Source: Anabaena azotica SJ-1 (GTDB lineage: Bacteria; Cyanobacteriota; Cyanobacteriia; Cyanobacteriales; Nostocaceae). Taken from it: a stretch of 64,000 nt of DNA. A program made the position numbers and the translations under genes. Under the pieces are notes generated by a model. That model saw nothing but the letters and a program-made list of their open reading frames with translations. It had not been told where the DNA came from and did no database searches. The stretch covers positions 2,407,817 through 2,471,816 of the forward strand of contig NZ_CP178454.1 in the NCBI RefSeq assembly GCF_047275885.1. The letters run 5' to 3'. Of this stretch, positions 1 to 64,000 are shown piece after piece. Numbering within the stretch: the stretch's first letter is position 1; every line of letters begins with the position of its first letter.

Positions 1-127
1 TGTCAGGAACTGGGAAAAAGGGCGTTCTGAAGCTGAATTACAAATTTGGCAAGTTAAAGCCCTCTGTCGGATTCTAAAATGCTCTCTTGAAGACTTGCCC
101 GACAGATTTAAACCAGCGGAAAACTAG
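1..127 (+). CDS. Partial CDS (C-terminal fragment) of an upstream gene. The tail ...NWEKGRSEAELQIWQVKALCRILKCSLEDL... resembles XRE-type HTH proteins.
   Basis: Open frame from position 2 to the TAG at 125-127, with no start in the window. Family assignment is from motif memory only. Confidence 0.3.
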   Translation, partial: VRNWEKGRSEAELQIWQVKALCRILKCSLEDLPDRFKPAEN

Positions 128-498
128 AGCAAAACCGGGGCGATCGCACCCCGGTGACAATCAAATAAATATGAAGCGCGAATCGGGGAGAGGTGGTAGC
201 CTCCCAGCCACTGAGGTAAATATCAACGAACTACCAGCAGCGAATTATAAAAGTGATTGTCCAATTACCAATTACCAATTACCAATTACCAACCAATGAA
301 AGTAAATGAGAGTGATTGAGGGAGAGTTAAAACCAGGCTTATATAGACTTGATGAGCCAATCACCAAAGGATGTAGTTCTACATGGCTCGAAAGAATATC
401 AATTTGTAATGGAGAAGTGAATTATTTAGAAGAGTACGTACTTGTTAGAAACCGCCAAATTGTTCGTATGATCAGCGCGTCAATCATCGTATAAACCA

Positions 499-1044
499 AT
501 GGATAGAAACTTACTAGCCAAGATACTTTACCAATCCCAATACATAGCATCTGGAATTGTGCCGTTGATCCTGGAAGCTGAAAAATTAGCAGGGGATGTC
601 TGGGATAACCGAACAGAAGAAATCAAAGAGGAATATAGGGTTAAAGCTGACAAATTATTGTCTGACTATGACAATGATTCCAACGAAAAACTTCTCTTGA
701 TAATGTCTATTGACACATATCTCTCAACTCATTCAACCTATTCCTTCCTCAAGCGTCTCCGGAATTATTTCAGTAATATTTCCTCTTTGCAAGAAGATAA
801 CTCTGATTCTCAAGAGGAACAGGAGATTGTGACAACAGAAAAAGATGATAATGCCCTTCCTCTAGGGTGTGAATGTGGATTAACAAAGAAAGAATATTTC
901 GCCGGAAAGGCATTACAGGGAATTCTTTCTAATCCATCACTTACACATTTTAACGCCACCAAGTTAGCAATTCGCAAAGCCGATGAGTTAATCGTTGAAC
1001 TCAACAAAGAAGAATCAGGAGACAATAATGAAACGATTTCTTGA
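499..1044 (+). CDS. Hypothetical acidic protein; first gene of a same-strand, prophage-like gene string.
   Basis: 181 aa ORF. It is co-oriented with the downstream overlapping ORFs and the integrase. No recognisable domain. Confidence 0.4.
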   Translation: MDRNLLAKILYQSQYIASGIVPLILEAEKLAGDVWDNRTEEIKEEYRVKADKLLSDYDNDSNEKLLLIMSIDTYLSTHSTYSFLKRLRNYFSNISSLQEDNSDSQEEQEIVTTEKDDNALPLGCECGLTKKEYFAGKALQGILSNPSLTHFNATKLAIRKADELIVELNKEESGDNNETIS

Positions 1045-1232
1045 CGAAGTGTATATAACCTGCCTCGACTTTGTAGGATGTTTGGTTATTCTTTTCTATC
1101 GCTACCCGTTCATCTTTTCCGTAACAGTTCTTACCACTATCTTCGTCATCGTCACCCTGTTCCTACTACCCTAACAGGTCAATCTTCCTAACATCTACTC
1201 AACCAACTAGTTGAGCAATACCCAATCGGTGA

Positions 1233-1871
1233 TTGTATGTCTGCAATCACCACAAATCAACGTATCTATTAACGCAGATATTAGGTGCAGCAATGATTAC
1301 AACAGGTATTTTGAAGCAAGCAACCCCTTACCATCATATTTTCCTTGATGGAAAAGTACCCTTAATTTCCTTCTTCCCATGCCGTCCGGCAGAGGACAAA
1401 CCGCTCTCATACATGGTTAATTCAGGCTTTTTGACATCTTTGCAGAAGGAATTATTAGCCAGATTATTGAGTATGACCAACCCAGATAGAAGCCATGATG
1501 AATACTTGAAAGTTGTTAGCAGTGGAATTGCAATTGATGTTAAATGGTTCGCTGGTGTATTGCGCTCAGAACAAAATCCCATTACAGAACGACAGCATTC
1601 ACCAGAACAGCCTTTAGTCTGGGAAATAGCGGGACAGATAGATTCTTGGCTTTCAAAAACAACAATTACGGGATTAATAGCACTCCTAAACATTTCCTAC
1701 AGAGAGCAAACTAATCTTAGTTATCAGGTAAAAGAATGGGGCTTTGACGATATTTCCCAGCACGTTGTTGAGTTAGTTGATGATTTGTCTGGCGAGGAAT
1801 ATCTAGAACTTGCCTACCACCTTTCTGGCACGTTAATCGAACAATTATCAGTAGATAAAGAGGCTGCATGA
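1233..1871 (+). CDS. Hypothetical protein in the prophage-like island.
   Basis: 212 aa ORF whose stop overlaps the start of the next ORF (ATGA at 1868). Confidence 0.45.
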   Translation: MYVCNHHKSTYLLTQILGAAMITTGILKQATPYHHIFLDGKVPLISFFPCRPAEDKPLSYMVNSGFLTSLQKELLARLLSMTNPDRSHDEYLKVVSSGIAIDVKWFAGVLRSEQNPITERQHSPEQPLVWEIAGQIDSWLSKTTITGLIALLNISYREQTNLSYQVKEWGFDDISQHVVELVDDLSGEEYLELAYHLSGTLIEQLSVDKEAA

Positions 1872-2182
1872 AACCATTAAGGTCTTACGTCGCACTACCA
1901 AAAAACCACCAGTTTACCCCACATATTGAAAGGCTGGAAGAACTTTATGGATCATTCTTCCAGCGACTAGATAAAGGGCAACTCTTAAGTATTCTGAGTT
2001 TCTGTAGTTTAGCTCAAGAGCAGCCAGATAACAAAGCTAATTCTGACCAAATTGGATTAGTTTTACAGGCTTACTTGTGGCACGGGAAAGTAGAAATTCT
2101 CAAGCCATTCTATTTCTTGCCAAAAAATATTCTCTTCTCACTAATTCCATTCGTTCACCAATTAATAGAGGTTAGACAATGA
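1868..2182 (+). CDS. Hypothetical protein in the prophage-like island.
   Basis: 104 aa ORF with overlapping stop/start junctions to both neighbours, a phage-like operon packing. Confidence 0.4.
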   Translation: MKPLRSYVALPKNHQFTPHIERLEELYGSFFQRLDKGQLLSILSFCSLAQEQPDNKANSDQIGLVLQAYLWHGKVEILKPFYFLPKNILFSLIPFVHQLIEVRQ

Positions 2183-2388
2183 CTGATAGACCAACACCCG
2201 ATCCATCTTGGGATTATGCACCCATTTGGCAGGAACTTACCCAGCTTGAATCTAAGTTAGATGAGATTTTTGATTTTCTTCAGAAACAGGAAGAATCAAG
2301 CATTGGTTCAAACAGTCAGTTGATTGTCAGTCTTGGCATTTTAGACGGAAAGTTAGAACGAATTTTTGATTTAGTAGAACTACGATAA
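2179..2388 (+). CDS. Small hypothetical protein in the prophage-like island.
   Basis: 69 aa ORF with a start overlapping the previous stop. Confidence 0.35.
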   Translation: MTDRPTPDPSWDYAPIWQELTQLESKLDEIFDFLQKQEESSIGSNSQLIVSLGILDGKLERIFDLVELR

Positions 2389-2425
2389 ACATTTATTTAC
2401 CCCTGACACCAGGGGTATTTCTATC

Positions 2426-2845
2426 ATGAAAGCACTTAGTTTATGGCAACCTTGGGCTAGTTTAATAGCCATCAAAGCGAAGTCAATAGAAACCCGCAGT
2501 TGGTATACATCATACAGGGGTGAATTGTTAATCTGTGCTGCAAAGACAATGAATACTCCATACAGGGATTACTATTATTCGCTTCCTGTAATTCCTATGC
2601 TTTCGGAATCAGACCCAGTACCATTTGAGGACTTACCACGGGGGAAAGCGGTGGCTAAAGTACGGTTAGTTAACTGTGTGAAAATCACTCAGGAATTAAT
2701 TTATAAAACACCAGAAAATGAAAAGCTTGTAGGCGACTGGAAGGTAGGAAGATTCGCCATGATATTGGATGAAATTCAGGCGATTGAACAACCTTTTTAC
2801 GTGAAGGGTCAACAGGGAATATTTGAGGTTGATTTCAATGGATAA
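2426..2845 (+). CDS. ASCH-domain protein.
   Basis: N-terminus MKALSLWQPWASLIAIKAKSIETRSWYTSYRGELLI matches the ASCH beta-barrel signature (hs..QPWA..I..G.K..E.R.W). This domain is frequently phage-borne. Confidence 0.55.
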   Translation: MKALSLWQPWASLIAIKAKSIETRSWYTSYRGELLICAAKTMNTPYRDYYYSLPVIPMLSESDPVPFEDLPRGKAVAKVRLVNCVKITQELIYKTPENEKLVGDWKVGRFAMILDEIQAIEQPFYVKGQQGIFEVDFNG

Positions 2846-3077
2846 ACATTATCAAACAGAGCAACTAAAAAAGCTCTCGACAGGGGAACTACTGGAGATA
2901 GCAGATTACATAATTAAGTGTGAACGAGATATTCTGTACGGTGAATTCCCGACATTAAAAACAAACTTCAAAGACACTATTGATGAAGGCAGTCGAATAG
3001 AAAGAACAGGGTCTTTATCAGTCATTTTCAATATTCTCTACTACCGAAGTTTAGATAATCAATATGAAGAAGACTAA
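2823..3077 (+). CDS. Small hypothetical protein in the prophage-like island.
   Basis: 84 aa ORF overlapping both neighbours. Confidence 0.35.
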   Translation: MRLISMDKHYQTEQLKKLSTGELLEIADYIIKCERDILYGEFPTLKTNFKDTIDEGSRIERTGSLSVIFNILYYRSLDNQYEED

Positions 3078-3399
3078 AAAATATTCTAGGGGATGCGATA
3101 TACTCACGTTCCCCCACAATAATCAAGATGATTTGTATTCAGAACTAAACCGTTTGGGATGGTTTTGGAATTCAAAAAATCAAGAGTGGGAAAGGAATGA
3201 TAAACTTCCAGACCCGGCTTCTGAACTGATAAAAATTCGAGTTTGGGCTGCATCTAATAAAGTTGAAAACGCTGCTGATTTGGTCGTCGAGTCTATGGAG
3301 GAGAAGGGATTTTCTCTATTAGAGAAAAGTTCCCCGTATATATGTAGACCTCCCAAGCAATCAGAATCTAGGATTTATCTCAGTTTCAAGGAATATTAA
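3064..3399 (+). CDS. Hypothetical protein in the prophage-like island.
   Basis: 111 aa ORF ending 2 nt before the integrase start. Confidence 0.4.
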   Translation: MKKTKKYSRGCDILTFPHNNQDDLYSELNRLGWFWNSKNQEWERNDKLPDPASELIKIRVWAASNKVENAADLVVESMEEKGFSLLEKSSPYICRPPKQSESRIYLSFKEY

Positions 3400-3401
3400 T
3401 C

Positions 3402-4553
3402 ATGGCTGTAGTCGTTGACCCTAAGAGTAAAAAATTAATTATCCGCTTTAGGGTTGGCGGCTACCCTAAGCAGTTCTACCTGTCCACCGGACTCAAGGAT
3501 ACTAAAGCTAACAGAGCAATAGTAGATACCCGATGGGAATTGATAGAGAGAGAGATTTCCTTGAATGAATTTGACCCCACTCTTGAGCGATATAAGTTTG
3601 GGAATAAGAAAAAAGCTAAGAAAGAAATCGAAATTGATAAAATTACTAATTTATCAGAATTGTGGGATAAATTTACTGACTATCAAGAAACCCAAATAGA
3701 ACAAACCACTATATTAAACAGATACAAAGCTGTAAAAAGATATATAAATAAATTGCCAACAACAGATATAGACAAAGCTGTAGCAATCAGGGATTGGCTT
3801 TTAAAAAACACTACATCAAAAATGGTAGTTGTTTTAATTAATCATTTTTGGCAAGCTTGCAACTGGGCTGTCAAATCAAAATTGATAACCTTAAATCCTT
3901 TTACAGAATTAAGGATGAAAGAAAAAAGGCGTAAAAGAGGGAAGGATCACCAAGCTTTCACCAGTGAACAAAGGGATTTGATTATCAAAGCTTTTGAGCA
4001 AGATTCTAAATATTCTTACTATGCACCCCTGATTAAATTTATGTTTTACACAGGCTGTCGTCCTGGTGAAGCGTTCGCGCTGACATGGGGAGACGTAAAC
4101 GACGACTGTACAAGAATCAAAATCAATAAATCTCGCAACCTTCACAGAATTACCAAATCTACAAAGAATGGAGTCGAGCGCATTTTTCCCGCTGCCACCG
4201 GATCTAAACTTCAAAAATTGCTTTTAGAGATAAAACCAACACCGCCTGATCGGGAACGGCTCATTTTTACAGACTGGAATGGGAAGCCGATGGAGTCGGT
4301 AAAACTCCAAATAATTTGGAAGGGGCAATTATCAAATCACTATTCCTACCCTGGTGTAGTTCAGTCACTAGCCGATAAAAAGTTAATTCCTTACCTGAAA
4401 CCTTATGCTACCAGACATACGTTCGCCACATTGGCGATCGCGTCTGGAGTAACTCCTGACCGTGTAGCACTTTGGGTTGGCGACACGGTACAGACGGTAT
4501 TGATGTACTACTGCCACCCAGAAATTTTAAACAGCGAGTGTCCAGACTTCTAG
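3402..4553 (+). CDS. Tyrosine recombinase / phage-type integrase.
   Basis: C-terminal catalytic region ...YATRHTFATLAIASGV...VLMYYCH carries the R..H..R...Y motif set. Size (383 aa) fits the family. Confidence 0.8.
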   Translation: MAVVVDPKSKKLIIRFRVGGYPKQFYLSTGLKDTKANRAIVDTRWELIEREISLNEFDPTLERYKFGNKKKAKKEIEIDKITNLSELWDKFTDYQETQIEQTTILNRYKAVKRYINKLPTTDIDKAVAIRDWLLKNTTSKMVVVLINHFWQACNWAVKSKLITLNPFTELRMKEKRRKRGKDHQAFTSEQRDLIIKAFEQDSKYSYYAPLIKFMFYTGCRPGEAFALTWGDVNDDCTRIKINKSRNLHRITKSTKNGVERIFPAATGSKLQKLLLEIKPTPPDRERLIFTDWNGKPMESVKLQIIWKGQLSNHYSYPGVVQSLADKKLIPYLKPYATRHTFATLAIASGVTPDRVALWVGDTVQTVLMYYCHPEILNSECPDF

Positions 4554-4624
4554 AAAAATACTACTCATTTTCTACTCACTGAAAGCCCGAAAACCTTGGC
4601 TGGAGAGGGTATAACTATGATTAT

Positions 4625-6019
4625 TTATTTTCCGATACAAAATCTACTAAAAATCCGATCCAAAACTGATTCCGTAACTTCTTCTCCGGTAATTTCTCCC
4701 AATGCATAAATAGCTCCCCTTAAATCAATTGTCCAAAAATCTAATGGTAATTGGTCGATAATTGTTTTTTGTACTTGTTCTAAATCAATCTTTGCTTTTG
4801 TTAAAGCTGCGGCTTGTCTTTGATTAATGGCTAAATCCATATCAGCAGCTTGCACTTTTCCGGCTTGGACTATTTCTAAAATCGCAGTTTCTAAACCGTC
4901 AATTCCTTTATTTTGGGCTGCGGCTGTGGCAATTTTGGATTTGGGATTTTGGATTTTAGATTGAAGAGTTTGTTTTTCTGTTGCTGAAATCAGATCAATT
5001 TTGTTAATTACCAAAATCACCGGACGGTGTTTTACTTGTTCATAAATCTCTTGGTCTGCTTGTGTCCAACCTGCGGAAGCGTCAATGGTAAATAATACCA
5101 AATCAGCCGCACTAGCAGCACGATGCGATCGCTCTACGCCAATTTTCTCTACCTGGTCTGCTGTTTCCCGAATCCCGGCTGTATCTAAAACCTGTACAGG
5201 AATTCCCCCCACAACTAGCTGAGATTCAACTACATCACGGGTTGTACCGGGTAAGTCTGTGACAATAGCGCGATCGCTCTGACTCCAAGCATTCAATAAA
5301 CTGGATTTTCCCACATTGGGACGACCAACTATAGCTACTTTTAACCCGGTTCGCAATAATTCACCTTGATCTTTTGTGGCTAATAACTTAGTTATTTCTA
5401 ATGTAACTTGATCAATCTCAGAAACAATTCTTTGCTCATCTAACGGTGGTAAATCTTCTTCAAAATCAATTCTAGCTTCAATTTCCGCCAAAATATCTAA
5501 ACATTGAGCGCGTAAATTTCTAATTGGTTGAGCTAATTTACCCTGTAACCCAGCTAAAGCCGTTTGTGCTGCTTGGGGTGATTTTGCACCAACTAAATCT
5601 GCGATACTTTCCGCTTGGGTTAAATCCAAACGTCCATTTAAAAACGCCCTTAATGTAAATTCTCCTGGTTGCGCTAATCTCGCACCATTTTCTAAACATA
5701 ATTGCAATACTTGTTGTACAGCCATTATTCCCCCATGACAATGAAATTCCACCACATCTTCACGGGTAAAAGAACGGGGTGCTTTCATAATCAGTAACAA
5801 AGCTTCATCTACCAGTTGCTTTGTTTGGGGTTGACGGATGTAACCATAAAGGATGCGGTGACTTTCCCACACTTGTTTTCCAGGTGCAGAAAATAGAGTT
5901 TGAGCGATCGCTAATGCTTGATCACCAGAAACCCGCACAATCCCCACACTACCTTGTTGAGGGACAACAGCAGTAGCTATAGCAGCGATCGTTCCAGTAT
6001 TAGCTAACAGTTCCGACAT
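4625..6019 (-). CDS. mnmE: tRNA modification GTPase MnmE (TrmE).
   Basis: G-domain motifs ([23 protein letters not shown]) and the diagnostic C-terminal CIGK tail. Confidence 0.9.
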
Positions 6020-6043
6020 GAGTGTTCAGGTGACAGGTGACAG

Positions 6044-6300
<257 letters not shown>

Positions 6301-6424
6301 TAACTCCTGACTTACTCCGACAGGTGACAGTGATAACTGACCTACAACGTTAATAGTAATAGTAATATTTATCTAAAGGGTTAATTAACAATAATAACGC
6401 CGTACTTGAGAGAGGGAATTCACT

Positions 6425-6625
6425 GTGGAGCAAACAATTAACTGCGCTGAAGCTTGCGTTAACGGGTGTGTTTTAGGTGATAAATGTCCGAATATCGAAT
6501 CTAGAGAAGCCGTTTCTAAGTTTATCGAAGAGACTTCTTTAGACAAAATGCTAGAAATGGCTGAAGAGAGACTGAAGAAAAAAATGATGGAACCACCAAA
6601 ATGGGTATTTCCAGAAGATCCATAG
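6425..6625 (+). CDS. Small Cys-rich hypothetical protein (66 aa).
   Basis: Compact ORF with a CAEACVNGCVLGDKC motif, lying in the mnmE-hflX intergenic region. The antisense ORF 6385..6648 was rejected. Confidence 0.4.
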   Translation: MEQTINCAEACVNGCVLGDKCPNIESREAVSKFIEETSLDKMLEMAEERLKKKMMEPPKWVFPEDP

Positions 6626-6951
6626 TTTACCACCTGACACCGTTGCATTTTGGATCATCTCCTAAAAGATAGAGTGTCCAACCCAAACCTTGTTGTAAAA
6701 TAAACATATAGAACATATAGAAAGATTAGGGGGGGCCAGTTTACTGGTCAGAAACGCCTATAGAGACTATCTTCGGAAATCTCCAAGGTTTAAAGTCCAG
6801 CCAGCTGAAACAACTACAGCGGCTGTACCACCAGCGTATATCGGGCGATCGCATTACCACACCAGAGTTCGCCCAACGTCTGGCTGCAATTAGCACGGAA
6901 TTAAATCAGCCTATATGTGCCTACCTCAACCGTCGCGGACAAGTCATCCGG

Positions 6952-8499
6952 GTGGGGGTAGGCACTCCACGTCAAACCCAAATTCCACCTCTAGAACTGC
7001 CCCGTTACGGTGCAGAACGTCTGAGCGGTATCCGTTGTATAGCTACCCATCTCAAGGCAGAACCACCAAATGAGGCAGCACTGACAGCGATGGCGCTACA
7101 ACGGTTAGATGCCCTAGTAGTTCTCAATATTACCGGCACGGGATTTACTAGAAGGGGTGGGGGTTCAACTGGGTACGTCAAAGAAGCTTATTTAGCTCAT
7201 TTGTTAGCCAATAGCAAACAATTGGTTTTAACTCAATCATCGGGAATCACCATCCCAGACGCAAACCTATATTCCAGCGTATCGCCACCTCTAAGTTTAG
7301 ATGCGATCGCCGACCAGGATTTTCTGGACTTGGTGGAAAGTCTAGAAGCAGAATTCAGTCGGGAATATATCGCCCAGGAAGTAGACGCTGACCATGATCG
7401 CGTCGTCATCGTTGGGGTATTAACAGATAAGATGACTTCCCAACAGTTCCAAGACACCATACTAGAACTAGCGCGGTTAGTAGATACAGCCGGTGGAGAT
7501 GTCTTGCAGACGCTACAACAAAAGCGATCGCGCATTCATCCCCAAACTGTCATTGGTGAAGGCAAAGTCCAAGAAGTAGCCCTCACAGCCCAAACCCTGG
7601 GAGCCAATCTTGTGGTTTTTGACCGCGACCTGTCACCCGCTCAAGTCCGCAACCTAGAAGCGCAAATAGGTGTCAGAGTTGTTGACCGCACAGAAGTAAT
7701 CTTAGATATCTTTGCCCAACGCGCTCAATCTGGTGCAGGTAAATTACAAGTCGAACTAGCACAGTTGGAATATATGCTGCCACGACTCACCGGCAGAGGT
7801 AGAAGTATGTCCCGGCTAGGGGGTGGGATAGGGACCCGTGGACCTGGTGAAACCAAACTGGAAACGGAACGGCGAGCAATTCAAAAGCGTATATCTCGAT
7901 TGCAACAAGAAGTTAACCAATTGCAAGCACATCGTTGTCGGTTACGTCAACGGCGACAACATCGGGAAGTTCCTTCAGTTGCCTTAGTGGGTTATACCAA
8001 CGCTGGCAAGTCTACCTTGCTCAATACCCTCACTAACGCCGAAGTTTATACAGCCGACCAACTTTTTGCCACACTCGACCCCACCACACGCCGCCTAATT
8101 ATTCCCCATGCGGATACAAACGAACCACAGGAAACCCTAATTACGGATACAGTAGGGTTTATTCACGAGTTACCTAACTCCTTAATGGATGCCTTCCGCG
8201 CCACCTTGGAGGAAGTAACAGAAGCAGATGCCCTCATTCATTTAGTGGATTTATCCCATCCTGCTTGGTTGAGTCACATTCGTTCAGTTCGGGATATTCT
8301 CGCTCAAATGCCCATAACTCCGGGTCCGGCGTTGGTTGTATTTAACAAAATCGATCAAGTCGATAGCGAAGCCCTGGCTTTAGCAAGGGAAGAATTTCCT
8401 CTGGCGGTGTTTATTTCTGCCAGTCAGCGTTTAGGGTTGGAAACCTTACGCCAGCGTCTATCCCAGTTGATTCAATATGCTGTAGACGACGATTGTTAA
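6952..8499 (+). CDS. hflX: GTPase HflX with a long cyanobacterial N-terminal extension.
   Basis: HflX N-domain (..HPQTVIGEGKVQEV..AQLEY..GGGIGTRGPGETKLE) plus G-domain motifs (GYTNAGKSTLLN, DTVGF, NKID). The frame stays open to 6730 upstream with no ATG/GTG/TTG, so the true start is uncertain. Confidence 0.85.
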   Translation: MGVGTPRQTQIPPLELPRYGAERLSGIRCIATHLKAEPPNEAALTAMALQRLDALVVLNITGTGFTRRGGGSTGYVKEAYLAHLLANSKQLVLTQSSGITIPDANLYSSVSPPLSLDAIADQDFLDLVESLEAEFSREYIAQEVDADHDRVVIVGVLTDKMTSQQFQDTILELARLVDTAGGDVLQTLQQKRSRIHPQTVIGEGKVQEVALTAQTLGANLVVFDRDLSPAQVRNLEAQIGVRVVDRTEVILDIFAQRAQSGAGKLQVELAQLEYMLPRLTGRGRSMSRLGGGIGTRGPGETKLETERRAIQKRISRLQQEVNQLQAHRCRLRQRRQHREVPSVALVGYTNAGKSTLLNTLTNAEVYTADQLFATLDPTTRRLIIPHADTNEPQETLITDTVGFIHELPNSLMDAFRATLEEVTEADALIHLVDLSHPAWLSHIRSVRDILAQMPITPGPALVVFNKIDQVDSEALALAREEFPLAVFISASQRLGLETLRQRLSQLIQYAVDDDC

Positions 8500-8630
8500 C
8501 TGAAAACAGGGTGTGGGGTGTAGGAAAAATATCTAATGCCCCATGCCCCTGCCAAAACCCATTGGTGACAATAAGAGTATTTTTTAGTTTTGGTTAAAAT
8601 TGAAAAGTATTTATTCAAAATCAGAATATT

Positions 8631-8888
8631 ATGACTGCAAAAGTAGAAATTTACACTTGGACTACTTGCCCATTTTGTATTCGTGCCAAAAACTTACTGA
8701 GAAATAAGGGAGTTGATTTCCTCGAATATACCATTGATGGAGATGAGGTAGCCAGAAGTAAAATGGCTGAAAAAGCAAATGGTAGACGTTCTGTACCTCA
8801 AATTTTTATCAATGATGAACACATTGGTGGTTGTGACGATATTTATGCTTTGGATCGTCAGGGTAAATTAGACCCACTACTAGCTTAA
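8631..8888 (+). CDS. grxC: Glutaredoxin (Grx3/GrxC type).
   Basis: CPFC active site in TCPFCIRAKNLL, 85 aa. Confidence 0.9.
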   Translation: MTAKVEIYTWTTCPFCIRAKNLLRNKGVDFLEYTIDGDEVARSKMAEKANGRRSVPQIFINDEHIGGCDDIYALDRQGKLDPLLA

Positions 8889-9108
8889 TAGTGTCTAGTT
8901 AAAATATTCCGGTGACGGGAATTCTGGGGCGGATTTTGCCCCTCATCCAGCCTTGATTTTGGATTTTGGATTGATGACACGGATAAATCTGGGGGCTTGT
9001 ACGATCACGAAATTATTGGTGAGGATTGATAGCAGTAAGCAGTAATCTCACTCAAAAAATCAACTAAACTTAATAACAATTACATTTCCAGGTATTGAGG
9101 TAAAGAGG

Positions 9109-10071
9109 GTGAAACTGGCTTTTATTATTGATCCTATCCATCAGCTTGACCCTGGTCATGATACTAGTGTTGCTCTTATGGAAGCTGCACAACAACTAGG
9201 ACATGAAGTTTGGGTGACACAGACAAACCTGTTGAGTGTAGTGGAAGGAAAAGCTTGGGCTTTGCTTCAGCAGGTGGAACTTGTACCAGTGGAGTTGGTG
9301 GAGGGGCGTTGGATAGCGGCAAATCCTTGGTATAGCTTGAGAGAACGCTCTTTCACCCCCTTAGAAACTATGGATGCTGTCTTTATGCGGACAGATCCAC
9401 CAGTTAATGATGCTTATTTATATGCAACTTACACTCTGGATTATATTGACCAAAATAAAACCTTGGTGATTAATAATCCCAATGGGATTAGAGCCGCAAA
9501 TGAAAAAATGTATGCTCTCCAGTTTAGCCAATGTATTCCCGAAACAATTGTCAGTGCTGATAAACAGGTGATCCGCCAATTTGTAGAGGCCAAGGGTGCA
9601 ACGGTTCTCAAACCACTGGGGAATAAAGCTGGGGAGGGGATTTTATTTTTGCAATCAGGCGATCGCAATTTTAACTCGATAGTCGAACTAAGTACCCTCC
9701 AAGGTCGAGTACCAGTGATGGTTCAAAACTATTTACCAGCTGCAAAAGAGGGAGATAAGCGAATTATCCTGCTCAATGGTGAACCTATAGGGGCGCTCAA
9801 TCGTCTCTCCAGTGGTAGTGATTTTCGCAATAATATGGCTACAGGCGGTACTGTTGCTAAAACGGAGATTACACCCAGAGAGCAGGAAATTTGTGCTTTA
9901 TTAGCAAACAAATTACGCGAAGACGGTTTAATTTTCGTTGGTATTGATGTTATTGGTGGCTACCTCACAGAAGTCAATGTCACCAGTCCTACAGGAATTC
10001 GGGAAATTGATCGCCTAGATGGTACTCACCTTGCTCATCAGGTCATTCAATGGCTAGAACAGCAGGTATAA
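9109..10071 (+). CDS. gshB: Glutathione synthetase.
   Basis: ATP-grasp prokaryotic GshB signature (MKLAFIIDPI..., RIILLNGEP, SSGSDFRNN). GTG start. The grxC-gshB pairing is conserved in cyanobacteria. Confidence 0.85.
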   Translation: MKLAFIIDPIHQLDPGHDTSVALMEAAQQLGHEVWVTQTNLLSVVEGKAWALLQQVELVPVELVEGRWIAANPWYSLRERSFTPLETMDAVFMRTDPPVNDAYLYATYTLDYIDQNKTLVINNPNGIRAANEKMYALQFSQCIPETIVSADKQVIRQFVEAKGATVLKPLGNKAGEGILFLQSGDRNFNSIVELSTLQGRVPVMVQNYLPAAKEGDKRIILLNGEPIGALNRLSSGSDFRNNMATGGTVAKTEITPREQEICALLANKLREDGLIFVGIDVIGGYLTEVNVTSPTGIREIDRLDGTHLAHQVIQWLEQQV

Positions 10072-10280
10072 GCACGAAACAGGTAACAGGAAAAGTTATT
10101 TTGATTCGGTAAAATTGGATAACTAAAAAAGTAATAGCAATAGCAGTCAGAGAGGTATGAGGAAGTTTAGCCATGACTCTAACCAAGCTAAATAAATATT
10201 TAGTTGGTATAATTGGTATAAGCTTTCTCATTTATTCCGCATTATTGAATAATAGATATATCTGTTGTTTCTAAGAGGAT

Positions 10281-10733
10281 TTGACAATGAAAATAGATAT
10301 AAAACCTACATTATATGAAACTGATTATCAACAATGGATAGAAACTACATTACAGCATTTACGTGAACAAAATTTTAATCAATTAGATTTAGAAAGTCTC
10401 ATTGAAGAAATTGAAGCAATGGGTAAAAGTGATAAACGAGAATTACAAAATAGATTAATCATTTTATTAATGCATTTACTAAAATGGAAATATCAACCAG
10501 AAAATCAATCTAATAGTTGGCTATCTACTATTGATGAACAACGTCGTCAAATCTTATTTATTTTTGAAGATAGCCCTAGTTTAGAGAAAAATTATCTAGC
10601 TACAGTTTTTGATAAATGTTATGTAATGGCTCGAAAATCTGCAAGTAAGGAAACTAAATTACCTCTTGATGCTTTTCCTGAATCTTGCCCTTTATCTCAA
10701 GCTGAAATTTTCGATTTAGATTTTTATCCCTAA
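10281..10733 (+). CDS. DUF29 family protein (copy 1).
   Basis: The LYETDY.QW...T...LRE..F..LD.E.LIEEIE.MG.S....L...L..LL.HLLKWKYQPE motif is typical of DUF29. The gene is very AT-rich. Confidence 0.7.
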   Translation: MTMKIDIKPTLYETDYQQWIETTLQHLREQNFNQLDLESLIEEIEAMGKSDKRELQNRLIILLMHLLKWKYQPENQSNSWLSTIDEQRRQILFIFEDSPSLEKNYLATVFDKCYVMARKSASKETKLPLDAFPESCPLSQAEIFDLDFYP

Positions 10734-10759
10734 TTGCTATTTCTAGGAGTATTTATACC

Positions 10760-11336
10760 ATGTTAACTGTAAAAACCCTCTACGAAACTGACTTTAATCT
10801 CTGGTTAGAACAAACGGCTATTTTACTGAAAGAAGGCAAATTAGAACAATTAGATATTGAGAATTTACTTGAAGAAATTGAAGGGATGAGTCGCAAAGAA
10901 AAAGATGCTTTAGAAAGTAATCTAATTCGCGTATTACAACATTTACTCAAATGGAAATATCAATCAGAAAAACGCTCTCCTAGTTGGTCTTATACGATTA
11001 TTGAACACTCTCGCAGATTAAACTAGGACTTACGCAAGTGTCACACCAAACATCTATTTTATGGTGCGTCAGATATCAAATATCTGTTTATTTGCAGGAT
11101 TTATGAAGTTTGACGCACCCTACTAATATGCCAGTTGCGTAAGTCCTGTAAACAAAACCTTTAAAAATAGTCCTAGTCTCAAACGTCATTTTGATGCTGT
11201 ATTTGATGAATGTTACCAAGAAGCTTGTAAAGCTGCTGCTGTTGAAACTCAACTCGCTTTAACTACTTTTCCTGAATTATGTCCTTTTACTAAATCGGAT
11301 GTTTTGGATGTTAATGTTGATGATTATTTTATTTAA
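10760..11336 (+). pseudogene. DUF29 family gene (copy 2) split by a 123 bp MITE insertion.
   Basis: The N-terminal 88 aa end at ...SRRLN. After the inserted element the same frame continues as KTFKNSPSLKRHFDAVFDECY...DDYFI*, which is collinear with copy 1. Confidence 0.75.
11025..11147. mobile_element. MITE-like element with terminal inverted repeats TAGGACTTACGCAAGTG ... CCAGTTGCGTAAGTCCTG and a 5 bp TSD, TAAAC.
   Basis: Perfect TIRs. Flanking TAAAC direct repeats. Excising the element restores the DUF29 reading frame. A nested internal palindrome is present (GGTGCGTCAGA ... TTTGACGCACC). Confidence 0.8.
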
Positions 11337-11444
11337 TAACTGTTTCATACTAAACCTCCTCCCCGCAAGCATACTCTGGTGGGCAAGATGCCAACCCCAC
11401 AATAACTAGACGAATAGATTATTGTTCACTGTTGTTGGAAAAAC

Positions 11445-11505
11445 AGCATATTAGTAGGGTGCGTCAGACTTTATAAATCCAGCAAATGAACAGATTTTTA
11501 ATAAA
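11445..11505. repeat. Degenerate fragment of the same MITE family, in inverted orientation.
   Basis: CATATTAGTAGGGTGCGTCAGACTTTATAAATCCAGCAAATGAACAGAT is the reverse complement of the copy-A core. The TIRs are absent. Confidence 0.5.
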
Positions 11506-11684
11506 TTTAGCTCTTCATTATCAGAAAGTCCTAAATACAAAAATAAACAGACAAAATATGGGGTCAGCACTTCAGTTGCCAACCCCTATTCTGGTGATAA
11601 ACCCTAAAACTAAGAAATTGTATACAGCACAAAACCTAGAACTGAGACTGCAAACTTAATTTAAAATCTCAAATCTACAATCAC

Positions 11685-12971
11685 TTAATTTTTAGGTGGT
11701 GTGCGTCGCCGTTGGAGAAAATCAGGAATATCTAATGCTGGTTTTTCCTTGGGTTCTGGAGTTGGATTTGGTTGATTAACAGTTGGTTGTGGTGTTGGTT
11801 TCCTGGTATTTGTAGGAGTTACAGGTCTAACATTTGCCACGGTTTGTTGTGGTGCGGTTTGGATTTCACCTGTAAAGCCAGTGGCAATCACGGTAATTCT
11901 GACTTCTCCTTGTAGTCGGTCATCAATTACTGCGCCAAAAATAATATTGGCATTGGGATCAACTACTTCATAAATTGTTTCTGCCGCAGCGTTTACTTCA
12001 TGTAGGGTCAAGTCGCTACCACCAGTGATGTTGAAAACAACTCCTCTTGCGCCTTCAATCGAGCATTCTAATAATGGTGAAGAAATCGCGGCGATCGCCG
12101 CTTCTCTGGCTCTAGATTTGCCAGAACTCACACCAATTCCCATCAATGCTGATCCTGCATCTGCCATGACTGCACGTACATCAGCAAAGTCAACATTAAC
12201 TAAACCAGGGATCGTAATGATATCAGAAATACCTTGCACCCCTTGACGCAGGACATCATCAGCGTAGCGAAATGCTTCTTGTACTGGTGTTTGTTCAGGA
12301 ATCACTTCCAACAGCTTGTTATTGGGGATAATGATCAAGGTATCTACCCGACTCTTTAATCCTTCAATTCCTTGTTCAGCTTGGGTGGTGCGTCGTCGTC
12401 CTTCAAACACAAATGGCCGAGTAACTACACCCACAGTCAAAGCACCCATTTCTTTGGCCACTTCTGCCACAATTGGGGCTGCACCCGTACCAGTGCCACC
12501 TCCCATACCGGCGGTGATAAATACCAGGTCTGCACCTTCTAAAGCCGTAGCAATCTCATCGCGAGATTCTTCTGCTGCCTTTTGACCAATGGCAGGATTA
12601 CCCCCTGCACCTAAACCCCTTGTCAGCTTCTGTCCGATTTGCAATCGACTGGGAGCGCCAGCTAAGGTAAGAGCTTGGGCATCGGTATTAATTGACCAAA
12701 ACTCAACCCCAGAGACATCAGATTCAATCATGCGGTTAACAGCATTTCCGCCGCCACCACCGACACCAATCACTTTAATATTGGCGACTCGTCCAGGAAC
12801 AATTTCACCAATGCGGCTGTTTTCAACCATCTTTTTACTATCATTACTTTGTCCGAAGTTCAGCCCAGAACTACCAAAGGGGTTGTTGGAATTAACTGCC
12901 AAAGATAACCCTGGCTGTCCCACGGTTTGGGAATTTTTATAGGTAAGCTCTTGGTTATTATCAAGTGTCAT
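11685..12971 (-). CDS. ftsZ: Cell division protein FtsZ.
   Basis: Tubulin signature [18 protein letters not shown], with the cyanobacterial N-terminal extension and a Pro-rich C-terminal tail. Confidence 0.95.
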
Positions 12972-13818
12972 TGGATTTGTGAAAGGTAGATAAACGACTT
13001 TTTCGAGTTTTCTTTACTTAAGAGTCAACAATATTTTGACACTGGCACAATCTCTGGCACTGTTTTCTATTGTTCTCTTTGCTTCCTAATCCAACAGGAT
13101 TGGATGTGAGATAATTAGCTATCGAATCAGTGTTAAACTTGGGCGATCGCGCAGAGCGCAGTGCCAGAGGCAATAATCGCATAACTAATTCTAGAAAAGT
13201 ATACCTAGCATTGTCCGAATAACGGTCTATATAACTTGATCTAGACATTAATATTTTCAATGCTACGTTGCTGGTTTGTCCCCGTATGTCTTTGTTAAAG
13301 TTATGCTCAATATCCTCCCACTATTTCTACCGAAAATTCTCGTTAGTGATCAATTTTACAAATTTGCTTCTCCTTCTCTGGATTAGTTACTGCTTTTTTT
13401 TGTTTTTATTGTATAATTTGTGCCTTTCTATGACTTAAAATACTTAAAAAAGGCATTTTGTCTGATTTTAGAGTTGATTCTCATCCACAGATGAAAGTAT
13501 TTCTTATACACCTTAGCAGAGTAAAAGCAACTCTACACTCTAAATTCTCAACAAACCAGAGTAGTTGTAAAGATACATGATGCTAAATTTTATCTGCGTT
13601 ATTTTCAGATGGTTAGTAAATGTCACTATCACAGATGGTTGCACCTTATAGATCCAAATTTTGCCTTCTACTGTCTACTCTTTTAGCTTGAAGGCGGAAA
13701 AACTTAATGTTTGGCAATATCAATGTTTGTTTTAAAAGCGTGACTGCTTATCTGTAAAACTAACAAATATTTTTATCCGTAGAAAACTTGTTGATTTCCT
13801 CAAACAAGCAAGAGTTGA

Positions 13819-14766
13819 CTAGGGATCTGGGGAGTTAATCCGCTTTATTTGATTCACTTGTACTAATGGAGAGTCAGGGTTTTTCAGATCAATATATGCT
13901 ATCTGTCCAGGATTAAATTTTGCAGGTAAATGCCGCATTTGAACCAGTACCTTGATTTTTTGAGGTAGTTGGGCATTGGGTACACCAAGATGCACATTTC
14001 CTAGTTCGGTCTTCAATATTAAATTTGTGGGATCTTGACAATCAATTTCTATGACTTTCACAGAACTTTGACTGATAGCTTGATAAATTTGAGTCCAGTA
14101 AGGGCGGTATTGTTCTGGTGAACCCACAACTTTAAGACTGGGTAATTTACCAGTAGGATTTAGGGAAGTGTATTTTTCCAGGGGGATCAAAGCCCCGCTG
14201 GCATCTAGTAAAGCCACATCAGTCTGTTTTCTCTGAGAACTACTATTTTGCAGACATGGTGGTGTTGGTTTTGCAGCAGATTTATCTGAGGATTGGGGTT
14301 GAGTATTGCAGGTGGTTGTTTCTGATAACGGGAGGGTGTGAGTGATTGCCACTGGAAATCTTTCCTGGATTTCAATGACTAAACCAGGGGGAAACAAACG
14401 ACGACTGACAGTTGCTTTTGCGATCGCAGGTTGTTGTTCCAATGTTTCGGCAATAGCAGAAGGTTCAATTCGCCACAAGGATTGGGGATAAGATAGCACC
14501 AGCAGCGACTGAATTGTCTGCTCAGATAACAATTGATGACCCGATGTCATGACTATTTGTGTAGGAGCTTTTAGCACCCACATTGGTTGGATAATCAGCC
14601 AGAGTAATCCACCTGCTAGACCACTCACGGCCAATGTTCGCCAAATAGTCTGGATAATTTTCATCTGCCGTTGCCGACGTAATTTTTTACGCCTCTGGGC
14701 TAAATCCTTGCGGGAAATTGAGACTATACCAGCCATTAAAACCCCTTTTATTTGGTCATTAGTCAT
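13819..14766 (-). CDS. ftsQ: Cell division protein FtsQ/DivIB homologue.
   Basis: Basic N-terminus plus a single TM helix, followed by a POTRA-like region. The position directly upstream of ftsZ matches the conserved cyanobacterial ftsQ-ftsZ arrangement. Confidence 0.6.
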   Translation of the reverse strand: MTNDQIKGVLMAGIVSISRKDLAQRRKKLRRQRQMKIIQTIWRTLAVSGLAGGLLWLIIQPMWVLKAPTQIVMTSGHQLLSEQTIQSLLVLSYPQSLWRIEPSAIAETLEQQPAIAKATVSRRLFPPGLVIEIQERFPVAITHTLPLSETTTCNTQPQSSDKSAAKPTPPCLQNSSSQRKQTDVALLDASGALIPLEKYTSLNPTGKLPSLKVVGSPEQYRPYWTQIYQAISQSSVKVIEIDCQDPTNLILKTELGNVHLGVPNAQLPQKIKVLVQMRHLPAKFNPGQIAYIDLKNPDSPLVQVNQIKRINSPDP

Positions 14767-14912
14767 TGGTCATTAACTATTATTCATCAGCAAAAGACAA
14801 AAGAAAGATAAATATTCTCCCTACTCCCCTACTCCCTTGGTTAAGACCCTAACACCTACCATTTCCAGAAATTATCACTATTAAGCGGATGATTATGGTT
14901 TTTGATCACAGA

Positions 14913-15254
14913 TTATTTGTCGCCAACTTCTACAGGCAAATTTACTAGAAATGATTGTAATCGCATACGTTCAATATAAGGCCAACCCCCTTCAGACTCA
15001 ATATTTTTGAGAAGTGAGTAAAGTCTTTGACGGTTATCTGGCAAACTATCTTGAAATATTCCATCACGAATCTCTCTATGTAACTTTTCTAACTGCCGCA
15101 ACAAAGCTAACAGCGCCGTTACATCTCCTTGGCAAACTTCAGCGGCATCTTTGACGACATCTGTGATCACCTGTAACTTATCTGTCCGTTGCTCGAATTC
15201 AGAATTCTTATTATTGCTCATGCACATTTCTCCATATATACAGGCTAAACTCAA
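14913..15254 (-). CDS. Conserved hypothetical protein.
   Basis: 113 aa ORF; no domain recognised. Confidence 0.35.
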   Translation of the reverse strand: MSLACIYGEMCMSNNKNSEFEQRTDKLQVITDVVKDAAEVCQGDVTALLALLRQLEKLHREIRDGIFQDSLPDNRQRLYSLLKNIESEGGWPYIERMRLQSFLVNLPVEVGDK

Positions 15255-15890
15255 ATTTACCTAAGATTAGCCAGAAAGTCTTTACAGCAAAAAGGTACTG
15301 ATTCTGGAATAGGTGATTTATTTCCACCAACCTGTACTAGTGATCCAGTTTAGGCTGGTCGTTGGTAATTCTTCCCCACCATCCCAGTCATCTTCTATTG
15401 TTCCTCAAAAATTATTGCGATCGCTTCTAAAACCAAGCCATGACGTGCAAGACAAACCCCATTACAGCTAAATGGGATCAATAAGTTCTTGTTTCCAATC
15501 AGAGTGTTTTGATTTTGAGTTAAAAAAAATCGTATGATCTGGCTGATTTCCCAATTAAAAAATGGGCTTTACGTAGTGGTAGCACATACATACATAATAC
15601 AAAATATCTTGGGCAACGCCGCTGTTGCCAACAGCAAAACCCCCTTGCTACTCCTCAAGATAATGCGCTCAATCTAAGTAAAGAAGCGGTTAGATTGACC
15701 GTTTTAGCCTGTGGACTGGATCGTGCCGACACTTCCAGGAAGAAGCAGGAAGAAAAAGCTGGCTTTTATTACCATTAGTTAGCTTTTTTATATCCGATTA
15801 GAACTCCTTGGCAGATCGTGGTGTAAGCCATACTCCTGTATTCTTTTTGTTGACAACTTTAGATATTAATTTTTGACATTGAGGTTGACC

Positions 15891-16724
15891 ATGAGGTATC
15901 GCGCTTTAATCGTTGCATTCTTAGCTTTATGCTTAGGGCTAATCACTGCTTGTAGTGATGCACCCTCTACTAACAGCAGAGACTTACTTACTTACGAACA
16001 AATTCGAGGCACTGGTTTGGCTAACAAATGCCCTCAGTTGTCAGAAACAAGCCGTGGTTCTATTGCCCTAGATGGCACTCAGTCATACAGCATCAAGGAA
16101 CTTTGCTTAGAACCTACCAATTACTTTGTCAAAGAAGAACCCGCTAACAAACGGCAAGAAGCAGAATTTGTAGCTGGCAGATTGTTGACAAGATATACTT
16201 CCACCATTGACCAGGTACAAGGCGACCTAAAAATCAACCCAGATAATAGTCTTACCTTTGTAGAAAAAGATGGTCTTGACTTTCAAGCTATCACTGTCAA
16301 ACTTCCTGGTGGAGAACTAGTTCCTTTCCTCTTTACCATCAAAAACCTGGTTGCACAAACACAGCCTAATTTGACCAGTATCAACACCTCTACAGACTTT
16401 GAAGGCACTTTTAAGGTTCCTTCCTATCGTGGTGCTGCTTTCCTAGATCCCAAAGGTCGTGGTGTGGTTTCTGGTTATGATAATGCTGTGGCTTTGCCAG
16501 CCCAAGCGGATGATGAAGATTTGACTCGCACTAACGTTAAGCGTGCAGAAATCCTCAGTGGCAAAATTTCTTTACAAGTTGCCAAAATAGATAGCTCTAC
16601 TGGAGAAATCGCTGGTACTTTCGTGAGTGAACAGCCTTCTGATACAGATTTAGGTGCAGGTGAACCTAAAGAAGTCAAAATTCGTGGTTTATTCTACGGT
16701 CGAGTAGAAGCTAATCGCGCCTAA
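15891..16724 (+). CDS. psbO: Photosystem II manganese-stabilising protein PsbO.
   Basis: Signal peptide plus lipobox-like Cys, and PsbO hallmarks (FKVPSYRGAAFLDPKGRG, GELVPFLFTIKNLVA). ATG at 15891; the ORF track starts at an upstream TTG at 15873. Confidence 0.85.
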   Translation: MRYRALIVAFLALCLGLITACSDAPSTNSRDLLTYEQIRGTGLANKCPQLSETSRGSIALDGTQSYSIKELCLEPTNYFVKEEPANKRQEAEFVAGRLLTRYTSTIDQVQGDLKINPDNSLTFVEKDGLDFQAITVKLPGGELVPFLFTIKNLVAQTQPNLTSINTSTDFEGTFKVPSYRGAAFLDPKGRGVVSGYDNAVALPAQADDEDLTRTNVKRAEILSGKISLQVAKIDSSTGEIAGTFVSEQPSDTDLGAGEPKEVKIRGLFYGRVEANRA

Positions 16725-16763
16725 ATTTTGTTGATTAACACAATTTAACTCAATTGCCCTGCT

Positions 16764-16800
16764 GTTTTCAGGGGGCAGTTGGGTTTTTTTTATGGAATTC
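16764..16800 (+). terminator. Candidate intrinsic terminator downstream of psbO.
   Basis: An imperfect GC stem (CTGC...GCAG) followed by a T8 run (GGGTTTTTTTT). The stem is weak. Confidence 0.3.
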
Positions 16801-16992
16801 AGGAGGGTCGGGGGGGCAGGGGAGCAGGGGAGCAGGGGAGCAGGGGAGCAGGGGAGCAGGGGGGCAGGGGAGATGGGGGAAAAAATTAAAAACTAATGAT
16901 TTTTATCGGGCTTTTTGTGAAATGGTATCAGGAAGAATAGATTATTCTCCCCTATCCCCCTCATCCCCCTCATCCCCCTCATCCCCCTCATC
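16800..16992. repeat. STRR-type tandem repeats: about 8 copies of the octamer GGGGAGCA, and about 4 copies of the nonamer CCCCCTCAT.
   Basis: Read directly. The ORF 16754..17002 is a repeat-translation artefact. Confidence 0.85.
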
Positions 16993-17366
16993 TCCTAAGT
17001 AATCCTCTGTGAATTATTCCGTGAATAGACAGTAGTTCAATGAAGCTTTTACAAATTCACTTGAAGTTGATGGCTTCAATGCGTACTATTACTGACAAAT
17101 CGGTTTTATGATTCCAGAAAAATAATGAATATTATTACTCAATACCTATAAGTAAATCTCATATTGCGTTTGTTAAATTAAGTACGATCTCGGTTTGACA
17201 TTGGGGACATAATTGTATATTTTGATTCTATGGTAGTAGTTGAATAAGTTACAACATACCAAAATCTAATTCAATAACAAAAAGACCAATTCCGTTAAAA
17301 ATCGCACTAGATTTTCAACTCAGCCTAGAAAATCTTTTTCTAGTAGGTTTTTGCCTGCCATAGCGT

Positions 17367-18245
17367 TTGTGGATTATGCAAAAGGGTTGTTTATCAGTAA
17401 ATAGTACGAAGCGGCTAGGTTTAAAAACGATTAATTCACTCAACTATTTGCTTAGTCCCCAATGTGCCATGCCTACTACAGCCACGAACGAACTGAAACA
17501 TGAGATTTCCCAGTTATTGCGAGAGTATCAGCAATGTCCCTCAGAACGCCTCCGCAATCAATTAGTGAACTTAAATTTTGGACTAGTGAGAAAAGAGGCT
17601 CACTACTGGATTAATCAATGCCAAGAAAGCTACGACGATTTGATCCAGGTCGGCTGTTTGGGCTTGATTAGAGCCATTGAAAAATTTGAACTTTCTAAAG
17701 GAAATGCTTTTAGTTCTTACGCTATTCCTTATATTCGTGGGGAAATTCAACACTACCTCCGAGATAAAGGGGTGACTATGCGAATCCCCAGACGATGGTT
17801 GGCACTGCAACAGCAAGCAATAGGAATTTCCCGTTCTTTACGCGAAAAATATAACCGCCAACCTACTGATGCGGAATTAGCAGCAGCATTGGCAATTTCT
17901 GTGAGCGAATGGCAGGAAATTAAATTAGCGTGGGTGAATCGCTCCCCCTTGAGTCTTGATGTGCCGATACAAGACGGAGAAGAAGGTGCTACCTGTTTGG
18001 GTGAACTAGTTCCAGATCCTCATTACCGCAGTTTTCAATTGGCTCAGGAAGACCAAATTCGTCTACAACAAGCACTGGTACAGCTGGAAAATCGTACCCG
18101 CGAAGTTTTAGAGTGTGTATTTTTGCAAGATTTGACACAGAAGCAAGTTGCAGAACATTTAGGTATTAGTGTAGTTACTGTGTCTCGTAGAGTTAAAAAA
18201 GGACTGGATTTGTTGAAACACCTTATGGGTGTGGGAGAAGATTAA
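17367..18245 (+). CDS. RNA polymerase sigma factor, group 3 (SigF/SigJ-like).
   Basis: Sigma-70 region 2 (DLIQVGCLGLIRAIEKFE...YAIPYIRGEIQHYLRD) and region 4 HTH (QKQVAEHLGISVVTVSRR). The likely start is ATG 17469 (MPTTAT...). Confidence 0.8.
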   Translation: MWIMQKGCLSVNSTKRLGLKTINSLNYLLSPQCAMPTTATNELKHEISQLLREYQQCPSERLRNQLVNLNFGLVRKEAHYWINQCQESYDDLIQVGCLGLIRAIEKFELSKGNAFSSYAIPYIRGEIQHYLRDKGVTMRIPRRWLALQQQAIGISRSLREKYNRQPTDAELAAALAISVSEWQEIKLAWVNRSPLSLDVPIQDGEEGATCLGELVPDPHYRSFQLAQEDQIRLQQALVQLENRTREVLECVFLQDLTQKQVAEHLGISVVTVSRRVKKGLDLLKHLMGVGED

Positions 18246-18410
18246 CAGCACACAGGCTTAAACTGTGGTTTTGCTGGTCTGCCAATGTTAAAAATCAGCC
18301 TCGAAATGTCAAAATGTAGGTTATAAATAAAACAGTCTTCGCCTTGAATGATAATTTCCGGTGCGTAGATTTCCACAAGCAAACTTTCCTATAGCTTTCG
18401 AGAACAGCTA

Positions 18411-19274
18411 ATGGGTATAAATACACGAATTACAGCTACGGCTATTTTAACGTTGGCGATCGCCGGATGTACTATTGGTGGAGAAACACCAGAAGCGACT
18501 AACACTCCTCCTGCTCCAACTCCCCAAGATACAGCCCAAAAATCACCAGCACCAGCACCTTTTCCCAGTCCTTTGGTATCTCCTCCAGTTAAAAACTCTA
18601 TAGTGGCTAGAGGTACTGACTTAATTCCGTCTACAAATACAGATTTGCAACGGCAGATTATCCAACAAGGACGAAGCGATCCATTTGCAGAAATTGTTAA
18701 ATCTCCCATCGGTCAAACAAATACACCGCTGACAATTCCCAACTCGCGGCCAGTTCCTACATTACCGCCTCTTCCCATTCCCCAAAGACCACAAACAGGA
18801 CCAAAACTTGGTGCTGGACAATCACCAACAACTCCCAATGGAGTAGGTAAACCAGGTGGGACTCAGGGAAAAATTTCCAATGGAGCTAAACCTAAGCCTC
18901 CCATAGTTTCACCCTTGCCTAAAGTTTTACCTCAAACTCTTCCCAATTCAGCCATCAAACCTGTATTACCACCACAACCACAGCCTGAAACCGCAAGAGC
19001 AGTTTTAGTCAGTGGTATAGTTTTAATTGGTAGACAACCCCAGGCAATTATTAAAGTACCGGATGAACCAACAAGTCGCTATGTCCAAGCAGGACAACGA
19101 TTAGGTAACGGTGTTTTAATTAAGCGGATTGAAATGAACGGTGGTTCTAATCCTATTGTCATTTTTGAACAATACGGGATTGAAGTAGCCAAAGCCGTAG
19201 GAGAAAAACCACCTGCTTCTGAGCCGTCAAAGACTGCTGCTGGTAGTTCGATTTCAATGGGTACACCACTGTGA
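18411..19274 (+). CDS. Pro-rich putative lipoprotein.
   Basis: Lipoprotein-type signal (LTLAIAGCTIGG) followed by a long P/T/Q-rich low-complexity region and a C-terminal globular segment. The antisense ORF 18389..18709 was rejected. Confidence 0.45.
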   Translation: MGINTRITATAILTLAIAGCTIGGETPEATNTPPAPTPQDTAQKSPAPAPFPSPLVSPPVKNSIVARGTDLIPSTNTDLQRQIIQQGRSDPFAEIVKSPIGQTNTPLTIPNSRPVPTLPPLPIPQRPQTGPKLGAGQSPTTPNGVGKPGGTQGKISNGAKPKPPIVSPLPKVLPQTLPNSAIKPVLPPQPQPETARAVLVSGIVLIGRQPQAIIKVPDEPTSRYVQAGQRLGNGVLIKRIEMNGGSNPIVIFEQYGIEVAKAVGEKPPASEPSKTAAGSSISMGTPL

Positions 19275-19516
19275 TGACTCAATTGATTGAGGACTGGGTT
19301 GACTGACTACGGCTTCCAAAAACTGACGATTCCTCAACCATCCCACTCCCTAATCAACCTGACGGTTGATGTTGGTCTGAGATGTTTTCTTGATCATTAA
19401 TCTGAAAAATAGGTGATCTTCACCTTTTTTGACTGATTAAGATGGCCATATAAGGTTGCAAAAAAAACAAAAAATAAAATCTAATAACCGGATATTTCCG
19501 GTTTTATATTATTGAT

Positions 19517-19768
19517 ATGGAACAGATTCACAAAGAAATTGAATTTCCTAATTTGCCCTTAAGTGTATATCAGGAAATAGCAGCGCATTTGTGTCAAGTG
19601 GAAGGGGTAGAGGTGGATTTAATGCCCCAGACATCTTGTGAATTTGATTACAATCAAAGTCAAGTTGGTGGCTTATCTATTTCATGGACAGCAAATACCA
19701 ACGAGGAAAGACTCAAGCAAATTTTAGCTTACTATCAAAAACGCTATAGCAGTTTTGATTGTGAATAA
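19517..19768 (+). CDS. Small hypothetical protein (83 aa).
   Basis: ORF only. Confidence 0.25.
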   Translation: MEQIHKEIEFPNLPLSVYQEIAAHLCQVEGVEVDLMPQTSCEFDYNQSQVGGLSISWTANTNEERLKQILAYYQKRYSSFDCE

Positions 19769-20139
19769 AAGAGGACTTACGCATAAGGAGTATACAAGAG
19801 TGAACTTTTTTCATTCACAGCAGCTGGTAAGCAAACTGTGTTGATTTCTTAAGACACCTGTAACAGATAACTTATACAGTGACCCATTAAAAAGTAAACT
19901 ACTAGCATGGCTGCCGCAGCTACAGCCACTAATGTACCAGCTAACATTAGGGAAAATTCTTTGCTCTCGTAGGCTCTCTCCATCAGGTGTAGCGACCAGG
20001 CTACCAGCGCCACATCAAAAATTAAAATAGGAATCAACATATTTCTTAATATTTCTTAATACTAGTAAACTAATATTAACATTGTTTTGGGTAACTGTGT
20101 CTAACCTGGGAGAGATGTAATTGATATCTACATCTTTTA

Positions 20140-20913
20140 TTAACAAGGGATTCGCACTGGAACAGATCGTTCCTGTAGATAAGTTTTAATTTGTGCCACG
20201 CTTAATTGTCCGTAATGTAATAGGGATGCCAGTAATGCGGCTTCTGCTTTGCCTGTGGTTAAGGCTTCGTGGATGTGTTCACAGTTTCCTGCACCACCAG
20301 AGGCTATCACAGGAACTTCGACTGATTGGGCGATCGCTCGTGTTAACTCTAGGTCATAACCAGCTTGAGTTCCATCTGCGTCCATACTTGTAATTAACAA
20401 TTCTCCTGCTCCCCGTTTTGTTACTTCTTCTGCCCAATATAAGGCATCAATGCCAGTATTTTCTCTGCCTCCACGCACATACACATCCCAACCTGGGTTT
20501 TCAGGGTTGAGTCTGCGCCTAGCATCAATAGCAACTACAATACACTGATTTCCGAAGCGATCGCTGGCCTGATTAATTAAATCTGGATTGCGGACTGCCG
20601 CAGAATTAATACTAACCTTGTCAGCGCCGGCTCGTAACAAACCTTTAACATTTTCTAAGGATTGAATTCCTCCTCCCACAGTCAATGGAATGAAGACCTG
20701 TTCGGCAGTCCGGTAAACCACATCAATAATCGTGTCTCGGTCTTCATGAGTCGCTGTAATATCCAGAAACACTAACTCATCAGCACCAGCTTCGTTATAA
20801 ACCTTGGCCAGTTCTACTGGATCACCTGCATCCTTGAGATCCACAAAGTTAATTCCTTTAACAACTCTTCCCGCCTTGACATCCAAGCAAGGTAAGATTC
20901 TTTTAGACAACAT
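20140..20913 (-). CDS. hisF: Imidazole glycerol phosphate synthase cyclase subunit HisF.
   Basis: [20 protein letters not shown]... and the (beta/alpha)8 motifs of HisF. Confidence 0.9.
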
Positions 20914-21043
20914 AAATTTTCACTCCTCGTATTTGCTCGGAATTTAAATTGTAAATGTAATTAGGTGATTGGTGATTGGTGATTGAGGAAGAATATCCAT
21001 CTTCCTACTGACAACTGACAACTGATAACTAACAACTGACATT

Positions 21044-22156
21044 ATGGCGATAATCTCCTCAAAAAAACAGCCTCCAGAACCCAACGGACAACCAAAGCAG
21101 CAGCGGGAGTCAGCCAAAGCACCTTCCCCAGCACCCCCCCAGGAAAATATACTGCAACCAGAAGCGGCTATTGATGAAGAAGGTAAGCAAGAAGAGAGTA
21201 TTCGACCCCAACGATTTGCTGATTACATTGGGCAGAAAGATTTAAAGGATGTATTAGATATTGCTATTAAAGCCGCCAAGTCTAGGGGTGAGGTGATGGA
21301 TCATCTGTTGTTGTATGGTCCTCCTGGTTTGGGTAAAACTACAATGGCGATGATTTTAGCCTCGGAAATGGGGGTTAATTACAAAATTACCAGCGCCCCA
21401 GCTTTGGAACGTCCCAGGGATATAGTTGGGTTATTGGTTAATCTCAAGCCGGGTGATGTGTTGTTTGTCGATGAAATACACCGACTTTCGCGGATGACTG
21501 AAGAAATTCTTTATCCGGCAATGGAAGATTATCGCTTGGATATTACTGTAGGTAAGGGTTCTAGTGCCAGAATTAGAAGTATACCGTTGTCCAAATTTAC
21601 TTTGGTGGGAGCTACTACTCGTGTTGGTGCGTTAAGTTCACCTTTGCGCGATCGCTTTGGCTTAATTCAAAAACTGCGCTTTTATGAAGTGGATGAACTC
21701 AGTAAAATTGTTCTCCGCACTGCTGAATTATTACAAACTCCAGTTAATCTAGAAGGCGCTATCGAAATTGCCAAACGTTCACGGGGAACACCTCGTATCG
21801 CCAATAGGTTACTAAAAAGAGTCCGTGATTATGCGGAAGTTAAATCATTGACAGAGATTAATCAACCTATTGCAGCTGAAGCATTACAACTATTCCAAGT
21901 AGACCCATCTGGACTAGATTGGACAGATAGAAAAATGTTAAGTGTCATCATTGAAAACTTTAATGGTGGTCCAGTAGGATTAGAAACTTTAGCCGCAGCC
22001 ACTGGGGAAGATACCCAAACCATTGAAGAAGTCTATGAACCTTATTTAATGCAAATTGGTTATTTAAGCCGCACTCCTCGCGGTAGGGTCGCAACAAAAA
22101 TAGCTTATCAACACATGGGTTTTAAGCCACCTAATGAGCAGTTGTCATTGTTATAG
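21044..22156 (+). CDS. ruvB: Holliday junction branch-migration helicase RuvB.
   Basis: AAA+ Walker A ([11 protein letters not shown]), sensor motifs and the C-terminal winged helix. An N-terminal Pro/Gln-rich extension is present. Confidence 0.9.
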
Positions 22157-22159
22157 CAG

Positions 22160-22732
22160 GTGACAGGTGACAGTAAGAAGGGAATAGGGAACAGAAGGAA
22201 AAAGGCAAAAGATCAATATTCTCCCCTGCTTCTTCTGACTCCTGACTCTTACTGTAAATTAAATGATCAGCTTATGGATAAATTTTATTTGTATGATCAA
22301 GACTTCTATGGTTGGACACAACAACAAGCTCAAGCTTTAGAACAACAGCAAGTTTTAGAATTAGACTGGCAGCATTTACAAGAAGAAATTCTCGCTTTGG
22401 GAAGACAGGAATATCGAGAATTGGTAAGTCGTTTGGGTGTATTAAGTGGTTATTTATTAAAATGGGAATATCAACCAGAAAATCGTTCTCGCAGTTGGGT
22501 TTTAACAATTAGAGAACAGCGTCGTGCTATTCACAGACATTTACGACAAAACCCCAGTTTAACATCTCGTATAGAAGAAGCCATGTTAGATGGTTTTGAA
22601 GCAGGAATTGATTTAGCTTTGCGGGAAACTAATTTACCATTAAGAACTTTTCCTACAAGTTGTCTCTATCTATTTGATGATATCATTACTGATAATTTCC
22701 TGTGTGATACTTCTCAAGACTGGGAAGGCTAA
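22160..22732 (+). CDS. DUF29 family protein (copy 3).
   Basis: LLKWEYQPENRSRSWVLTIREQRRAI core. The start is more likely the ATG near 22276 (MDKFYLYDQDFYGW). Confidence 0.65.
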   Translation: MTGDSKKGIGNRRKKAKDQYSPLLLLTPDSYCKLNDQLMDKFYLYDQDFYGWTQQQAQALEQQQVLELDWQHLQEEILALGRQEYRELVSRLGVLSGYLLKWEYQPENRSRSWVLTIREQRRAIHRHLRQNPSLTSRIEEAMLDGFEAGIDLALRETNLPLRTFPTSCLYLFDDIITDNFLCDTSQDWEG

Positions 22733-22827
22733 TTTCATGGACAACGTAACTATTCAGCCGTTTTTTCATGGAGTTGGGGAGTAAAATCTCTATAATGTAA
22801 TTTTTTGCTATAAAAAATGATACTTGG

Positions 22828-23718
22828 TTGCTAATTTTATATTATAATTTCCCAAGTTCAATTTGGGTGACGAATAGATATATGTTAACTGCCAACTCAA
22901 TGAAATCACATCGTCTTGATAATGGGATGAAAGTTTTTTGTCTCCAACCCGACGAAGTACAATTAACTTATCAGGAAGTGCAGAATTATTTAAAATATGG
23001 CATTGCGTTAAAAGCAGGTGATACAGTTTTTGATATTGGAGCGAATATTGGATTATTTACAATTTGGTTATCAGCTAAATTCAATGATAAAATTAATATT
23101 TATAGCTTTGAACCCATTCCTGATATTTATGAAGTATTAAATGCTAATGTGCAGAGTATCAAGGAGAATTCTAATTATCAAAATGTGAAAGTTTTTAATT
23201 GTGGATTAGCTGAAAATTCTGGTCATTTTACATTTACCTATTATCCAAAAATGTCAGTGGGTTCTACAGCATACCCGATCAATCAAGAAGAAATAGAAAA
23301 ATGGCAGAATTTGAGTATAGCAAATCTGCGAAATTTCCCACCACCTATTTGTTATTTGAGAAATTTACCATCTTTTTTAGTTGAGATGATGATTAAATAC
23401 AAGTTAAATAAGGGTTTTCAAGGTAAACAGGTGAGTTGTCAAATCAAAACTGTCTCTCAAATTATTCAAGAATCGCAAATTGAAAAAATTGATTTACTCA
23501 AAGTAGATGTAGAAAAAAGTGAATTAGATGTATTATCAGGGATTAATAAAGAAGATTGGGTCAAGATTAAACAAGTATTTGTAGAAGTTCATGATATAGA
23601 TGATAGAGTAAATACTATTAGAGATTTATTGACAGAACAAGGATTTGAAAATATTCAGTTTGAACAAGAAGCCATATTGAATGGTTCGGATATTTTTAGT
23701 TTATATGCTTGGAGATAA
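22828..23718 (+). CDS. FkbM-family SAM-dependent methyltransferase.
   Basis: Motif I (VFDIGANIGLFTIW) and the overall FkbM pattern. The gene is markedly AT-rich compared with its neighbours. Confidence 0.6.
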   Translation: MLILYYNFPSSIWVTNRYMLTANSMKSHRLDNGMKVFCLQPDEVQLTYQEVQNYLKYGIALKAGDTVFDIGANIGLFTIWLSAKFNDKINIYSFEPIPDIYEVLNANVQSIKENSNYQNVKVFNCGLAENSGHFTFTYYPKMSVGSTAYPINQEEIEKWQNLSIANLRNFPPPICYLRNLPSFLVEMMIKYKLNKGFQGKQVSCQIKTVSQIIQESQIEKIDLLKVDVEKSELDVLSGINKEDWVKIKQVFVEVHDIDDRVNTIRDLLTEQGFENIQFEQEAILNGSDIFSLYAWR

Positions 23719-23932
23719 AAGTAATTATGTTCATTTTTTATCATTTTAGAATCACAGGGAAAATCTTCCCTGTTAGTTGTTGTTTGCTATATAGCGTTTC
23801 CCAGTCTAATGAAGTACACACCAATTTATTCTCTGTTCCCTGTTAAGAGTTCCCTAAAACTAAAAAACTTTGTACCTCACGAGTATGGGAACTGCTATAT
23901 CATTAATTCTGTTGCACATAAATGAGCCTTAA

Positions 23933-24733
23933 ATGATTAAGATAATTGGTATTTTCTTGAGTCTATTACTGATGTTTGGCTTTTGTACACCAGTAATGGC
24001 ACAATCCCAACCAATTACCACCCAAGAGTTACAACTAGGGGATGAATTGGCAAATAAGGCGTTTGCAGCCACTAATAAAGGTGATTTTGTCACAGCAGAA
24101 CGCTATTGGACAGAGATTATTGAAAAATTTCCTACTAATGCAGGTGCTTGGAGTAATCGCGGTAATTCTCGCGTTAGTCAAAATAATTTGGAAGCAGCAC
24201 TGACGGATTATAACAAAGCGATTGAGTTAGCACCAAATGTTACAGATCCCTATTTAAATCGGGGAACAGCGTTGGAAGGTTTGGGAAGATGGGAAGATGC
24301 TATCGCAGATTATAATCATGTACTGGAACTAGATCCCAATGATGCCATGGCGTACAACAATCGAGGTAACGCCAAAACAGGTGTAGGAAGATGGGAAGAT
24401 GCGATCGCAGATTACCAAAAAGCTACAGCAATCGCTCCTAATTTTGCCTTTGCACGTGCTAATTATGCCTTAGCACTCTATCAAACTGGTCAAACAGATA
24501 AAGCGATCCGAGAAATGCGAAATATTGTTCGTAAATATCCTAAGTTTGCTGATATGCGTGCTGCCTTAACCGCTGCTTACTGGGTAGGAGGACAAAAAGG
24601 TGAAGCTGAAAGCAACTGGGTAGCAGCTTACGGACTTGATACACGCTATAAAGATATGGATTGGGTAACAAATATCCGTCGGTGGCCACCCAGTATGGTA
24701 GCAGCCTTAGACAAGTTTTTAAAACTACAGTAG
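23933..24733 (+). CDS. Secreted TPR-repeat protein.
   Basis: Signal peptide followed by about 5 TPR units (..AW.NRGN......AL.DYN.AIEL.P...). Confidence 0.7.
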   Translation: MIKIIGIFLSLLLMFGFCTPVMAQSQPITTQELQLGDELANKAFAATNKGDFVTAERYWTEIIEKFPTNAGAWSNRGNSRVSQNNLEAALTDYNKAIELAPNVTDPYLNRGTALEGLGRWEDAIADYNHVLELDPNDAMAYNNRGNAKTGVGRWEDAIADYQKATAIAPNFAFARANYALALYQTGQTDKAIREMRNIVRKYPKFADMRAALTAAYWVGGQKGEAESNWVAAYGLDTRYKDMDWVTNIRRWPPSMVAALDKFLKLQ

Positions 24734-24873
24734 GGCTTGCTGATAGCGTATCAGCCTGGAGAATATCAACAAATCCCCCATTTTACCCCCAAGTTTGGGG
24801 GTCACGGGGGCAGAGTATTTAGGGGGAAAAATAGGCTGAAACAAAAACACTCAAAATTTAATTCATAATTTAA

Positions 24874-25374
24874 CTAAATCCTTTCAATTTCCACAAACCT
24901 AAACTGAAAGCCATTGTCCTGGGAATACTCTTCTTTCGTGACCGTGCCAAAATTAGTAAACTCAGGAAAATATACATCTCCCTCAAAATTACCTTCTACA
25001 ATTGTTAAATACAGCTTATTAGCAAATGTAATTGCCTCTGCAAAAATTTCTCCACCACCAGCAATAAATATTTCCTCCGTTTCACTCATTTTAGCCCATG
25101 TAACGGCCTCGGATAGAGAAGGAAAAACAAGACAACCGGGAGCTTTATAATCAGAATTTCTAGTAACGATTATATTTGTACGATTTGGCAAAGGATGATT
25201 AAAAGCTGCATAGCTTTTACGACCCAAAATTACAGGATGTCTCCAAGTTTTGTTCTGAAAATGTTGTAAATCGCTGGGAATATCCCAAGGAATACCCACA
25301 CGAATATGTTCTTTTTTTGAATCAGCTAAAATCCGATTTTCGGAAATAGCAGCAATAAGACTAATAAGAGCCAT
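24874..25374 (-). CDS. folA: Dihydrofolate reductase.
   Basis: MALISLIAAISENRIL...IPWDIPSDLQHFQNKT...VILGRKSY is the DHFR signature. The start was placed at the internal ATG (25372-25374) rather than at the ORF-track maximum. Confidence 0.75.
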   Translation of the reverse strand: MALISLIAAISENRILADSKKEHIRVGIPWDIPSDLQHFQNKTWRHPVILGRKSYAAFNHPLPNRTNIIVTRNSDYKAPGCLVFPSLSEAVTWAKMSETEEIFIAGGGEIFAEAITFANKLYLTIVEGNFEGDVYFPEFTNFGTVTKEEYSQDNGFQFRFVEIERI

Positions 25375-25625
25375 AATTAACAATCTCCTGATTCTGAAAT
25401 AGGTGATTATTCTTACTATTTTAACGTTTTTGAGACTAAAATATAATTCTTGAAAAATAGGTTCTAAATCGTAGAGTGCGTTAAGCATTGCTATAACGCA
25501 CTGAAAATACCATTCTCTACGGTTAATCCTCACTCTCTTAGGACTTACACAAATATCACAATCAAATCACTTGTAGGCTGTGTCAGATGTTGCAAATGCG
25601 AATATAAATACTCAACTCACTAGTT

Positions 25626-26414
25626 TTACGATTCTGATTTAGGAATTGTTTTAATTGTTAATTCCTGCACATTATTAAACACTATTTTTGCACCTGCATT
25701 CATCAAAGTTTCAGTATAAGCAATCCTTCTTGCTGCTGTTTCCTGGACGTGAGGTGGTAAAACTCCCACTCCTAACCAAGTCCGAGAATCATCTAAAGCC
25801 TTTGCTTTTTCTACGGTGTGCATATCTGCTACCGTATCTCCCACATACACTACCGTTTGTTTTTTATCACTGCCATTTTCTAACAAATTGATAGTAGCAA
25901 AAAGTCCCGTAGGGTCTGGTTTACCTGGTGCGTCTTCCATGGCAATTAATATCGGAGACTGTAAACCCAAGCGTTTTTCTAAGACATAGTTAGCAGAACC
26001 CCGTGTAGCACCACTGAAAAAACCCCAAGCAATTCCAGATTGGGTGAGTTCTTGAAAATAACTAGGCTGTGCTAATAAAGGTTCGTTACAAATATAGCCA
26101 TTCCAATTTTCTGAATCTGTACCTCGGTAACGAGTTTGAAAATAGGTGACAATATCTTGATAATTGAATTGTAGTTCGGTGCGGGTTTTGCCTTGGCTGA
26201 CAAAATGGCGGTAAATTAATTCTTGGGAAGCTTCCCAATCGTTATTCCAAATTCCTTCTGATTTGAGGTTGTCGATGTCTGTTGGTGTGGGACGATAAGC
26301 TTGGGCGGTAAAATGTTCTACGGTGTCTGATATGGCGCGACGATAGGAACCGCTAACGTCACGAATTACGCCATCTATATCGAAAATGATGATTGTATTT
26401 GCTTTTTTGGTCAT
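25626..26414 (-). CDS. HAD-superfamily hydrolase.
   Basis: Motif I (IIIFDIDGVIRD) and motifs II/III of the HAD fold. Confidence 0.6.
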   Translation of the reverse strand: MTKKANTIIIFDIDGVIRDVSGSYRRAISDTVEHFTAQAYRPTPTDIDNLKSEGIWNNDWEASQELIYRHFVSQGKTRTELQFNYQDIVTYFQTRYRGTDSENWNGYICNEPLLAQPSYFQELTQSGIAWGFFSGATRGSANYVLEKRLGLQSPILIAMEDAPGKPDPTGLFATINLLENGSDKKQTVVYVGDTVADMHTVEKAKALDDSRTWLGVGVLPPHVQETAARRIAYTETLMNAGAKIVFNNVQELTIKTIPKSES

Positions 26415-26560
26415 GGTAATGGGAATTTAATGTTTTTAGGATTTTAATTGATTAGGTGACAGGTAACAGGTGATAGGGTTGAGGTTTAATTAACAGTAGC
26501 CAAAAAGCTAACAATTAATAACTATTAATTACTTATGCTTGCCGTCAAAATCATACTATT

Positions 26561-26875
26561 ATGTCAGACACTACGGTTTTTACTCCAGATTACTACCGAG
26601 TTTTTGAGTGCCGGGATGGAAAGTGGTTTATAAAAGTTGGTAAGCTGTTCTACTCGAAACTGCCTTTTGCTGTTGATTTTAATGATTTTGAGCTTTTATA
26701 TGGAATCACTAAGCGGCAAATAATTATTGAATTATTCCGAGCAGGTGGTGGTAAAGCTGGTTACTATCTCGCTAATTTGCAAGGCAAACAATTTTACTAC
26801 TGTGGAATAGAAGCAGAAAATGTCAAATTTCGATTGCGAGAATTGGGAATTGGCAGAGATGATCCAATGGCGTAG
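26561..26875 (+). CDS. Hypothetical protein (104 aa) at the trailer-distal flank of the CRISPR array.
   Basis: ORF only; no cas-like motif recognised. Confidence 0.35.
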   Translation: MSDTTVFTPDYYRVFECRDGKWFIKVGKLFYSKLPFAVDFNDFELLYGITKRQIIIELFRAGGGKAGYYLANLQGKQFYYCGIEAENVKFRLRELGIGRDDPMA

Positions 26876-26949
26876 TTGTGGTTGCATTCCTGAAAATTTT
26901 TCAGAAACAAACCCATTATATTATTAAGTTATCAAGGGTATTTATCTGG

Positions 26950-28106
26950 CTTAAATCCCTAATAGGGATTAGTTGAAATTGCAATCAAGAAATGTAAATA
27001 TTAATGCTTGTGGATTTGGGTTTCAATCCCTAATAGGGATTAGGAGAAATTGCAATTACTACTCCAACAAATCAAGCAATTAGCCCAGGAAAAAGGCGTG
27101 TTTCAATCCCTAATAGGGATTAGGAGAAATTGCAATGAGTTATTCCCCGTGGTTGATTATGAGAGGGTCAGTTTCAATCCCTAATAGGGATTAGGAGAAA
27201 TTGCAATTATACGGGGCAAAATTCCGGTCTCTTGGTAAACTCGCCTGTTTCAATCCCTAATAGGGATTAGGAGAAATTGCAATTTCAGTATCACCAAGTT
27301 CACCACCTCTTGTAATTTTTTCCGTTTCAATCCCTAATAGGGATTAGGAGAAATTGCAATAATTAGGAGCAATGGAGGCTGTTCAACAGGCTCTAAGCGT
27401 TTCAATCCCTAATAGGGATTAGGAGAAATTGCAATATGCAGCCGCACCACCAGCTAAGTTGCCTACGGTATTGTTTCAATCCCTAATAGGGATTAGGAGA
27501 AATTGCAATAAAGCAACGTACTCAAGATTTCTCTCTTGTTGCGTTTCAATCCCTAATAGGGATTAGGAGAAATTGCAATTTGAAGCCAGCACCCCTGAAG
27601 AAGCTTTAGAAAAAGCAAAGTTTCAATCCCTAATAGGGATTAGGAGAAATTGCAATCAGTATCATCATATTGGACTATTTGAGTATTTGACCGTTTCAAT
27701 CCCTAATAGGGATTAGGAGAAATTGCAATACTTGCATTATGGGGAAGTTCTACCCGGCTTCATTGTTTCAATCCCTAATAGGGATTAGGAGAAATTGCAA
27801 TATTTTTGGCAGGTTTTGAAGGATGAAGAAATATATTTTATGGTTTCAATCCCTAATAGGGATTAGGAGAAATTGCAATTTGCTAGGGAAACTCAGCCAA
27901 CTGGCAGGTGTACCCATCAAGGTTTCAATCCCTAATAGGGATTAGGAGAAATTGCAATTCTGCAAGATTTACGGACAGCTTAAGGCAGACTCAGTTTCAA
28001 TCCCTAATAGGGATTAGGAGAAATTGCAATGATCACCGATCGCTGAAAATCCGAGGTAAAACTTATCATGTTTCAATCCCTAATAGGGATTAGGAGAAAT
28101 TGCAAT
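26950..28106 (-). CRISPR. CRISPR array of 16 repeats (15 canonical plus 1 degenerate terminal repeat) and 15 spacers of 33-43 bp.
   Basis: The 37 bp repeat GTTTCAATCCCTAATAGGGATTAGGAGAAATTGCAAT on the plus strand contains the palindrome AATCCCTA/TTAGGGATT. On the minus strand it ends ...GATTGAAAC, the usual class-1 crRNA tag orientation. The degenerate repeat is at the low-coordinate end, so the leader is at 28107-28400. Confidence 0.95.
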
Positions 28107-28466
28107 AGCGGGAGGCTGGAAGCCTATATATATGTAGTTTTCAAGGTTCGATTGCGCGGATGGTATCATGATAGTCCATTTCAGAAATTGTGTCAAGAGG
28201 GAAAATAGCTGAAACCCTTGCTGTGTAAGGTGCGCGGGTGTCTTGATGCGGCGAATCCTTGAAAGTCTTACCAGAAGGAGATTTCCGGCATTTTTGCAGC
28301 AACTGGTTTTTTTACACCCACCCTGCCGCGCAAAAATTCCAAAATATCTGTCACCTGTCACCTGTCACCTGATATTTAATCTCATTAGTCAATTGGGCAG
28401 ATATTAAGTTACAATAAGGGGTCGCAAACTTATTAAGTCATAGCCGGATTTGTCCCGGAGGTACGA

Positions 28467-28766
28467 TTGACGAAATTTATCTTAAAAATTCTCTGGTTAG
28501 ATGAGAACGTGGCCTTAGCAGTCGATCAAGTTGTCGGTAAAGGCACAAGTCCCTTAACTAAATACTTCTTCTGGCCTCGTAATGATGCTTGGGAAGAACT
28601 CAAAAAAGAGTTAGAATCCAAACATTGGATTACTGATGTTGATCGCGTTGAGTTGCTGAATAAGGCAACGGAAGTGATTAACTATTGGCAAGAAGAAGGC
28701 AGAAATCGCCCGATGGCAGAAGCGCAGTTGAAGTTTCCTGAAGTGGCCTTCACAGGTAGCGCCTGA
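28467..28766 (+). CDS. psrp3: 30S ribosomal protein PSRP-3 / Ycf65.
   Basis: The [44 protein letters not shown] signature of Ycf65. Confidence 0.8.
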
Positions 28767-28815
28767 TTGTTTTAGTGTGGTGATTGGGTAATTGGTGATT
28801 GGTAAGTGGTAATTT

Positions 28816-30576
28816 TTAATTACTACCCAATTTCCAATTATCCCACAGTTTGATGGTTTTGTCTCTGCTACCACTGACAATTAGTTGTGAATTTGGACTA
28901 AGGGCAATTGTAGATACTGAGTCAGTATGATCAGAGAGGGTTGTGATTTCTGATTTTGTACTGATATGCCAAAGTTTGATTGTTTTATCCCAACTACAAC
29001 TAATTAGGGTTTGACTATCGGCTGTAAAAGCTAATCCTGCTACTGACCAGGAATGCCCTAAGAGTGTGCTAATTAATTCACCAGTTTTAATATTCCACAG
29101 TTTAATGGTGTTATCATCGCTACCGGTTGCTAAAATCTGTCCGTTGGGACTAAAGGCGACTGCTAACACTGTTCTTGTATGATCTACAAGGGTTGTTAAA
29201 AGTTGATACGGGTAGTTTGGTGATTTTTGGTCTGGTTGTAATTTCCATAGACGCACTGTGCGATCGCTACTGGCACTAGCTAATATATCATTTTGGGAAC
29301 TGAAGGCGATCGCATTGATTTGTAATTGATGTCCTGTCAGTGTACAAATTTCTGCACCTGTATTTACATCCCAAATTTTAATAGTTTTATCCCAGCTTCC
29401 ACTGGCAAGAATATTACCTGTATGGTTAAAAGCTACTGATTTTACAGCGTGTAAATGTCCATTTAATGTGGTAATTTCTTGCCATGTATTGACATTCCAT
29501 AATTTGATTTTTTTATCATCACTTGCTGTTGCTAAAATTTCTCCATTGGGGCTAAAGGCTACTGATTGTATGGATTTTGTATGTCCTGGCAAGTTAGCTA
29601 ATAATTTTTGAGTTTTTATATCCCAAATTTTAATGTTTTTACTATCATCACCGCTGGCTAAAATCTGGCTATCTGGTGTAAATGCTAAGGTATGAATTTG
29701 GCTATCAAGATTATGTTTAATGGTGATATTTTTTGCAACGCTGATGGACGCAGATAAACGCGGATGATGATTTTTTATTCCTAGTTGGGTGATAATTTCT
29801 GATGTTGATTGCCAGCGTTCTTGTAAATTGGGGTTGATTAATTTGTTTAAGGTTTGGGCTAGATGTTCGCTGACTGGTGTAGTTAAATAATCTCGCCAAA
29901 TCCAGGTATTATTGGCAATATCAAATAAATCAAAGGGGGGAATTTGTGTGAGGAGATAAATACAAGTGACTCCCAAACTATAAAGGTCACTGGCAAAGGT
30001 TGGTTTTCCTTGTATTTGTTCTGGGGCGCTATATTCAGGACTAACAATTATTTGTTGTTCTCTGATATTGTTGGGTGTGGTGAATATTTGAGCAGAGGCA
30101 AAATTAACTAAGAATAAGTTATCATTTTTTTGCTTGTTAAATGATTCTTTAATAATTAGATTTTCTGGTTTGATATGACAATGAATAATTTGCTGTTTAT
30201 GAATAAAGTTAATAACTGGCAATAAGGTTTTTAATATATGCCAAATTTGTGTTTCTTGAAAAACACCTTCTTTGGCTAAAACGGCTTTTAAGTTGTCACC
30301 TGGAATAAATTCATAAACTAAATAATAATCTTCTGCTGTGAAAAAATCTAAAATCTTAGGAATTTGTGGATGACTGTTTAATGTTTTGAATTTTTCAATT
30401 TTGTTGATAAATGCAGTGGTGATTTGTTGATTTTGAGGAAATTTATGAACAATACAAGAAATTGGAGGAAACTGACTTTCATCAATAGCGAGAAAAGTCT
30501 TATAGTTTCCCCCATCACTAATTAACTTAATTAACCGATAGCGTTCTTGGATTAACAAAATTCCCCTCAAAATCAA
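28816..30576 (-). CDS. Ser/Thr protein kinase with a C-terminal WD40 beta-propeller.
   Basis: Hanks kinase subdomains (HCHIKPENL, DFAS/NFAS, SPEYSAPE) followed by 7-8 WD repeats (...GH...V..VAFSP.G..LASGS.D.TIKLW.). Confidence 0.9.
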   Translation of the reverse strand: MILRGILLIQERYRLIKLISDGGNYKTFLAIDESQFPPISCIVHKFPQNQQITTAFINKIEKFKTLNSHPQIPKILDFFTAEDYYLVYEFIPGDNLKAVLAKEGVFQETQIWHILKTLLPVINFIHKQQIIHCHIKPENLIIKESFNKQKNDNLFLVNFASAQIFTTPNNIREQQIIVSPEYSAPEQIQGKPTFASDLYSLGVTCIYLLTQIPPFDLFDIANNTWIWRDYLTTPVSEHLAQTLNKLINPNLQERWQSTSEIITQLGIKNHHPRLSASISVAKNITIKHNLDSQIHTLAFTPDSQILASGDDSKNIKIWDIKTQKLLANLPGHTKSIQSVAFSPNGEILATASDDKKIKLWNVNTWQEITTLNGHLHAVKSVAFNHTGNILASGSWDKTIKIWDVNTGAEICTLTGHQLQINAIAFSSQNDILASASSDRTVRLWKLQPDQKSPNYPYQLLTTLVDHTRTVLAVAFSPNGQILATGSDDNTIKLWNIKTGELISTLLGHSWSVAGLAFTADSQTLISCSWDKTIKLWHISTKSEITTLSDHTDSVSTIALSPNSQLIVSGSRDKTIKLWDNWKLGSN

Positions 30577-30820
30577 TTTTATTTTACTGGTGTAAGAGGA
30601 TGTTTGAAAACTTTTCCTTGTGGTATCTAATACCTATAGATCCCCCTAAATCCCCCTTAAAAAGGGGGACTTTGATTGATTTATCCCCTTATCAAGGAGG
30701 AAGGATCTGAGATTGTTTGATACACCATGAGGGACTTTTCAAACGTCCTCTAAGAATCATCTGCTTATTCTTTAGGTATAGCAACAGCCAAGGTGATTAG
30801 GATATGAACTAATGATACCG

Positions 30821-30960
30821 CAGAAGTCAGAAGGCAGGAGGCAGAAGGCAGGAGGCAGAATTTCAGAAAGAAGAAAGAAGAAAGAAGAAAGAATTAATTT
30901 TTACTCTACTCCCCCTCTTACCTTCTTACTGTCACCTGTCACCTGTCACCTGTCACCTTC
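30821..30960. repeat. Composite STRR-like tandem repeats: AGGCAGR heptamers, (AGAAAGA)4 and (TGTCACC)4.
   Basis: Read directly. The region lies between the convergent kinase and flotillin genes. Confidence 0.85.
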
Positions 30961-33062
30961 TATAACTCACTGATGATTTGGCTACCGTTATGTTTTTCGG
31001 TTTTATTAGATGGTGGTGGTGGTGGAATTGCACCTGTTTTAGTTGGATTATGACCGGTTTGATTCCAGAGAATCATGGATAATAAACCATCTACTAATCC
31101 GTTGCTAGTGCCGTTGTTACCACCTACCATGATATCGGGAATTAAGCGGACATTGCGATCGCCTATAATTTGCATTAACTGCATGGCTGTGTATCCTTGC
31201 ATTCCCAAAGCTTGGACACCGGTGCGGTAGGTTTCGGCTTTGGCGTTACCTGTAGCACGGATACCTTCGGCTTCTGCTAAGGCTTTCAGCTTGGTTGCTT
31301 CTGCTTGTCCGTTCGCTTCTTTAATTGCAGCTTGAGATTTCAATTCTGCTATTTGCACACTTTGTTCAGATGCAACCATTTCCTGTTGAATGTTAGCCAA
31401 GGCTGTTTCCCGCACCAGTTGCTGACGCTGGGTTTGTGCCATTTGCTGAACTTCGTAGGTTTTGCGTTCTTCTTCGGCAATTTTTCGGTCTGTTTGTGTC
31501 TGCATCAAGGTTGCAGGAGGCTGAATATCACCGATGAGGGTATCTATAGCTTGAACATCATAGGTACGCAAAGCGATTTTAATATAGTCTGCGGCTTCGC
31601 TTTGTCGTTCGCTGCGGGCGGTGAGGAAATCGAGTACAGTGTAATCTTGGGCAGAGTTGCGGAAATAGTTACCAATGGTTGGTTCTAGGACATGATCAAC
31701 TAAATTTTGCATTGAACCAACACGGGAAATTACCTTGGGTGCATCCAAAGCACCAACATGGATAATTTGTGCTACTTCTAAATCAAAAGCGAAACCATCG
31801 CGCGATCGCACAGTTAAAGAAGCAAGTTGGGCATCATAACTATGGCGTTCTGTCCGCCGTGACCAGTTTAAAACAATATTGGTCGTCGGCACTAACTCAA
31901 TTTTCATAATCCGCGAGTTCAGCGGTTGTTTACCAGGATAAAGCGGTTCCACCCACACACCTTTATGTCCTGGGTTAACCAAGTTACCATGGGTGAAAGC
32001 TGCACCACTCACGTCTTCTTGATCTTGACCTACGAAAGAAATTACCACACCCACATAACCAATGGGAATTTCCGTCATCGGTACTTGTTCAACTTGTACC
32101 AACCAAGGGTTTAAGTTCCAAGAACCAGAAAGTAAAATCTGTTCTTGCAAACCTCTTCTCCCACCACCATTCAGGAATTTTTGCCCGTTTTGGAAGTTAT
32201 CATGTCCTTCAATTGTCGGACCAGCAATTTCACCAGGGGGAATAGGTAAACCGTCTAAGGTGGTAACAATACCAACTTTATCTGGTAAAACACTATATAC
32301 CCGCAGTTGTTCAGGATTCATGCCGTGGGTACTAGCGTTAGCAGATGTAATCACTTTAAACAAGGCAGTGTTAATCCGATAAGTACCTGCGGTGAGAAAA
32401 CCCATTTGTCGGCCTTTTTCTCCACCTTTGGTTAAGAATTTGCGGGCATCTTGGAAATTATCACAATCGACAATTTTGCCCAAAATCCGTTCTGGAGGGT
32501 TTTGTGCGCCATCTGCGGCGACAATGACAGCAATTTGGCCTTGAGGGACAACTATAACAGGTTCTTTTTTCACCGAGTATTGCCAAGGCCAATGACCCCA
32601 ATGCCAACCAGGTGCGAGGGTATCTGCTTGTAAACCCGCTTCTCCATTCATGGCTATTAATCTACCTGGTGGTAGTCCTTTACCTGTGAGAGCGAATTTT
32701 TTCACCACAATTCCCACTTCGCGTTCACCGATAACTACCAGTCCACCAAATACCAAGGGGACAAATATCACCACACCACCAAATAAAATTAGGGGAATTA
32801 TAGGTTCTACCCCCATTGCTTGATATTTAATCTCGCTAGTTTCTAACTGGTTAATGTTAGGTTGTGCTTGATCTGACTGGACTGAGGTAGAAATAACTTC
32901 TTTTGCTGTGGGTATTTTTATTGTTGTAGCATTAGCAGCATTAATACCACTTGCTAAAGCCAATGCTGTTACCGCAGATGCGGACAACTGTACAAATTTA
33001 TTTTGTTTACTCTTACCAAGAGAAGATGCAAAACTTTTCATAATGTTTGCCCTTTTGGGCAA
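30960..33062 (-). CDS. SPFH / band-7 (flotillin-like, YqiK-type) membrane protein.
   Basis: N-terminal TM segment, SPFH domain, and a long Ala/Gln/Glu-rich coiled-coil flotillin tail (...AEATKLKALAEAEGIRATGNAKAE...). Confidence 0.7.
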   Translation of the reverse strand: MPKRANIMKSFASSLGKSKQNKFVQLSASAVTALALASGINAANATTIKIPTAKEVISTSVQSDQAQPNINQLETSEIKYQAMGVEPIIPLILFGGVVIFVPLVFGGLVVIGEREVGIVVKKFALTGKGLPPGRLIAMNGEAGLQADTLAPGWHWGHWPWQYSVKKEPVIVVPQGQIAVIVAADGAQNPPERILGKIVDCDNFQDARKFLTKGGEKGRQMGFLTAGTYRINTALFKVITSANASTHGMNPEQLRVYSVLPDKVGIVTTLDGLPIPPGEIAGPTIEGHDNFQNGQKFLNGGGRRGLQEQILLSGSWNLNPWLVQVEQVPMTEIPIGYVGVVISFVGQDQEDVSGAAFTHGNLVNPGHKGVWVEPLYPGKQPLNSRIMKIELVPTTNIVLNWSRRTERHSYDAQLASLTVRSRDGFAFDLEVAQIIHVGALDAPKVISRVGSMQNLVDHVLEPTIGNYFRNSAQDYTVLDFLTARSERQSEAADYIKIALRTYDVQAIDTLIGDIQPPATLMQTQTDRKIAEEERKTYEVQQMAQTQRQQLVRETALANIQQEMVASEQSVQIAELKSQAAIKEANGQAEATKLKALAEAEGIRATGNAKAETYRTGVQALGMQGYTAMQLMQIIGDRNVRLIPDIMVGGNNGTSNGLVDGLLSMILWNQTGHNPTKTGAIPPPPPSNKTEKHNGSQIISEL

Positions 33063-33183
33063 CTAATCATCTAAGTTATCACTTCAAGCCCCAGATAGTA
33101 AATTTCTTAAACTTGATGTAACTTTTTGACGAGAAAAGGTTGTATGTTTGCCTATAATTAAAATCTCAATAAAACTTTAAATT

Positions 33184-35805
33184 ATGATCTCCCTGGCGAT
33201 GCTAACCAAGCAGTTTCGCCGCTTGTGCCAGCCCAGAAAAGGTTTAGCAATCACGTCCATGGGATATGCTAACGCCGAAGCTTGCATTATTGGCATAGTT
33301 GCTGCTTTATCTGCTGTTTTACTCAAACAAGGTTCAGGATGGTTAGGGACATGGCGAGTTCATAGTACCCACTTTTTACCAGCTTGGCTGACTTTACCGT
33401 TAATTGGTATGAGTTTTGGGTTTTTAGCTGGTTGGTTGGTGCAAAGATTAGCACCAGAAGCCGCTGGTAGTGGTATTCCTCAAGTTAAAGCCAGTCTTGC
33501 TAATATCCCGATCAAGTTATCCTGGCGGGTGGCAGGTATAAAATTACTCAGTACAATCATCTCCTTGGGTTCGGGTATAACGCTAGGAAGACAAGGACCC
33601 ACAGTTCAAATCGGTGCCAGTTTAGCTGCGGGAATGAGTCGCACTTTTCCCACTTCTCCAGAACATCGCCGACAAATGATTGCTGCGGGTGCAGGTGCAG
33701 GTTTATCGGCTGCTTTTAATGCCCCTATTGCGGGGGTCTTATTTATTATTGAAGAGTTACTACAAGATGTATCAGGACTAACTTTAGGAACTGCTATTAT
33801 CGCCTGTTTTATCGGTGGGGTAATTTCCCGGTTGTTAGGTGGTGGAAGTTTGCAATTAAATTTGCAATCAATGGAATATTTAAGTAGTTTTTCATTGCAG
33901 GAAATTCCGATTTTTTTCCTATTGGGTATTTTGGCTGGTCTACTAGGTGCAATATTTAATCGTGGTTTAATTTTTAGTGTTAAAACTTATCGCCGATTAC
34001 ATATAAGTTTACCGCTACGAGTGGCTTTAGCTGGTTTAATTTGTGGTTTAATTATCTCGGCTCTCCCTGAATATTACCGTGATAATACAGGTTTACGGGA
34101 GTATATGATTGCCAGTGAACCTAATCCCAGTTTTGCGGCAATTACTTTCATTGCTCAATTTATTTTAACTTTAATCGCCTTTGGTTCTGGATCACCTGGG
34201 GGATTATTTGCACCTAGTCTGATTTTAGGTTCTTGTTTAGGACACTTGGTAGGGGTTTGTGAGTTTCAAATTTGGGGTTTAGGTTCGCCTACTACCTATG
34301 CTTTAGCCGGAATGGGGGGATTTTTTAGTGCGGTTTCTAAAGTCCCAATTACAGCTATTGTAATTGTGTTTGAAATGACTACAGATTTCAATTTGGTGTT
34401 ACCTTTGATGATTGTTTCTGTAACATCATATTTAGTTGCTGATCAGGTAGTGCCTGGTTCACTGTATGACAAACTTTTACTATTAAATGGCATCAAAATT
34501 GAAAAAGATGCTACCAGAGAAGGTGTGTTAACTCAATTAACAGCCCAAGATGTGATGCAGGAACGGGTGGAAACTTTAGAAACACAGATGTCTGTTGAGG
34601 AAGTTATTCAAGCCTTTTCTCGTTCTCATCATCGGGGTTTTCCGGTGGTAGAAGAGTGTAAATTGGTAGGAATTGTCACCCAATCTGATTTACAGAAAAT
34701 ACCTGTGAGTCGAGATACGGTTTTAAAAGAAATCATGACACCTCAGCCTGTCACAGTTACACCTAAACAAACACTTAGTAATGTGCTGTATTTGCTGGAT
34801 CGTTATCAAATCAGCCGTTTACCAGTGGTGGAAAGACAAAAACTGGTGGGAATTATTACTCGTGCAGATATTATTCGGGCGGAAGCAGATCATCTGAATT
34901 GTGAAAATGGAGTTTCTGGACCCCAACCAGAACCTTCTTATGTAGTTTACCAAACGCGATCGCCTAGTATTGGGAGAGGGAGATTATTAGTTACGGTCGC
35001 AAATCCCGATACAGCGGAAACTCTTTTACAAATGGCTGCGACTATTGCTCGCGATCGCCATTATGAACTAGAGTGTTTACAAATTATCCTCGTCTCCCGT
35101 CATAGTTCCCCCTCTGAAACCCAAGTCAGCACTACAAAAAGTCGCCGTTTACTCAGACAAGCGGAAGCTTTAGCAAAAAAATGGCATATTCCCATCCATA
35201 CCCAGATTCGAGTCGCCCATGATGTCGCCCAGGCAATTTTAGAGACAATCAATGAACGACATATTGACCTGATTTTTATGGGTTGGAAAGGTAATACTTC
35301 TACTCCAGGACGTATTTTTGGTACTGTTGTAGATACTATAATTCGTCAAGCAGTCTGTGATGTTGTCTTAGTAAAATTTGGTAATATTTCTGACCCTAAC
35401 CATTTCAACCGTTGGTTAGTCCCCATGGCTGGAGGACCCAATGCACGCATGGCAATTAAATTATTACCGGCTTTAGTAACATTAGGAAATGATGCCCAAA
35501 TTCGTCTCACGCAAATATTTAAACCATCGGAATTAAAGCCAGATATGACAGTTTTAGAAGAATCCACTCGTCAACTAATGCGTCACCGTAACTTGCAAAG
35601 TACAGTTATTGCTGCACCAGTACAAGCAAATTCTGTTTGTGAAGGAGTAATTAATTTAGTACAAACAGAAGGCTATGATGTTGTAGTTTTGGGTGCTTCC
35701 CGTGAGGGATTATTACAACAAGCAATTCAAGGTAATATTCCCGAAACTATTGCTTCGGGTGTGGAAAGTACGGTGATTTTAGTTAGAGGAGAGATTCATT
35801 CATAA
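33184..35805 (+). CDS. ClC-family chloride channel fused to tandem CBS domains and UspA domains.
   Basis: ClC selectivity motifs GSGIP, GRQGP and GGLFAPSL, followed by two CBS domains and a C-terminal universal-stress-protein-like tandem. Confidence 0.85.
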   Translation: MISLAMLTKQFRRLCQPRKGLAITSMGYANAEACIIGIVAALSAVLLKQGSGWLGTWRVHSTHFLPAWLTLPLIGMSFGFLAGWLVQRLAPEAAGSGIPQVKASLANIPIKLSWRVAGIKLLSTIISLGSGITLGRQGPTVQIGASLAAGMSRTFPTSPEHRRQMIAAGAGAGLSAAFNAPIAGVLFIIEELLQDVSGLTLGTAIIACFIGGVISRLLGGGSLQLNLQSMEYLSSFSLQEIPIFFLLGILAGLLGAIFNRGLIFSVKTYRRLHISLPLRVALAGLICGLIISALPEYYRDNTGLREYMIASEPNPSFAAITFIAQFILTLIAFGSGSPGGLFAPSLILGSCLGHLVGVCEFQIWGLGSPTTYALAGMGGFFSAVSKVPITAIVIVFEMTTDFNLVLPLMIVSVTSYLVADQVVPGSLYDKLLLLNGIKIEKDATREGVLTQLTAQDVMQERVETLETQMSVEEVIQAFSRSHHRGFPVVEECKLVGIVTQSDLQKIPVSRDTVLKEIMTPQPVTVTPKQTLSNVLYLLDRYQISRLPVVERQKLVGIITRADIIRAEADHLNCENGVSGPQPEPSYVVYQTRSPSIGRGRLLVTVANPDTAETLLQMAATIARDRHYELECLQIILVSRHSSPSETQVSTTKSRRLLRQAEALAKKWHIPIHTQIRVAHDVAQAILETINERHIDLIFMGWKGNTSTPGRIFGTVVDTIIRQAVCDVVLVKFGNISDPNHFNRWLVPMAGGPNARMAIKLLPALVTLGNDAQIRLTQIFKPSELKPDMTVLEESTRQLMRHRNLQSTVIAAPVQANSVCEGVINLVQTEGYDVVVLGASREGLLQQAIQGNIPETIASGVESTVILVRGEIHS

Positions 35806-36568
35806 TTTGTAATTTGGAGCAAATTTATGACTGTAGAATAGAGTATTTATCTGACTTAATTAGGGCTTACTTAATAAAGCTACAACTTAGATATATCAAG
35901 AGTTTGAAGGGTTAAAAATGTGAATCAGGTGCAAGGAATAAGCGTTAAAACTGTTCATTTACCTATCACTTTTCCAGGTTCAAGATTATTCTTATCTTCT
36001 TCTAATTCTTCCTCCTGACTCCTGACTCCTGACTCCTGACTTCTAGCCCTAACGAAAATACTTTTTCTGCAAACCCTAATTAATAAATTTTCCGCAAAAG
36101 TTGGTTGCTACCAACAAGTACAAGCATCAACAACCCTAACTGGACTTGCCAAGGTGATAAAATCAAACACAAAATCACACTAATTGCTGTAAATACACCT
36201 GCAATATAGCCGATTTCATCATTTTTTTTGTTGAAAAAATAGCCAGTTATTAAACCCGTAAAGAGTGGAATCAGAAAAAATAGAGGCATTTTACCAAATC
36301 CTGAACTAACTGCCGATTGGTCGAATGAACTAATTTCAACCGATCTTGTGATAACAATTCCTGATTATACACTTAAGTAAGACTGATTTACAATAGTTTA
36401 TATAAAAAACAATCTCCCCAAATTATTTAATTTTTCGGAAAAATAGCATCAAAACCGCGTCTTTACTGGCGTAATCAATTTTTTCCTATTTCCTATTCCC
36501 CGCCGAAACAGATATGATAACTTGCAAACAGACATGATGTAAGTCACATTTTCAATCATATTCACCCA

Positions 36569-38728
36569 ATGTTGAACATTCCTCAACTACTAGCAACTGA
36601 ACTAGAACTTCAACCCAATCAGGTGCAAAACGCGCTGGAACTTTTAGCCGAGGGTGCGACAATTCCCTTTATTGCACGTTATCGCAAAGAACGCACTAAT
36701 GAGATGAATGAAGTGCAATTGCGAGATTTATCTGATAGGTATACATACTTAACAGAATTAGAAGAAAGGAAGAAGGCGATTTTAAATGCGATCGCCCAAC
36801 AAGGTAAACTCAGCGATGAACTCAAAGCTAAAATTACCTCCTGTCTGCAAAAAACAGAACTTGAGGATTTATACCTACCATACAAACCAAAACGCCGTAC
36901 CCGTGCTACCATCGCCAGAGAAAAAGGATTAGAACCTTTAGCAGCATTTATAAAATCATTAAATGTGAAAAATAGTGTAGCAGCCGACCTAGAAGCAGAA
37001 GCAGCAAAGTATGTTTCTGAAGAAAAAGCTGTAAAAACAGCAGAAGAAGCATTAAAAGGTGCATCAGACATCTTAGCAGAAGAAGTTGCCGAAAAAGCAG
37101 AATTACGGGCATATTTACGGGATTACTTGTTAGCAGAAGGTTTATTTGTTTCCCGCATCAAAGATGAACATCCAGAAGGGACAACCAAATTTGAAATGTA
37201 CCGCAATTATCAAATTAAAGTCAGAAATATTGCCCCTCATAATATGCTGGCATTATGTCGGGGAGAAGCAGAGAAAATATTAAGCTTTGAAATTGACTTT
37301 GATGAAGATTTCGTACTTTCATATTTAGAATCCCAAGAAATTAAAACCAAAGTTCGCGCAGTTAGAGATTTTTATCAGCCGATGTTAAAAGATGCCTTTA
37401 ACCGCTTGATGAAAACCTCCCTGATTGGAGAAGTAATTTCCGAAAAGAAAACCTATTCTGATATTGAATCCATCAAAACCTTTGAAGCAAATTTGCGGGA
37501 ATTATTGCTATCTGCACCAGCAGGAATGAAACCAACATTAGCCATAGATCCAGGTTTTAGAACCGGTTGTAAAGTAGCGGTACTAGAACAAACTGGCAAA
37601 TTCTTAGAATATCAAGCCGTATTCCCTCATCAAGCTGCTGAACAACGGAAAAAAGCAGCGCAAACCATCAAAAACTTAATTGAAAAATACCAGATAGAAT
37701 TAATCGCCATTGGTAACGGAACAGCTTCCCGTGAAACAGATGAATTTGTGACAGAAATATTAGCAACCTGTGAACGCAAACCAGTTAAAGTCATGGTAAA
37801 TGAATCTGGTGCTTCCATCTATTCTGCCAGCAAAGTAGCATTAGAAGAATTTCCCGAATTAGATGTTACAGTACGCGGTGCAATTAGCATTGGCCGTAGA
37901 TTACAAGATCCATTAGCAGAATTAGTAAAAATAGATCCCAAATCAATTGGAGTCGGACAATACCAGCACGACGTAGATCAAAAATTGCTGAAAAAGAAAT
38001 TAGATGAAACAGTAGAAAGCTGTGTAAATTTTGTTGGCGTAGATTTAAACACCGCTTCCAAAGAACTGCTAACATTTGTTTCAGGAATTACACCCACAGT
38101 TGCTAACAACATCATCGCCTATCGCAACCAAAATGGCGCTTTCAAAAATCGTCGTCAACTCTTAAAAGTAACAAAATTAGGACCAAAAGCATTTGAACAA
38201 GCAGCGGGTTTTTTGAGAATTAGAGATGGAGAAAACCCTTTAGATAACACCGCAGTACATCCAGAAACTTATCCAATTGTGCAATCTATAGCTACTGACT
38301 TAGGTGTACCATTAAACCAAGTTACACAAATTGCTGAAAAACTTAAAAAAACCAACTTAAAAAAATACGTCACCGACACCATAGGAGAACCAACACTGCG
38401 CGATATTCTCAACGAACTAGAAAAACCAGGAAGAGATCCCCGTGCAGAATTTAAGTATGCAACCTTCAAAGACGGAATCAAAGAAATTAGAGACTTAACC
38501 GTGGGAATGGAACTAGAAGGAATCATTACCAACGTTGCTAACTTTGGTGCATTTGTTGATATTGGTGTACATCAAGATGGGTTAGTACATATTTCCCAAC
38601 TAGCAGATAGATTTGTTGATGATCCTCAAAAAATAGTCAAAGTTGGACAAGTTGTAAAAGTTCAAGTTTTAGAAGTCAATGAAAAATTAAAACGCATTAG
38701 CTTATCAATGAAAGCAGTTAAACAATAG
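36569..38728 (+). CDS. tex: Transcription accessory protein Tex (S1-domain).
   Basis: The Tex N-terminal HTH (IARYRKERTNE), YqgF/RNase H-like and HhH regions, and a C-terminal S1 domain. Confidence 0.9.
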   Translation: MLNIPQLLATELELQPNQVQNALELLAEGATIPFIARYRKERTNEMNEVQLRDLSDRYTYLTELEERKKAILNAIAQQGKLSDELKAKITSCLQKTELEDLYLPYKPKRRTRATIAREKGLEPLAAFIKSLNVKNSVAADLEAEAAKYVSEEKAVKTAEEALKGASDILAEEVAEKAELRAYLRDYLLAEGLFVSRIKDEHPEGTTKFEMYRNYQIKVRNIAPHNMLALCRGEAEKILSFEIDFDEDFVLSYLESQEIKTKVRAVRDFYQPMLKDAFNRLMKTSLIGEVISEKKTYSDIESIKTFEANLRELLLSAPAGMKPTLAIDPGFRTGCKVAVLEQTGKFLEYQAVFPHQAAEQRKKAAQTIKNLIEKYQIELIAIGNGTASRETDEFVTEILATCERKPVKVMVNESGASIYSASKVALEEFPELDVTVRGAISIGRRLQDPLAELVKIDPKSIGVGQYQHDVDQKLLKKKLDETVESCVNFVGVDLNTASKELLTFVSGITPTVANNIIAYRNQNGAFKNRRQLLKVTKLGPKAFEQAAGFLRIRDGENPLDNTAVHPETYPIVQSIATDLGVPLNQVTQIAEKLKKTNLKKYVTDTIGEPTLRDILNELEKPGRDPRAEFKYATFKDGIKEIRDLTVGMELEGIITNVANFGAFVDIGVHQDGLVHISQLADRFVDDPQKIVKVGQVVKVQVLEVNEKLKRISLSMKAVKQ

Positions 38729-38733
38729 AATTT

Positions 38734-38857
38734 AGGACTAAAGCTGCGTGTCACACCAAAAATCTATTGTAGGGTGCGTCAGACTACATAAATCTAGTAA
38801 ATAAACAGATGTTTAACATCCGACACACCTTCCCAATGTGCCAGTTGCGTAAATCCT
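38734..38857. mobile_element. Second copy of the MITE family; diverged, with a 5 bp TSD, GAATT.
   Basis: Termini TAGGACTAAAGCTGCGTG ... CCAGTTGCGTAAATCCTG. The flanks are GAATT on both sides. It is inserted 5 bp after the tex stop. Confidence 0.7.
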
Positions 38858-38952
38858 GGAATTAAACCTCACGCAAAGACGCAGAGAAAAAATTTATTTC
38901 TCTTCTCTGTGAATCTGCGTGAAACAACATCAAAAATACATTCAAAATTGAT

Positions 38953-39282
38953 ATGACAGTTTATCAAGTTCGACTAATTAACAAAAAATTAGGATTAGAT
39001 CGTACCATTCAAGTACCAGATGATCAATATATCATCGACATAGCAGAAGAAACCGGTATCCGTTTACCATCTGGGTGTAAACAAGGGGAATGTTCAGCTT
39101 GTGTAGCTAAACTTATCAAAGGGGAAATAAATCAAAGTGAGCAAAAATTTCTCCGTCCCCATGAAATTGCTGCTGGTTATGTTATTACCTGTGTAACTTA
39201 TCCCTTATCCGATTGCGTCTTAGAAACTCACCAAGAACAACTCTTATATAAATCCTCCCTCTACTATAAACCTGAACACTAA
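38953..39282 (+). CDS. Plant-type [2Fe-2S] ferredoxin.
   Basis: Cys ligands in CKQGECSACVAKL and ...ITCVTYP; 109 aa. Confidence 0.85.
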   Translation: MTVYQVRLINKKLGLDRTIQVPDDQYIIDIAEETGIRLPSGCKQGECSACVAKLIKGEINQSEQKFLRPHEIAAGYVITCVTYPLSDCVLETHQEQLLYKSSLYYKPEH

Positions 39283-39407
39283 AAAATACTCCGCGTTCCT
39301 CTGCGTTAACCTCAGCGTTCCTCTGCGTTTCAAAAATCCTCCATTCGATATACCTCAATCCTATCTATCAATAGAGGTGAAAACTGTAATTTGAGTTAAA
39401 GATAGAG

Positions 39408-39818
39408 ATGGCAATTACAGAGGTAAAAATAATGTGGGTAACATTTTTAACTGCACTCGCTACAGCATTAAGCCTATTAATTGTAGATATCCTTTTTCCA
39501 GGGGTTGATATTGCTAATTTTCCCGCAGCTTTAATAGCGGCTTTAGTAATTGGTTTGATTAATAGTTCAGTTAAACCAGCTATTTCTACTCTATCTTTAC
39601 CATTGACATTTGTAACTTTAGGTGGATTTTCCTTAATAGTCAACGGAATTTGCTTTTGGTTAGCATCAGTTTTAGTTCCTGGGTTTAGAGTTGAAGGAAT
39701 TATCGCGTTTATTCTCGCTCCAGTTGTTTTATCTTTGGCAAATACATTTATCAGTAAATACTTTGCCGAAAAGAATATGGATTTACAAAGCAATACTAAT
39801 GTCAAAACTGAATCTTAA
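39408..39818 (+). CDS. Four-TM membrane protein of the phage holin 4 / DUF360 superfamily.
   Basis: Four hydrophobic helices and the overall size. The overlapping antisense ORF 39368..39805 was rejected. Confidence 0.5.
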   Translation: MAITEVKIMWVTFLTALATALSLLIVDILFPGVDIANFPAALIAALVIGLINSSVKPAISTLSLPLTFVTLGGFSLIVNGICFWLASVLVPGFRVEGIIAFILAPVVLSLANTFISKYFAEKNMDLQSNTNVKTES

Positions 39819-39917
39819 TTTGGTGATAGTCGTCAGATAAATCCTCAGAAGGAGTGAATTTTAAAATTTTCTCTCCACAATGTATGTAAGTAAATTTGAA
39901 GAAATAGCAATAATCCC

Positions 39918-40106
39918 ATGAAATTAACTCGTTTGCTACTGGCTTTATTCTTACCTCCAGTGGGTGTATTTCTCACAGTGGGTATTAGTCCAACTTTGAT
40001 AATTAACATTTTGCTGACTCTTCTGGGTTGGCTTCCTGGTAGTATTCATGCACTTTGGGTAATTACCAAACATGAAGAAAGGTTGAATAGAGGAGAAGGT
40101 TTCTAG
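39918..40106 (+). CDS. Pmp3/YqaE (UPF0057) proteolipid.
   Basis: LLALFLPPVGVFL...NILLTLLGWLPGSIHALWVI matches the Pmp3 family closely. Confidence 0.8.
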   Translation: MKLTRLLLALFLPPVGVFLTVGISPTLIINILLTLLGWLPGSIHALWVITKHEERLNRGEGF

Positions 40107-40344
40107 AAAACTTGAATCCTTGCTAGGCAAGGATTTAAGATCAAAAAAAAAGTGTTAATTTATCTATTGTTTGAATTTATAACTCAACTGCTAAAGCCAC
40201 TAAACCTTGCTTGTTAAATTGTTCGATATTGAGATATGGAGAGTATGAAAATATTGGCAATATTTAATCACTGTAAGCGTCCAAACTGAAATAGTCTGAA
40301 CGCTTTAATAATTAGGTTGCAGAATTATCTGCTATTTAGGTGAA

Positions 40345-40707
40345 CTAAGCAGGAATCATTTGCATTGATCTACAAGATTCTGCACATCTGCGACAAGCTG
40401 CTGCACATGCGCTCATTCTGCTGTCATCACTGATTGTTTCACAAGCTGCTGCACAGCGATCGCACATTTCTGCACAAAGAGTGCAAGTCCGTCCAATAAA
40501 CTCAGAACCGCCCATCATCATATTCATACACATCATGCACATTTCTGAGCAGTCGCGCATCATGCTCATAATTCCCATATCCATATACCTACCGCCTTTG
40601 CTGATACAGTAAGTCATGGTTTCTAAGCAGATTTTATGACATTCCATGCAAGCGTTGATGCAGGTTTGCATTTCGGTGGTCATGGATTCAGCCATCATCA
40701 TCATCAT
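40345..40707 (-). CDS. Cys- and Met-rich four-helix-bundle metal (copper) storage-like protein (Csp/DUF326-like).
   Basis: 17 Cys in 120 aa, in helical i/i+3-4 spacing (CINACMECHKIC, CTLCAEMCDRCAAAC, CAAACRRCAESC). Met clusters are also present (MMMMM, MCMMCMNMMM). Confidence 0.55.
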   Translation of the reverse strand: MMMMMAESMTTEMQTCINACMECHKICLETMTYCISKGGRYMDMGIMSMMRDCSEMCMMCMNMMMGGSEFIGRTCTLCAEMCDRCAAACETISDDSRMSACAAACRRCAESCRSMQMIPA

Positions 40708-41340
40708 AGTAAATACTCCTGTGTTTTGGATGAGTGTGTATAGTTCTAAACTGAAATTATGACAACATTAATTCCAACTTTTTTCTATGTAAATAGGACT
40801 TTTACCCTTGAATTTATCAACCTAGATAGCGATAAATTTACCAAATTCTAGCAATAAATTTATCAACTTTCACTGCTGTTTTGGCAGATTTTACTACTGA
40901 ATTTTAATGGTAAAATTTCGCTAAAAAAGCTTGATGATTCTAATTTATTAGCCTTTGCGTTGGATACATTAATGGTCAGTAATTTTTTGTTCAATCCTAA
41001 TACAATCTCGGCTTATAACAGTATTGATTAACTTAGATTAATGGCTTTTTTCCTTCTATCTTATGGCTGATTTTTAAAATAGAAAATAATTTATGGAGGG
41101 GTAGGATGGTATTATTTAAACTTTAATTTTTTTCTTGCTGTTACTTTTCGCATTAAACTATAAACATGAGCTTAATTGCATTATTTTTACAAACCAAGCA
41201 ATAACTTTTTATCAGTTAAGTGACTATTAATGATACAGTATGAATACTGTTATATCAAAACTTATGTCTTGTACCATTCGCCAGAGACTGGAGCAAGATG
41301 TTAGAAAAACAGCTATTGAAAGTCCTAAACCAGAATCATT

Positions 41341-41955
41341 ATGAAATCTCTGCACCGTCCTGATTTATATAGCTGGTCTTGTTTCAATCCAGCCAGAAAT
41401 ATTGATTTCAATGGCTTTGCTTGGATTCGTCCAGGGGGTAACATTTTGATTGACCCTGTAGCCTTATCAAACCATGATTGGAATCATTTGAAATCTCTTG
41501 GTGGTGTAGTTTGGATTGTGTTAACGAATTCAGATCATTTAAGGTCAGCTAAAGAAATTGCTAGTCAAACCTATGCAAAAATTGCTGGTCCGGCTGGAGA
41601 AAAGGATTATTTTCCGATTTTGTGCGATCGCTGGTTAAATGATGGTGAGGAGTTAGTACCAGGACTGAAGGTAGTTGAACTCCAAGGTTCTAAAACTCCT
41701 GGTGAGTTGGCTTTACTGTTGGAGGAAACTACTTTGATTACTGGGGATTTAGTGCGATCGCATTCCGCAGGTAGCTTGACCATCTTACCAGATGAAAAGT
41801 TAATGAATCGAGATCAAGCTGTGGCTTCGGTTCAGCGATTGGCTAGTTTGGAGAAAGTAGAAACAGTGCTGGTGGGTGATGGTTGGTCTGTGTTTCGAGA
41901 TGGGAGGATGCGTTTGCAGGAATTGGTGGAGACTGTGGCTATTACTAGCAAATGA
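41341..41955 (+). CDS. Metallo-beta-lactamase-fold protein.
   Basis: The MBL-like core (...VWIVLTNSDHLRSA...LITGDLV...) with a variant His motif. Confidence 0.45.
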   Translation: MKSLHRPDLYSWSCFNPARNIDFNGFAWIRPGGNILIDPVALSNHDWNHLKSLGGVVWIVLTNSDHLRSAKEIASQTYAKIAGPAGEKDYFPILCDRWLNDGEELVPGLKVVELQGSKTPGELALLLEETTLITGDLVRSHSAGSLTILPDEKLMNRDQAVASVQRLASLEKVETVLVGDGWSVFRDGRMRLQELVETVAITSK

Positions 41956-41974
41956 ACGCCAAATAAGCCTGTTC

Positions 41975-42823
41975 TCACCCTTTTACTACTGGTCCCAATT
42001 TAGCAATTTCATAACCATTAGGATAGGTGCGGGTGGGATGATCAATAAAGAAATCAGACTGATGTGGTGCGGGGAAAAACTGTAAAATTCTCGCTCTAAT
42101 TTTCAGCACAAATTCCACACTACGACATAATAATGGTGAAGGATGTTCAAATCCAAAAGCATCCAACATTGTATCATCCAATAAAGTATAAGTTATTGGT
42201 TTTAAAGGCTTCTCCATCCATTTAGGAAACCAACTGATAAACAAATCACGAGTTGATTCCCCAATTTTTTGATTATAATCAGAATATCTAAAGTTAGCTT
42301 TTTCATATTCTTGATTATATCGTTCAAATTCTTGGTATGTATCGGGGATATTTTTAATATCCATCAATTTACCAACTTGTCGCCAAAAATAAAAAGTTGC
42401 TAATTTTTCATTTTCACACATTAACCGCCAACCAAAACGTTGATTCCAGTGAATTGGTTCATAAATAAAAGTAGAAAGCACATACAAAAAATCAGCATTA
42501 TCTATTTGAAAACGCCGATGAATTGAATTCATTTTTTGTAATGCTTCTTGACCTCTTTCACTCTCAAAACCCCATTTAATAATCTCCGTTAACATGATCG
42601 ATGTATCATCATAACGTTTTTGGGGGCGATGGATGAATTCTCCGGTTTTATTCAGTAATTTAGAAATACTAGGAAGACAATAAGTTCGCATTAAAGCCAC
42701 TTCTAAAGACCGAATAGTATCCCAAGGAAATTCATATCCCAGCATCAAATGACAAATCTGCCAACAATCCTTTTCTGGATCAAGTTGCTGAATTAAATGT
42801 AGATTTTGGTAGCGGTTTAGCAT
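41975..42823 (-). CDS. Trp-rich hypothetical protein downstream of cupA; possibly a DUF2236/MpaB-like oxygenase.
   Basis: 282 aa ORF, 12 nt after the cupA stop and in the same frame. The family call is from weak motif memory. Confidence 0.35.
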   Translation of the reverse strand: MLNRYQNLHLIQQLDPEKDCWQICHLMLGYEFPWDTIRSLEVALMRTYCLPSISKLLNKTGEFIHRPQKRYDDTSIMLTEIIKWGFESERGQEALQKMNSIHRRFQIDNADFLYVLSTFIYEPIHWNQRFGWRLMCENEKLATFYFWRQVGKLMDIKNIPDTYQEFERYNQEYEKANFRYSDYNQKIGESTRDLFISWFPKWMEKPLKPITYTLLDDTMLDAFGFEHPSPLLCRSVEFVLKIRARILQFFPAPHQSDFFIDHPTRTYPNGYEIAKLGPVVKG

Positions 42824-42835
42824 TCACTCAATATC

Positions 42836-43966
42836 CTATTTATTAACTTCCAATATCTGCGAAGTTTTTAACCTATCCATCCACTTTTCTAGGTAAACAC
42901 GGTTAGCATTTTGTTCAGACTGATCTTCTGTATCCATAGGATAAGGTAAAAGTCCCAAAATTGCGGCGGTAGTTACACAAAACATAGACTTTTGGAAACT
43001 CATACAAATTTGCACCCGCAAATCATCTTCTCCACGACGACTGCGACGATAAATATTATGTAAATATTCTGGTAAATAATGGCGCATATCTTGCATTAAT
43101 AATGTGGGAGGAATACCCGCGCTGCCAATGGGTAAAGGATCGGCATATAATGCACCATATTGAAATCGTGATTGATCTGGAGGAACTTGATATGCTTGTG
43201 CGTTCAGGGAAACTGTACCCAAAAATGGAGTCCCTCGGAAGAAAACAGCTTCTACATAAGGAACTGCGGTATCTGCAAGAAAGGTTAAACCGATTGATTT
43301 GGGAATAATTTCATATACTTTATCCCTAATTTTTACATCGTATGTAATTGGTTTTAAAGCATCTGCCACTAAACCAGCTTTAATATATTCTACAACTTCA
43401 GGAATTGATTTAATCTTCCCTTGGTCATAGCGGTCTGATAAAGTTAGAAATATATCAGCCATGACTCGCCAAAATTGACCTAATCCACTGTAATAGGCAG
43501 AGACACGCAATTGTTCTATTAAAAAGTCGGGAAATAGCTGATGTATACCCAACATGAAGGGGTTATTTTTCAATTTAGCATTAATAACAACTTTGCATAT
43601 ATCAGCAAATTCCTGACTATCTAAATAGGCATCTAAACCACCACCACCATGCCACATCATGGTTTTCATGCAATATTCTGCATATTCAAAATTAATTCTG
43701 TCATGCCACCAGTGACGAAATAATTTTTGGGCAGAAATCTCGCCGTCAAAATATTTAAAGAAGGGGAAATTTACTAAAAATTGATTTTCAGCAATATAAA
43801 TAAGATTTTTAGAATAGGCATCTAAAACTACGCCATAACTTTTAAGAATACCCACAACTTCTAAAACATTTTCAGGACTATCTTTAAGTAGTGCTTGACC
43901 AGTTTGTAAGCGTTGAATATATTCGACTAAGGGATGATTAACAGGTTTATTTTTCATATTAAGCAT
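42836..43966 (-). CDS. cupA: CO2 hydration protein CupA (ChpY), partner of the NDH-1 MS complex.
   Basis: The position immediately downstream of ndhF3-ndhD3 is conserved. ChpX/Y-like segments are present (NLIYIAENQFLVNFPFFKYF, WHGGGG). Confidence 0.65.
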   Translation of the reverse strand: MLNMKNKPVNHPLVEYIQRLQTGQALLKDSPENVLEVVGILKSYGVVLDAYSKNLIYIAENQFLVNFPFFKYFDGEISAQKLFRHWWHDRINFEYAEYCMKTMMWHGGGGLDAYLDSQEFADICKVVINAKLKNNPFMLGIHQLFPDFLIEQLRVSAYYSGLGQFWRVMADIFLTLSDRYDQGKIKSIPEVVEYIKAGLVADALKPITYDVKIRDKVYEIIPKSIGLTFLADTAVPYVEAVFFRGTPFLGTVSLNAQAYQVPPDQSRFQYGALYADPLPIGSAGIPPTLLMQDMRHYLPEYLHNIYRRSRRGEDDLRVQICMSFQKSMFCVTTAAILGLLPYPMDTEDQSEQNANRVYLEKWMDRLKTSQILEVNK

Positions 43967-44068
43967 TACTATGTCTCCAGAACATTAAAAATAAACAGCT
44001 TTGATTGAGAGAACTTTAAAAGATGAGGTCGTAGTAATACTCAGAATCTACTACAAACCTAACATCTT

Positions 44069-45571
44069 CTAATTTTTGTCAGCTTTATCTACAGATACGG
44101 TTGCTACTAAGCTAGGTGTATTTACCATGGCTGTAATAGTAGCTTCTGTCCAATGCACTAACCAAGAGGGTTGGATACCGAAAACTACAATTAACACGGC
44201 TAAGATAAATGCAGGAATGCGATCGCTCCAATAAACCCGTGGTAAATTAGTAACTTGTGCAGACAAGCGCCCAAAAAAGGCACGATTGAGGAGAATTAAG
44301 AAATAAACCGCAGTTAAGCCTGTACCCAGCATGGAAATTAGGGTTTGCACTGGGAATATCTCAAAACTACCCCTAAAAATAATGAATTCGGAAATAAACC
44401 CTACCATTCCCGGTATACCTGCGCTGGCCATGACTCCCAAAACCATCAAGAAGCCGATTACAGGCATTCCCCTTTCTGGGTTCAGTAGTCCCCGAATAAC
44501 GTCTAAGTCACGACTACCAGCTTTTTTATACACAACTCCTACCACTAAAAACAACATGGCAGAAATTAAGCCGTGGCTAATCATTTGCATGACTGCACCT
44601 AAGACACTTAATGGTGTTGCTGCTGCTGCTGCTAACAAAACGTAACCCATGTGTCCGATAGAACTATAGGCTACCATTTTTTTCATGTCAGTTTGAGCGA
44701 TCGCACAGGAAGCACCAAACAACACGCTAACAACAGCCCATGTTGCTAAAGTTGGTGCTGCATATTCCCAAGCTTCAGGTAACAAGTTCATCCCAAACCG
44801 CAATAAACCATAAGTGCCTAATTTCAACAACACCCCAGCCAATAGTACAGAAATGGGTGTGGAAGCTTCAACGTGGGCATCTGGCAACCAAGTATGGAAG
44901 GGAACAAGAGGAATTTTAATTCCAAAACCTACCAAAATTCCCACCAGTAATAATATTTGTGTCCCTAAAGGTAAAGTGTGAGCATTTAAAGTTGCTAGTC
45001 CAAAACTAGGCGAATCACTCAACCAAACCATACCCAGGAAACTGGCTAAAATCAAGATTCCCGATACAGCGGTGTAAATTAGAAACTTCGTGGCTGCATA
45101 ACCCCGTTTTGCACCACCCCAAATGGCAATTAGCAAATACAAAGGTATCAATTCTAGTTCGTAGAACAGGAAGAATAACAATAAATCCTGTGCTAAAAAT
45201 GCTCCTATCACTCCTGCGCTTAATAGCAGCACTAAGGAATAATAAAATCTCGGACGTTGAATAGATTCATCGCTACTGTAGATGGCAATACAAGTTAAAA
45301 GTCCATTTAAAAGCAGCAATGGCAAGGATAAACCATCTATACCTAGATTATAGTTCAAGCCTAAAGCATCTATCCAGGGCAAAGACTCAGCAAACTGTTG
45401 TCCAACGTACCCTGGATTAAACTGAATGGTTAGGAACACTGTCCATAAGAAAATTATGACAGCAAAAGCCAACGCTACTCCACGGGCGAGTTTCCCACTG
45501 ATCACAGAAGGATAAAAACCGATTAACGCTGCACCTAGCAAAGGTAGCAAAATCAATGTACTTAGCATCAT
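44069..45571 (-). CDS. ndhD3: NAD(P)H-quinone oxidoreductase subunit D3 (NdhD3, CO2-uptake type).
   Basis: Polytopic NuoM/NdhD family, 500 aa. The D3 subtype is inferred from its position between ndhF3 and cupA. Confidence 0.8.
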   Translation of the reverse strand: MMLSTLILLPLLGAALIGFYPSVISGKLARGVALAFAVIIFLWTVFLTIQFNPGYVGQQFAESLPWIDALGLNYNLGIDGLSLPLLLLNGLLTCIAIYSSDESIQRPRFYYSLVLLLSAGVIGAFLAQDLLLFFLFYELELIPLYLLIAIWGGAKRGYAATKFLIYTAVSGILILASFLGMVWLSDSPSFGLATLNAHTLPLGTQILLLVGILVGFGIKIPLVPFHTWLPDAHVEASTPISVLLAGVLLKLGTYGLLRFGMNLLPEAWEYAAPTLATWAVVSVLFGASCAIAQTDMKKMVAYSSIGHMGYVLLAAAAATPLSVLGAVMQMISHGLISAMLFLVVGVVYKKAGSRDLDVIRGLLNPERGMPVIGFLMVLGVMASAGIPGMVGFISEFIIFRGSFEIFPVQTLISMLGTGLTAVYFLILLNRAFFGRLSAQVTNLPRVYWSDRIPAFILAVLIVVFGIQPSWLVHWTEATITAMVNTPSLVATVSVDKADKN

Positions 45572-45687
45572 AATTTGTAGGGTGTAGGATGTAGGGGAGA
45601 TGGGTTAGTGGGGTGGTGGGGCGGTGGGGTGATAGGGAGAAATATATACCTCCTACCTTCTGCCTCCTGCCTTCTGCCTCCTGCCTC

Positions 45688-47544
45688 CTAAAATGGCAAT
45701 TTGTCGAGTAAACCCAATGACAAGCTAATGAAGAACCCAAGAACGCTAATTACGACGAGGATAGTCAACATATAACCTTGAGATTGACCCGAAATGCTGT
45801 ACTTTAAACTTTGTCCACCGAAAATGGCAGCAAAGCCCACTAAGTTCACCATCCCATCTACTAAATAGCGATCGCACCAAGAGGAAATCCTGGACAAAAA
45901 TGCTACTGCACTAACTATCGTCAGCCGATAAACTCGGTCAATGTAAAAATCATAACCTAGTAAATCCTGAACAAATCTCCATCCCAGAATTGTAGATCTT
46001 GACCAACCTTTATGTAGGTAAATTGTTGAGCCAATACTCACTCCTAAAACCGTAGAGGTAAATAAGGATAATGTAATGTACCAATCAATACTTTCCCAAT
46101 CAGGTAGTAAGTACCATTGCTGTAGCATCAGTGGTAACAACAGAGTTAATATGGTCAAAGTCACCATTGGGAAAGCCATTTGCCAACCAACTTCAGGAGC
46201 GCGACGGGTCTTTTGTTGCGGTTTACCCCAGAATATTAATCGGAAGACTCTAGTTAAATTCAATGCTGTCAAGCCATTAACTAACACTAAAACTACAATT
46301 ACCCAAGGACTAACTTTCACCAAGCCATCAGCCCAAGCCAACATCGCCCAAAAGCTACCCAGTGGTAACAATGTCACCATTCCTGCCGAACCGACCACAA
46401 AAGCAGTAGTAGTTGCTGGCATCCGTGACCACAAACCACCCATTTCTGTCAAGTCTTGACTTTGGGTAGTGTATATGATAGATCCAGAACTCATGAACAA
46501 TAATGCTTTGGCGATCGCATGAGTTAACAGCAGCATCAAAGCCACACCACCTTGTTCCAAACCCACTGCTAAAAATACCAATCCCATATAAGCACTAGTA
46601 GAATGTGATAGAGCGCGTTTAATATCAATTTGGGCGATTGATACTAATGTTGCCCCCAGAGCAGTTACAGTTCCCATCACAACTAAAGCATTCAGCGCCA
46701 CCGGTGAGAGTGCTAACAATGGCTGAATCTTGTACAATACATATGCCCCACCACCGACTACCAAAGAGTTTCGCATTACTGAAGCCGGATTTGGCCCTTC
46801 CATGGCTTCATCTAACCACAAATGCAAGGGAAATTGGGCGCATTTACCAGCAGGCCCAGCAATCAATGCTATACCTAGCAACGTTGATGTAATTGGGTTT
46901 AAATCAGCAGTTTGCGCCCACTCATACAAATCAGAAAAGTTCAAACTACCAGCTTGAGTTGAAAGGACTACTACCCCCATCAACAACAGCAAATCTCCCA
47001 CCCGCTTGGTTAAAAACGCATCTCGCGCCGCCGTTACTACCAATGGTTGAGCATACCAAAAACCCACCAGTAAGTAAGTAGAAAGGGTGAGAACTTCCAA
47101 CAAAGCATAGCTGAGAAACAAAGAATCGCTAATCGCTAACCCACTCAAGGCAGCTTCAAAAAATCCCAGCAACCCAAAAAACCTTGCTATGGACCAATCT
47201 TTTTCCATGTAACCCAGGGCATAAATTTGGGCTAACAGACTTAATCCTGTAATTAGCACTATTGCCCCAATACTAACTGGCGACAATTCCAAGGCAAAGG
47301 ATAAGTTAAAATCCCCAGCTTGAAACCAGGTAATTACTAAAATTTCTGGTTCTCTATTCCATATATCTTGAAATACAAACAAGCTATGGAAAAAAGCTAC
47401 CAAAGTCGTCAATAAATTGAAGTATGCCGCAGGTCTTGGCCCTGTACGTTGAATTATTCCTATGCTCCAAGGCAAGGTTAAAATTGCACCCAATAAGCTA
47501 TAAAAAGGTACAAACCAACTTGTGAAAAATAGAAACTCATGCAT
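45688..47544 (-). CDS. ndhF3: NAD(P)H-quinone oxidoreductase subunit F3 (NdhF3).
   Basis: NuoL/NdhF family. The short 618 aa form is typical of NdhF3. It is the first gene of the ndhF3-ndhD3-cupA operon. Confidence 0.8.
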   Translation of the reverse strand: MHEFLFFTSWFVPFYSLLGAILTLPWSIGIIQRTGPRPAAYFNLLTTLVAFFHSLFVFQDIWNREPEILVITWFQAGDFNLSFALELSPVSIGAIVLITGLSLLAQIYALGYMEKDWSIARFFGLLGFFEAALSGLAISDSLFLSYALLEVLTLSTYLLVGFWYAQPLVVTAARDAFLTKRVGDLLLLMGVVVLSTQAGSLNFSDLYEWAQTADLNPITSTLLGIALIAGPAGKCAQFPLHLWLDEAMEGPNPASVMRNSLVVGGGAYVLYKIQPLLALSPVALNALVVMGTVTALGATLVSIAQIDIKRALSHSTSAYMGLVFLAVGLEQGGVALMLLLTHAIAKALLFMSSGSIIYTTQSQDLTEMGGLWSRMPATTTAFVVGSAGMVTLLPLGSFWAMLAWADGLVKVSPWVIVVLVLVNGLTALNLTRVFRLIFWGKPQQKTRRAPEVGWQMAFPMVTLTILTLLLPLMLQQWYLLPDWESIDWYITLSLFTSTVLGVSIGSTIYLHKGWSRSTILGWRFVQDLLGYDFYIDRVYRLTIVSAVAFLSRISSWCDRYLVDGMVNLVGFAAIFGGQSLKYSISGQSQGYMLTILVVISVLGFFISLSLGLLDKLPF

Positions 47545-48203
47545 TTAAATTTTCCTTGACGACTCAGCTTATAGGTTCTCAAACAACATTAAAACTATCA
47601 TTCGCTTAAAAAAAGTTAATCGGGGAAAAATCAAGTTTTTTTTAACTATTTTTTCAAGAAAATTTAACCAGCATTTTTACCTCAACATCCCCTATTAAAT
47701 GCTAATAAAATATGACTGTAAATATTTAAAAGCATTTACTTGTCTTCATAAATCCTCTAGCTACAAATTTGTATTTTTACTCTGAGTAAAGAAGTTTATA
47801 TGATATATTTGACAAACTTATATATCGTTCACTTAAATCTATGTCTAAATAGCAAAACTTGAAGAAAGTCAGAGACAGTAGAATATACAGCCTGTGATTG
47901 ACCCTCACCAGATAGGATTAGACCTAGTTATGAATGTTATTTTGGAAATGTGATAAAGAAATTATAAAGCATAAGCGGCCGCTCTAGGAATCCGTAAACT
48001 TTAATAGATTCCAGGGGCGTATTAATTTTTGTTAAGTTTTTTAAAACTTTTTTATTACAAACTATTATAGTAATTTATGTTGCCAGGGATGCCAAGGTTT
48101 CATATCCTTAACTTTAGAAGTGTTTTCTTCACTCAAGATCAGCATCCCCGTCAAAATTTTCCACCCATAGTACAGATTGCATTAAATTTTTAGGAGTTCT
48201 GCG

Positions 48204-48512
48204 ATGCCAATTGCAGTTGGAATGATTGAGACTAAAGGCTTTCCGGCAGTAGTAGAAGCTGCTGATGCGATGGTGAAAGCAGCCCGTGTTACCTTAGTAG
48301 GATATGAGAAAATTGGCAGCGCCCGTGTGACTGTGATCGTCCGGGGTGATGTATCTGAAGTTCAAGCTTCAGTAGCGGCTGGTATCGAAGCAGCCAGAAG
48401 AGTAAACGGTGGAGAAGTGTTGTCTACTCACATTATTGCCCGTCCTCACGAAAACCTAGAATATGTATTACCAATTCGGTATACAGAAGCAGTAGAACAG
48501 TTCCGAACTTAA
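48204..48512 (+). CDS. ccmK2: Carboxysome shell protein CcmK (K2-like, 102 aa).
   Basis: BMC-H domain ([27 protein letters not shown]...). Confidence 0.9.
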
Positions 48513-48623
48513 AAACTGTTTACACAAAGTAATAAACGGGGCTGCTTGCTTGAGTGTAAATCTTTTCCCGGTTTGTTCGCGCCCTGTAGCACAAACCATA
48601 AACTTGATTAAAGGATTAAAATA

Positions 48624-48968
48624 ATGTCGATCGCAGTAGGAATGGTTGAAACGTTGGGCTTTCCAGCAGTAGTAGAAGCTGCTGACGCAATGGTAAAAGC
48701 CGCTCGCGTTACCTTAGTAGGATATGAAAAAATTGGTAGCGGTCGAGTGACAGTAATTGTGCGGGGAGACGTTTCTGAAGTTCAAGCATCAGTAGCAGCT
48801 GGAGTGGACAACGTGAAGCGCGTAAATGGTGGACAAGTGCTGTCTACTCATATCATCGCCCGTCCTCATGAAAACTTGGAATATGTTCTACCTATTCGTT
48901 ATACAGAAGATGTAGAGCAATTCCGGGAAGGAGTTAATGCCATTCGTCCTTTCGGTAGAAGACCGTAG
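48624..48968 (+). CDS. ccmK1: Carboxysome shell protein CcmK (K1-like, with a C-terminal extension).
   Basis: BMC-H domain; 114 aa. Confidence 0.9.
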
Positions 48969-48972
48969 TTAG

Positions 48973-49278
48973 ATGCAAATTGCCAAAGTTCGTGGCACGG
49001 TAGTTAGCACCATACAAGATCCTACTCTTAGAGGTGTAAAACTGCTGATGTTGCAGTTAGTAGATGAAAACGGTAATCTCCTACCTAAATATGAGGTAGC
49101 AGCCGATAATAGCGTAGGAGCAGGTATAGATGAGTGGGTACTTGTAAGTTGTGGTAGTGCCGCTCGTCAGGTTCCTGGCAATGAACAACGACCAGTAGAT
49201 GCCGCCGTGGTGGCGATAATTGATACTATTTACGTAGAAGATCGTCTCATTTACAGCAAAAAAGACCAATATAGATAG
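48973..49278 (+). CDS. ccmL: Carboxysome vertex protein CcmL (BMC-P).
   Basis: MQIAKVRGTVVSTIQDP... is the EutN/CcmL fold signature. Confidence 0.9.
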   Translation: MQIAKVRGTVVSTIQDPTLRGVKLLMLQLVDENGNLLPKYEVAADNSVGAGIDEWVLVSCGSAARQVPGNEQRPVDAAVVAIIDTIYVEDRLIYSKKDQYR

Positions 49279-49524
49279 TCAGGAAATAGGGAACAGGTGA
49301 CAGGTGACAGGTGACAGGGAAAGAAGAATGCAGAAGTTACAGGAGTTGCAGAATCATCAATACCTATACCACTCAAGGATTGAATTGCTGGACTTCTAGT
49401 TTTATTCTGAACTACTGATAGCGAAGCGTGGCGTAAGCCATACTACTGAACTCCTTAACTCCTTAACTCCTTAACTTCTTCTACTAACAACTGACAAAAA
49501 GCTTATTTCAGGAGGAATCTCACA

Positions 49525-51189
49525 ATGGTAGTCCGCAGCACGGCGGCACCCCCAACCCCGTGGTCAAGGAGTTTAGCTGAACCCGATATCCATCAGAGCG
49601 CATTTGTACATTCTTCTTGTAATTTAATTGGGGATGTACACCTGGGTCAAAATGTGATTATTGCTCCAGGAACTTCGATTAGAGCAGATGAAGGAACACC
49701 TTTTTTTATTGGTGAAAATACTAATATTCAAGATGGTGTAGTAATTCATGGGTTGGAGCAAGGCCGAGTAATTGGTGATGATGGCAAAAACTACTCGGTA
49801 TGGGTTGGTAAAGATGCTTCTATCACCCACATGGCGCTGATTCATGGGCCAGCTTATGTAGGGGAAAGTTGCTTTATTGGCTTTAGGTCTACAGTATTTA
49901 ATGCCAGGGTAGGGTCTGGTTGCATCGTGATGATGCACGCTCTCATCCAAGATGTAGAAATTCCACCAGGTAAATACGTAGCATCTGGCTCGATAATTAC
50001 TACGCAGCAGCAAGCAGACCGATTGCCAGATGTACAAGCTCAGGATCAGCAATTCGCTCACCACGTTGTGGGGATAAATCAGGCTTTGCGGGCTGGTTAT
50101 CGCTGTGCAGAGGATCTTAAGTGTATTGCCCCGATTCGGGACGAGCTTAATATGTCTGGGGCTAAATCTTATACAAGTATTATTGTTGACGAATTGGAAA
50201 GGAGCAGTGAAGTGGCAAGCAAATTGGGTGCAGAAGTAGTAGATCAGGTACGTTATCTACTGAATCAAGGTTTTAAAATAGGAACTGAACACGTAGACCA
50301 AAGACGGTTTCGCACAGGTTCTTGGCAAAGCTGCCAACCTATTGAAACCAGATCATTAGGAGAAGCGATCGCAGCATTAGAATCTTGTCTAATAGACCAC
50401 AGTGGCGAGTACGTGCGTTTGTTCGGCATTGACAACGGCAGAAAACGGGTATTAGAAACTATTATCCAACGTCCTGATGGTGTAGTAGCTACAAGTACAA
50501 CTAGTTTTAAAACTCCTGCTGCATCTTACAGCAGCTACAACGGTAATGGTAACGGTAACGGTAACGGTGCAGTTGCTAGTGGCAGCCTCAGTGCTGAAAC
50601 AGTGAACCAAATTCGCCAACTCTTGGCTAATGGTTACAAAATTGGTACAGAGCATGTGGATGAGCGCCGTTTCCGTACAGGCACTTGGCAAAGTTGTAAC
50701 CCTATTGAAGCAACCTCAGCTAATGATGTAGTTGCAGCTTTAGAAGAATGCATCACTTCTCATCAAGGCGAATATGTGCGATTAATTGGCATTGACAGCA
50801 AAGCCAAACGTCGCGTATTGGAAGCAATTATCCAACGTCCTAACGGTCAAGTAGTATCTTCCGGTAGTGCGAAAACATCAGCTACTTCATACAGTGGTAC
50901 AACTGCAACGGCCACTGCAACCAGCACCCGCTTGAGTGCCGAAGTAGTAGACCAGCTGAAACAGTTGTTAACAGGTGGTTTTAAGATTAGCGTTGAACAC
51001 GTAGACCAACGTCGTTTCCGTACAGGAACTTGGGCAAGCTGCGGTCAAATTCAGGCTACATCGGAAAGAGATGCGATCGCTGCACTAGAAGCTGTTATTT
51101 CTGAATATGCAGGTGAATACGTGCGTTTAATCGGAATCGACCCCGCAGCCAAACGCCGAGTGTTGGAAGCAATCATCCAACGTCCATAG
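49525..51189 (+). CDS. ccmM: Carboxysome assembly protein CcmM: gamma-CA-like domain plus three RbcS-like (SSUL) modules.
   Basis: N-terminal left-handed beta-helix. A three-fold repeat ...[19 protein letters not shown]....... An (NG)5 linker. The internal ATG at 50152 (MSGAKS...) lies at the position of the known short-isoform (M35) start. Confidence 0.9.
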
Positions 51190-51272
51190 GAGGCAGAAGG
51201 CAGGAGGCAGAAGGCAGAAGGCAGGAGGTAAATATTTCTCCCCATCTCCCCACCTCCCCACCTCCCTATCTC
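51185..51272. repeat. STRR-like tandem repeats, (AGGCAGR)5 and (CCCCACCT)3, between ccmM and ccmN.
   Basis: Read directly. Confidence 0.85.
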
Positions 51273-51322
51273 AAAATTAAATTTCAATACTCATTCTTCC
51301 GGCTTCCGAGGTAATAAATTCC

Positions 51323-52090
51323 ATGTCTGTGCCGTTGCTTCGCCTCAGCGACAATTTTGATAAGTATATTAGTGGCGAGGTAAATATTCATAAGAGCGCG
51401 GTACTTGCTCCAGGGGTAATACTCCAAGCAGCTGCCAACAGTAAAATTATTATTGGTCCTGGGGTCTGTATTGGCATGGGGTCAATTCTCCAAGTCAATG
51501 AGGGTATCCTAGAAGTAGAAGCAGGAGCAAACCTGGGAGCCGGGTTTTTGATGGTTGGCCCTGGTAAAATCGGTGCTAATGCTTGTATTGGTGCAGCTAC
51601 AACAGTATTTAACTGTTCCGTAGCACCTGAACAAGTTATTCCATCAGGTTCGGTTTTGGGAGATAACAGTCGTCAGATTGATCACAATTTACAGGAAGAG
51701 CCAACTTCCACAAATCCCACTTCTACAAATCCCCCAGAGCAACAACCAGAGAAAAAAGTAATTACTACCACTCAATTCTCTGCTGCGGCCTTTATAGATT
51801 TTAAACAACAATCTACTTCCCTATCTCCACCTTCTCCCACCCCTAAAAGCCAGTCCCCTCCAGTGGCAGAAACACCCCTGGTTACTGACTCTATCCCAAC
51901 AGAAACGACTCTCCCAGGTTCTCCAGAAACTAACTCTCAAGAATCCGAATCTAGTCCAGCTAACACTGAACCCAATAACACTTTTGGGACACAGATATAT
52001 GGACAAGGAAGCATTAACAGACTATTGATTACATTGTTTCCTCATCGGCAATCCTTGAGCGACGAAAACTCTGACAATTCTTCAGAGTAA
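51323..52090 (+). CDS. ccmN: Carboxysome protein CcmN, with a long P/S/T-rich linker and a C-terminal encapsulation peptide.
   Basis: Hexapeptide-repeat beta-helix N-domain, followed by about 100 aa of low-complexity PST sequence, then an amphipathic tail (GQGSINRLLITLF). Confidence 0.8.
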   Translation: MSVPLLRLSDNFDKYISGEVNIHKSAVLAPGVILQAAANSKIIIGPGVCIGMGSILQVNEGILEVEAGANLGAGFLMVGPGKIGANACIGAATTVFNCSVAPEQVIPSGSVLGDNSRQIDHNLQEEPTSTNPTSTNPPEQQPEKKVITTTQFSAAAFIDFKQQSTSLSPPSPTPKSQSPPVAETPLVTDSIPTETTLPGSPETNSQESESSPANTEPNNTFGTQIYGQGSINRLLITLFPHRQSLSDENSDNSSE

Positions 52091-52136
52091 GTGTTAATTG
52101 TTAGTTGTCTTTGTTTGCGAGTATCCTGGTGAATTC

Positions 52137-52925
52137 ATGATGGAAACATACAATCAACGCGCTCTTAGCACCATCAAGGCATCACGTCGCCGCGACAATC
52201 TCAAGGATACTGCCTTGGGTTTAGTATCGACACTCAGCTTTCCAGCTATAGTTGGAACGGCTGATATGATGTTAAAGTCAGCTGGAGTCCACTTAGTAGG
52301 CTATGAAAAGATTGGTAGTGGTCACTGTACAGCTATTGTCCGTGGTGGCATTGCCGATGTGCGTCTGGCTGTAGAAGCTGGTGTACAAACAGCAGAACAG
52401 TTTGGACAATTGGTTTCTAGCTTGGTTATTCCACGACCTTATCCCAATTTAGATATAGTTCTGCCTATTAACCGTCTGAGTCAAATGATTGAGGAGGGCA
52501 GTTACAGCCGTCTGAGTAATCAAGCGATTGGTTTGGTAGAAACTCGTGGTTTTCCAGCCATGGTTGGTGCTTGTGATGCCATGCTCAAAGCAGCAGATGT
52601 GCATTTAGCTTCTTATGAAAAAATAGGGGCTGGTTTATGTACTGCCATTATTCGTGGTTCTGTTGCTAACGTCGCTGTAGCAGTGGAAGCGGGAATGTTT
52701 GAAGCAGAAAGGATTGGGGAGTTGAACGCAGTCATGGTGATTCCTCGACCTTTGGATGAGTTAGAACAAACCTTACCAGTAGCTAATTGCTGGGTGGAAG
52801 AACGTCAACCGTTAAATATTCCTTTGAATATCAAAGATAAGATTGTGGATGCAGTGGCAGTGGAGTTACCAGATTTAGCTAAACTACCTGTAAAAGTTAA
52901 AGAAGAACTTTGGATGGATGAATGA
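52137..52925 (+). CDS. ccmO: Carboxysome shell protein CcmO (tandem BMC domains).
   Basis: Two BMC domains. The ATG at 52137 (MMETYNQRAL) is preferred over the upstream TTG of the ORF track. Confidence 0.85.
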   Translation: MMETYNQRALSTIKASRRRDNLKDTALGLVSTLSFPAIVGTADMMLKSAGVHLVGYEKIGSGHCTAIVRGGIADVRLAVEAGVQTAEQFGQLVSSLVIPRPYPNLDIVLPINRLSQMIEEGSYSRLSNQAIGLVETRGFPAMVGACDAMLKAADVHLASYEKIGAGLCTAIIRGSVANVAVAVEAGMFEAERIGELNAVMVIPRPLDELEQTLPVANCWVEERQPLNIPLNIKDKIVDAVAVELPDLAKLPVKVKEELWMDE

Positions 52926-53171
52926 TGAATGGTGAATAATCAATAATTTTGGATATTCAACATTCATCTTAGGTTGGAAGGCATCTTACGTTTTGTGTTG
53001 TTTTGATGATAACCTCTCAATTCCATAAGTCCAATACCGCACTTCTGATAGCGAAGATAGATATTTATCTATGCTTAGACTTATAAGTTGGTATGTGTGA
53101 CACTACATAATTGGCTAGTGTGCAGTGATACTAAATATATGTTGACGAATTGCTATTAGAGGAGAATCACC

Positions 53172-54116
53172 TTGAACCAAGCGACACTGCACCAGTTGAA
53201 GGTGTTCGAGGCCGCTGCACGGCACGGTAGCTTTACTCGTGCTGCTGAAGAATTATTTCTCACCCAACCTACCGTTTCTATGCAAATCAAGCAGCTAACA
53301 AAGTCGGTAGGGTTGCCATTATTTGAGCAAGTGGGGAAGCGGTTATTTTTGACGGAAGCGGGACGGGAGTTATTTGCCACTTGTCGCCAGATTTTTGAAA
53401 CTATATCCCAGTTTGAAATGACGGTGGCTGATTTAAAAGGTCTGAAACAAGGGCAATTACGCTTGGCAGTAATTACCACCGCAAAATATATTATTCCGCG
53501 TTTGTTGGGTCCGTTTTGCCAACTTTATCCAGGAATTGATATTTCACTGCAAGTTACGAATCATGAACGAATTTTAGAACGAATGATTGGTAACATGGAT
53601 GACTTGTATATTATGAGTCAAGTACCAGATCATGTAGATGTCAATTTTGAAGCATTTTTAGAAAATCCTTTGGTGGTTTTTGCACCTGCTAATCATCCTT
53701 TGGCACAGGAAAAAAATATTCCCATTGAACAGTTGGCAAATGAACCGTTTATTATGCGTGAACCAGGCTCAGGTACACGTCGTGCTGTGCAGTCTCTTTT
53801 AGATGAACATGGCCTCAAGGTGAAAGTAAAGCTGGAATTAGGGAGTAATGAAGCGATTAAACAAGCAATAGCTGGAGGGCTGGGAATTTCGGTTTTATCT
53901 CGTCATACTTTATTGACTGATGCTCACGAGTTCAGTATTTTGGATGTGCAGCATTTTCCCATTAAGCGGACTTGGTATATAGCTCACCCAGCAGGTAAGC
54001 AGTTATCTATTGTCGCTCGCACTTATTATCAATATCTGCTAGAGGCGGCAAAGAAGATAGTGGAGCTAGAAGATATTTCTCTTCCAACTACTCCTGTTCC
54101 TAAACTTCCAGAATAA
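53172..54116 (+). CDS. LysR-family transcriptional regulator, a candidate CcmR/NdhR/CmpR-type CCM regulator.
   Basis: N-terminal wHTH (LHQLKVFEAAARHGSFTRAAEELFLTQPTVSMQIKQLT) plus the LysR substrate-binding domain. The role is inferred only from adjacency to the ccm and ndhF3 operons. Confidence 0.8.
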   Translation: MNQATLHQLKVFEAAARHGSFTRAAEELFLTQPTVSMQIKQLTKSVGLPLFEQVGKRLFLTEAGRELFATCRQIFETISQFEMTVADLKGLKQGQLRLAVITTAKYIIPRLLGPFCQLYPGIDISLQVTNHERILERMIGNMDDLYIMSQVPDHVDVNFEAFLENPLVVFAPANHPLAQEKNIPIEQLANEPFIMREPGSGTRRAVQSLLDEHGLKVKVKLELGSNEAIKQAIAGGLGISVLSRHTLLTDAHEFSILDVQHFPIKRTWYIAHPAGKQLSIVARTYYQYLLEAAKKIVELEDISLPTTPVPKLPE

Positions 54117-54428
54117 ATTTTTAACTGGAATTTTACCGAAAAAATGGGTTTGATGTTCCCCGTCCGGAGACGGCTTTCTGATAAAATAGTGCAAACAGGC
54201 AGGGCATTGTCTGTTGGGCGAGATAGTGTAAGACGGTATGAAACTGCAACTTTTGTTTGAAAGAAAGAATATCCGCGCTTTTAAGGCGGGGAGTATGTCA
54301 AAAAGCTTATCGATAAAACCGGAAATCATTGACAATTGACCAGCATAACCATTAGATCAGGTAACAGGTGTCAGTAATAACTGGTATCTGATAAATGTTA
54401 ACTGATATCTGATAAAAATGGGGGAAAA

Positions 54429-56063
54429 TTGGTAATGACTAACCCGGAATTATCATCTTGGTGCAGAACAGTACAAAGCAAGATTATTGCTGTCACAGTC
54501 TATGGTGACAAAGCTTTAGTGACGAGACGAGGTGTAATCTCTTTAACGGGAGAAGAACGGGAGTTATTGATTACACCATTACCTGTAACTCTGGAAACGG
54601 AGTCTGTGAGGGTAAGCGGTACTGGTACGGTAGGAGTGCGGTTGCTGGGAGTAAGCAGCGATCGCATTTATACTACTGAACCAGTGGCAGAAAGAGTAGC
54701 ACAGTTGACGAGACAAATTCAGCAACTAGAAGCAGAAAAACGCCATCTGCAAGCCCAAATAGATGCTTTAGCATTACAATCTAATTTTATTGCTGGGTTG
54801 GGAGATAAGACAGAAGAACCCTTTGCTCAGAGCCTGTCGCGGAAAAATCTGAGCTTGAGCGAAACGCTGGATTTTCTCAACTTTATTGGTAGTCAGTATA
54901 GCGAATATGCGATCGCCTCTGGAGAATGTAAAACTCAACAACATGAGTTAGATAAACAATTACAATCACTCCGTAGCGCCTTACAAAAAATCCAAACACC
55001 CCAACCCAAAGAAAGCTTAAACGTGATTGTGGGCGTAGAAGTTGGTGGTGAAGGTGAGTTTCAACTAGAAATATCCTATCTAGTAAATCATGCCAGTTGG
55101 AAACCCCTTTATGATTTACGGGTTGATAGTATCAATAATATCCTACATCTAAGTTACCTAGCAGAAATTACCCAAACTACAGGAGAAGATTGGTTAGATG
55201 TAGCTTTAACTCTTTCTACCGCTAAACCGGGATTAGGTACACTTCCACCTAAGCTGAAAACTTGGTATATCGACACTCCACATATTCGCGCTAACGATAC
55301 CCTTACTGTTCAACGTTCTATGTCTCCTCCTCCTGCAATGGCTGTGCTTTTACCCGCACCTAGCAGTATGTCAAAGAAAATACAAGAGGAAGATGAAGAA
55401 AGTTTTATTGAAGCAAAAACAGTTATCACAGAAGTATCTAAACAAGGCAGTGTAGTTACTTTTAAGCTTAATAGTGGTGGTAACATTCCCAGTGATGGCG
55501 CACCTCATAAAACCACAATTTTTCAAGATGATTATCCTTGTAAATTCAATTATGTAGTCATGCCACGCTTAGTTAGCTTTGCTTATTTGCAAGCTAATGT
55601 GAAAAATAATTCTGATGGTACAACTTTGTTACCAGGAAAAGCAAATATTTTTCGGGATACTATTTTTGTCGGTGCAACTCAATTAGAAAATATCGCCCCC
55701 GGACAGGAATTTAAAATTAATTTAGGTATAGATGAAGGCTTAAAAATAGAACGTGATTTAGTTGAACGTCAAGTTGATAAAAAACTGATGAGCAGCCAAC
55801 GCCGCGTTACCTATGCTTATCGAATCGTAATTACTAACTTATTAAATCAAGAAATAAATTTACAATTAACAGATCAATTACCTGTGAGTCGCAATGAACA
55901 AATTAAGGTGCGGCTAACTCGTTCTCAGCCACAAATTCAGTTAAGTGAAATGGGTATTTTGGAGTGGGATATTGTGTTAGCAGCGCAGGAACAGCAGGAG
56001 GTATATTATCAGTTTACTGTTGAGCATCCGCCGGAGTTAACAGTGTTAGGGTTGGATATTTAA
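54429..56063 (+). CDS. DUF4139 (MuiA-like) family protein with a central coiled coil.
   Basis: N-terminal beta-rich region, coiled coil (QLTRQIQQLEAEKRHLQAQIDAL), and a long C-terminal domain. The family call has moderate reliability. Confidence 0.45.
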   Translation: MVMTNPELSSWCRTVQSKIIAVTVYGDKALVTRRGVISLTGEERELLITPLPVTLETESVRVSGTGTVGVRLLGVSSDRIYTTEPVAERVAQLTRQIQQLEAEKRHLQAQIDALALQSNFIAGLGDKTEEPFAQSLSRKNLSLSETLDFLNFIGSQYSEYAIASGECKTQQHELDKQLQSLRSALQKIQTPQPKESLNVIVGVEVGGEGEFQLEISYLVNHASWKPLYDLRVDSINNILHLSYLAEITQTTGEDWLDVALTLSTAKPGLGTLPPKLKTWYIDTPHIRANDTLTVQRSMSPPPAMAVLLPAPSSMSKKIQEEDEESFIEAKTVITEVSKQGSVVTFKLNSGGNIPSDGAPHKTTIFQDDYPCKFNYVVMPRLVSFAYLQANVKNNSDGTTLLPGKANIFRDTIFVGATQLENIAPGQEFKINLGIDEGLKIERDLVERQVDKKLMSSQRRVTYAYRIVITNLLNQEINLQLTDQLPVSRNEQIKVRLTRSQPQIQLSEMGILEWDIVLAAQEQQEVYYQFTVEHPPELTVLGLDI

Positions 56064-56159
56064 ACCATATAGCAGGAGTCAGGCGTTTTGTGGTTCATTA
56101 TCAGGATATGCTGGTACAGCATCTTCATAAAATTATAGCTATGATATTTTTAGTGAAGA

Positions 56160-56399
56160 TTGCTAAGGATAAAAACAATGATACAGCCAGCTATTTTAGA
56201 GAAATTAGAAGAACTGCCTGAGTCTCTGCAAACAGAAGTGCTGCATTACATTGAATTCTTAATAGAAAAGCAGACTAAAACCCAAGAACAGCCAGCAAAA
56301 AAACGCCGTGTTGCAGGAACAATGAAAGCAATGTTTGTTCTCCCACTTCCTGATGATTTTGATCAGCCACTTGAGGATATGAAAGAATACATGGAATGA
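56160..56399 (+). CDS. Type II antitoxin (VapB-like, DUF2281-type).
   Basis: 79 aa. Its stop overlaps the start of the downstream PIN gene (ATGA). Confidence 0.6.
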   Translation: MLRIKTMIQPAILEKLEELPESLQTEVLHYIEFLIEKQTKTQEQPAKKRRVAGTMKAMFVLPLPDDFDQPLEDMKEYME

Positions 56400-56782
56400 A
56401 TAGATTACTATTAGATACTCATACTTTGATATGGTTTGTTACCAATGATGCAAACCTACCAGTTTCAACTAGAGAAATGATTGAATCTGCTGAAACTGTT
56501 TTTTTCAGCATTGCCAGTCTTTGGGAGATAGCAATTAAAATAAATATTGGAAAACTAACTCTACAGGGCAATTTTGAAGATATTGAACCTCAACTGATGG
56601 CTACGGGTATAACGATTCTCCCCGTTACATTTAATGATACTGTTCAATTCCGTTATTTACCTCTGCATCACCGTGACCCTTTTGATCGGATTCTCGTTGT
56701 ACAAGCAATAAATAATTCCCTTGTGTTAATTAGTCGTGATGTGGTTTTTGATGCCTATTCTATTCAGAGGGTGTGGTCGTGA
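56396..56782 (+). CDS. vapC: PIN-domain toxin VapC.
   Basis: LLDTHTLIW...the acidic PIN residues (D7, E, D at ISRD), 128 aa. Confidence 0.8.
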   Translation: MNRLLLDTHTLIWFVTNDANLPVSTREMIESAETVFFSIASLWEIAIKINIGKLTLQGNFEDIEPQLMATGITILPVTFNDTVQFRYLPLHHRDPFDRILVVQAINNSLVLISRDVVFDAYSIQRVWS

Positions 56783-56950
56783 AGCCAAGTAAATAAGGAA
56801 AGAGGGTTTAAAAGAAATTTTGCGTAAGTCCTGAATCCTTACTAAGTTTCCTATCAAGACAAGTAACAATGTATAAAACTCAGTATTACTACTGCAATTT
56901 AGATTCTATATGTATTATACTGCATAACATCTAATCAAATTTGTCATTTT

Positions 56951-57331
56951 TTGGAATTTTTATCAATTATGCCAGACGAAAGTATAAGAATTATTACTGA
57001 TGAAATACAAAACGTTTCTGAAACTAGTGGTGAAAAAGCTGCTTGGGATATAGGTAGCAATTGGAATATAGAGGTAAAAACTAAAGCATTGCCTAAAAAT
57101 GCGGCTGATGTTAGTATTTCCAAGCTTGAGCAAGAAATGACTCGCTTTATGCAGGATATAGATGGACTATTTAGCCGTGCAGAAAAACAGGCTGATATGA
57201 AATATATGCAGCTAGATGAAATTGAGTTAGCAGTAGAAATCAATGGTGAGGGACAAGTAAGTTTATTTGGCGCTGGAGCAAAAATTGGTGGAAAACAAGG
57301 TATAACATTGCGGTTTAAACGGCGAGCGTAG
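56951..57331 (+). CDS. Small Gly-rich protein resembling peptidase/trypsin-co-occurring (Trypco/Pepco-type) partner domains.
   Basis: The C-terminal segment IELAVEINGEGQVSLFGAGAKIGGKQGITLRFKRR is a beta-hairpin Gly-rich pattern. It ends 8 nt before the caspase gene. The start may be ATG 56969. Confidence 0.5.
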   Translation: MEFLSIMPDESIRIITDEIQNVSETSGEKAAWDIGSNWNIEVKTKALPKNAADVSISKLEQEMTRFMQDIDGLFSRAEKQADMKYMQLDEIELAVEINGEGQVSLFGAGAKIGGKQGITLRFKRRA

Positions 57332-57338
57332 ATTTAAT

Positions 57339-58958
57339 ATGCCAAAAAATTGGGCGATCGCAATTGGGATTAACCGATATGAGTTTTTGCAACCGCTAAA
57401 CTATGCCAAGCGGGATGCTGAGGTGATGCAGCAATTTTTTGCTAATGAAGCGGGGTTTAATAGGGTCTTGTTTTTCTCCGATGACTCACCTGATATTGAT
57501 GGTAAATCAACTCGTCCTTCTCTTACTAACCTGCTGCGAATTTTCCGGCAGATGTTTGAAACACCGTTTATGACTGCTGGAGATAACTTCTGGTTTTTCT
57601 TTAGCGGTCATGGTATACGATACGCTGACAGAGATTATTTGATGCCTTGTGACGGTGATCCTGGTGATGTGGAAAAGACAGCTATTGCTATTAGTTATAT
57701 CAGTGAACGTTTGCGTCGCTGTGGTGCTGATAATGTCGTCTTGATATTAGATGCTTGTCGTAATCAGGGTAATCGTTCTGGTGTAGGAATTGGTGATGAA
57801 ACAGCCACACAAGCAAAGCAAACAGGAATTATCAGTATTTTTTCCTGTAGTCCCAATGAATTATCTTATGAAGTAGACACTTTACAACAAGGGACTTTTA
57901 CTTATGCACTTTTAGAAGGTTTAGGTACTCAGGGTAAATGTGCTACAGTGGAGCGACTAAATCAGTATTTGAGCCATCGAGTACCTGAACTTAATCGTCA
58001 ATATGGTAAACCTCGACAAAATCCCTATACCATTGCTGAACCAGTCACAAAATCTCATCTGATTCTTTTACCGCAGTATGCAACCTTGCACGATATTTCA
58101 ACTCTAAAAAATGATGCTTATCAAGCTGAAGTGAGCAAAAATATAGATTTGGCAGAACAACTTTGGATTCGTGTGTTAGCTGTAGCATCAGGTCAAGATT
58201 TAGAAGCTATAAAATCACTACAAAGAATTGAAAGAGTGCGGATAGAAAATTCTAAATTACCTTGGACATTAACAACTAAGAATCAAAATCAGGATCAGAT
58301 TTTTGGTGTTAAATCTATTTACTCTATAATATCTAGTAAACCTAAGCCCTCCACAGCTAAAATATTCTTCACTTTATATCAAAGTATAGGAGTTCTAGTA
58401 GTATTAAGTTCAATATTTGTCTTGTTTTCCATCAGAGAAAAATTTGTGATACTGAATTCTAAAATACATCCTTCTCCGAGTCCATCAATTACTGAGACAT
58501 CTGTGTTGAGAAAAACCCAAGATAAAATTCAAGTTTCTCCAAATTCATCGACTAACCAAGAAAATTCGTCAGCATCTTCAAGTGGTTTTTTCTATTGTGG
58601 TGTAATTAATAATACACCAGCAACTATATATCAATCTTCCACCGGTAATGAATTAGCATTTATTCTTTGGGTTTCTACATATTTTAATGATTCTGGAAAT
58701 ACTCCTCAAAAACGCTGTCAAGAAGTATCAAGTCGGTTTCAAAGGTTACAAAGTAATGGAACACTAAATTATATAGTTCCTGGATATTTAGATGGATACC
58801 AGGCTTTGTGTGCCTCTAAAACTTCTAATAATCCAATTATGGAATGCAGACCAGACAATTTGATAATGTTACTAAGACCATCTGATAACCCTACCGAAAT
58901 TATTAATAATATGACTAAATTAAATAACAACATCAGTTCAAAACCAATTAAATTATAG
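57339..58958 (+). CDS. Orthocaspase (C14 peptidase) fused to a TM segment and a Cys-containing C-terminal domain (COP23-like?).
   Basis: Caspase His (FFFSGHG) and Cys (ILDACRNQG) dyad regions. A TM helix (IFFTLYQSIGVLVVLSSIFVLFSI). The tail carries motifs FYCGV, RCQEVSSRFQ and CRPDNLIMLL. Confidence 0.8.
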   Translation: MPKNWAIAIGINRYEFLQPLNYAKRDAEVMQQFFANEAGFNRVLFFSDDSPDIDGKSTRPSLTNLLRIFRQMFETPFMTAGDNFWFFFSGHGIRYADRDYLMPCDGDPGDVEKTAIAISYISERLRRCGADNVVLILDACRNQGNRSGVGIGDETATQAKQTGIISIFSCSPNELSYEVDTLQQGTFTYALLEGLGTQGKCATVERLNQYLSHRVPELNRQYGKPRQNPYTIAEPVTKSHLILLPQYATLHDISTLKNDAYQAEVSKNIDLAEQLWIRVLAVASGQDLEAIKSLQRIERVRIENSKLPWTLTTKNQNQDQIFGVKSIYSIISSKPKPSTAKIFFTLYQSIGVLVVLSSIFVLFSIREKFVILNSKIHPSPSPSITETSVLRKTQDKIQVSPNSSTNQENSSASSSGFFYCGVINNTPATIYQSSTGNELAFILWVSTYFNDSGNTPQKRCQEVSSRFQRLQSNGTLNYIVPGYLDGYQALCASKTSNNPIMECRPDNLIMLLRPSDNPTEIINNMTKLNNNISSKPIKL

Positions 58959-59108
58959 AACAGATTCTGATATAGATAAGCTTTAAAATTTGCACTAAAA
59001 AAAGGATAAATAATTGTATTATATGATTTAAAAAATATAGCTGATACATACTTTGTTTTTCAGATGATTAATATATAAGTACAGATACTATTTTCATGAT
59101 TTCTCAAC

Positions 59109-59555
59109 TCAATCACCAAGAAAATTCTGATCTAATATTTGCTCTATTGTAAAATGACAAGATGTAGGAAATGTAGAAACTGGTAAACCTGTTTCCTCAC
59201 TGGCTTCCATTACAGCACGAGGATAACATTGAGTGAGGAGTTCTGTTAATTGAGGCTTCAAGCTAGGACTATCTTGTAATGCTTCTTCGATTTCAAAACG
59301 ATTGTCTCTGATAGTGATTTGCCAACTTTTAGAACGCTTCTCAGGTTGATATTGCCATTTAAGTAAGTGCATGACAATTAATCTTAAATAGCTTCGCAAG
59401 GCTTTCTTTTCACTCCGTCCTAAAGTTTCAAGTTCCTCAATTAAATTTTCAATATCTACAGCTTGAAATTGATGCTCTCGTAATTTTTCTATGGTAGTTT
59501 CAAGCCATAGAGAATAATCTTGATCGTATAATGTTGCTTGAGTTTGAAGTTTCAT
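59109..59555 (-). CDS. DUF29 family protein (copy 4).
   Basis: LYDQDYSLWLE...LLKWQYQPEKRSKSWQITIRDNR core. Confidence 0.7.
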   Translation of the reverse strand: MKLQTQATLYDQDYSLWLETTIEKLREHQFQAVDIENLIEELETLGRSEKKALRSYLRLIVMHLLKWQYQPEKRSKSWQITIRDNRFEIEEALQDSPSLKPQLTELLTQCYPRAVMEASEETGLPVSTFPTSCHFTIEQILDQNFLGD

Positions 59556-59761
59556 GGCTTTTTATACTGTAAAATCTAGCATTTCTCCAGCCTTAATCCT
59601 ATTCTACAATCATCATCTCAATCTTTTAAATTTCGGTATGTTATGACGTTAGTTTATATGTAGTAGGTATCATTGGTCATAAGTAAAAAAAAAGAGCCAA
59701 TAACCAATGGCTACAGATTGGTAATTTCTGCTAAATATTTTTCAAATAAACAAATTCACAC

Positions 59762-60337
59762 TCAGCTTTGATAATCTGAAGAGAAAGCGTTTTTTCTCAT
59801 ACTTATGAATTTGTTGATACTGCCAATTTCTAATAAAGCAGAGCGCCAATCCCAAAAATCAGGAGCGCGATAGATAAAATAGCTAATTAAAAATGGACGC
59901 GCCAAAAATACAAAACTAATGGGAATTGTATCTCTAAACAGTTCTCTTTTTTGATTTAAGTGATTTAAGATGTGCGGTACTTTAGTTAAATTAGTAAATT
60001 TATCTTCTGTAATTTGTCCAAAATTTTCTTTTTCATATTGATAGAGTGAATGTTCTAAACCTGTAATTAATAAAACATCAAATGGTTGATTAATATAAAG
60101 CTCAAGCACTCTTTCATATAAAGTATCTATTGGCTCTATTAAACGCAAAACTTCGACTTTCTTATTTGGCAAATCATGGATTATTTTGGTAATTATTTTT
60201 TCATCGTCTGAAGGTTTAGACTGGACAAAATATAAGCCAAATTTTCTGTTGCGCGTCAGATGGCTAATTAAGTCTTGATATTCTTCTTTTTCATCAGGGA
60301 GTAAGTCTTCATCCAAATGGCTATAATTTTTCATCAT
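59762..60337 (-). CDS. Uncharacterised alpha/beta-type 'domain X' protein, translationally coupled to the upstream NTPase.
   Basis: 191 aa. It is paralogous to the N-terminal ~170 aa of the TPR protein at 62180..63751 (shared blocks GLYFVQ, VLRL.EP.D.LY, D.LLI.GLE.SLY.YEK.NFG.ITE, VP.ILNHLNQ.RE.FRD, RAPDF.DWRS). Confidence 0.7.
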   Translation of the reverse strand: MMKNYSHLDEDLLPDEKEEYQDLISHLTRNRKFGLYFVQSKPSDDEKIITKIIHDLPNKKVEVLRLIEPIDTLYERVLELYINQPFDVLLITGLEHSLYQYEKENFGQITEDKFTNLTKVPHILNHLNQKRELFRDTIPISFVFLARPFLISYFIYRAPDFWDWRSALLEIGSINKFISMRKNAFSSDYQS

Positions 60338-61659
60338 GGAAGTTTTTCTATAGCTTCTTTAAATTCCTGAATACCTTGAATAAGTGGGTGAATATCGTAC
60401 CAGCGTTGCATTTCCCCTTCTTCATCCAAGTACCGATACTCTAACAGACAGCGATTAAACATCAAACTCCGATACTGATCATCGTTAATTATCCGCTTAG
60501 AACGGGATACTTCTGCTAACAAACTCCATTGATGGTTTTCTACAGCACGGCGATAGGTGTCTCTAGCTTGCGTAATGGCGCGTCGAACTGCTCTTTGGGA
60601 AATTGGCAAATCTTGAGTGCGTCCAATCGCATCCTGAGTTAACAATAACAAATTTCTGACATGACCTCCACTCATTAAACAAAGTTGTTCTAGGGTTTCT
60701 GGACTGTCAAATATTGCGGTTTCTATAGGTTTATCGGTCGAAAACTGTTTAATTCGCCGCGAAATCACTTCTTTAACTTTATTTATTCCAGGTTGATAAA
60801 TTTCACCTTTGGGAGTACGAACCATTACCATTGGTAAAATTTGAGGATCACCGTATATATCACGTAAATCTGTTGCTCTTGTGGAATAGACCATCGCAAT
60901 GGGTACAGTATAAATTAGGTGACAATCTAAAGATTTTAGTTGTTCACACCGATCTAAAAAAACTTCTTCATAATTTGTACGTTCACCATCTTTAACTAAA
61001 ACCATTCGATCTAAGTTGTCAACAATTACCGCTAGTTGATTACAGTTAGCAGGTAGACGCTTTTTGACATCCGCCAGAAACTCATTTAAAACTTTAATTA
61101 AAGTGACAGTATGAGGATTTACTCTTTCTCTAATTTCTTGACGTAGCTCAGGAACGGCTCTTAAATTTGCTGTTAATTTAGCAAACTGACAAATTTGCAG
61201 TTCTACATTCATGTCCTCAATCTGAATTTCCGTTAGTGCCAAGTCTTTTAAATCTTGCCAACGATCTTTAAGCCAATTTAGCACTGGTTTAGGATTACCC
61301 ATTGTTCGTAATTCTTGCAGTAACCGCCGAGTACAAGCAAGCAGAATGTCTGTATATTGGGCATCTTCTGAATCAATATCTTCTTCATCGGCAGCAAAGT
61401 AAACTACATAACATTGTCTTGCTTCTAAATATTCTTTTAATCTCAGTAATTCTGTGGATTTACCTGCGCCTCTATGACCAGAATATAGTTGACAAGTATT
61501 TTGATTTGCTAATTGAATACGATTTCCTAGTTCTTCTAGAATATCTGCATCTCCTCGCACAGCTTGACAGTCTACGTAATTAGGATCACCTGCGGGTAAA
61601 GGCTGAAAAGGGTTAAAAGCATTGTAGAGGTTTTTGAGTAATTCAGAATTATTGGTCAT
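60334..61659 (-). CDS. STAND/ORC-Cdc6-like AAA+ P-loop NTPase without sensor repeats.
   Basis: Walker A (LYSGHRGAGKST), Walker B (LAVIVDNLD), and a Cdc6-like lid/winged-helix region (GGHVRNLLLLTQDAIG...). Its stop overlaps the start of the domain-X gene (ATGA). Confidence 0.75.
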   Translation of the reverse strand: MTNNSELLKNLYNAFNPFQPLPAGDPNYVDCQAVRGDADILEELGNRIQLANQNTCQLYSGHRGAGKSTELLRLKEYLEARQCYVVYFAADEEDIDSEDAQYTDILLACTRRLLQELRTMGNPKPVLNWLKDRWQDLKDLALTEIQIEDMNVELQICQFAKLTANLRAVPELRQEIRERVNPHTVTLIKVLNEFLADVKKRLPANCNQLAVIVDNLDRMVLVKDGERTNYEEVFLDRCEQLKSLDCHLIYTVPIAMVYSTRATDLRDIYGDPQILPMVMVRTPKGEIYQPGINKVKEVISRRIKQFSTDKPIETAIFDSPETLEQLCLMSGGHVRNLLLLTQDAIGRTQDLPISQRAVRRAITQARDTYRRAVENHQWSLLAEVSRSKRIINDDQYRSLMFNRCLLEYRYLDEEGEMQRWYDIHPLIQGIQEFKEAIEKLP

Positions 61660-62008
61660 AGGTAAACAACTTAGGTTCTTGGGTATTAATGAGACTAAAA
61701 AAATAGTAAAAATAAGCAGCGGTAAACAAGCAATTCAATTTTAAGCGAAGAAAGTGAGAATGTCATATAGCAATCTGGTTTTGTTGCTGGAATTACTTAC
61801 GCGGCTAGGGAATAGGGAGGAATTTTTTCAAGAATTAAATAGGAGGCTTATAGGACTTCCAATACCGCTCGGTTAATAGGTTAATATTTTTTGTAGCTTG
61901 GGCTTACCTGAAGGGAGTCCAAAAAGGCTTGTAAATGTTGGGTGATCTCTATGACTTACTTAGTGAAGATTCCTGAAAATAACTAACCTACATGATTTTA
62001 TTTTTTGC

Positions 62009-62119
62009 TAGGACTTACGCAAGTGTCACACCAAACATCTATTTTATGGTGCGTCAGATATCAAATATATGTTTATTTGCAGGATTTACAAAGTCTGACG
62101 CACCCTACTAATATGCTGA
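62009..62119. mobile_element. Third, right-truncated copy of the MITE family, flanked by a 36 bp direct repeat.
   Basis: The left TIR and core are identical to copy A up to ...CTACTAATATG; the right TIR is missing. CTGAAAATAACTAAC(C/T)TACATGATTTTATTTTTTGC is present on both sides. Confidence 0.7.
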
Positions 62120-62179
62120 AAATAACTAACTTACATGATTTTATTTTTTGCGCTTAACCGATAGGTATTGATAGAAATG

Positions 62180-63751
62180 CTATATTTTTAATTGCATTAA
62201 AGCTTGAAACCTTTTATCTTCTCGAATACAATCAAAATCAAGATCAGTTTTTGCCCTTTTTAAAACTTCCGCTGGTTGGAGACTAATTGCTTGTTGCAGG
62301 TTTTCTAATGCTTGCTCAATTTCACCATGAAGAGCATAACAGCAAGCTTTATTATACCAACCATAATTATCATCGGGTTTTATTTTTAGGGCTTGGTCAT
62401 AAGAAAAAATTGCTTCTTCAGTACGTCCTAAATCATCAAGTGCATTGCCCCGGTTATTCCAAGCATAGTGGTCATTAGGATTGAGTTTCAGGGCTTGATC
62501 ATAAGAAAAAATTGCTTCTTCATTACGTCCTAAACTTCGTAGTGCGATTCCACGATTATACCAAGCGTAGTAATCATCAGGTTGAATTTTTAATGCTTCG
62601 TCATAAGATAAAACTGCCTCTTCATTGTGTCTTAAATTCCGCAATGCTATACCCCGATTATTCCAAGCATAATGGTCATTAGGTTTATATTTTAAAGCTT
62701 CATTATAGGATAAAATTGCTTCTTCATTTCGTCCTAAATTCCGCAGTGTATTGCCAAGTTCGTACCAAGCATAGTGGTCATGAGGGTTATGTTCTAGAGC
62801 TTCATTATAGGATAAAATTGCTTCTTCATTCCGTCCTAAATTTCGCAGTGCATTGCCTCGATTTTTCCAAGCATAGTGGTCATAAGGTTTAATTTTTATT
62901 GCTTGGTTATAAGATGAAATTGCTTCTTCATTGTCTCCTAAATTCAATAGTGCATTTCCACGGTTGTACCAAGCATAATGGTCATCTGGTTGAAATTTTA
63001 GTTCTTGTTCGTAGAATGTAATTGCGGTTTCGTACTCATGTGCAGAATAAAGTAGATTTCCTAGTTCAAATAGTAAACTGGCTCTGTTACTATCTGTTTG
63101 ATGTTTTTCTGTAAGCAGTTCTTGGATTTCTAGAACTTTTTCAATTTTTTCTTCTGGAGTAAGTTGCAGATATTTTTCATAATCTCCTTCTAATAGAAGA
63201 CGACGAGATTCTTCTTCTACTAATTCTGGTGTTGTTGGTAATTCATATACTCCAGATCGCCAATCAAAAAAATCAGGAGCGCGATGAATTAAATAGTTAA
63301 GTGAAAATGAACGCAATAAAAATACGAAGCAAAATGGAAAATCATCTCTAAATCTTTCGCGTTGTTGGTTGAGATGATTTAGTATTGGCGGCACTTTGCT
63401 TAAATTTATAAATTGACCTTCAGTGATTTCACCAAAGTTTCTTTTTTCATATTTATATAAAGAATATTCTAGACCTTTAATTAATAAGATATCAATTTGT
63501 TGGTCTTGAATGCAATTAGTTATTTGTTGATATAACTTATCAACTGGTTCAAATAAGCGTAATACGGCAATTTTTTTATGGGGAATATCCTGGGGAATTT
63601 TATTAATAAAACGGTCAGATTCCACAGGATTACATTGTACAAAGTATAAACCAAATCCTGATTTCCTTTCCACGGCGCAAAGTAAATCTTGATAAATTTC
63701 TTCAGGATCTGGAGGGAAATCTTCATCCCAGGTACTGTAATTAAGTGTCAT
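62180..63751 (-). CDS. 'Domain X' fused to an array of about 11 TPR repeats.
   Basis: The N-terminal 170 aa are homologous to the 59762..60337 product. The C-terminal TPRs show the DHYAWYNRGNAL.NLGRNEEAI.SY pattern. Confidence 0.8.
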   Translation of the reverse strand: MTLNYSTWDEDFPPDPEEIYQDLLCAVERKSGFGLYFVQCNPVESDRFINKIPQDIPHKKIAVLRLFEPVDKLYQQITNCIQDQQIDILLIKGLEYSLYKYEKRNFGEITEGQFINLSKVPPILNHLNQQRERFRDDFPFCFVFLLRSFSLNYLIHRAPDFFDWRSGVYELPTTPELVEEESRRLLLEGDYEKYLQLTPEEKIEKVLEIQELLTEKHQTDSNRASLLFELGNLLYSAHEYETAITFYEQELKFQPDDHYAWYNRGNALLNLGDNEEAISSYNQAIKIKPYDHYAWKNRGNALRNLGRNEEAILSYNEALEHNPHDHYAWYELGNTLRNLGRNEEAILSYNEALKYKPNDHYAWNNRGIALRNLRHNEEAVLSYDEALKIQPDDYYAWYNRGIALRSLGRNEEAIFSYDQALKLNPNDHYAWNNRGNALDDLGRTEEAIFSYDQALKIKPDDNYGWYNKACCYALHGEIEQALENLQQAISLQPAEVLKRAKTDLDFDCIREDKRFQALMQLKI

Positions 63752-64000
63752 ATAGATTTCATAGTAGATGCTGTCGTAAAAAATGATAAATTGGCAGAAA
63801 CTCTACACTATTAACACTAATAATCTTGTTTCCTATGTGAAAGTCATTTTTAGCAATCAGAATCTTGTTCATAAGTTAGGGTACAATCAAGAATAACAAT
63901 TTAGACATTTTTGTGAGTGAATCCTGATCACTTAATTATGGCTAATTTTAGACTGTTAATGCCTCGTGAGAAATAATGAAGATTAGCAATACCGTATTTT

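Follow-up and report, generated by a model that had tools for sequence, protein, structure and literature searches.

Few protease-effector modules in bacteria are as abundant as pairs of a Pepco protein and a protease. To our knowledge, only one such pair has been studied, the trypsin/Avs4-linked pair of Streptomyces. In this system, SsPepco-SsAvs4 of Streptomyces subrutilus, SsPepco is a latent β-barrel pore toxin that forms SDS-resistant barrels of 9-10 subunits. The neighbouring protease activates it with a site-specific cut after Ile97, at the end of its core (Evans et al., bioRxiv 2025, PMC12642450). SsPepco truncated exactly at Ile97 kills E. coli and a shift of one residue abolishes this toxicity (PMC12642450). 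Bacterial gasdermins share the logic that we propose below for the locus studied here, in that a neighbouring protease, often caspase-like, cuts a short inhibitory piece off the C-terminus of a pore-former and the cell dies; however, their pore protein is unrelated to Pepco and forms oligomers once it has been cleaved, while for Pepco assembly is reported to come first (PMC12642450). Caspase-like proteases have also been described in receptor-like architectures where a cytoplasmic caspase-like domain is joined via transmembrane helices to an extracytoplasmic domain. Examples are the metacaspase-CHASE2 protein of Trichodesmium, MaOC6 of Microcystis, and the "metacaspase + C-terminal TMH" proteins of seven cyanobacteria (PMC3501461, PMC5756287). 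Orthocaspases fused to FGE or GUN4 domains have been noted before as well (PMC3501461, PMC5756287, PMC12642450).

The locus described here lies in a window of 64,000 nucleotides from Anabaena azotica SJ-1 (contig NZ_CP178454.1), and all coordinates are positions in that window. As in SsPepco-SsAvs4, a Pepco gene stands directly upstream of a protease gene; the protease of the window carries a candidate sensor domain. The features of the locus and its surroundings are as follows.

56160-56782, plus strand: VapB (DUF2281) and VapC (PIN) toxin-antitoxin pair, directly upstream (context; Pfam, NCBIfam)
56969-57331, plus strand: Pepco gene, 120 aa from ATG 56969; the mechanical open reading frame begins at TTG 56951
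57332-57338, plus strand: spacer of 7 nt from the Pepco stop codon to the caspase ATG
57339-58958, plus strand: orthocaspase-TM-COP23 gene, 539 aa (Pfam Peptidase_C14 and COP23)
57348-58049, plus strand: Peptidase_C14 (p20-type caspase) domain, aa 4-237 (Pfam PF00656, E 8e-27)
57609-57611, plus strand: catalytic His91 (SGHG), from the homologue alignment
57756-57758, plus strand: catalytic Cys140 (DACR), from the homologue alignment
58059-58301, plus strand: conserved helical extension, aa 241-321, the end of the block common to the FGE, GUN4, SAVED and COP23 variants
58383-58454, plus strand: single predicted transmembrane helix, aa ~349-372 (IFFTLYQSIGVLVVLSSIFVLFSI; Kyte-Doolittle)
58455-58589, plus strand: low-complexity linker rich in Ser, Thr, Pro and Asn, aa 373-417, 45 aa
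58590-58946, plus strand: COP23 domain, aa 418-536 (Pfam PF14218, E 2.2e-26), with four invariant Cys
59762-63751, minus strand: 191-aa N-domain protein, 441-aa AAA_16-like ATPase and 523-aa N-domain and TPR protein (context)

The sequence-only reading had placed a 126-aa protein 8 nt ahead of the caspase gene. This open reading frame is real and spans 56951-57331 when counted from its TTG, but the gap is 7 nt. In the NCBI protein P0121 and in all homologues, translation starts at Met7 of the frame, and the resulting 120-aa product is identical to P0121, annotated as a "Pepco domain-containing protein." The idea that this small partner resembles peptidase-co-occurring domains was borne out by a match to Pfam Pepco (PF24393) at E 2.9e-32 that covers the entire model (positions 1-112 of 112). 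The protein consists of an N-terminal strand, a disordered linker, a long helix, a Gly-rich amphipathic β-hairpin, the residues FKR, and a 2-aa tail (RA). Hydrophobic and charged residues alternate strictly in the C-terminal hairpin, and an amphipathic hairpin with one charged and one hydrophobic face is common to this protein and SsPepco. A hydropathy scan found no hydrophobic segment in Pepco. In our alignments (A1, A3 and A4) the core is invariant and the FKR motif is kept. By analogy with SsPepco, we predict that the window Pepco is a latent cytoplasmic β-barrel pore toxin; the AF2 model of the monomer is of only moderate confidence (pLDDT 67). The two genes are probably co-transcribed. 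The gap between Pepco and caspase genes is 1-10 nt at most of 73 loci from other genomes, and it is 6 nt at L001-L005.

The second gene encodes a protein that is 100% identical to the A. azotica "caspase family protein" P0001. Its protease belongs to the p20-only C14 class of orthocaspases, with a Peptidase_C14 fold, a His-Cys dyad, and no p10 or second caspase-subunit match in a Pfam scan of the 539-aa protein. The dyad had been called intact on first reading, and this was confirmed by comparison with 120 homologues, where His91 is conserved in 116 and Cys140 in 118. These residues suggest that the protease is catalytically competent. The PADLOC "caspase" model also matches (E 9e-17), but it is a generic model without a defined system, which counts against the defence reading developed below. 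A more specific family, NCBIfam NF047832 (caspase, EACC1-associated type), was considered and rejected, as it scores 65.7 bits against a curated cut-off of 140 and the partner here is Pepco rather than EACC1. Pfam found no NTPase domain within the caspase polypeptide, so it is not a fusion of the STAND/Avs type. By contrast, in SsPepco-SsAvs4 the protease is trypsin-like and forms part of a STAND (Avs4) protein. Three features of a Pepco-protease module are present in the window, namely a Pepco domain, an adjacent co-oriented cysteine protease that recurs across genomes, and an intact dyad.

Downstream of the protease and its helical extension is the only hydrophobic segment in the protein. 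The earlier proposal of a transmembrane helix at this position agrees with a Kyte-Doolittle maximum of 2.05 over 19 residues, and equivalent segments occur in the homologues P0002, P0003 and P0170. The part beyond the helix had been estimated at ~190 aa with four spaced Cys; it is shorter, at 167 aa (the 45-aa linker and ~120 aa of COP23), and the four Cys (Cys420, 460, 491 and 503) are conserved in at least 99% of 152 COP23 domains. The suspected kinship with COP23 proteins also proved correct, as the Pfam match leaves little doubt about the family, and the Pro, Thr, Trp and Arg positions conserved in COP23 are kept here too. The predicted fold is a duplicated β-β-β-α unit (AF2 pLDDT 90, pTM 0.81) for which a PDB fold search returned no match; N-terminal residues of the model that correspond to the linker have low pLDDT. 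Because the caspase has no N-terminal signal peptide and one strong transmembrane helix, and because most COP23 homologues carry a signal peptide and the four Cys are invariant among them, we infer from the sequence that COP23 faces the periplasm or the thylakoid lumen. The charges flanking the helix (+3 on the N-terminal side versus a net +2 on the C-terminal side) do not make the positive-inside rule decisive and count against the model below. The window protein is thus a member of the COP23 family, but an atypical one. Stand-alone COP23 proteins, of which the Cyanothece circadian oscillating protein (PF14218) is the namesake, share the domain and its four invariant Cys but are typically 150-240 aa long and secreted by means of a signal peptide, whereas COP23 in the window is the C-terminus of a membrane-anchored protease of 539 aa, behind an internal helix and with no N-terminal export signal. 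This architecture also sets the locus apart from SsAvs4, where the regulator is a cytoplasmic sensor of phage portal protein, and from the metacaspase-TM-receptor proteins, which have other outside domains and for which the two papers describe no Pepco partner (PMC3501461, PMC5756287).

We compared the locus with its relatives. The expectation that the small gene accompanies caspases elsewhere held, since at 73 of 80 cyanobacterial genome loci a Pepco gene is followed within 3 kb downstream by a caspase gene. The C-terminus of these caspases is FGE at 54 loci, GUN4-like at 11, and something else at eight; none of the 80 genome loci has COP23 in this position. Pepco is directly upstream of the caspase in all loci of the COP23, GUN4 and FGE types that were examined. 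A full-length Pepco together with a caspase-TM-COP23 protein was found in only two other lineages, both metagenomic, and the COP23 architecture accounts for just three of the 120 protein clusters closest to the window caspase. Pairs with orthocaspase-FGE or -GUN4 (from Nostoc, Calothrix, Microseira and others) have the same gene order and a gap of 1-10 nt, with 70-77% identity to the window in the caspase and helical region and 42-62% in Pepco, but they carry their own C-terminal domains, whereas the window has COP23 behind a strong transmembrane helix. The similarity to these types ends at aa ~301-321. The general Pepco-caspase module is already known and abundant, so only the COP23 variant is new. 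No paper mentioning both "COP23" and "caspase" was found in a literature search, so the doubt expressed at the outset over whether this fusion had been described was reasonable. In a 2012 survey based on Pfam 25 (PMC3501461), some COP23 fusions may have been entered under the plain label "metacaspase + TMH."

Comparison with the two other COP23 lineages gave a different pattern for each part of the pair. Relative to P0002 and P0003, identity is 86% in Pepco, 85-86% in the caspase and 88-91% in the helical extension (63-80% to the FGE and GUN4 types), but only 34% in COP23. The window COP23 is in fact nearer to unrelated COP23 domains (48%) than to those of P0002 and P0003 (36-38% in this comparison). 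Nucleotide identity to the loci L001 and L004 is 0.78-0.92 up to position 58302 and falls beyond it. Because Pepco and the protease are ~86% identical while COP23 is only 34% identical, a different COP23 paralogue seems to sit on the same chassis, and the sequences point to COP23 cassettes having been swapped between paralogues on a conserved Pepco-caspase chassis. The domains and their pairing are not a matter of chance, given that the domain E-values are far under threshold and that the gene pair recurs in many genomes.

The slot occupied by COP23 holds SAVED, FGE or GUN4 in relatives. On plasmid pOSC7112.01 of Oscillatoria nigro-viridis PCC 7112 (L095), the gene order is Pepco, caspase-SAVED, CD-NTase and E1/E2; Pepco ends 1 nt before the caspase, which shares 57% identity with the window protein over its first 300 aa. 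In the plasmid protein the regulatory domain is in the same C-terminal slot as COP23, but it is a cytoplasmic sensor of cyclic oligonucleotides that comes with its own signal-generating enzyme, while the window regulator would face outwards. Since the same chassis carries SAVED beside a CD-NTase (CBASS) on this plasmid, the C-terminal slot is probably a sensor slot. At the window locus itself, neither SAVED nor CD-NTase was found in the nine neighbouring proteins scanned, so this is not a CBASS operon.

In SsPepco the activating cut falls at the boundary between core and tail, and the window Pepco has a candidate site at the corresponding position. In caspase-linked Pepcos F116 and K117 are invariant and R118 is kept in at least 90%, exactly at the end of the core. 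The correspondence between this FKR and Ile97 is one of position at the core/tail boundary and not a direct alignment with SsPepco. Characterised C14 enzymes other than caspases cut after Arg or Lys (PMC5756287), and by analogy the window orthocaspase should be Arg/Lys-specific. The predicted P1 is therefore Lys-Arg, as compared to Ile in SsPepco, and the tail to be removed is 2 aa rather than ~20 aa. Tails after FKR are 0-9 aa long in cyanobacteria, whereas the S. meliloti homologue continues past the core end into a 25-aa tail rich in Pro and charged residues. Several observations count against this site. The removal of one or two residues is unusual work for an endopeptidase, AF2 shows the C-terminal TLRFKR as a strand and not as a free tail (at low confidence), and an alternative candidate site lies in the disordered linker near the N-terminus of Pepco, where a G-x-K/R is semi-conserved.

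Taken together, we favour the reading that the two genes form a Pepco-protease module for cell death, gated by the protease and with COP23 as the trigger, and we hold it with moderate confidence. Both the function and the cleavage site are inferred by analogy with homologous systems. Pepco would pre-assemble as a β-barrel of ~9-10 subunits, as its homologues do, and would be harmless until trimmed at its C-terminus. The architecture suggests that the protease would be kept inactive as a membrane-tethered monomer. When the outward COP23 binds or loses a periplasmic ligand, the cytoplasmic caspase domains would cluster and the protease would be turned on. It would then cut at the C-terminal Lys-Arg of "[KR]-F-K-R" and remove the 2-residue tail RA, and the cell would die as the trimmed barrel makes its cytoplasmic membrane permeable. 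The outcome would be abortive infection, or altruistic suicide within the filament. A role in cell death or defence had been suggested on first reading and, by analogy, agrees with the experiments on the homologous pair (PMC12642450) and with the Pepco-caspase-SAVED-CD-NTase locus. Some negative results count against the model: no Pepco relatives were found in the phage collection, the literature on COP23 yielded neither a ligand nor an activity, and the PDB fold search gave no structural relative of this domain.

The COP23 family at large bears on whether the outside domain is the trigger. It is possible, though we think it rather unlikely, that the locus kills in the same way while COP23 serves as an envelope-localisation domain or homotypic adaptor, docking for example to free COP23 proteins or to a component of the wall or thylakoid. 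The helical region, autoprocessing or another protein would then bring about activation from the cytoplasmic side. COP23 is found both free (983 clusters at 50% identity) and fused to effectors, a pattern like that of adaptor domains. An N-terminal hydrophobic, signal-like segment is present in 86 of 113 stand-alone homologues, and the fusions to trypsin-like (nine clusters), CHAT (three), caspase (three) and Fasciclin (two) domains mostly bear N-terminal signal peptides. In most of the other COP23-protease fusions the entire protein is apparently secreted, so COP23 could act in localisation or as an adaptor and not as a sensor; with protease and COP23 both in the periplasm, transmembrane signalling is not needed. 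Against this, sister proteins hold SAVED, a proven ligand sensor, in the same slot within a CBASS-type operon, and COP23 diverges sharply on an otherwise similar chassis, a pattern that fits a recognition surface better than a generic anchor.

An improbable alternative is that the locus is a physiological device for programmed cell death or differentiation with no antiviral role, one that senses envelope, redox, diel or nutrient stress from the periplasm or lumen and kills selected cells of the filament in response, as in the formation of necridia or stress-induced lysis. Morphologically complex cyanobacteria are enriched in orthocaspases, a group long tied to programmed cell death (PMC3501461, PMC5756287). 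COP23 was named for circadian oscillation and is mentioned mainly in diel and N2-fixation transcriptomes, and its four invariant Cys could report redox state. The locus is chromosomal, beside carboxysome genes, and our search for tRNAs and repeats gave no sign of a mobile-element boundary; a promoter and terminator scan was not informative. However, phage proteins elicit a response from homologous modules of Pepco and protease (PMC12642450), copies of the chassis are found on conjugative plasmids and within a CBASS-type operon, and the neighbourhoods of these modules are variable and rich in toxin-antitoxin pairs. Unrelated pairs flank the homologous modules at L001, L004, L006, L010 and L096, and with the DUF2281/PIN pair of the window the families seen are RHH/PIN, HicAB, MazEF, MNT/HepT and VapB_antitoxin/PIN. 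Because these families all differ, we rejected VapBC as part of the module, and its presence reflects a shared kind of neighbourhood and not a conserved partner. Such a stress-related role is not mutually exclusive with defence.

The remaining neighbours had been described as VapBC and a STAND-like module. VapBC is indeed directly upstream, but the case for STAND is weaker, as the 441-aa ATPase matches AAA_16 at 25 bits, under the Pfam cut-off of 32.6, and is a gene separate from those of the TPR proteins and on the opposite strand from the caspase. At 24 of 91 Pepco loci, a full-length homologue of this ATPase (E ~1e-17, ~23% identity) is encoded downstream of the caspase-FGE gene, at a distance of 2-2.5 kb, and at L008 the TPR protein encoded after the ATPase gene shares its N-domain with the 523-aa protein of the window. 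These 24 loci may be a single inherited arrangement, since they are mostly from one genus (Nostoc). That the minus-strand genes are the real sensor of a larger system, with a split STAND-like NTPase activating the caspase, is very unlikely. Neither the remaining COP23-type loci nor those of the GUN4 type have these genes, and L010, L095 and L096 lack them as well. In the window a DUF29 gene separates them from the Pepco-caspase pair, and the AAA_16 match of their ATPase is sub-threshold.

Within the favoured model of a COP23-triggered module, we tentatively put forward a narrower idea, which we regard as possible but doubtful: COP23 would be an exchangeable extracytoplasmic recognition cassette, through which a periplasmic cue triggers pore-mediated suicide in a filamentous cyanobacterium. 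The cue may be phage adsorption or a breach of the envelope, a signal from a neighbouring cell, or the binding or loss of free COP23. If this is true, it would be a case of transmembrane, receptor-type control of a prokaryotic caspase, and COP23, an orphan family of ~1000 clusters in which fusions to trypsin, CHAT and caspase proteases are habitual, would gain its first molecular role.

The locus provides a testable caspase-linked Pepco, with a predicted P1 at Lys-Arg and a near-vestigial inhibitory tail that bears on how C-terminal trimming opens the Pepco barrel. As a recurrent partner of three protease classes, COP23 gains a first functional context. The killing chassis is conserved while the outside domain diverges sharply, and this contrast shows where to seek the recognised ligand. 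With its control domain placed outside the cytoplasm, a prokaryotic caspase could be regulated as a receptor.

The sequence-only reading had placed a 126-aa Gly-rich protein of the peptidase-co-occurring type 8 nt before a caspase gene that continues into a transmembrane (TM) helix and a ~190-aa COP23-like domain. This description was correct overall, but small numbers were off. The genes are tightly adjacent with a gap of 7 nt, the small ORF is present and probably encodes 120 aa, and the part after the TM helix contains COP23 and is 167 aa long.

56951-57331, plus strand: Pepco ORF as called mechanically, same strand as the caspase gene
56969-57331, plus strand: Pepco gene, likely extent, 120 aa, starting at Met7 of the ORF
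57339-58958, plus strand: orthocaspase-TM-COP23 gene, 539 aa, starting 7 nt past the Pepco end
aa 4-237, plus strand: Peptidase_C14 domain (Pfam, E 8e-27)
aa ~349-372, plus strand: TM segment, the single strong hydrophobic stretch (Kyte-Doolittle 2.05), between the protease and COP23 halves
45 aa after the TM helix and before COP23, plus strand: Ser/Thr/Pro/Asn-rich linker, from the sequence
aa 418-536, plus strand: COP23 domain (Pfam, E 2e-26)

The small protein matches the full 112-position Pepco model (PF24393, E 2.9e-32), which bears out its assignment to the peptidase-co-occurring type. It is 100% identical to P0121, a deposited Anabaena azotica protein. Since Met7 is the start in P0121 and in every homologue, the gene most likely spans 56969-57331. 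The hydropathy profile has zero hydrophobic segments, and Pepco is predicted to be soluble. The larger protein is 100% identical to the A. azotica 'caspase family protein' P0001. Its dyad is intact, as proposed, with His91 (SGHG) kept in 116 of 120 relatives and Cys140 (DACR) in 118. The TM helix and the COP23-type domain with four Cys were likewise recovered; Cys420, 460, 491 and 503 are at least 99% conserved across 152 COP23 domains. The hydropathy profile showed no signal peptide on the caspase domain, no NTPase domain was found fused to it, and it does not fit the EACC1-type caspase model.

Pepco relatives occur at no fewer than 369 loci in a scan of species-representative genomes. In 73 of the best 80 of these, which are all cyanobacterial, a caspase gene lies just 3' of Pepco on the same strand, mostly with a gap of 1-10 nt, so the pair is syntenic elsewhere. 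The caspase C-terminus in these 73 pairs is FGE-sulfatase (54), a GUN4-containing region (11) or other (8), and COP23 in none. About 100 of the 120 clusters closest to the window caspase are caspase-FGE and a few are caspase-GUN4, caspase-pilin-like or caspase-TPR; caspase-COP23 is limited to the window protein and two metagenomic proteins, P0002 and P0003, which have a 120-aa Pepco gene 6 nt upstream in every contig read. Searching exhaustively with the COP23 half yielded a further, partial caspase-TM-COP23 cluster (P0170) and a signal peptide-caspase-COP23 protein that has no internal TM helix (P0285). The Pepco-caspase pair is real and widespread, and its COP23 version is rare.

Two observations concern the other relatives. 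P0109 (561 aa, from a Logan contig of 2650 nt) has a protease 74% identical to the window caspase and a strong TM helix at aa 326-356, followed by a C-terminal domain of ~200 aa that matches neither the COP23 HMM nor precomputed Pfam annotation and could represent a further outside domain, as yet uncharacterised, carried by this chassis. In the caspase-FGE relatives (P0004-P0120), only about half have a hydrophobic segment, which is weak (KD 1.6-1.95, aa ~375-400), and many of the database records have a length of exactly 600 aa, suggestive of artefactual truncation.

Comparison with P0002 and P0003 divided the pair into two parts.

Identity of the window proteins to P0002/P0003 by region
Pepco: 86%
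Caspase domain (aa 1-240): 85-86%
Helical region (aa 241-305): 88-91%
Linker/TM (aa 306-417): 39-47%
COP23 (aa 418-539): 34%

Nucleotide identity to two loci with homologous modules (L001 and L004) is 0.78-0.92 over 56953-58302 and 0.63-0.76 from there to ~58746; past this point and upstream of the Pepco start it is at random level. GC content falls from ~0.40-0.41 in the caspase-coding part to 0.31 in the COP23 part, roughly where the conserved cassette ends (~58302); it is 0.31-0.33 over 58000-60000 and 0.39-0.46 in the carboxysome region. The window COP23 is 48% identical to those of the unrelated proteins P0165, P0166 and P0171, versus 36-38% to those of its nearest caspase relatives, and it stands apart from the P0002/P0003 COP23 in a neighbour-joining tree that is not robust, the domain being short. 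FGE, GUN4 and other variants are 70-77% identical over their first ~300-320 residues and diverge completely afterwards. The simplest reading is that a ~1.35-kb Pepco and protease cassette has had different C-terminal modules, probably including different COP23 paralogues, recombined onto it.

The COP23 family comprises 983 clusters at 50% identity, most members being 150-240 aa with the domain starting at residue ~20-35. Because most short members (86 of 113) carry an N-terminal hydrophobic signal-like segment and all retain the four Cys, COP23 is classed as extracytoplasmic, and N-in, C-out is therefore the best reading of the window protein. Here "out" may be the periplasm or the thylakoid lumen. 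The charges flanking the TM helix (+3 versus net +2) are insufficient alone to set orientation. A confident AF2 model of COP23 from 61 sequences (pLDDT 90, pTM 0.81) has a duplicated beta-beta-beta-alpha unit. In the 20 multidomain clusters examined, the COP23 partners were Trypsin_2 (9), CHAT (3), Peptidase_C14 (3) and Fasciclin (2), with tandem COP23 only in 3; in P0284, one of the 20, the N-terminal region matches nothing in Pfam, and this cluster falls outside these classes. Most of these multidomain proteins begin with a signal peptide, which puts protease and COP23 both outside. The window protein shares an inside protease and outside COP23 only with P0002/P0003, P0170 and, apparently, the CHAT protein P0165. 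No Pepco gene was found in the P0165 neighbourhood; thus, Pepco accompanies the caspase chassis rather than COP23.

The studied Pepco, SsPepco of Streptomyces subrutilus, is encoded upstream of the trypsin-like protease domain of an Avs4 sensor (Evans et al., 2025 preprint, PMC12642450). It forms SDS-resistant 9-10-mer beta-barrels from which the protease takes off a ~2-kDa C-terminal tail after Ile97; SsPepco ending exactly at Ile97 is lethal to E. coli, and an end displaced by a single residue makes it non-toxic (PMC12642450). The hairpin strands of the window Pepco (E-I-E-L-A-V-E-I and I-T-L-R-F-K-R), read from the sequence, alternate strictly, which would give one hydrophobic and one charged face like those described for the SsPepco barrel (PMC12642450). 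We somewhat favour a model in which an orthocaspase held at the membrane and controlled via its outward-facing COP23 domain would, once activated, trim the C-terminus of pre-assembled Pepco barrels and so free a lethal pore. The analysis itself establishes the domain identities, the dyad, the synteny, the cassette organisation and the extracytoplasmic nature of the COP23 family; for the window pair, the formation of barrels, the site of cleavage, activation across the membrane and the biological trigger are inferred.

Caspase-linked Pepcos end in the consensus G-[AG]-[IM]-[TK]-[LF]-[KR]-F-K-R, in which F-K is invariant and Arg follows in at least 90%, and have 0-9 residues past FKR (two, RA, in the window). 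A non-cyanobacterial copy of the chassis on Sinorhizobium meliloti pSymA (L096 2321-6472, NZ_CP021819.1) has the gene order reversed, with caspase-FGE first and a 135-aa Pepco downstream. Because the 25-aa Pro- and charge-rich tail of this Pepco starts exactly after FKR, we infer that the motif marks the core/tail boundary; we liken this tail to the one removed from SsPepco, the boundaries being compared by position and not by alignment. At P1, a conserved Ile is found in trypsin-linked Pepcos (PMC12642450), whereas Lys-Arg is predicted there for the caspase-linked ones. Such a P1 agrees with the finding that every non-caspase C14 peptidase characterised strictly prefers Arg/Lys (PMC5756287). 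A tail of 1-2 residues could in principle suffice to keep the barrel latent, since a one-residue shift already blocks SsPepco toxicity. An alternative cut site is a G-x-K/R that is semi-conserved and lies in the N-terminal linker (residues 14-33, disordered). An AF2 monomer of Pepco (pLDDT 67) models TLRFKR within a strand, which is a caveat to the proposed C-terminal site.

The cell-death or defence reading is supported by analogy with SsPepco (PMC12642450) and with a CBASS-type relative. On the Oscillatoria nigro-viridis PCC 7112 conjugative plasmid pOSC7112.01 (L095 4619-8198, NC_019763.1), a Pepco gene (E 8e-30) is followed after 1 nt by a caspase-SAVED gene, the caspase part of which has 57% identity to the window protein; next come a DncV-like CD-NTase that carries AGS_C and then E1-like (ThiF) and E2-like genes. 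This Pepco gene is annotated merely as 'hypothetical protein'. From its gene content, the locus is a CBASS-type operon with Pepco and caspase-SAVED as effector arm, and as such an additional direct link of the chassis to defence. The window locus itself did not classify as a CBASS. SAVED is a ligand sensor; therefore, the C-terminal slot of the chassis is probably a regulatory slot, and in the window it holds COP23.

Upstream of the pair are carboxysome genes, a LysR regulator, a MuiA-family gene and VapBC. Two ORFs at 51323-52925 resemble, by their sequences, the carboxysome shell genes ccmN and ccmO; the LysR-type regulator and MuiA-family (DUF4139/DUF4140) gene come after them (gene regions 51323-54116 and 54429-56063). 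The carboxysome, LysR and MuiA genes suggest an ordinary chromosomal setting. Homologous modules are flanked by TA pairs from unrelated families (RHH/PIN, HicAB, MazEF, ParE, VapB_antitoxin/PIN), and TA genes are a shared neighbourhood type, not a conserved partner. The S. meliloti locus has VapBC upstream as in the window, with a different VapB family. In Anabaena sp. CCY 9613 (L010/L011 6612-10043), an MNT/HepT (NTP_transf_2 + HepT-like) pair lies between Pepco and caspase-FGE and breaks the usual tight pair. Downstream of the window pair, on the opposite strand, are a DUF29 gene and the following.

59762-60337, minus strand: 191-aa protein, overlapping the ATPase stop by 4 nt
60334-61659, minus strand: AAA_16-like ATPase, 441 aa, AAA_16 match below threshold
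62180-63751, minus strand: TPR protein, 523 aa, N-domain plus TPR

The case for a STAND-like neighbour is thus weaker than first read, consisting of an AAA_16-like ATPase whose AAA_16 match is below threshold and a separate TPR gene. Over its first 190 residues the TPR protein shares 52% identity with the 191-aa protein, and this common N-domain has zero Pfam matches. At 24 of 91 Pepco loci, mostly in Nostoc, full-length but divergent relatives of the ATPase (~23% identity, E ~1e-17) are found 2-2.5 kb from caspase-FGE; the other COP23-type loci lack the ATPase/TPR genes. This recurrence is suggestive, and a functional tie to the module may exist. A comparable set of AAA_16-like ATPase and N-domain(-TPR) genes lies by the Pepco module at L008 12942-16008.

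The Pepco-caspase module as such is abundant and was known before. Surveys of 2012-2017 already list architectures of the caspase-FGE, caspase-GUN4 and caspase-TM-receptor types (PMC3501461, PMC5756287), and the Pepco mechanism was described in a 2025 preprint (PMC12642450). The caspase-TM-COP23 architecture is present in domain annotations but appears undiscussed: we found no paper on COP23 and caspase together in the searchable literature, and the COP23 papers found are, going by titles and abstracts, transcriptome studies. We file the window locus as a Pepco-protease type whose regulatory or anchoring domain is new and whose Pepco tail is near-vestigial. If COP23 is an exchangeable periplasmic recognition module, the locus would be of greater interest.

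Follow-up and report, generated by a model that had tools for sequence, protein, structure and literature searches.

A sensor-less AAA+ NTPase and its predicted pseudo-AAA+ partner: a conserved cyanobacterial module in its clade-specific three-gene form in Anabaena azotica SJ-1

Three neighboring genes of Anabaena azotica SJ-1 raise the question of whether a P-loop NTPase without repeats, accompanied by a small protein (short X) and by a TPR-bearing relative of the latter (X-TPR), forms a split immune receptor within an accessory conflict locus, as a sequence-only reading had suggested, or serves another cellular purpose. The genes are located in a 64,000-nucleotide stretch of contig NZ_CP178454.1, hereafter referred to as the window. 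All three were found exactly where that reading had placed them on the minus strand (Table 1), in the order X-TPR, 520-nt spacer, NTPase and short X. The last two are joined by an ATGA overlap (cc-ATGA-tg), in which the start ATG of short X shares bases with the stop TGA of the NTPase gene. Comparison of short X with X-TPR (52% identity over 192 aa, E=1e-67) also bore out their proposed paralogy.

Table 1. Coordinates of the module and associated features in the window
Feature	Position	Strand	Basis or remark
X-TPR gene, 523 aa	62180..63751	-	ORF; upstream full-length copy, displaced in this clade; own upstream region
Domain X of X-TPR, residues 1-172, predicted degenerate AAA+ alpha/beta core	63236..63751	-	Alignments: same family as modeled short X
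TPR array, ~8 repeats of 34 aa	62267..63085	-	Eight Pfam TPR_1 stretches; TRF
Intergenic spacer, 520 nt	61660..62179	-	Between X-TPR and NTPase
Small repeat element	61973..62151	.	36-nt direct repeats flanking 14-nt inverted-repeat hairpin
NTPase gene, 441 aa, sensor-less AAA+ of ORC/Cdc6-STAND type	60334..61659	-	ORF
Walker A, GHRGAGKST, residues 61-69	61453..61479	-	Invariant in 32 orthologues
Walker B region, AVIVDNLDR, residues 210-218	61006..61032	-	D214, N215, L216, D217, R218 invariant (32 orthologues)
Short X gene, 191 aa, domain X alone	59762..60337	-	ORF; translationally coupled to NTPase gene via ATGA overlap
Terminator-like hairpin and T-run	59695..59712	-	Pattern match only; 50 nt past short X stop
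hflX, ancestral downstream neighbor of module	6760..8493	+	tblastn, 94% identity to Okeanomitos HflX

In the NTPase, an AAA+ ATPase core is combined with a helical lid and, at the C-terminus, a winged helix, an architecture of the ORC/Cdc6 type. Besides Walker A, the Walker B motif VIVDNLDR (residues 211-218) and a GGHxR motif (residues 331-335), the latter being, judging from the sequence, a candidate sensor 2, were invariant across 32 orthologues. The polypeptide ends after the winged helix, nearly all orthologues are about 441 aa long, and a repeat sensor (TPR, WD40 or LRR) was absent from it. Domain searches returned weak matches to AAA_16, NPHP3_N and ATPase_2. The best structural matches of both NTPase and domain X were ORC/Cdc6 subunits and DNA-bound TnsC; STAND proteins scored nearly as high as ORC/Cdc6 in the NTPase comparison (CED-4 11.4, ZAR1 11.0, Avs3 9.7, MalT 9.5). 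Domain searches and structural matches were thus in agreement with the earlier description of an ORC/Cdc6-like, STAND-like NTPase devoid of repeats. Membership of the Pfam sequence family ORC-CDC6-like (PF24389) was rejected, the match being restricted to residues 324-375 and, at 12.7 bits, falling short of the 27-bit cut-off. Close relatives of the NTPase number in the thousands, and no Pfam or NCBIfam family is dedicated to either the NTPase or domain X.

The fold of domain X had been considered unrecognizable, or possibly TIR-, SLOG- or REC-like. Structure prediction pointed instead to a degenerate AAA+ alpha/beta core from which the P-loop has been lost: the modeled topology (alpha0-beta1-alpha1-beta2-alpha2-beta3-alpha3-beta4-alpha4-beta5) is that of AAA+ proteins, and fold matches placed the domain among AAA+ proteins in general, in no particular clade. 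It consists of the alpha/beta core only, without lid or winged helix. The loop between beta1 and alpha1 is only two to three residues long (Q/C-S/N-P), and the GK[ST] of a Walker A motif (GxxxxGK[ST]) was missing from all 38 sequences inspected, so that domain X is best regarded as a pseudo-ATPase. R157 is invariant in the family; in the predicted model it closes helix 148-157, before strand 167-170, and by this secondary-structure order its position would fit that of an arginine finger (end of alpha-4, before beta5). No sequence relation between domain X and the NTPase was detectable with hhalign (probability 0.1%), and a search for natural NTPase-X fusions found none. All 13 residues invariant in the family are preserved in short X, R157 (codon 59867-59869) among them. 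In X-TPR, domain X (residues 1 to ~172) is followed by a helical linker of ~50 aa, about eight TPRs and a TPR end-cap; the protein also matched NCBIfam TPR_END_plus. About 11 TPRs had been counted previously; eight Pfam stretches were found here, and TRF delimited 6.4 units with a period of 102 nt (62351-63006), near-identical in DNA, besides a divergent first repeat and the cap.

Analysis of gene neighborhoods confirmed that domain X recurrently adjoins the NTPase gene. Of 93 cyanobacterial loci, 82 showed an X-HMM match directly downstream of it, at -4 nt, the partners ranging from 177 to 965 aa. The coupled gene usually encodes an X-TPR protein of 400 to 960 aa, all partners start with domain X, and TPRs are present in 77 of the 78 long family members. 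Domain X heads WD40 partners as well as TPR partners; clustering at 50% identity divides it into about 1,300 groups, in essentially all of which it precedes a repeat array. Of the adaptor or effector role suggested earlier, the first half is consistent with this recurrence, but domain searches detected neither an effector nor an output domain, such as a nuclease, TIR, protease or HTH, in NTPase, short X or X-TPR.

Because synteny is conserved (radical-SAM gene upstream, hflX downstream) and NTPase identity amounts to 65-91% across cyanobacterial orders, the NTPase/X-TPR pair is a vertically inherited, uncharacterized chromosomal gene pair of cyanobacteria. hflX was found downstream of the module in 45 of the 73 loci with enough flanking sequence. 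Crinalium shares the order psbA/radical-SAM/PRK/.../NTPase/X-TPR/hflX with an Oculatellaceae genome, and Cylindrospermum has kept part of it. In Raphidiopsis brookii, the NTPase gene is directly followed by hflX with no X nearby, and the NTPase may therefore work without a linked X. In the window, hflX now lies 51 kb from the module and on the opposite strand. Okeanomitos sequence (L011, 8960-15326) matched window positions 6712-14044 in plus orientation, and the module matched 63786-59846 in minus orientation. A rearrangement of ~53 kb explains why the module adjoins caspase and DUF29 genes, an adjacency not shared even by T. azollae HNT15244 beyond the first DUF29 codons. The assumption of an AT-rich accessory conflict island was consequently retained in one minor respect only: GC content is below the window average, albeit mildly (34.5% vs ~39.5%), whereas vertical inheritance, conserved synteny and a dN/dS of 0.045 for the NTPase contradict an accessory status.

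The three-gene form is confined to a clade of Trichormus, Anabaena, Sphaerospermopsis and Okeanomitos, where it occurs in at least 10 species with NTPases at least 90% identical to that of the window. Full-length X-TPR copies stand on both sides in Cylindrospermum, and a neighbor-joining tree clustered the window X-TPR with mainstream Nostocales X-TPR. The three-gene form results from a duplication of X-TPR in which the coupled copy lost its TPRs, the two-gene state being ancestral. A distributed, 'split STAND-like' design is hence a fair description of the architecture, but standalone X is specific to this clade. In the spacer, the ~175 nt nearest the NTPase gene are conserved with T. azollae HNT15244, while the distal part is divergent and bears a repeat element. 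A promoter-like site (ATGACA-17-TAAAAT, 61766-61738) lies in the NTPase-proximal part, such sites being no commoner than in shuffled sequence. The element comprises two 36-nt direct repeats (61973-62008 and 62116-62151) and two internal 14-nt inverted-repeat arms (62045-62058 and 62094-62107). In this element, earlier designated a MITE, the hairpin core 11-mer GGTGCGTCAGA recurs at 11063, 11458 and 38773, but neither a second full copy nor the 36-mer elsewhere was found in the 64-kb window, to which the search was restricted. The hairpin downstream of short X probably marks the end of the NTPase-X transcript.

Variant operons were found in several genomes. In Iphinoe (L070), the NTPase gene is followed by X with an RHH-like tail and by a TPR-receiver protein with a LuxR-type HTH (GerE), the genes overlapping. 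This was the only occurrence of such an HTH, which is absent from the three window proteins. In Pleurocapsa and a UBA11369 genome, an X-RHH gene overlaps the TPR gene that comes after it, with a HetZ-like domain in one case. Matches of the X tails to RHH proteins were weak (E 0.04-0.34), the best of them being ParD, AvtR and Omega repressor. Diverged plasmid paralogues occur in conflict-like contexts (X-nSTAND1-WD40, TIR), and their partners hold a true nSTAND1 module. These contexts, like the highly variable TPR copy number among loci, fit immune sensors and speak against a regulatory output. A layout comparable to the NTPase/X-TPR pair has been described in Anabaena PCC 7120, where all4981 of the all4983-all4982-all4981 operon encodes a filament-forming TPR protein, overlaps its upstream gene by ATGA and is co-transcribed with it, All4981 binding the product of that gene (Springstein et al. 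2020, PMC7002697). As deduced from cloning primers, All4981 begins with MNSELFQKLAKAQ and ends with ...KIQSSDSNI. It was rejected as an X-TPR orthologue, these ends matching neither domain X nor any ORF in 92 loci.

The reading we favor, with a probability of about 55%, is that the NTPase/X module works as a switch driven by ATP, in regulation or in assembly, and that the window holds a three-gene version, specific to one clade, of what is otherwise a conserved two-gene module. The NTPase would be the active AAA+ ATPase, on which domain X would dock as a pseudo-protomer, as active subunits are joined by their inactive counterparts in ORC or by delta-prime in clamp loaders. Domain X may complete or gate the ATP site of the NTPase in trans, with R157 as arginine finger, and would tether the TPR array, either a ligand or protein sensor or a scaffold, to the switch. 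Following the duplication, the NTPase could pair with sensor-less short X or with sensor-bearing X-TPR, the latter being possibly expressed from its own promoter region. The output would be regulatory or assembly-related, as in signal-transduction ATPases like MalT/LAL or in ORC, rather than abortive-infection killing; it is favored because variant operons carry LuxR HTH, HetZ-like and RHH-like parts. The three functional parts of MalT/LAL (STAND ATPase, TPR-like sensor and LuxR HTH) are all present in the Iphinoe operon. However, they are spread there over three genes, the window version has no HTH, and MalT has no counterpart of X.

Alternatively, the module may serve in anti-phage defense or conflict as a split NLR/Avs-like receptor whose TPRs sense an invader protein, with X coupling them to the NTPase and oligomerization triggering an unlinked or unrecognized effector. 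The NTPase appears to resemble STAND proteins (NB-ARC/NACHT/MalT; Avs/AVAST, NLR-like) in its core, helical domain and winged helix, and in its association with repeat sensors. In the module, however, the sensor belongs to another polypeptide, with a pseudo-AAA+ adaptor as the link, effector domains are lacking, and the genes are highly conserved and vertically inherited within housekeeping synteny. PADLOC gave no significant match: the NTPase only reached PDC-S20 (19.6 bits, E 1.4e-4), short X had none and X-TPR generic TPR matches only. The NCBIfam antiphage model DS41_1 scored 23.4 bits against a 370-bit cut-off. A search for phage-borne copies found none, the module was kept intact in a symbiont lineage, and its caspase/Pepco adjacency is a rearrangement artefact. 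The iSTAND ternary systems, concentrated in multicellular cyanobacteria, likewise employ a catalytically inactive STAND/AAA+-type domain as constant adaptor, but they are defined by a MoxR-vWA pair and effector domains (Kaur et al. 2020, PMC7159879). MoxR AAA+ and vWA genes were absent from the window region and from the related loci inspected. In view of these data, an immune function appears unlikely.

Less probable still is a DNA-acting, ORC/Cdc6-like heteromer in which the winged-helix NTPase and pseudo-AAA+ X assemble on DNA as initiator, loader or chromosome-organizing complex, the TPRs recruiting partners. ORC/Cdc6 complexes and clamp loaders, with their inactive subunits (Orc2/3, delta/delta-prime), and the pseudo-ATPase Sir3 are among the nearest known systems, and pairing of active with inactive AAA+ subunits is the design of ORC and clamp loaders. 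The structural matches to ORC/Cdc6 and TnsC, the RHH-like tails of X variants and the neighboring TPR proteins with LuxR or HetZ-like DNA-binding domains can be cited in its favor. The case is nevertheless purely structural, STAND proteins being matched nearly as well and the Pfam ORC-CDC6-like and RHH matches staying below significance. Unlike ORC/Cdc6, the module has a partner with TPR or WD40 arrays, and it showed no connection with an origin or with genes of replication. Several cyanobacteria have been reported to replicate without the need for DnaA. A bacterial ORC-like heteromer of NTPase and X-TPR, with one active Cdc6/Orc1-like subunit and pseudo-AAA+ subunits, assembling on cyanobacterial DNA to initiate replication or load the machinery by an alternative route, or to organize the chromosome, is highly improbable.

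Finally, short X could be conceived as a decaying remnant, a pseudogene truncated while the genome of a symbiont erodes, leaving the three-gene layout without function, given its resemblance to a truncated X-TPR with a vestige of the linker, its long branches and an evolution about three times faster than that of domain X of X-TPR, but its retained invariant residues, its dN/dS of 0.19 (44 pairs, range 0.09-0.45; 0.096 between window and T. azollae HNT15244) and its intact, ATGA-coupled ORF in at least 10 mostly free-living species make this hardly credible. Short X evolves faster than domain X of X-TPR (dN/dS 0.09), yet under purifying selection.

These observations advise against inferring a defense function from neighborhood in rearranged symbiont genomes. 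The predicted identity of X as a P-loop-less AAA+ domain would offer a testable design, in which a pseudo-protomer furnishes an ATPase with its sensor in trans. Such a design would connect the NLR-like giants found on plasmids (X-nSTAND1-WD40) with a gene pair of the cyanobacterial core, and the split into sensor-less and sensor-bearing X in one clade may represent a natural experiment on switch tuning.

Three genes were found as open reading frames on the minus strand, as the sequence-only reading had proposed, and encode a sensor-less ORC/Cdc6-STAND-like AAA+ NTPase, a short protein (short X) and a TPR protein headed by the same domain (X-TPR); their coordinates are listed in the table with those of related loci. 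The NTPase/X junction reads cc-ATGA-tg, the start codon of short X overlapping the NTPase stop codon, and the spacer between X-TPR and NTPase measures 520 nt, in agreement with the overlap and the gap of about 520 bp noticed at first sight. Paralogy was also confirmed, the N-terminus of X-TPR aligning end to end with short X at 52% identity (E=1e-67). X-TPR had been credited with about 11 TPRs and instead contains about 8 (eight stretches by Pfam; 6.4 copies of a 102-nt unit by TRF). The AT-rich character attributed to the island is real but mild (34.5% GC vs about 39.5% for the window). Of the MITE reported in the spacer, a 36-nt direct repeat in two copies flanking a 14-nt hairpin was recovered, as was the occurrence of its 11-nt core elsewhere, but no second full copy was found in the window. 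This 11-mer, GGTGCGTCAGA, occurs five times in the window (11063, 11458, 38773, 62048 and 62094) vs 0.01 expected, and two copies of it make up the hairpin at 62045-62107; it probably belongs to a family of small palindromic repeats dispersed in this genome.

Coordinates of the module genes in the window and of related loci (L-numbers denote fetched NTPase loci)
Feature	Source	Coordinates	Strand	Remarks
Short X	window	59762-60337	-	ORF, 191 aa
NTPase	window	60334-61659	-	ORF, 441 aa
X-TPR	window	62180-63751	-	ORF, 523 aa
hflX	window	6760-8493	+	ancestral neighbour of the module, as are grx, gshB and ftsZ
X-TPR pair	Cylindrospermum stagnale PCC 7417, L007; also L023	4139-6517 and 8323-9885		
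Glycine-rich gene, 467-468 aa	Crinalium and an Oculatellaceae genome, L009 and L094	L009 5543-6949; L094 4546-5949		about 50 nt upstream of NTPase
Operons with RHH-like-tail X	Iphinoe sp. L070; Pleurocapsa L099; UBA11369 L102	L070 6001-9189; L099 6001-7615; L102 6001-8518		
Plasmid paralogue loci	pREB2, L096; pNsp_c, L097; plasmid4, L098	L096 5989-12788; L097 5917-13009; L098 5989-13284		

More than 3,397 relatives of the NTPase were present in the database, the best 120 of which were 65-91% identical, nearly all about 441 aa long, and originated from Nostocales, Microcoleus, Moorena, Symploca, Crinalium, Xenococcaceae and Oculatellaceae. The phage search returned no match to a phage-borne orthologue. 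For short X, a single-sequence search yielded only three relatives and a profile search 277, all cyanobacterial, while an exhaustive HMM search produced 1,300 clusters at 50% identity, in proteins of 143-1,215 aa whose X domain almost always occupied residues 1-200. TPRs were present in 77 of 78 long family members. Linkage was surveyed by scanning 92 fetched loci and the window with the X-HMM: X recurrently adjoins the NTPase, the next gene downstream being X-headed and overlapping it by 4 nt in 82 of the 93 loci, and the ancestral unit therefore consisted of two genes, NTPase followed by X-TPR. No natural fusion of the two was found, since the long NTPase relatives P0102 (688 aa) and P0038 (526 aa) owe their size to unrelated extensions. 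In P0102, the extension comprises about 245 N-terminal residues and the Walker A motif GAGKST is changed to GARKST; this relative may have lost its activity or been repurposed.

The gene order around the NTPase/X-TPR module has been preserved across long distances. In both Crinalium and an Oculatellaceae genome it runs psbA, radical-SAM, PRK, a lineage-specific gene, NTPase, X-TPR and hflX, of which Cylindrospermum retains psbA, radical-SAM, NTPase, X-TPR and hflX; hflX followed the module on the same strand in 45 of the 73 loci with enough flanking sequence. The gene directly upstream of the NTPase in Crinalium and the Oculatellaceae genome was rejected as a third component, being devoid of X and absent from Nostocales loci. 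Its product is glycine-rich and hydrophobic at the N-terminus, contains collagen-like GxxGxxG runs and has no Pfam match. In Raphidiopsis brookii D9, 46-47 nt separate the NTPase orthologue (85% identity) from hflX downstream, and no X gene was detected in the 6-kb flanks; either the NTPase can do without a linked X, or X-TPR lies elsewhere in the reduced genome.

Pfam, NCBIfam, PADLOC and PDB sequence searches failed to identify domain X. The NTPase itself gave only sub-threshold Pfam matches (AAA_16, NPHP3_N, ATPase_2, ORC-CDC6-like), and PDB sequence searches with either protein returned nothing useful. At the fold level, domain X matched archaeal Cdc6/Orc1 (10.5), a pol III gamma-related protein (10.2), TnsC (10.1) and the inactive AAA+-like domain of Sir3 (10.1), and Foldseek independently returned almost only AAA+ proteins, so that the fold initially judged unrecognisable can be placed with this class. 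No P-loop exists in domain X: GK[ST] occurs in no member, and the beta1-alpha1 connection is reduced to 2-3 residues among 38 sequences; the domain is therefore a pseudo-ATPase. The same 38 sequences share 13 invariant positions, among them G93 and E95, which follow beta3, and those of the R157-A-P-D-F-x-D-W motif (short X numbering). In the predicted model, R157 sits at the C-terminal end of helix alpha4, ahead of beta5, a placement that would correspond to the arginine-finger site of AAA+ proteins. Descent of X from the NTPase's own ATPase domain received no sequence-level support (hhalign probability 0.1%).

The layout X-TPR, NTPase, short X (177-212 aa) and hflX was observed in Trichormus azollae, Okeanomitos, Sphaerospermopsis, several Anabaena species and related MAGs, a set that coincides exactly with the genomes having an NTPase at least 90% identical to that of the window. 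In Cylindrospermum, full-length X-TPR genes lie on both sides of the NTPase (an upstream one of 792-810 aa and a coupled downstream one of 520 aa), which probably represents a step between the two-gene and three-gene layouts. On a neighbour-joining tree without bootstrap, upstream X-TPR copies fell near mainstream Nostocales X-TPR and short X copies formed their own clade with long branches; a vestige of the X-TPR linker is retained in short X. Median dN/dS values among ten genomes (Nei-Gojobori estimates) were 0.045 for the NTPase, 0.091 for the X domain of X-TPR and 0.192 for short X, the latter falling to 0.096 between the window and T. azollae HNT15244. These short X values contradict a pseudogene and indicate a functional, faster-evolving, TPR-less derivative.

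In Okeanomitos, hflX, grx, gshB and ftsZ lie just downstream of short X. Their counterpart in the window is 6712-14044 on the plus strand; that of the module is 63786-59846 on the minus strand. This separation can be explained by a single inversion of about 53 kb relative to Okeanomitos (window ~6650 to ~59700) with one breakpoint in the X-hflX spacer; a search for repeats at the two breakpoints was negative. T. azollae HNT15244, whose NTPase is 99% identical, is homologous as far as 59497, a position within the 5' end of the DUF29 gene, past which the gene content is different. The adjacency of the module to the DUF29 and Pepco-caspase genes is therefore incidental, and does not mark a conflict locus as had been supposed. 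At 56951-58958 (+), the gene for a Pepco protein (126 aa, PF24393) precedes by 8 nt that for a caspase (Peptidase_C14) with a C-terminal COP23 fusion, for which the NCBIfam model 'caspase, EACC1-associated type' scored below cut-off. Pepco-caspase is a known type of protease-effector defence module, and Pepco-protease pairs have been described as death effectors that stay latent until proteolysis activates them (PMC12642450). Two small ORFs (79 and 128 aa, 4-nt overlap) lie at 56160-56782 (+), the second of which (MNRLLLDTHTLIWF...) looks, from its sequence, like a candidate PIN/VapC toxin.

In a recurrent X form of 219-222 aa, the TPRs are replaced by a conserved tail, VTIDI..LYQQLK..ISA.A.QAVALYLAHLE. 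Its best matches were ribbon-helix-helix (RHH) proteins (ParD, AvtR, Omega repressor), all too weak for a firm assignment. The RHH-like-tail gene overlaps a downstream gene encoding TPRs, a response-regulator receiver and a LuxR HTH in Iphinoe, and a TPR gene in Pleurocapsa and a UBA11369 genome, in the latter with a HetZ-like domain. Plasmids carried no NTPase orthologue, only paralogues showing 33-36% identity across the full length, and X was undetectable there by tblastn. In the AM1_RS31125/31130 system on Acaryochloris marina pREB2, the paralogue overlaps by 4 nt a gene for a 1,830 aa protein with an X-homologous N-terminus (hhalign 90.6%), an nSTAND1 NTPase and 14 WD40 repeats; the surrounding genes include NACHT, HicAB and integrase. 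Nostoc ATCC 53789 pNsp_c encodes a comparable X-WD40 partner of 1,844 aa (hhalign 95.5%), and an AAA_16-TIR protein and a WD40 protein follow the paralogue on Calothrix NIES-4101 plasmid4. Set among NACHT, toxin-antitoxin and integrase genes, these three systems are good candidates for real conflict systems.

The best-supported reading of the module is a split AAA+ switch, in which an active ORC/Cdc6-STAND-like ATPase would be co-produced with an X-headed partner. The pseudo-AAA+ head would dock on the NTPase like a neighbouring protomer, possibly supplying R157 to its ATP site, and the TPR array it brings along would serve as sensor or scaffold; in the clade of the window, the ATPase could pair with either a sensor-less or a sensor-bearing X. 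Active AAA+ proteins paired with inactive ones, and STAND-like NTPases with repeat sensors, are already known in kind. What is new is a pseudo-AAA+ adaptor that would supply the sensor in trans, together with a standalone duplicate of that adaptor. No description of the pair was found in the searchable literature. The all4983-all4982-all4981 operon of Anabaena PCC 7120 (PMC7002697) resembles the module in its ATGA overlaps and in a TPR protein binding the product of the upstream gene. All4981/All4982 were rejected as characterised orthologues, since the primer-derived ends of All4981 showed no match to X or to the ORFs of the 92 loci. The iSTAND ternary systems require MoxR-vWA (PMC7159879), which is absent here, and DS-41 (DefensePredictor) and PADLOC PDC-S20 scored far below their cut-offs.

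Immune function is a real, if unlikely, rival to the switch reading: the STAND-like fold of the NTPase, the variable repeats and the plasmid paralogues speak for it. However, the absence of an effector domain, strong purifying selection, vertical inheritance with housekeeping synteny and the transcription-factor outputs of variant operons lead us to argue for a regulatory or assembly role rather than abortive-infection immunity for this orthologous group. A DNA-acting, ORC-like role, suggested by structure, is less likely still. As for the wider NTPase family, some members look like conflict systems, and the RHH-tail and plasmid variants suggest that X is a general N-terminal adaptor joining repeat-bearing proteins to this family.
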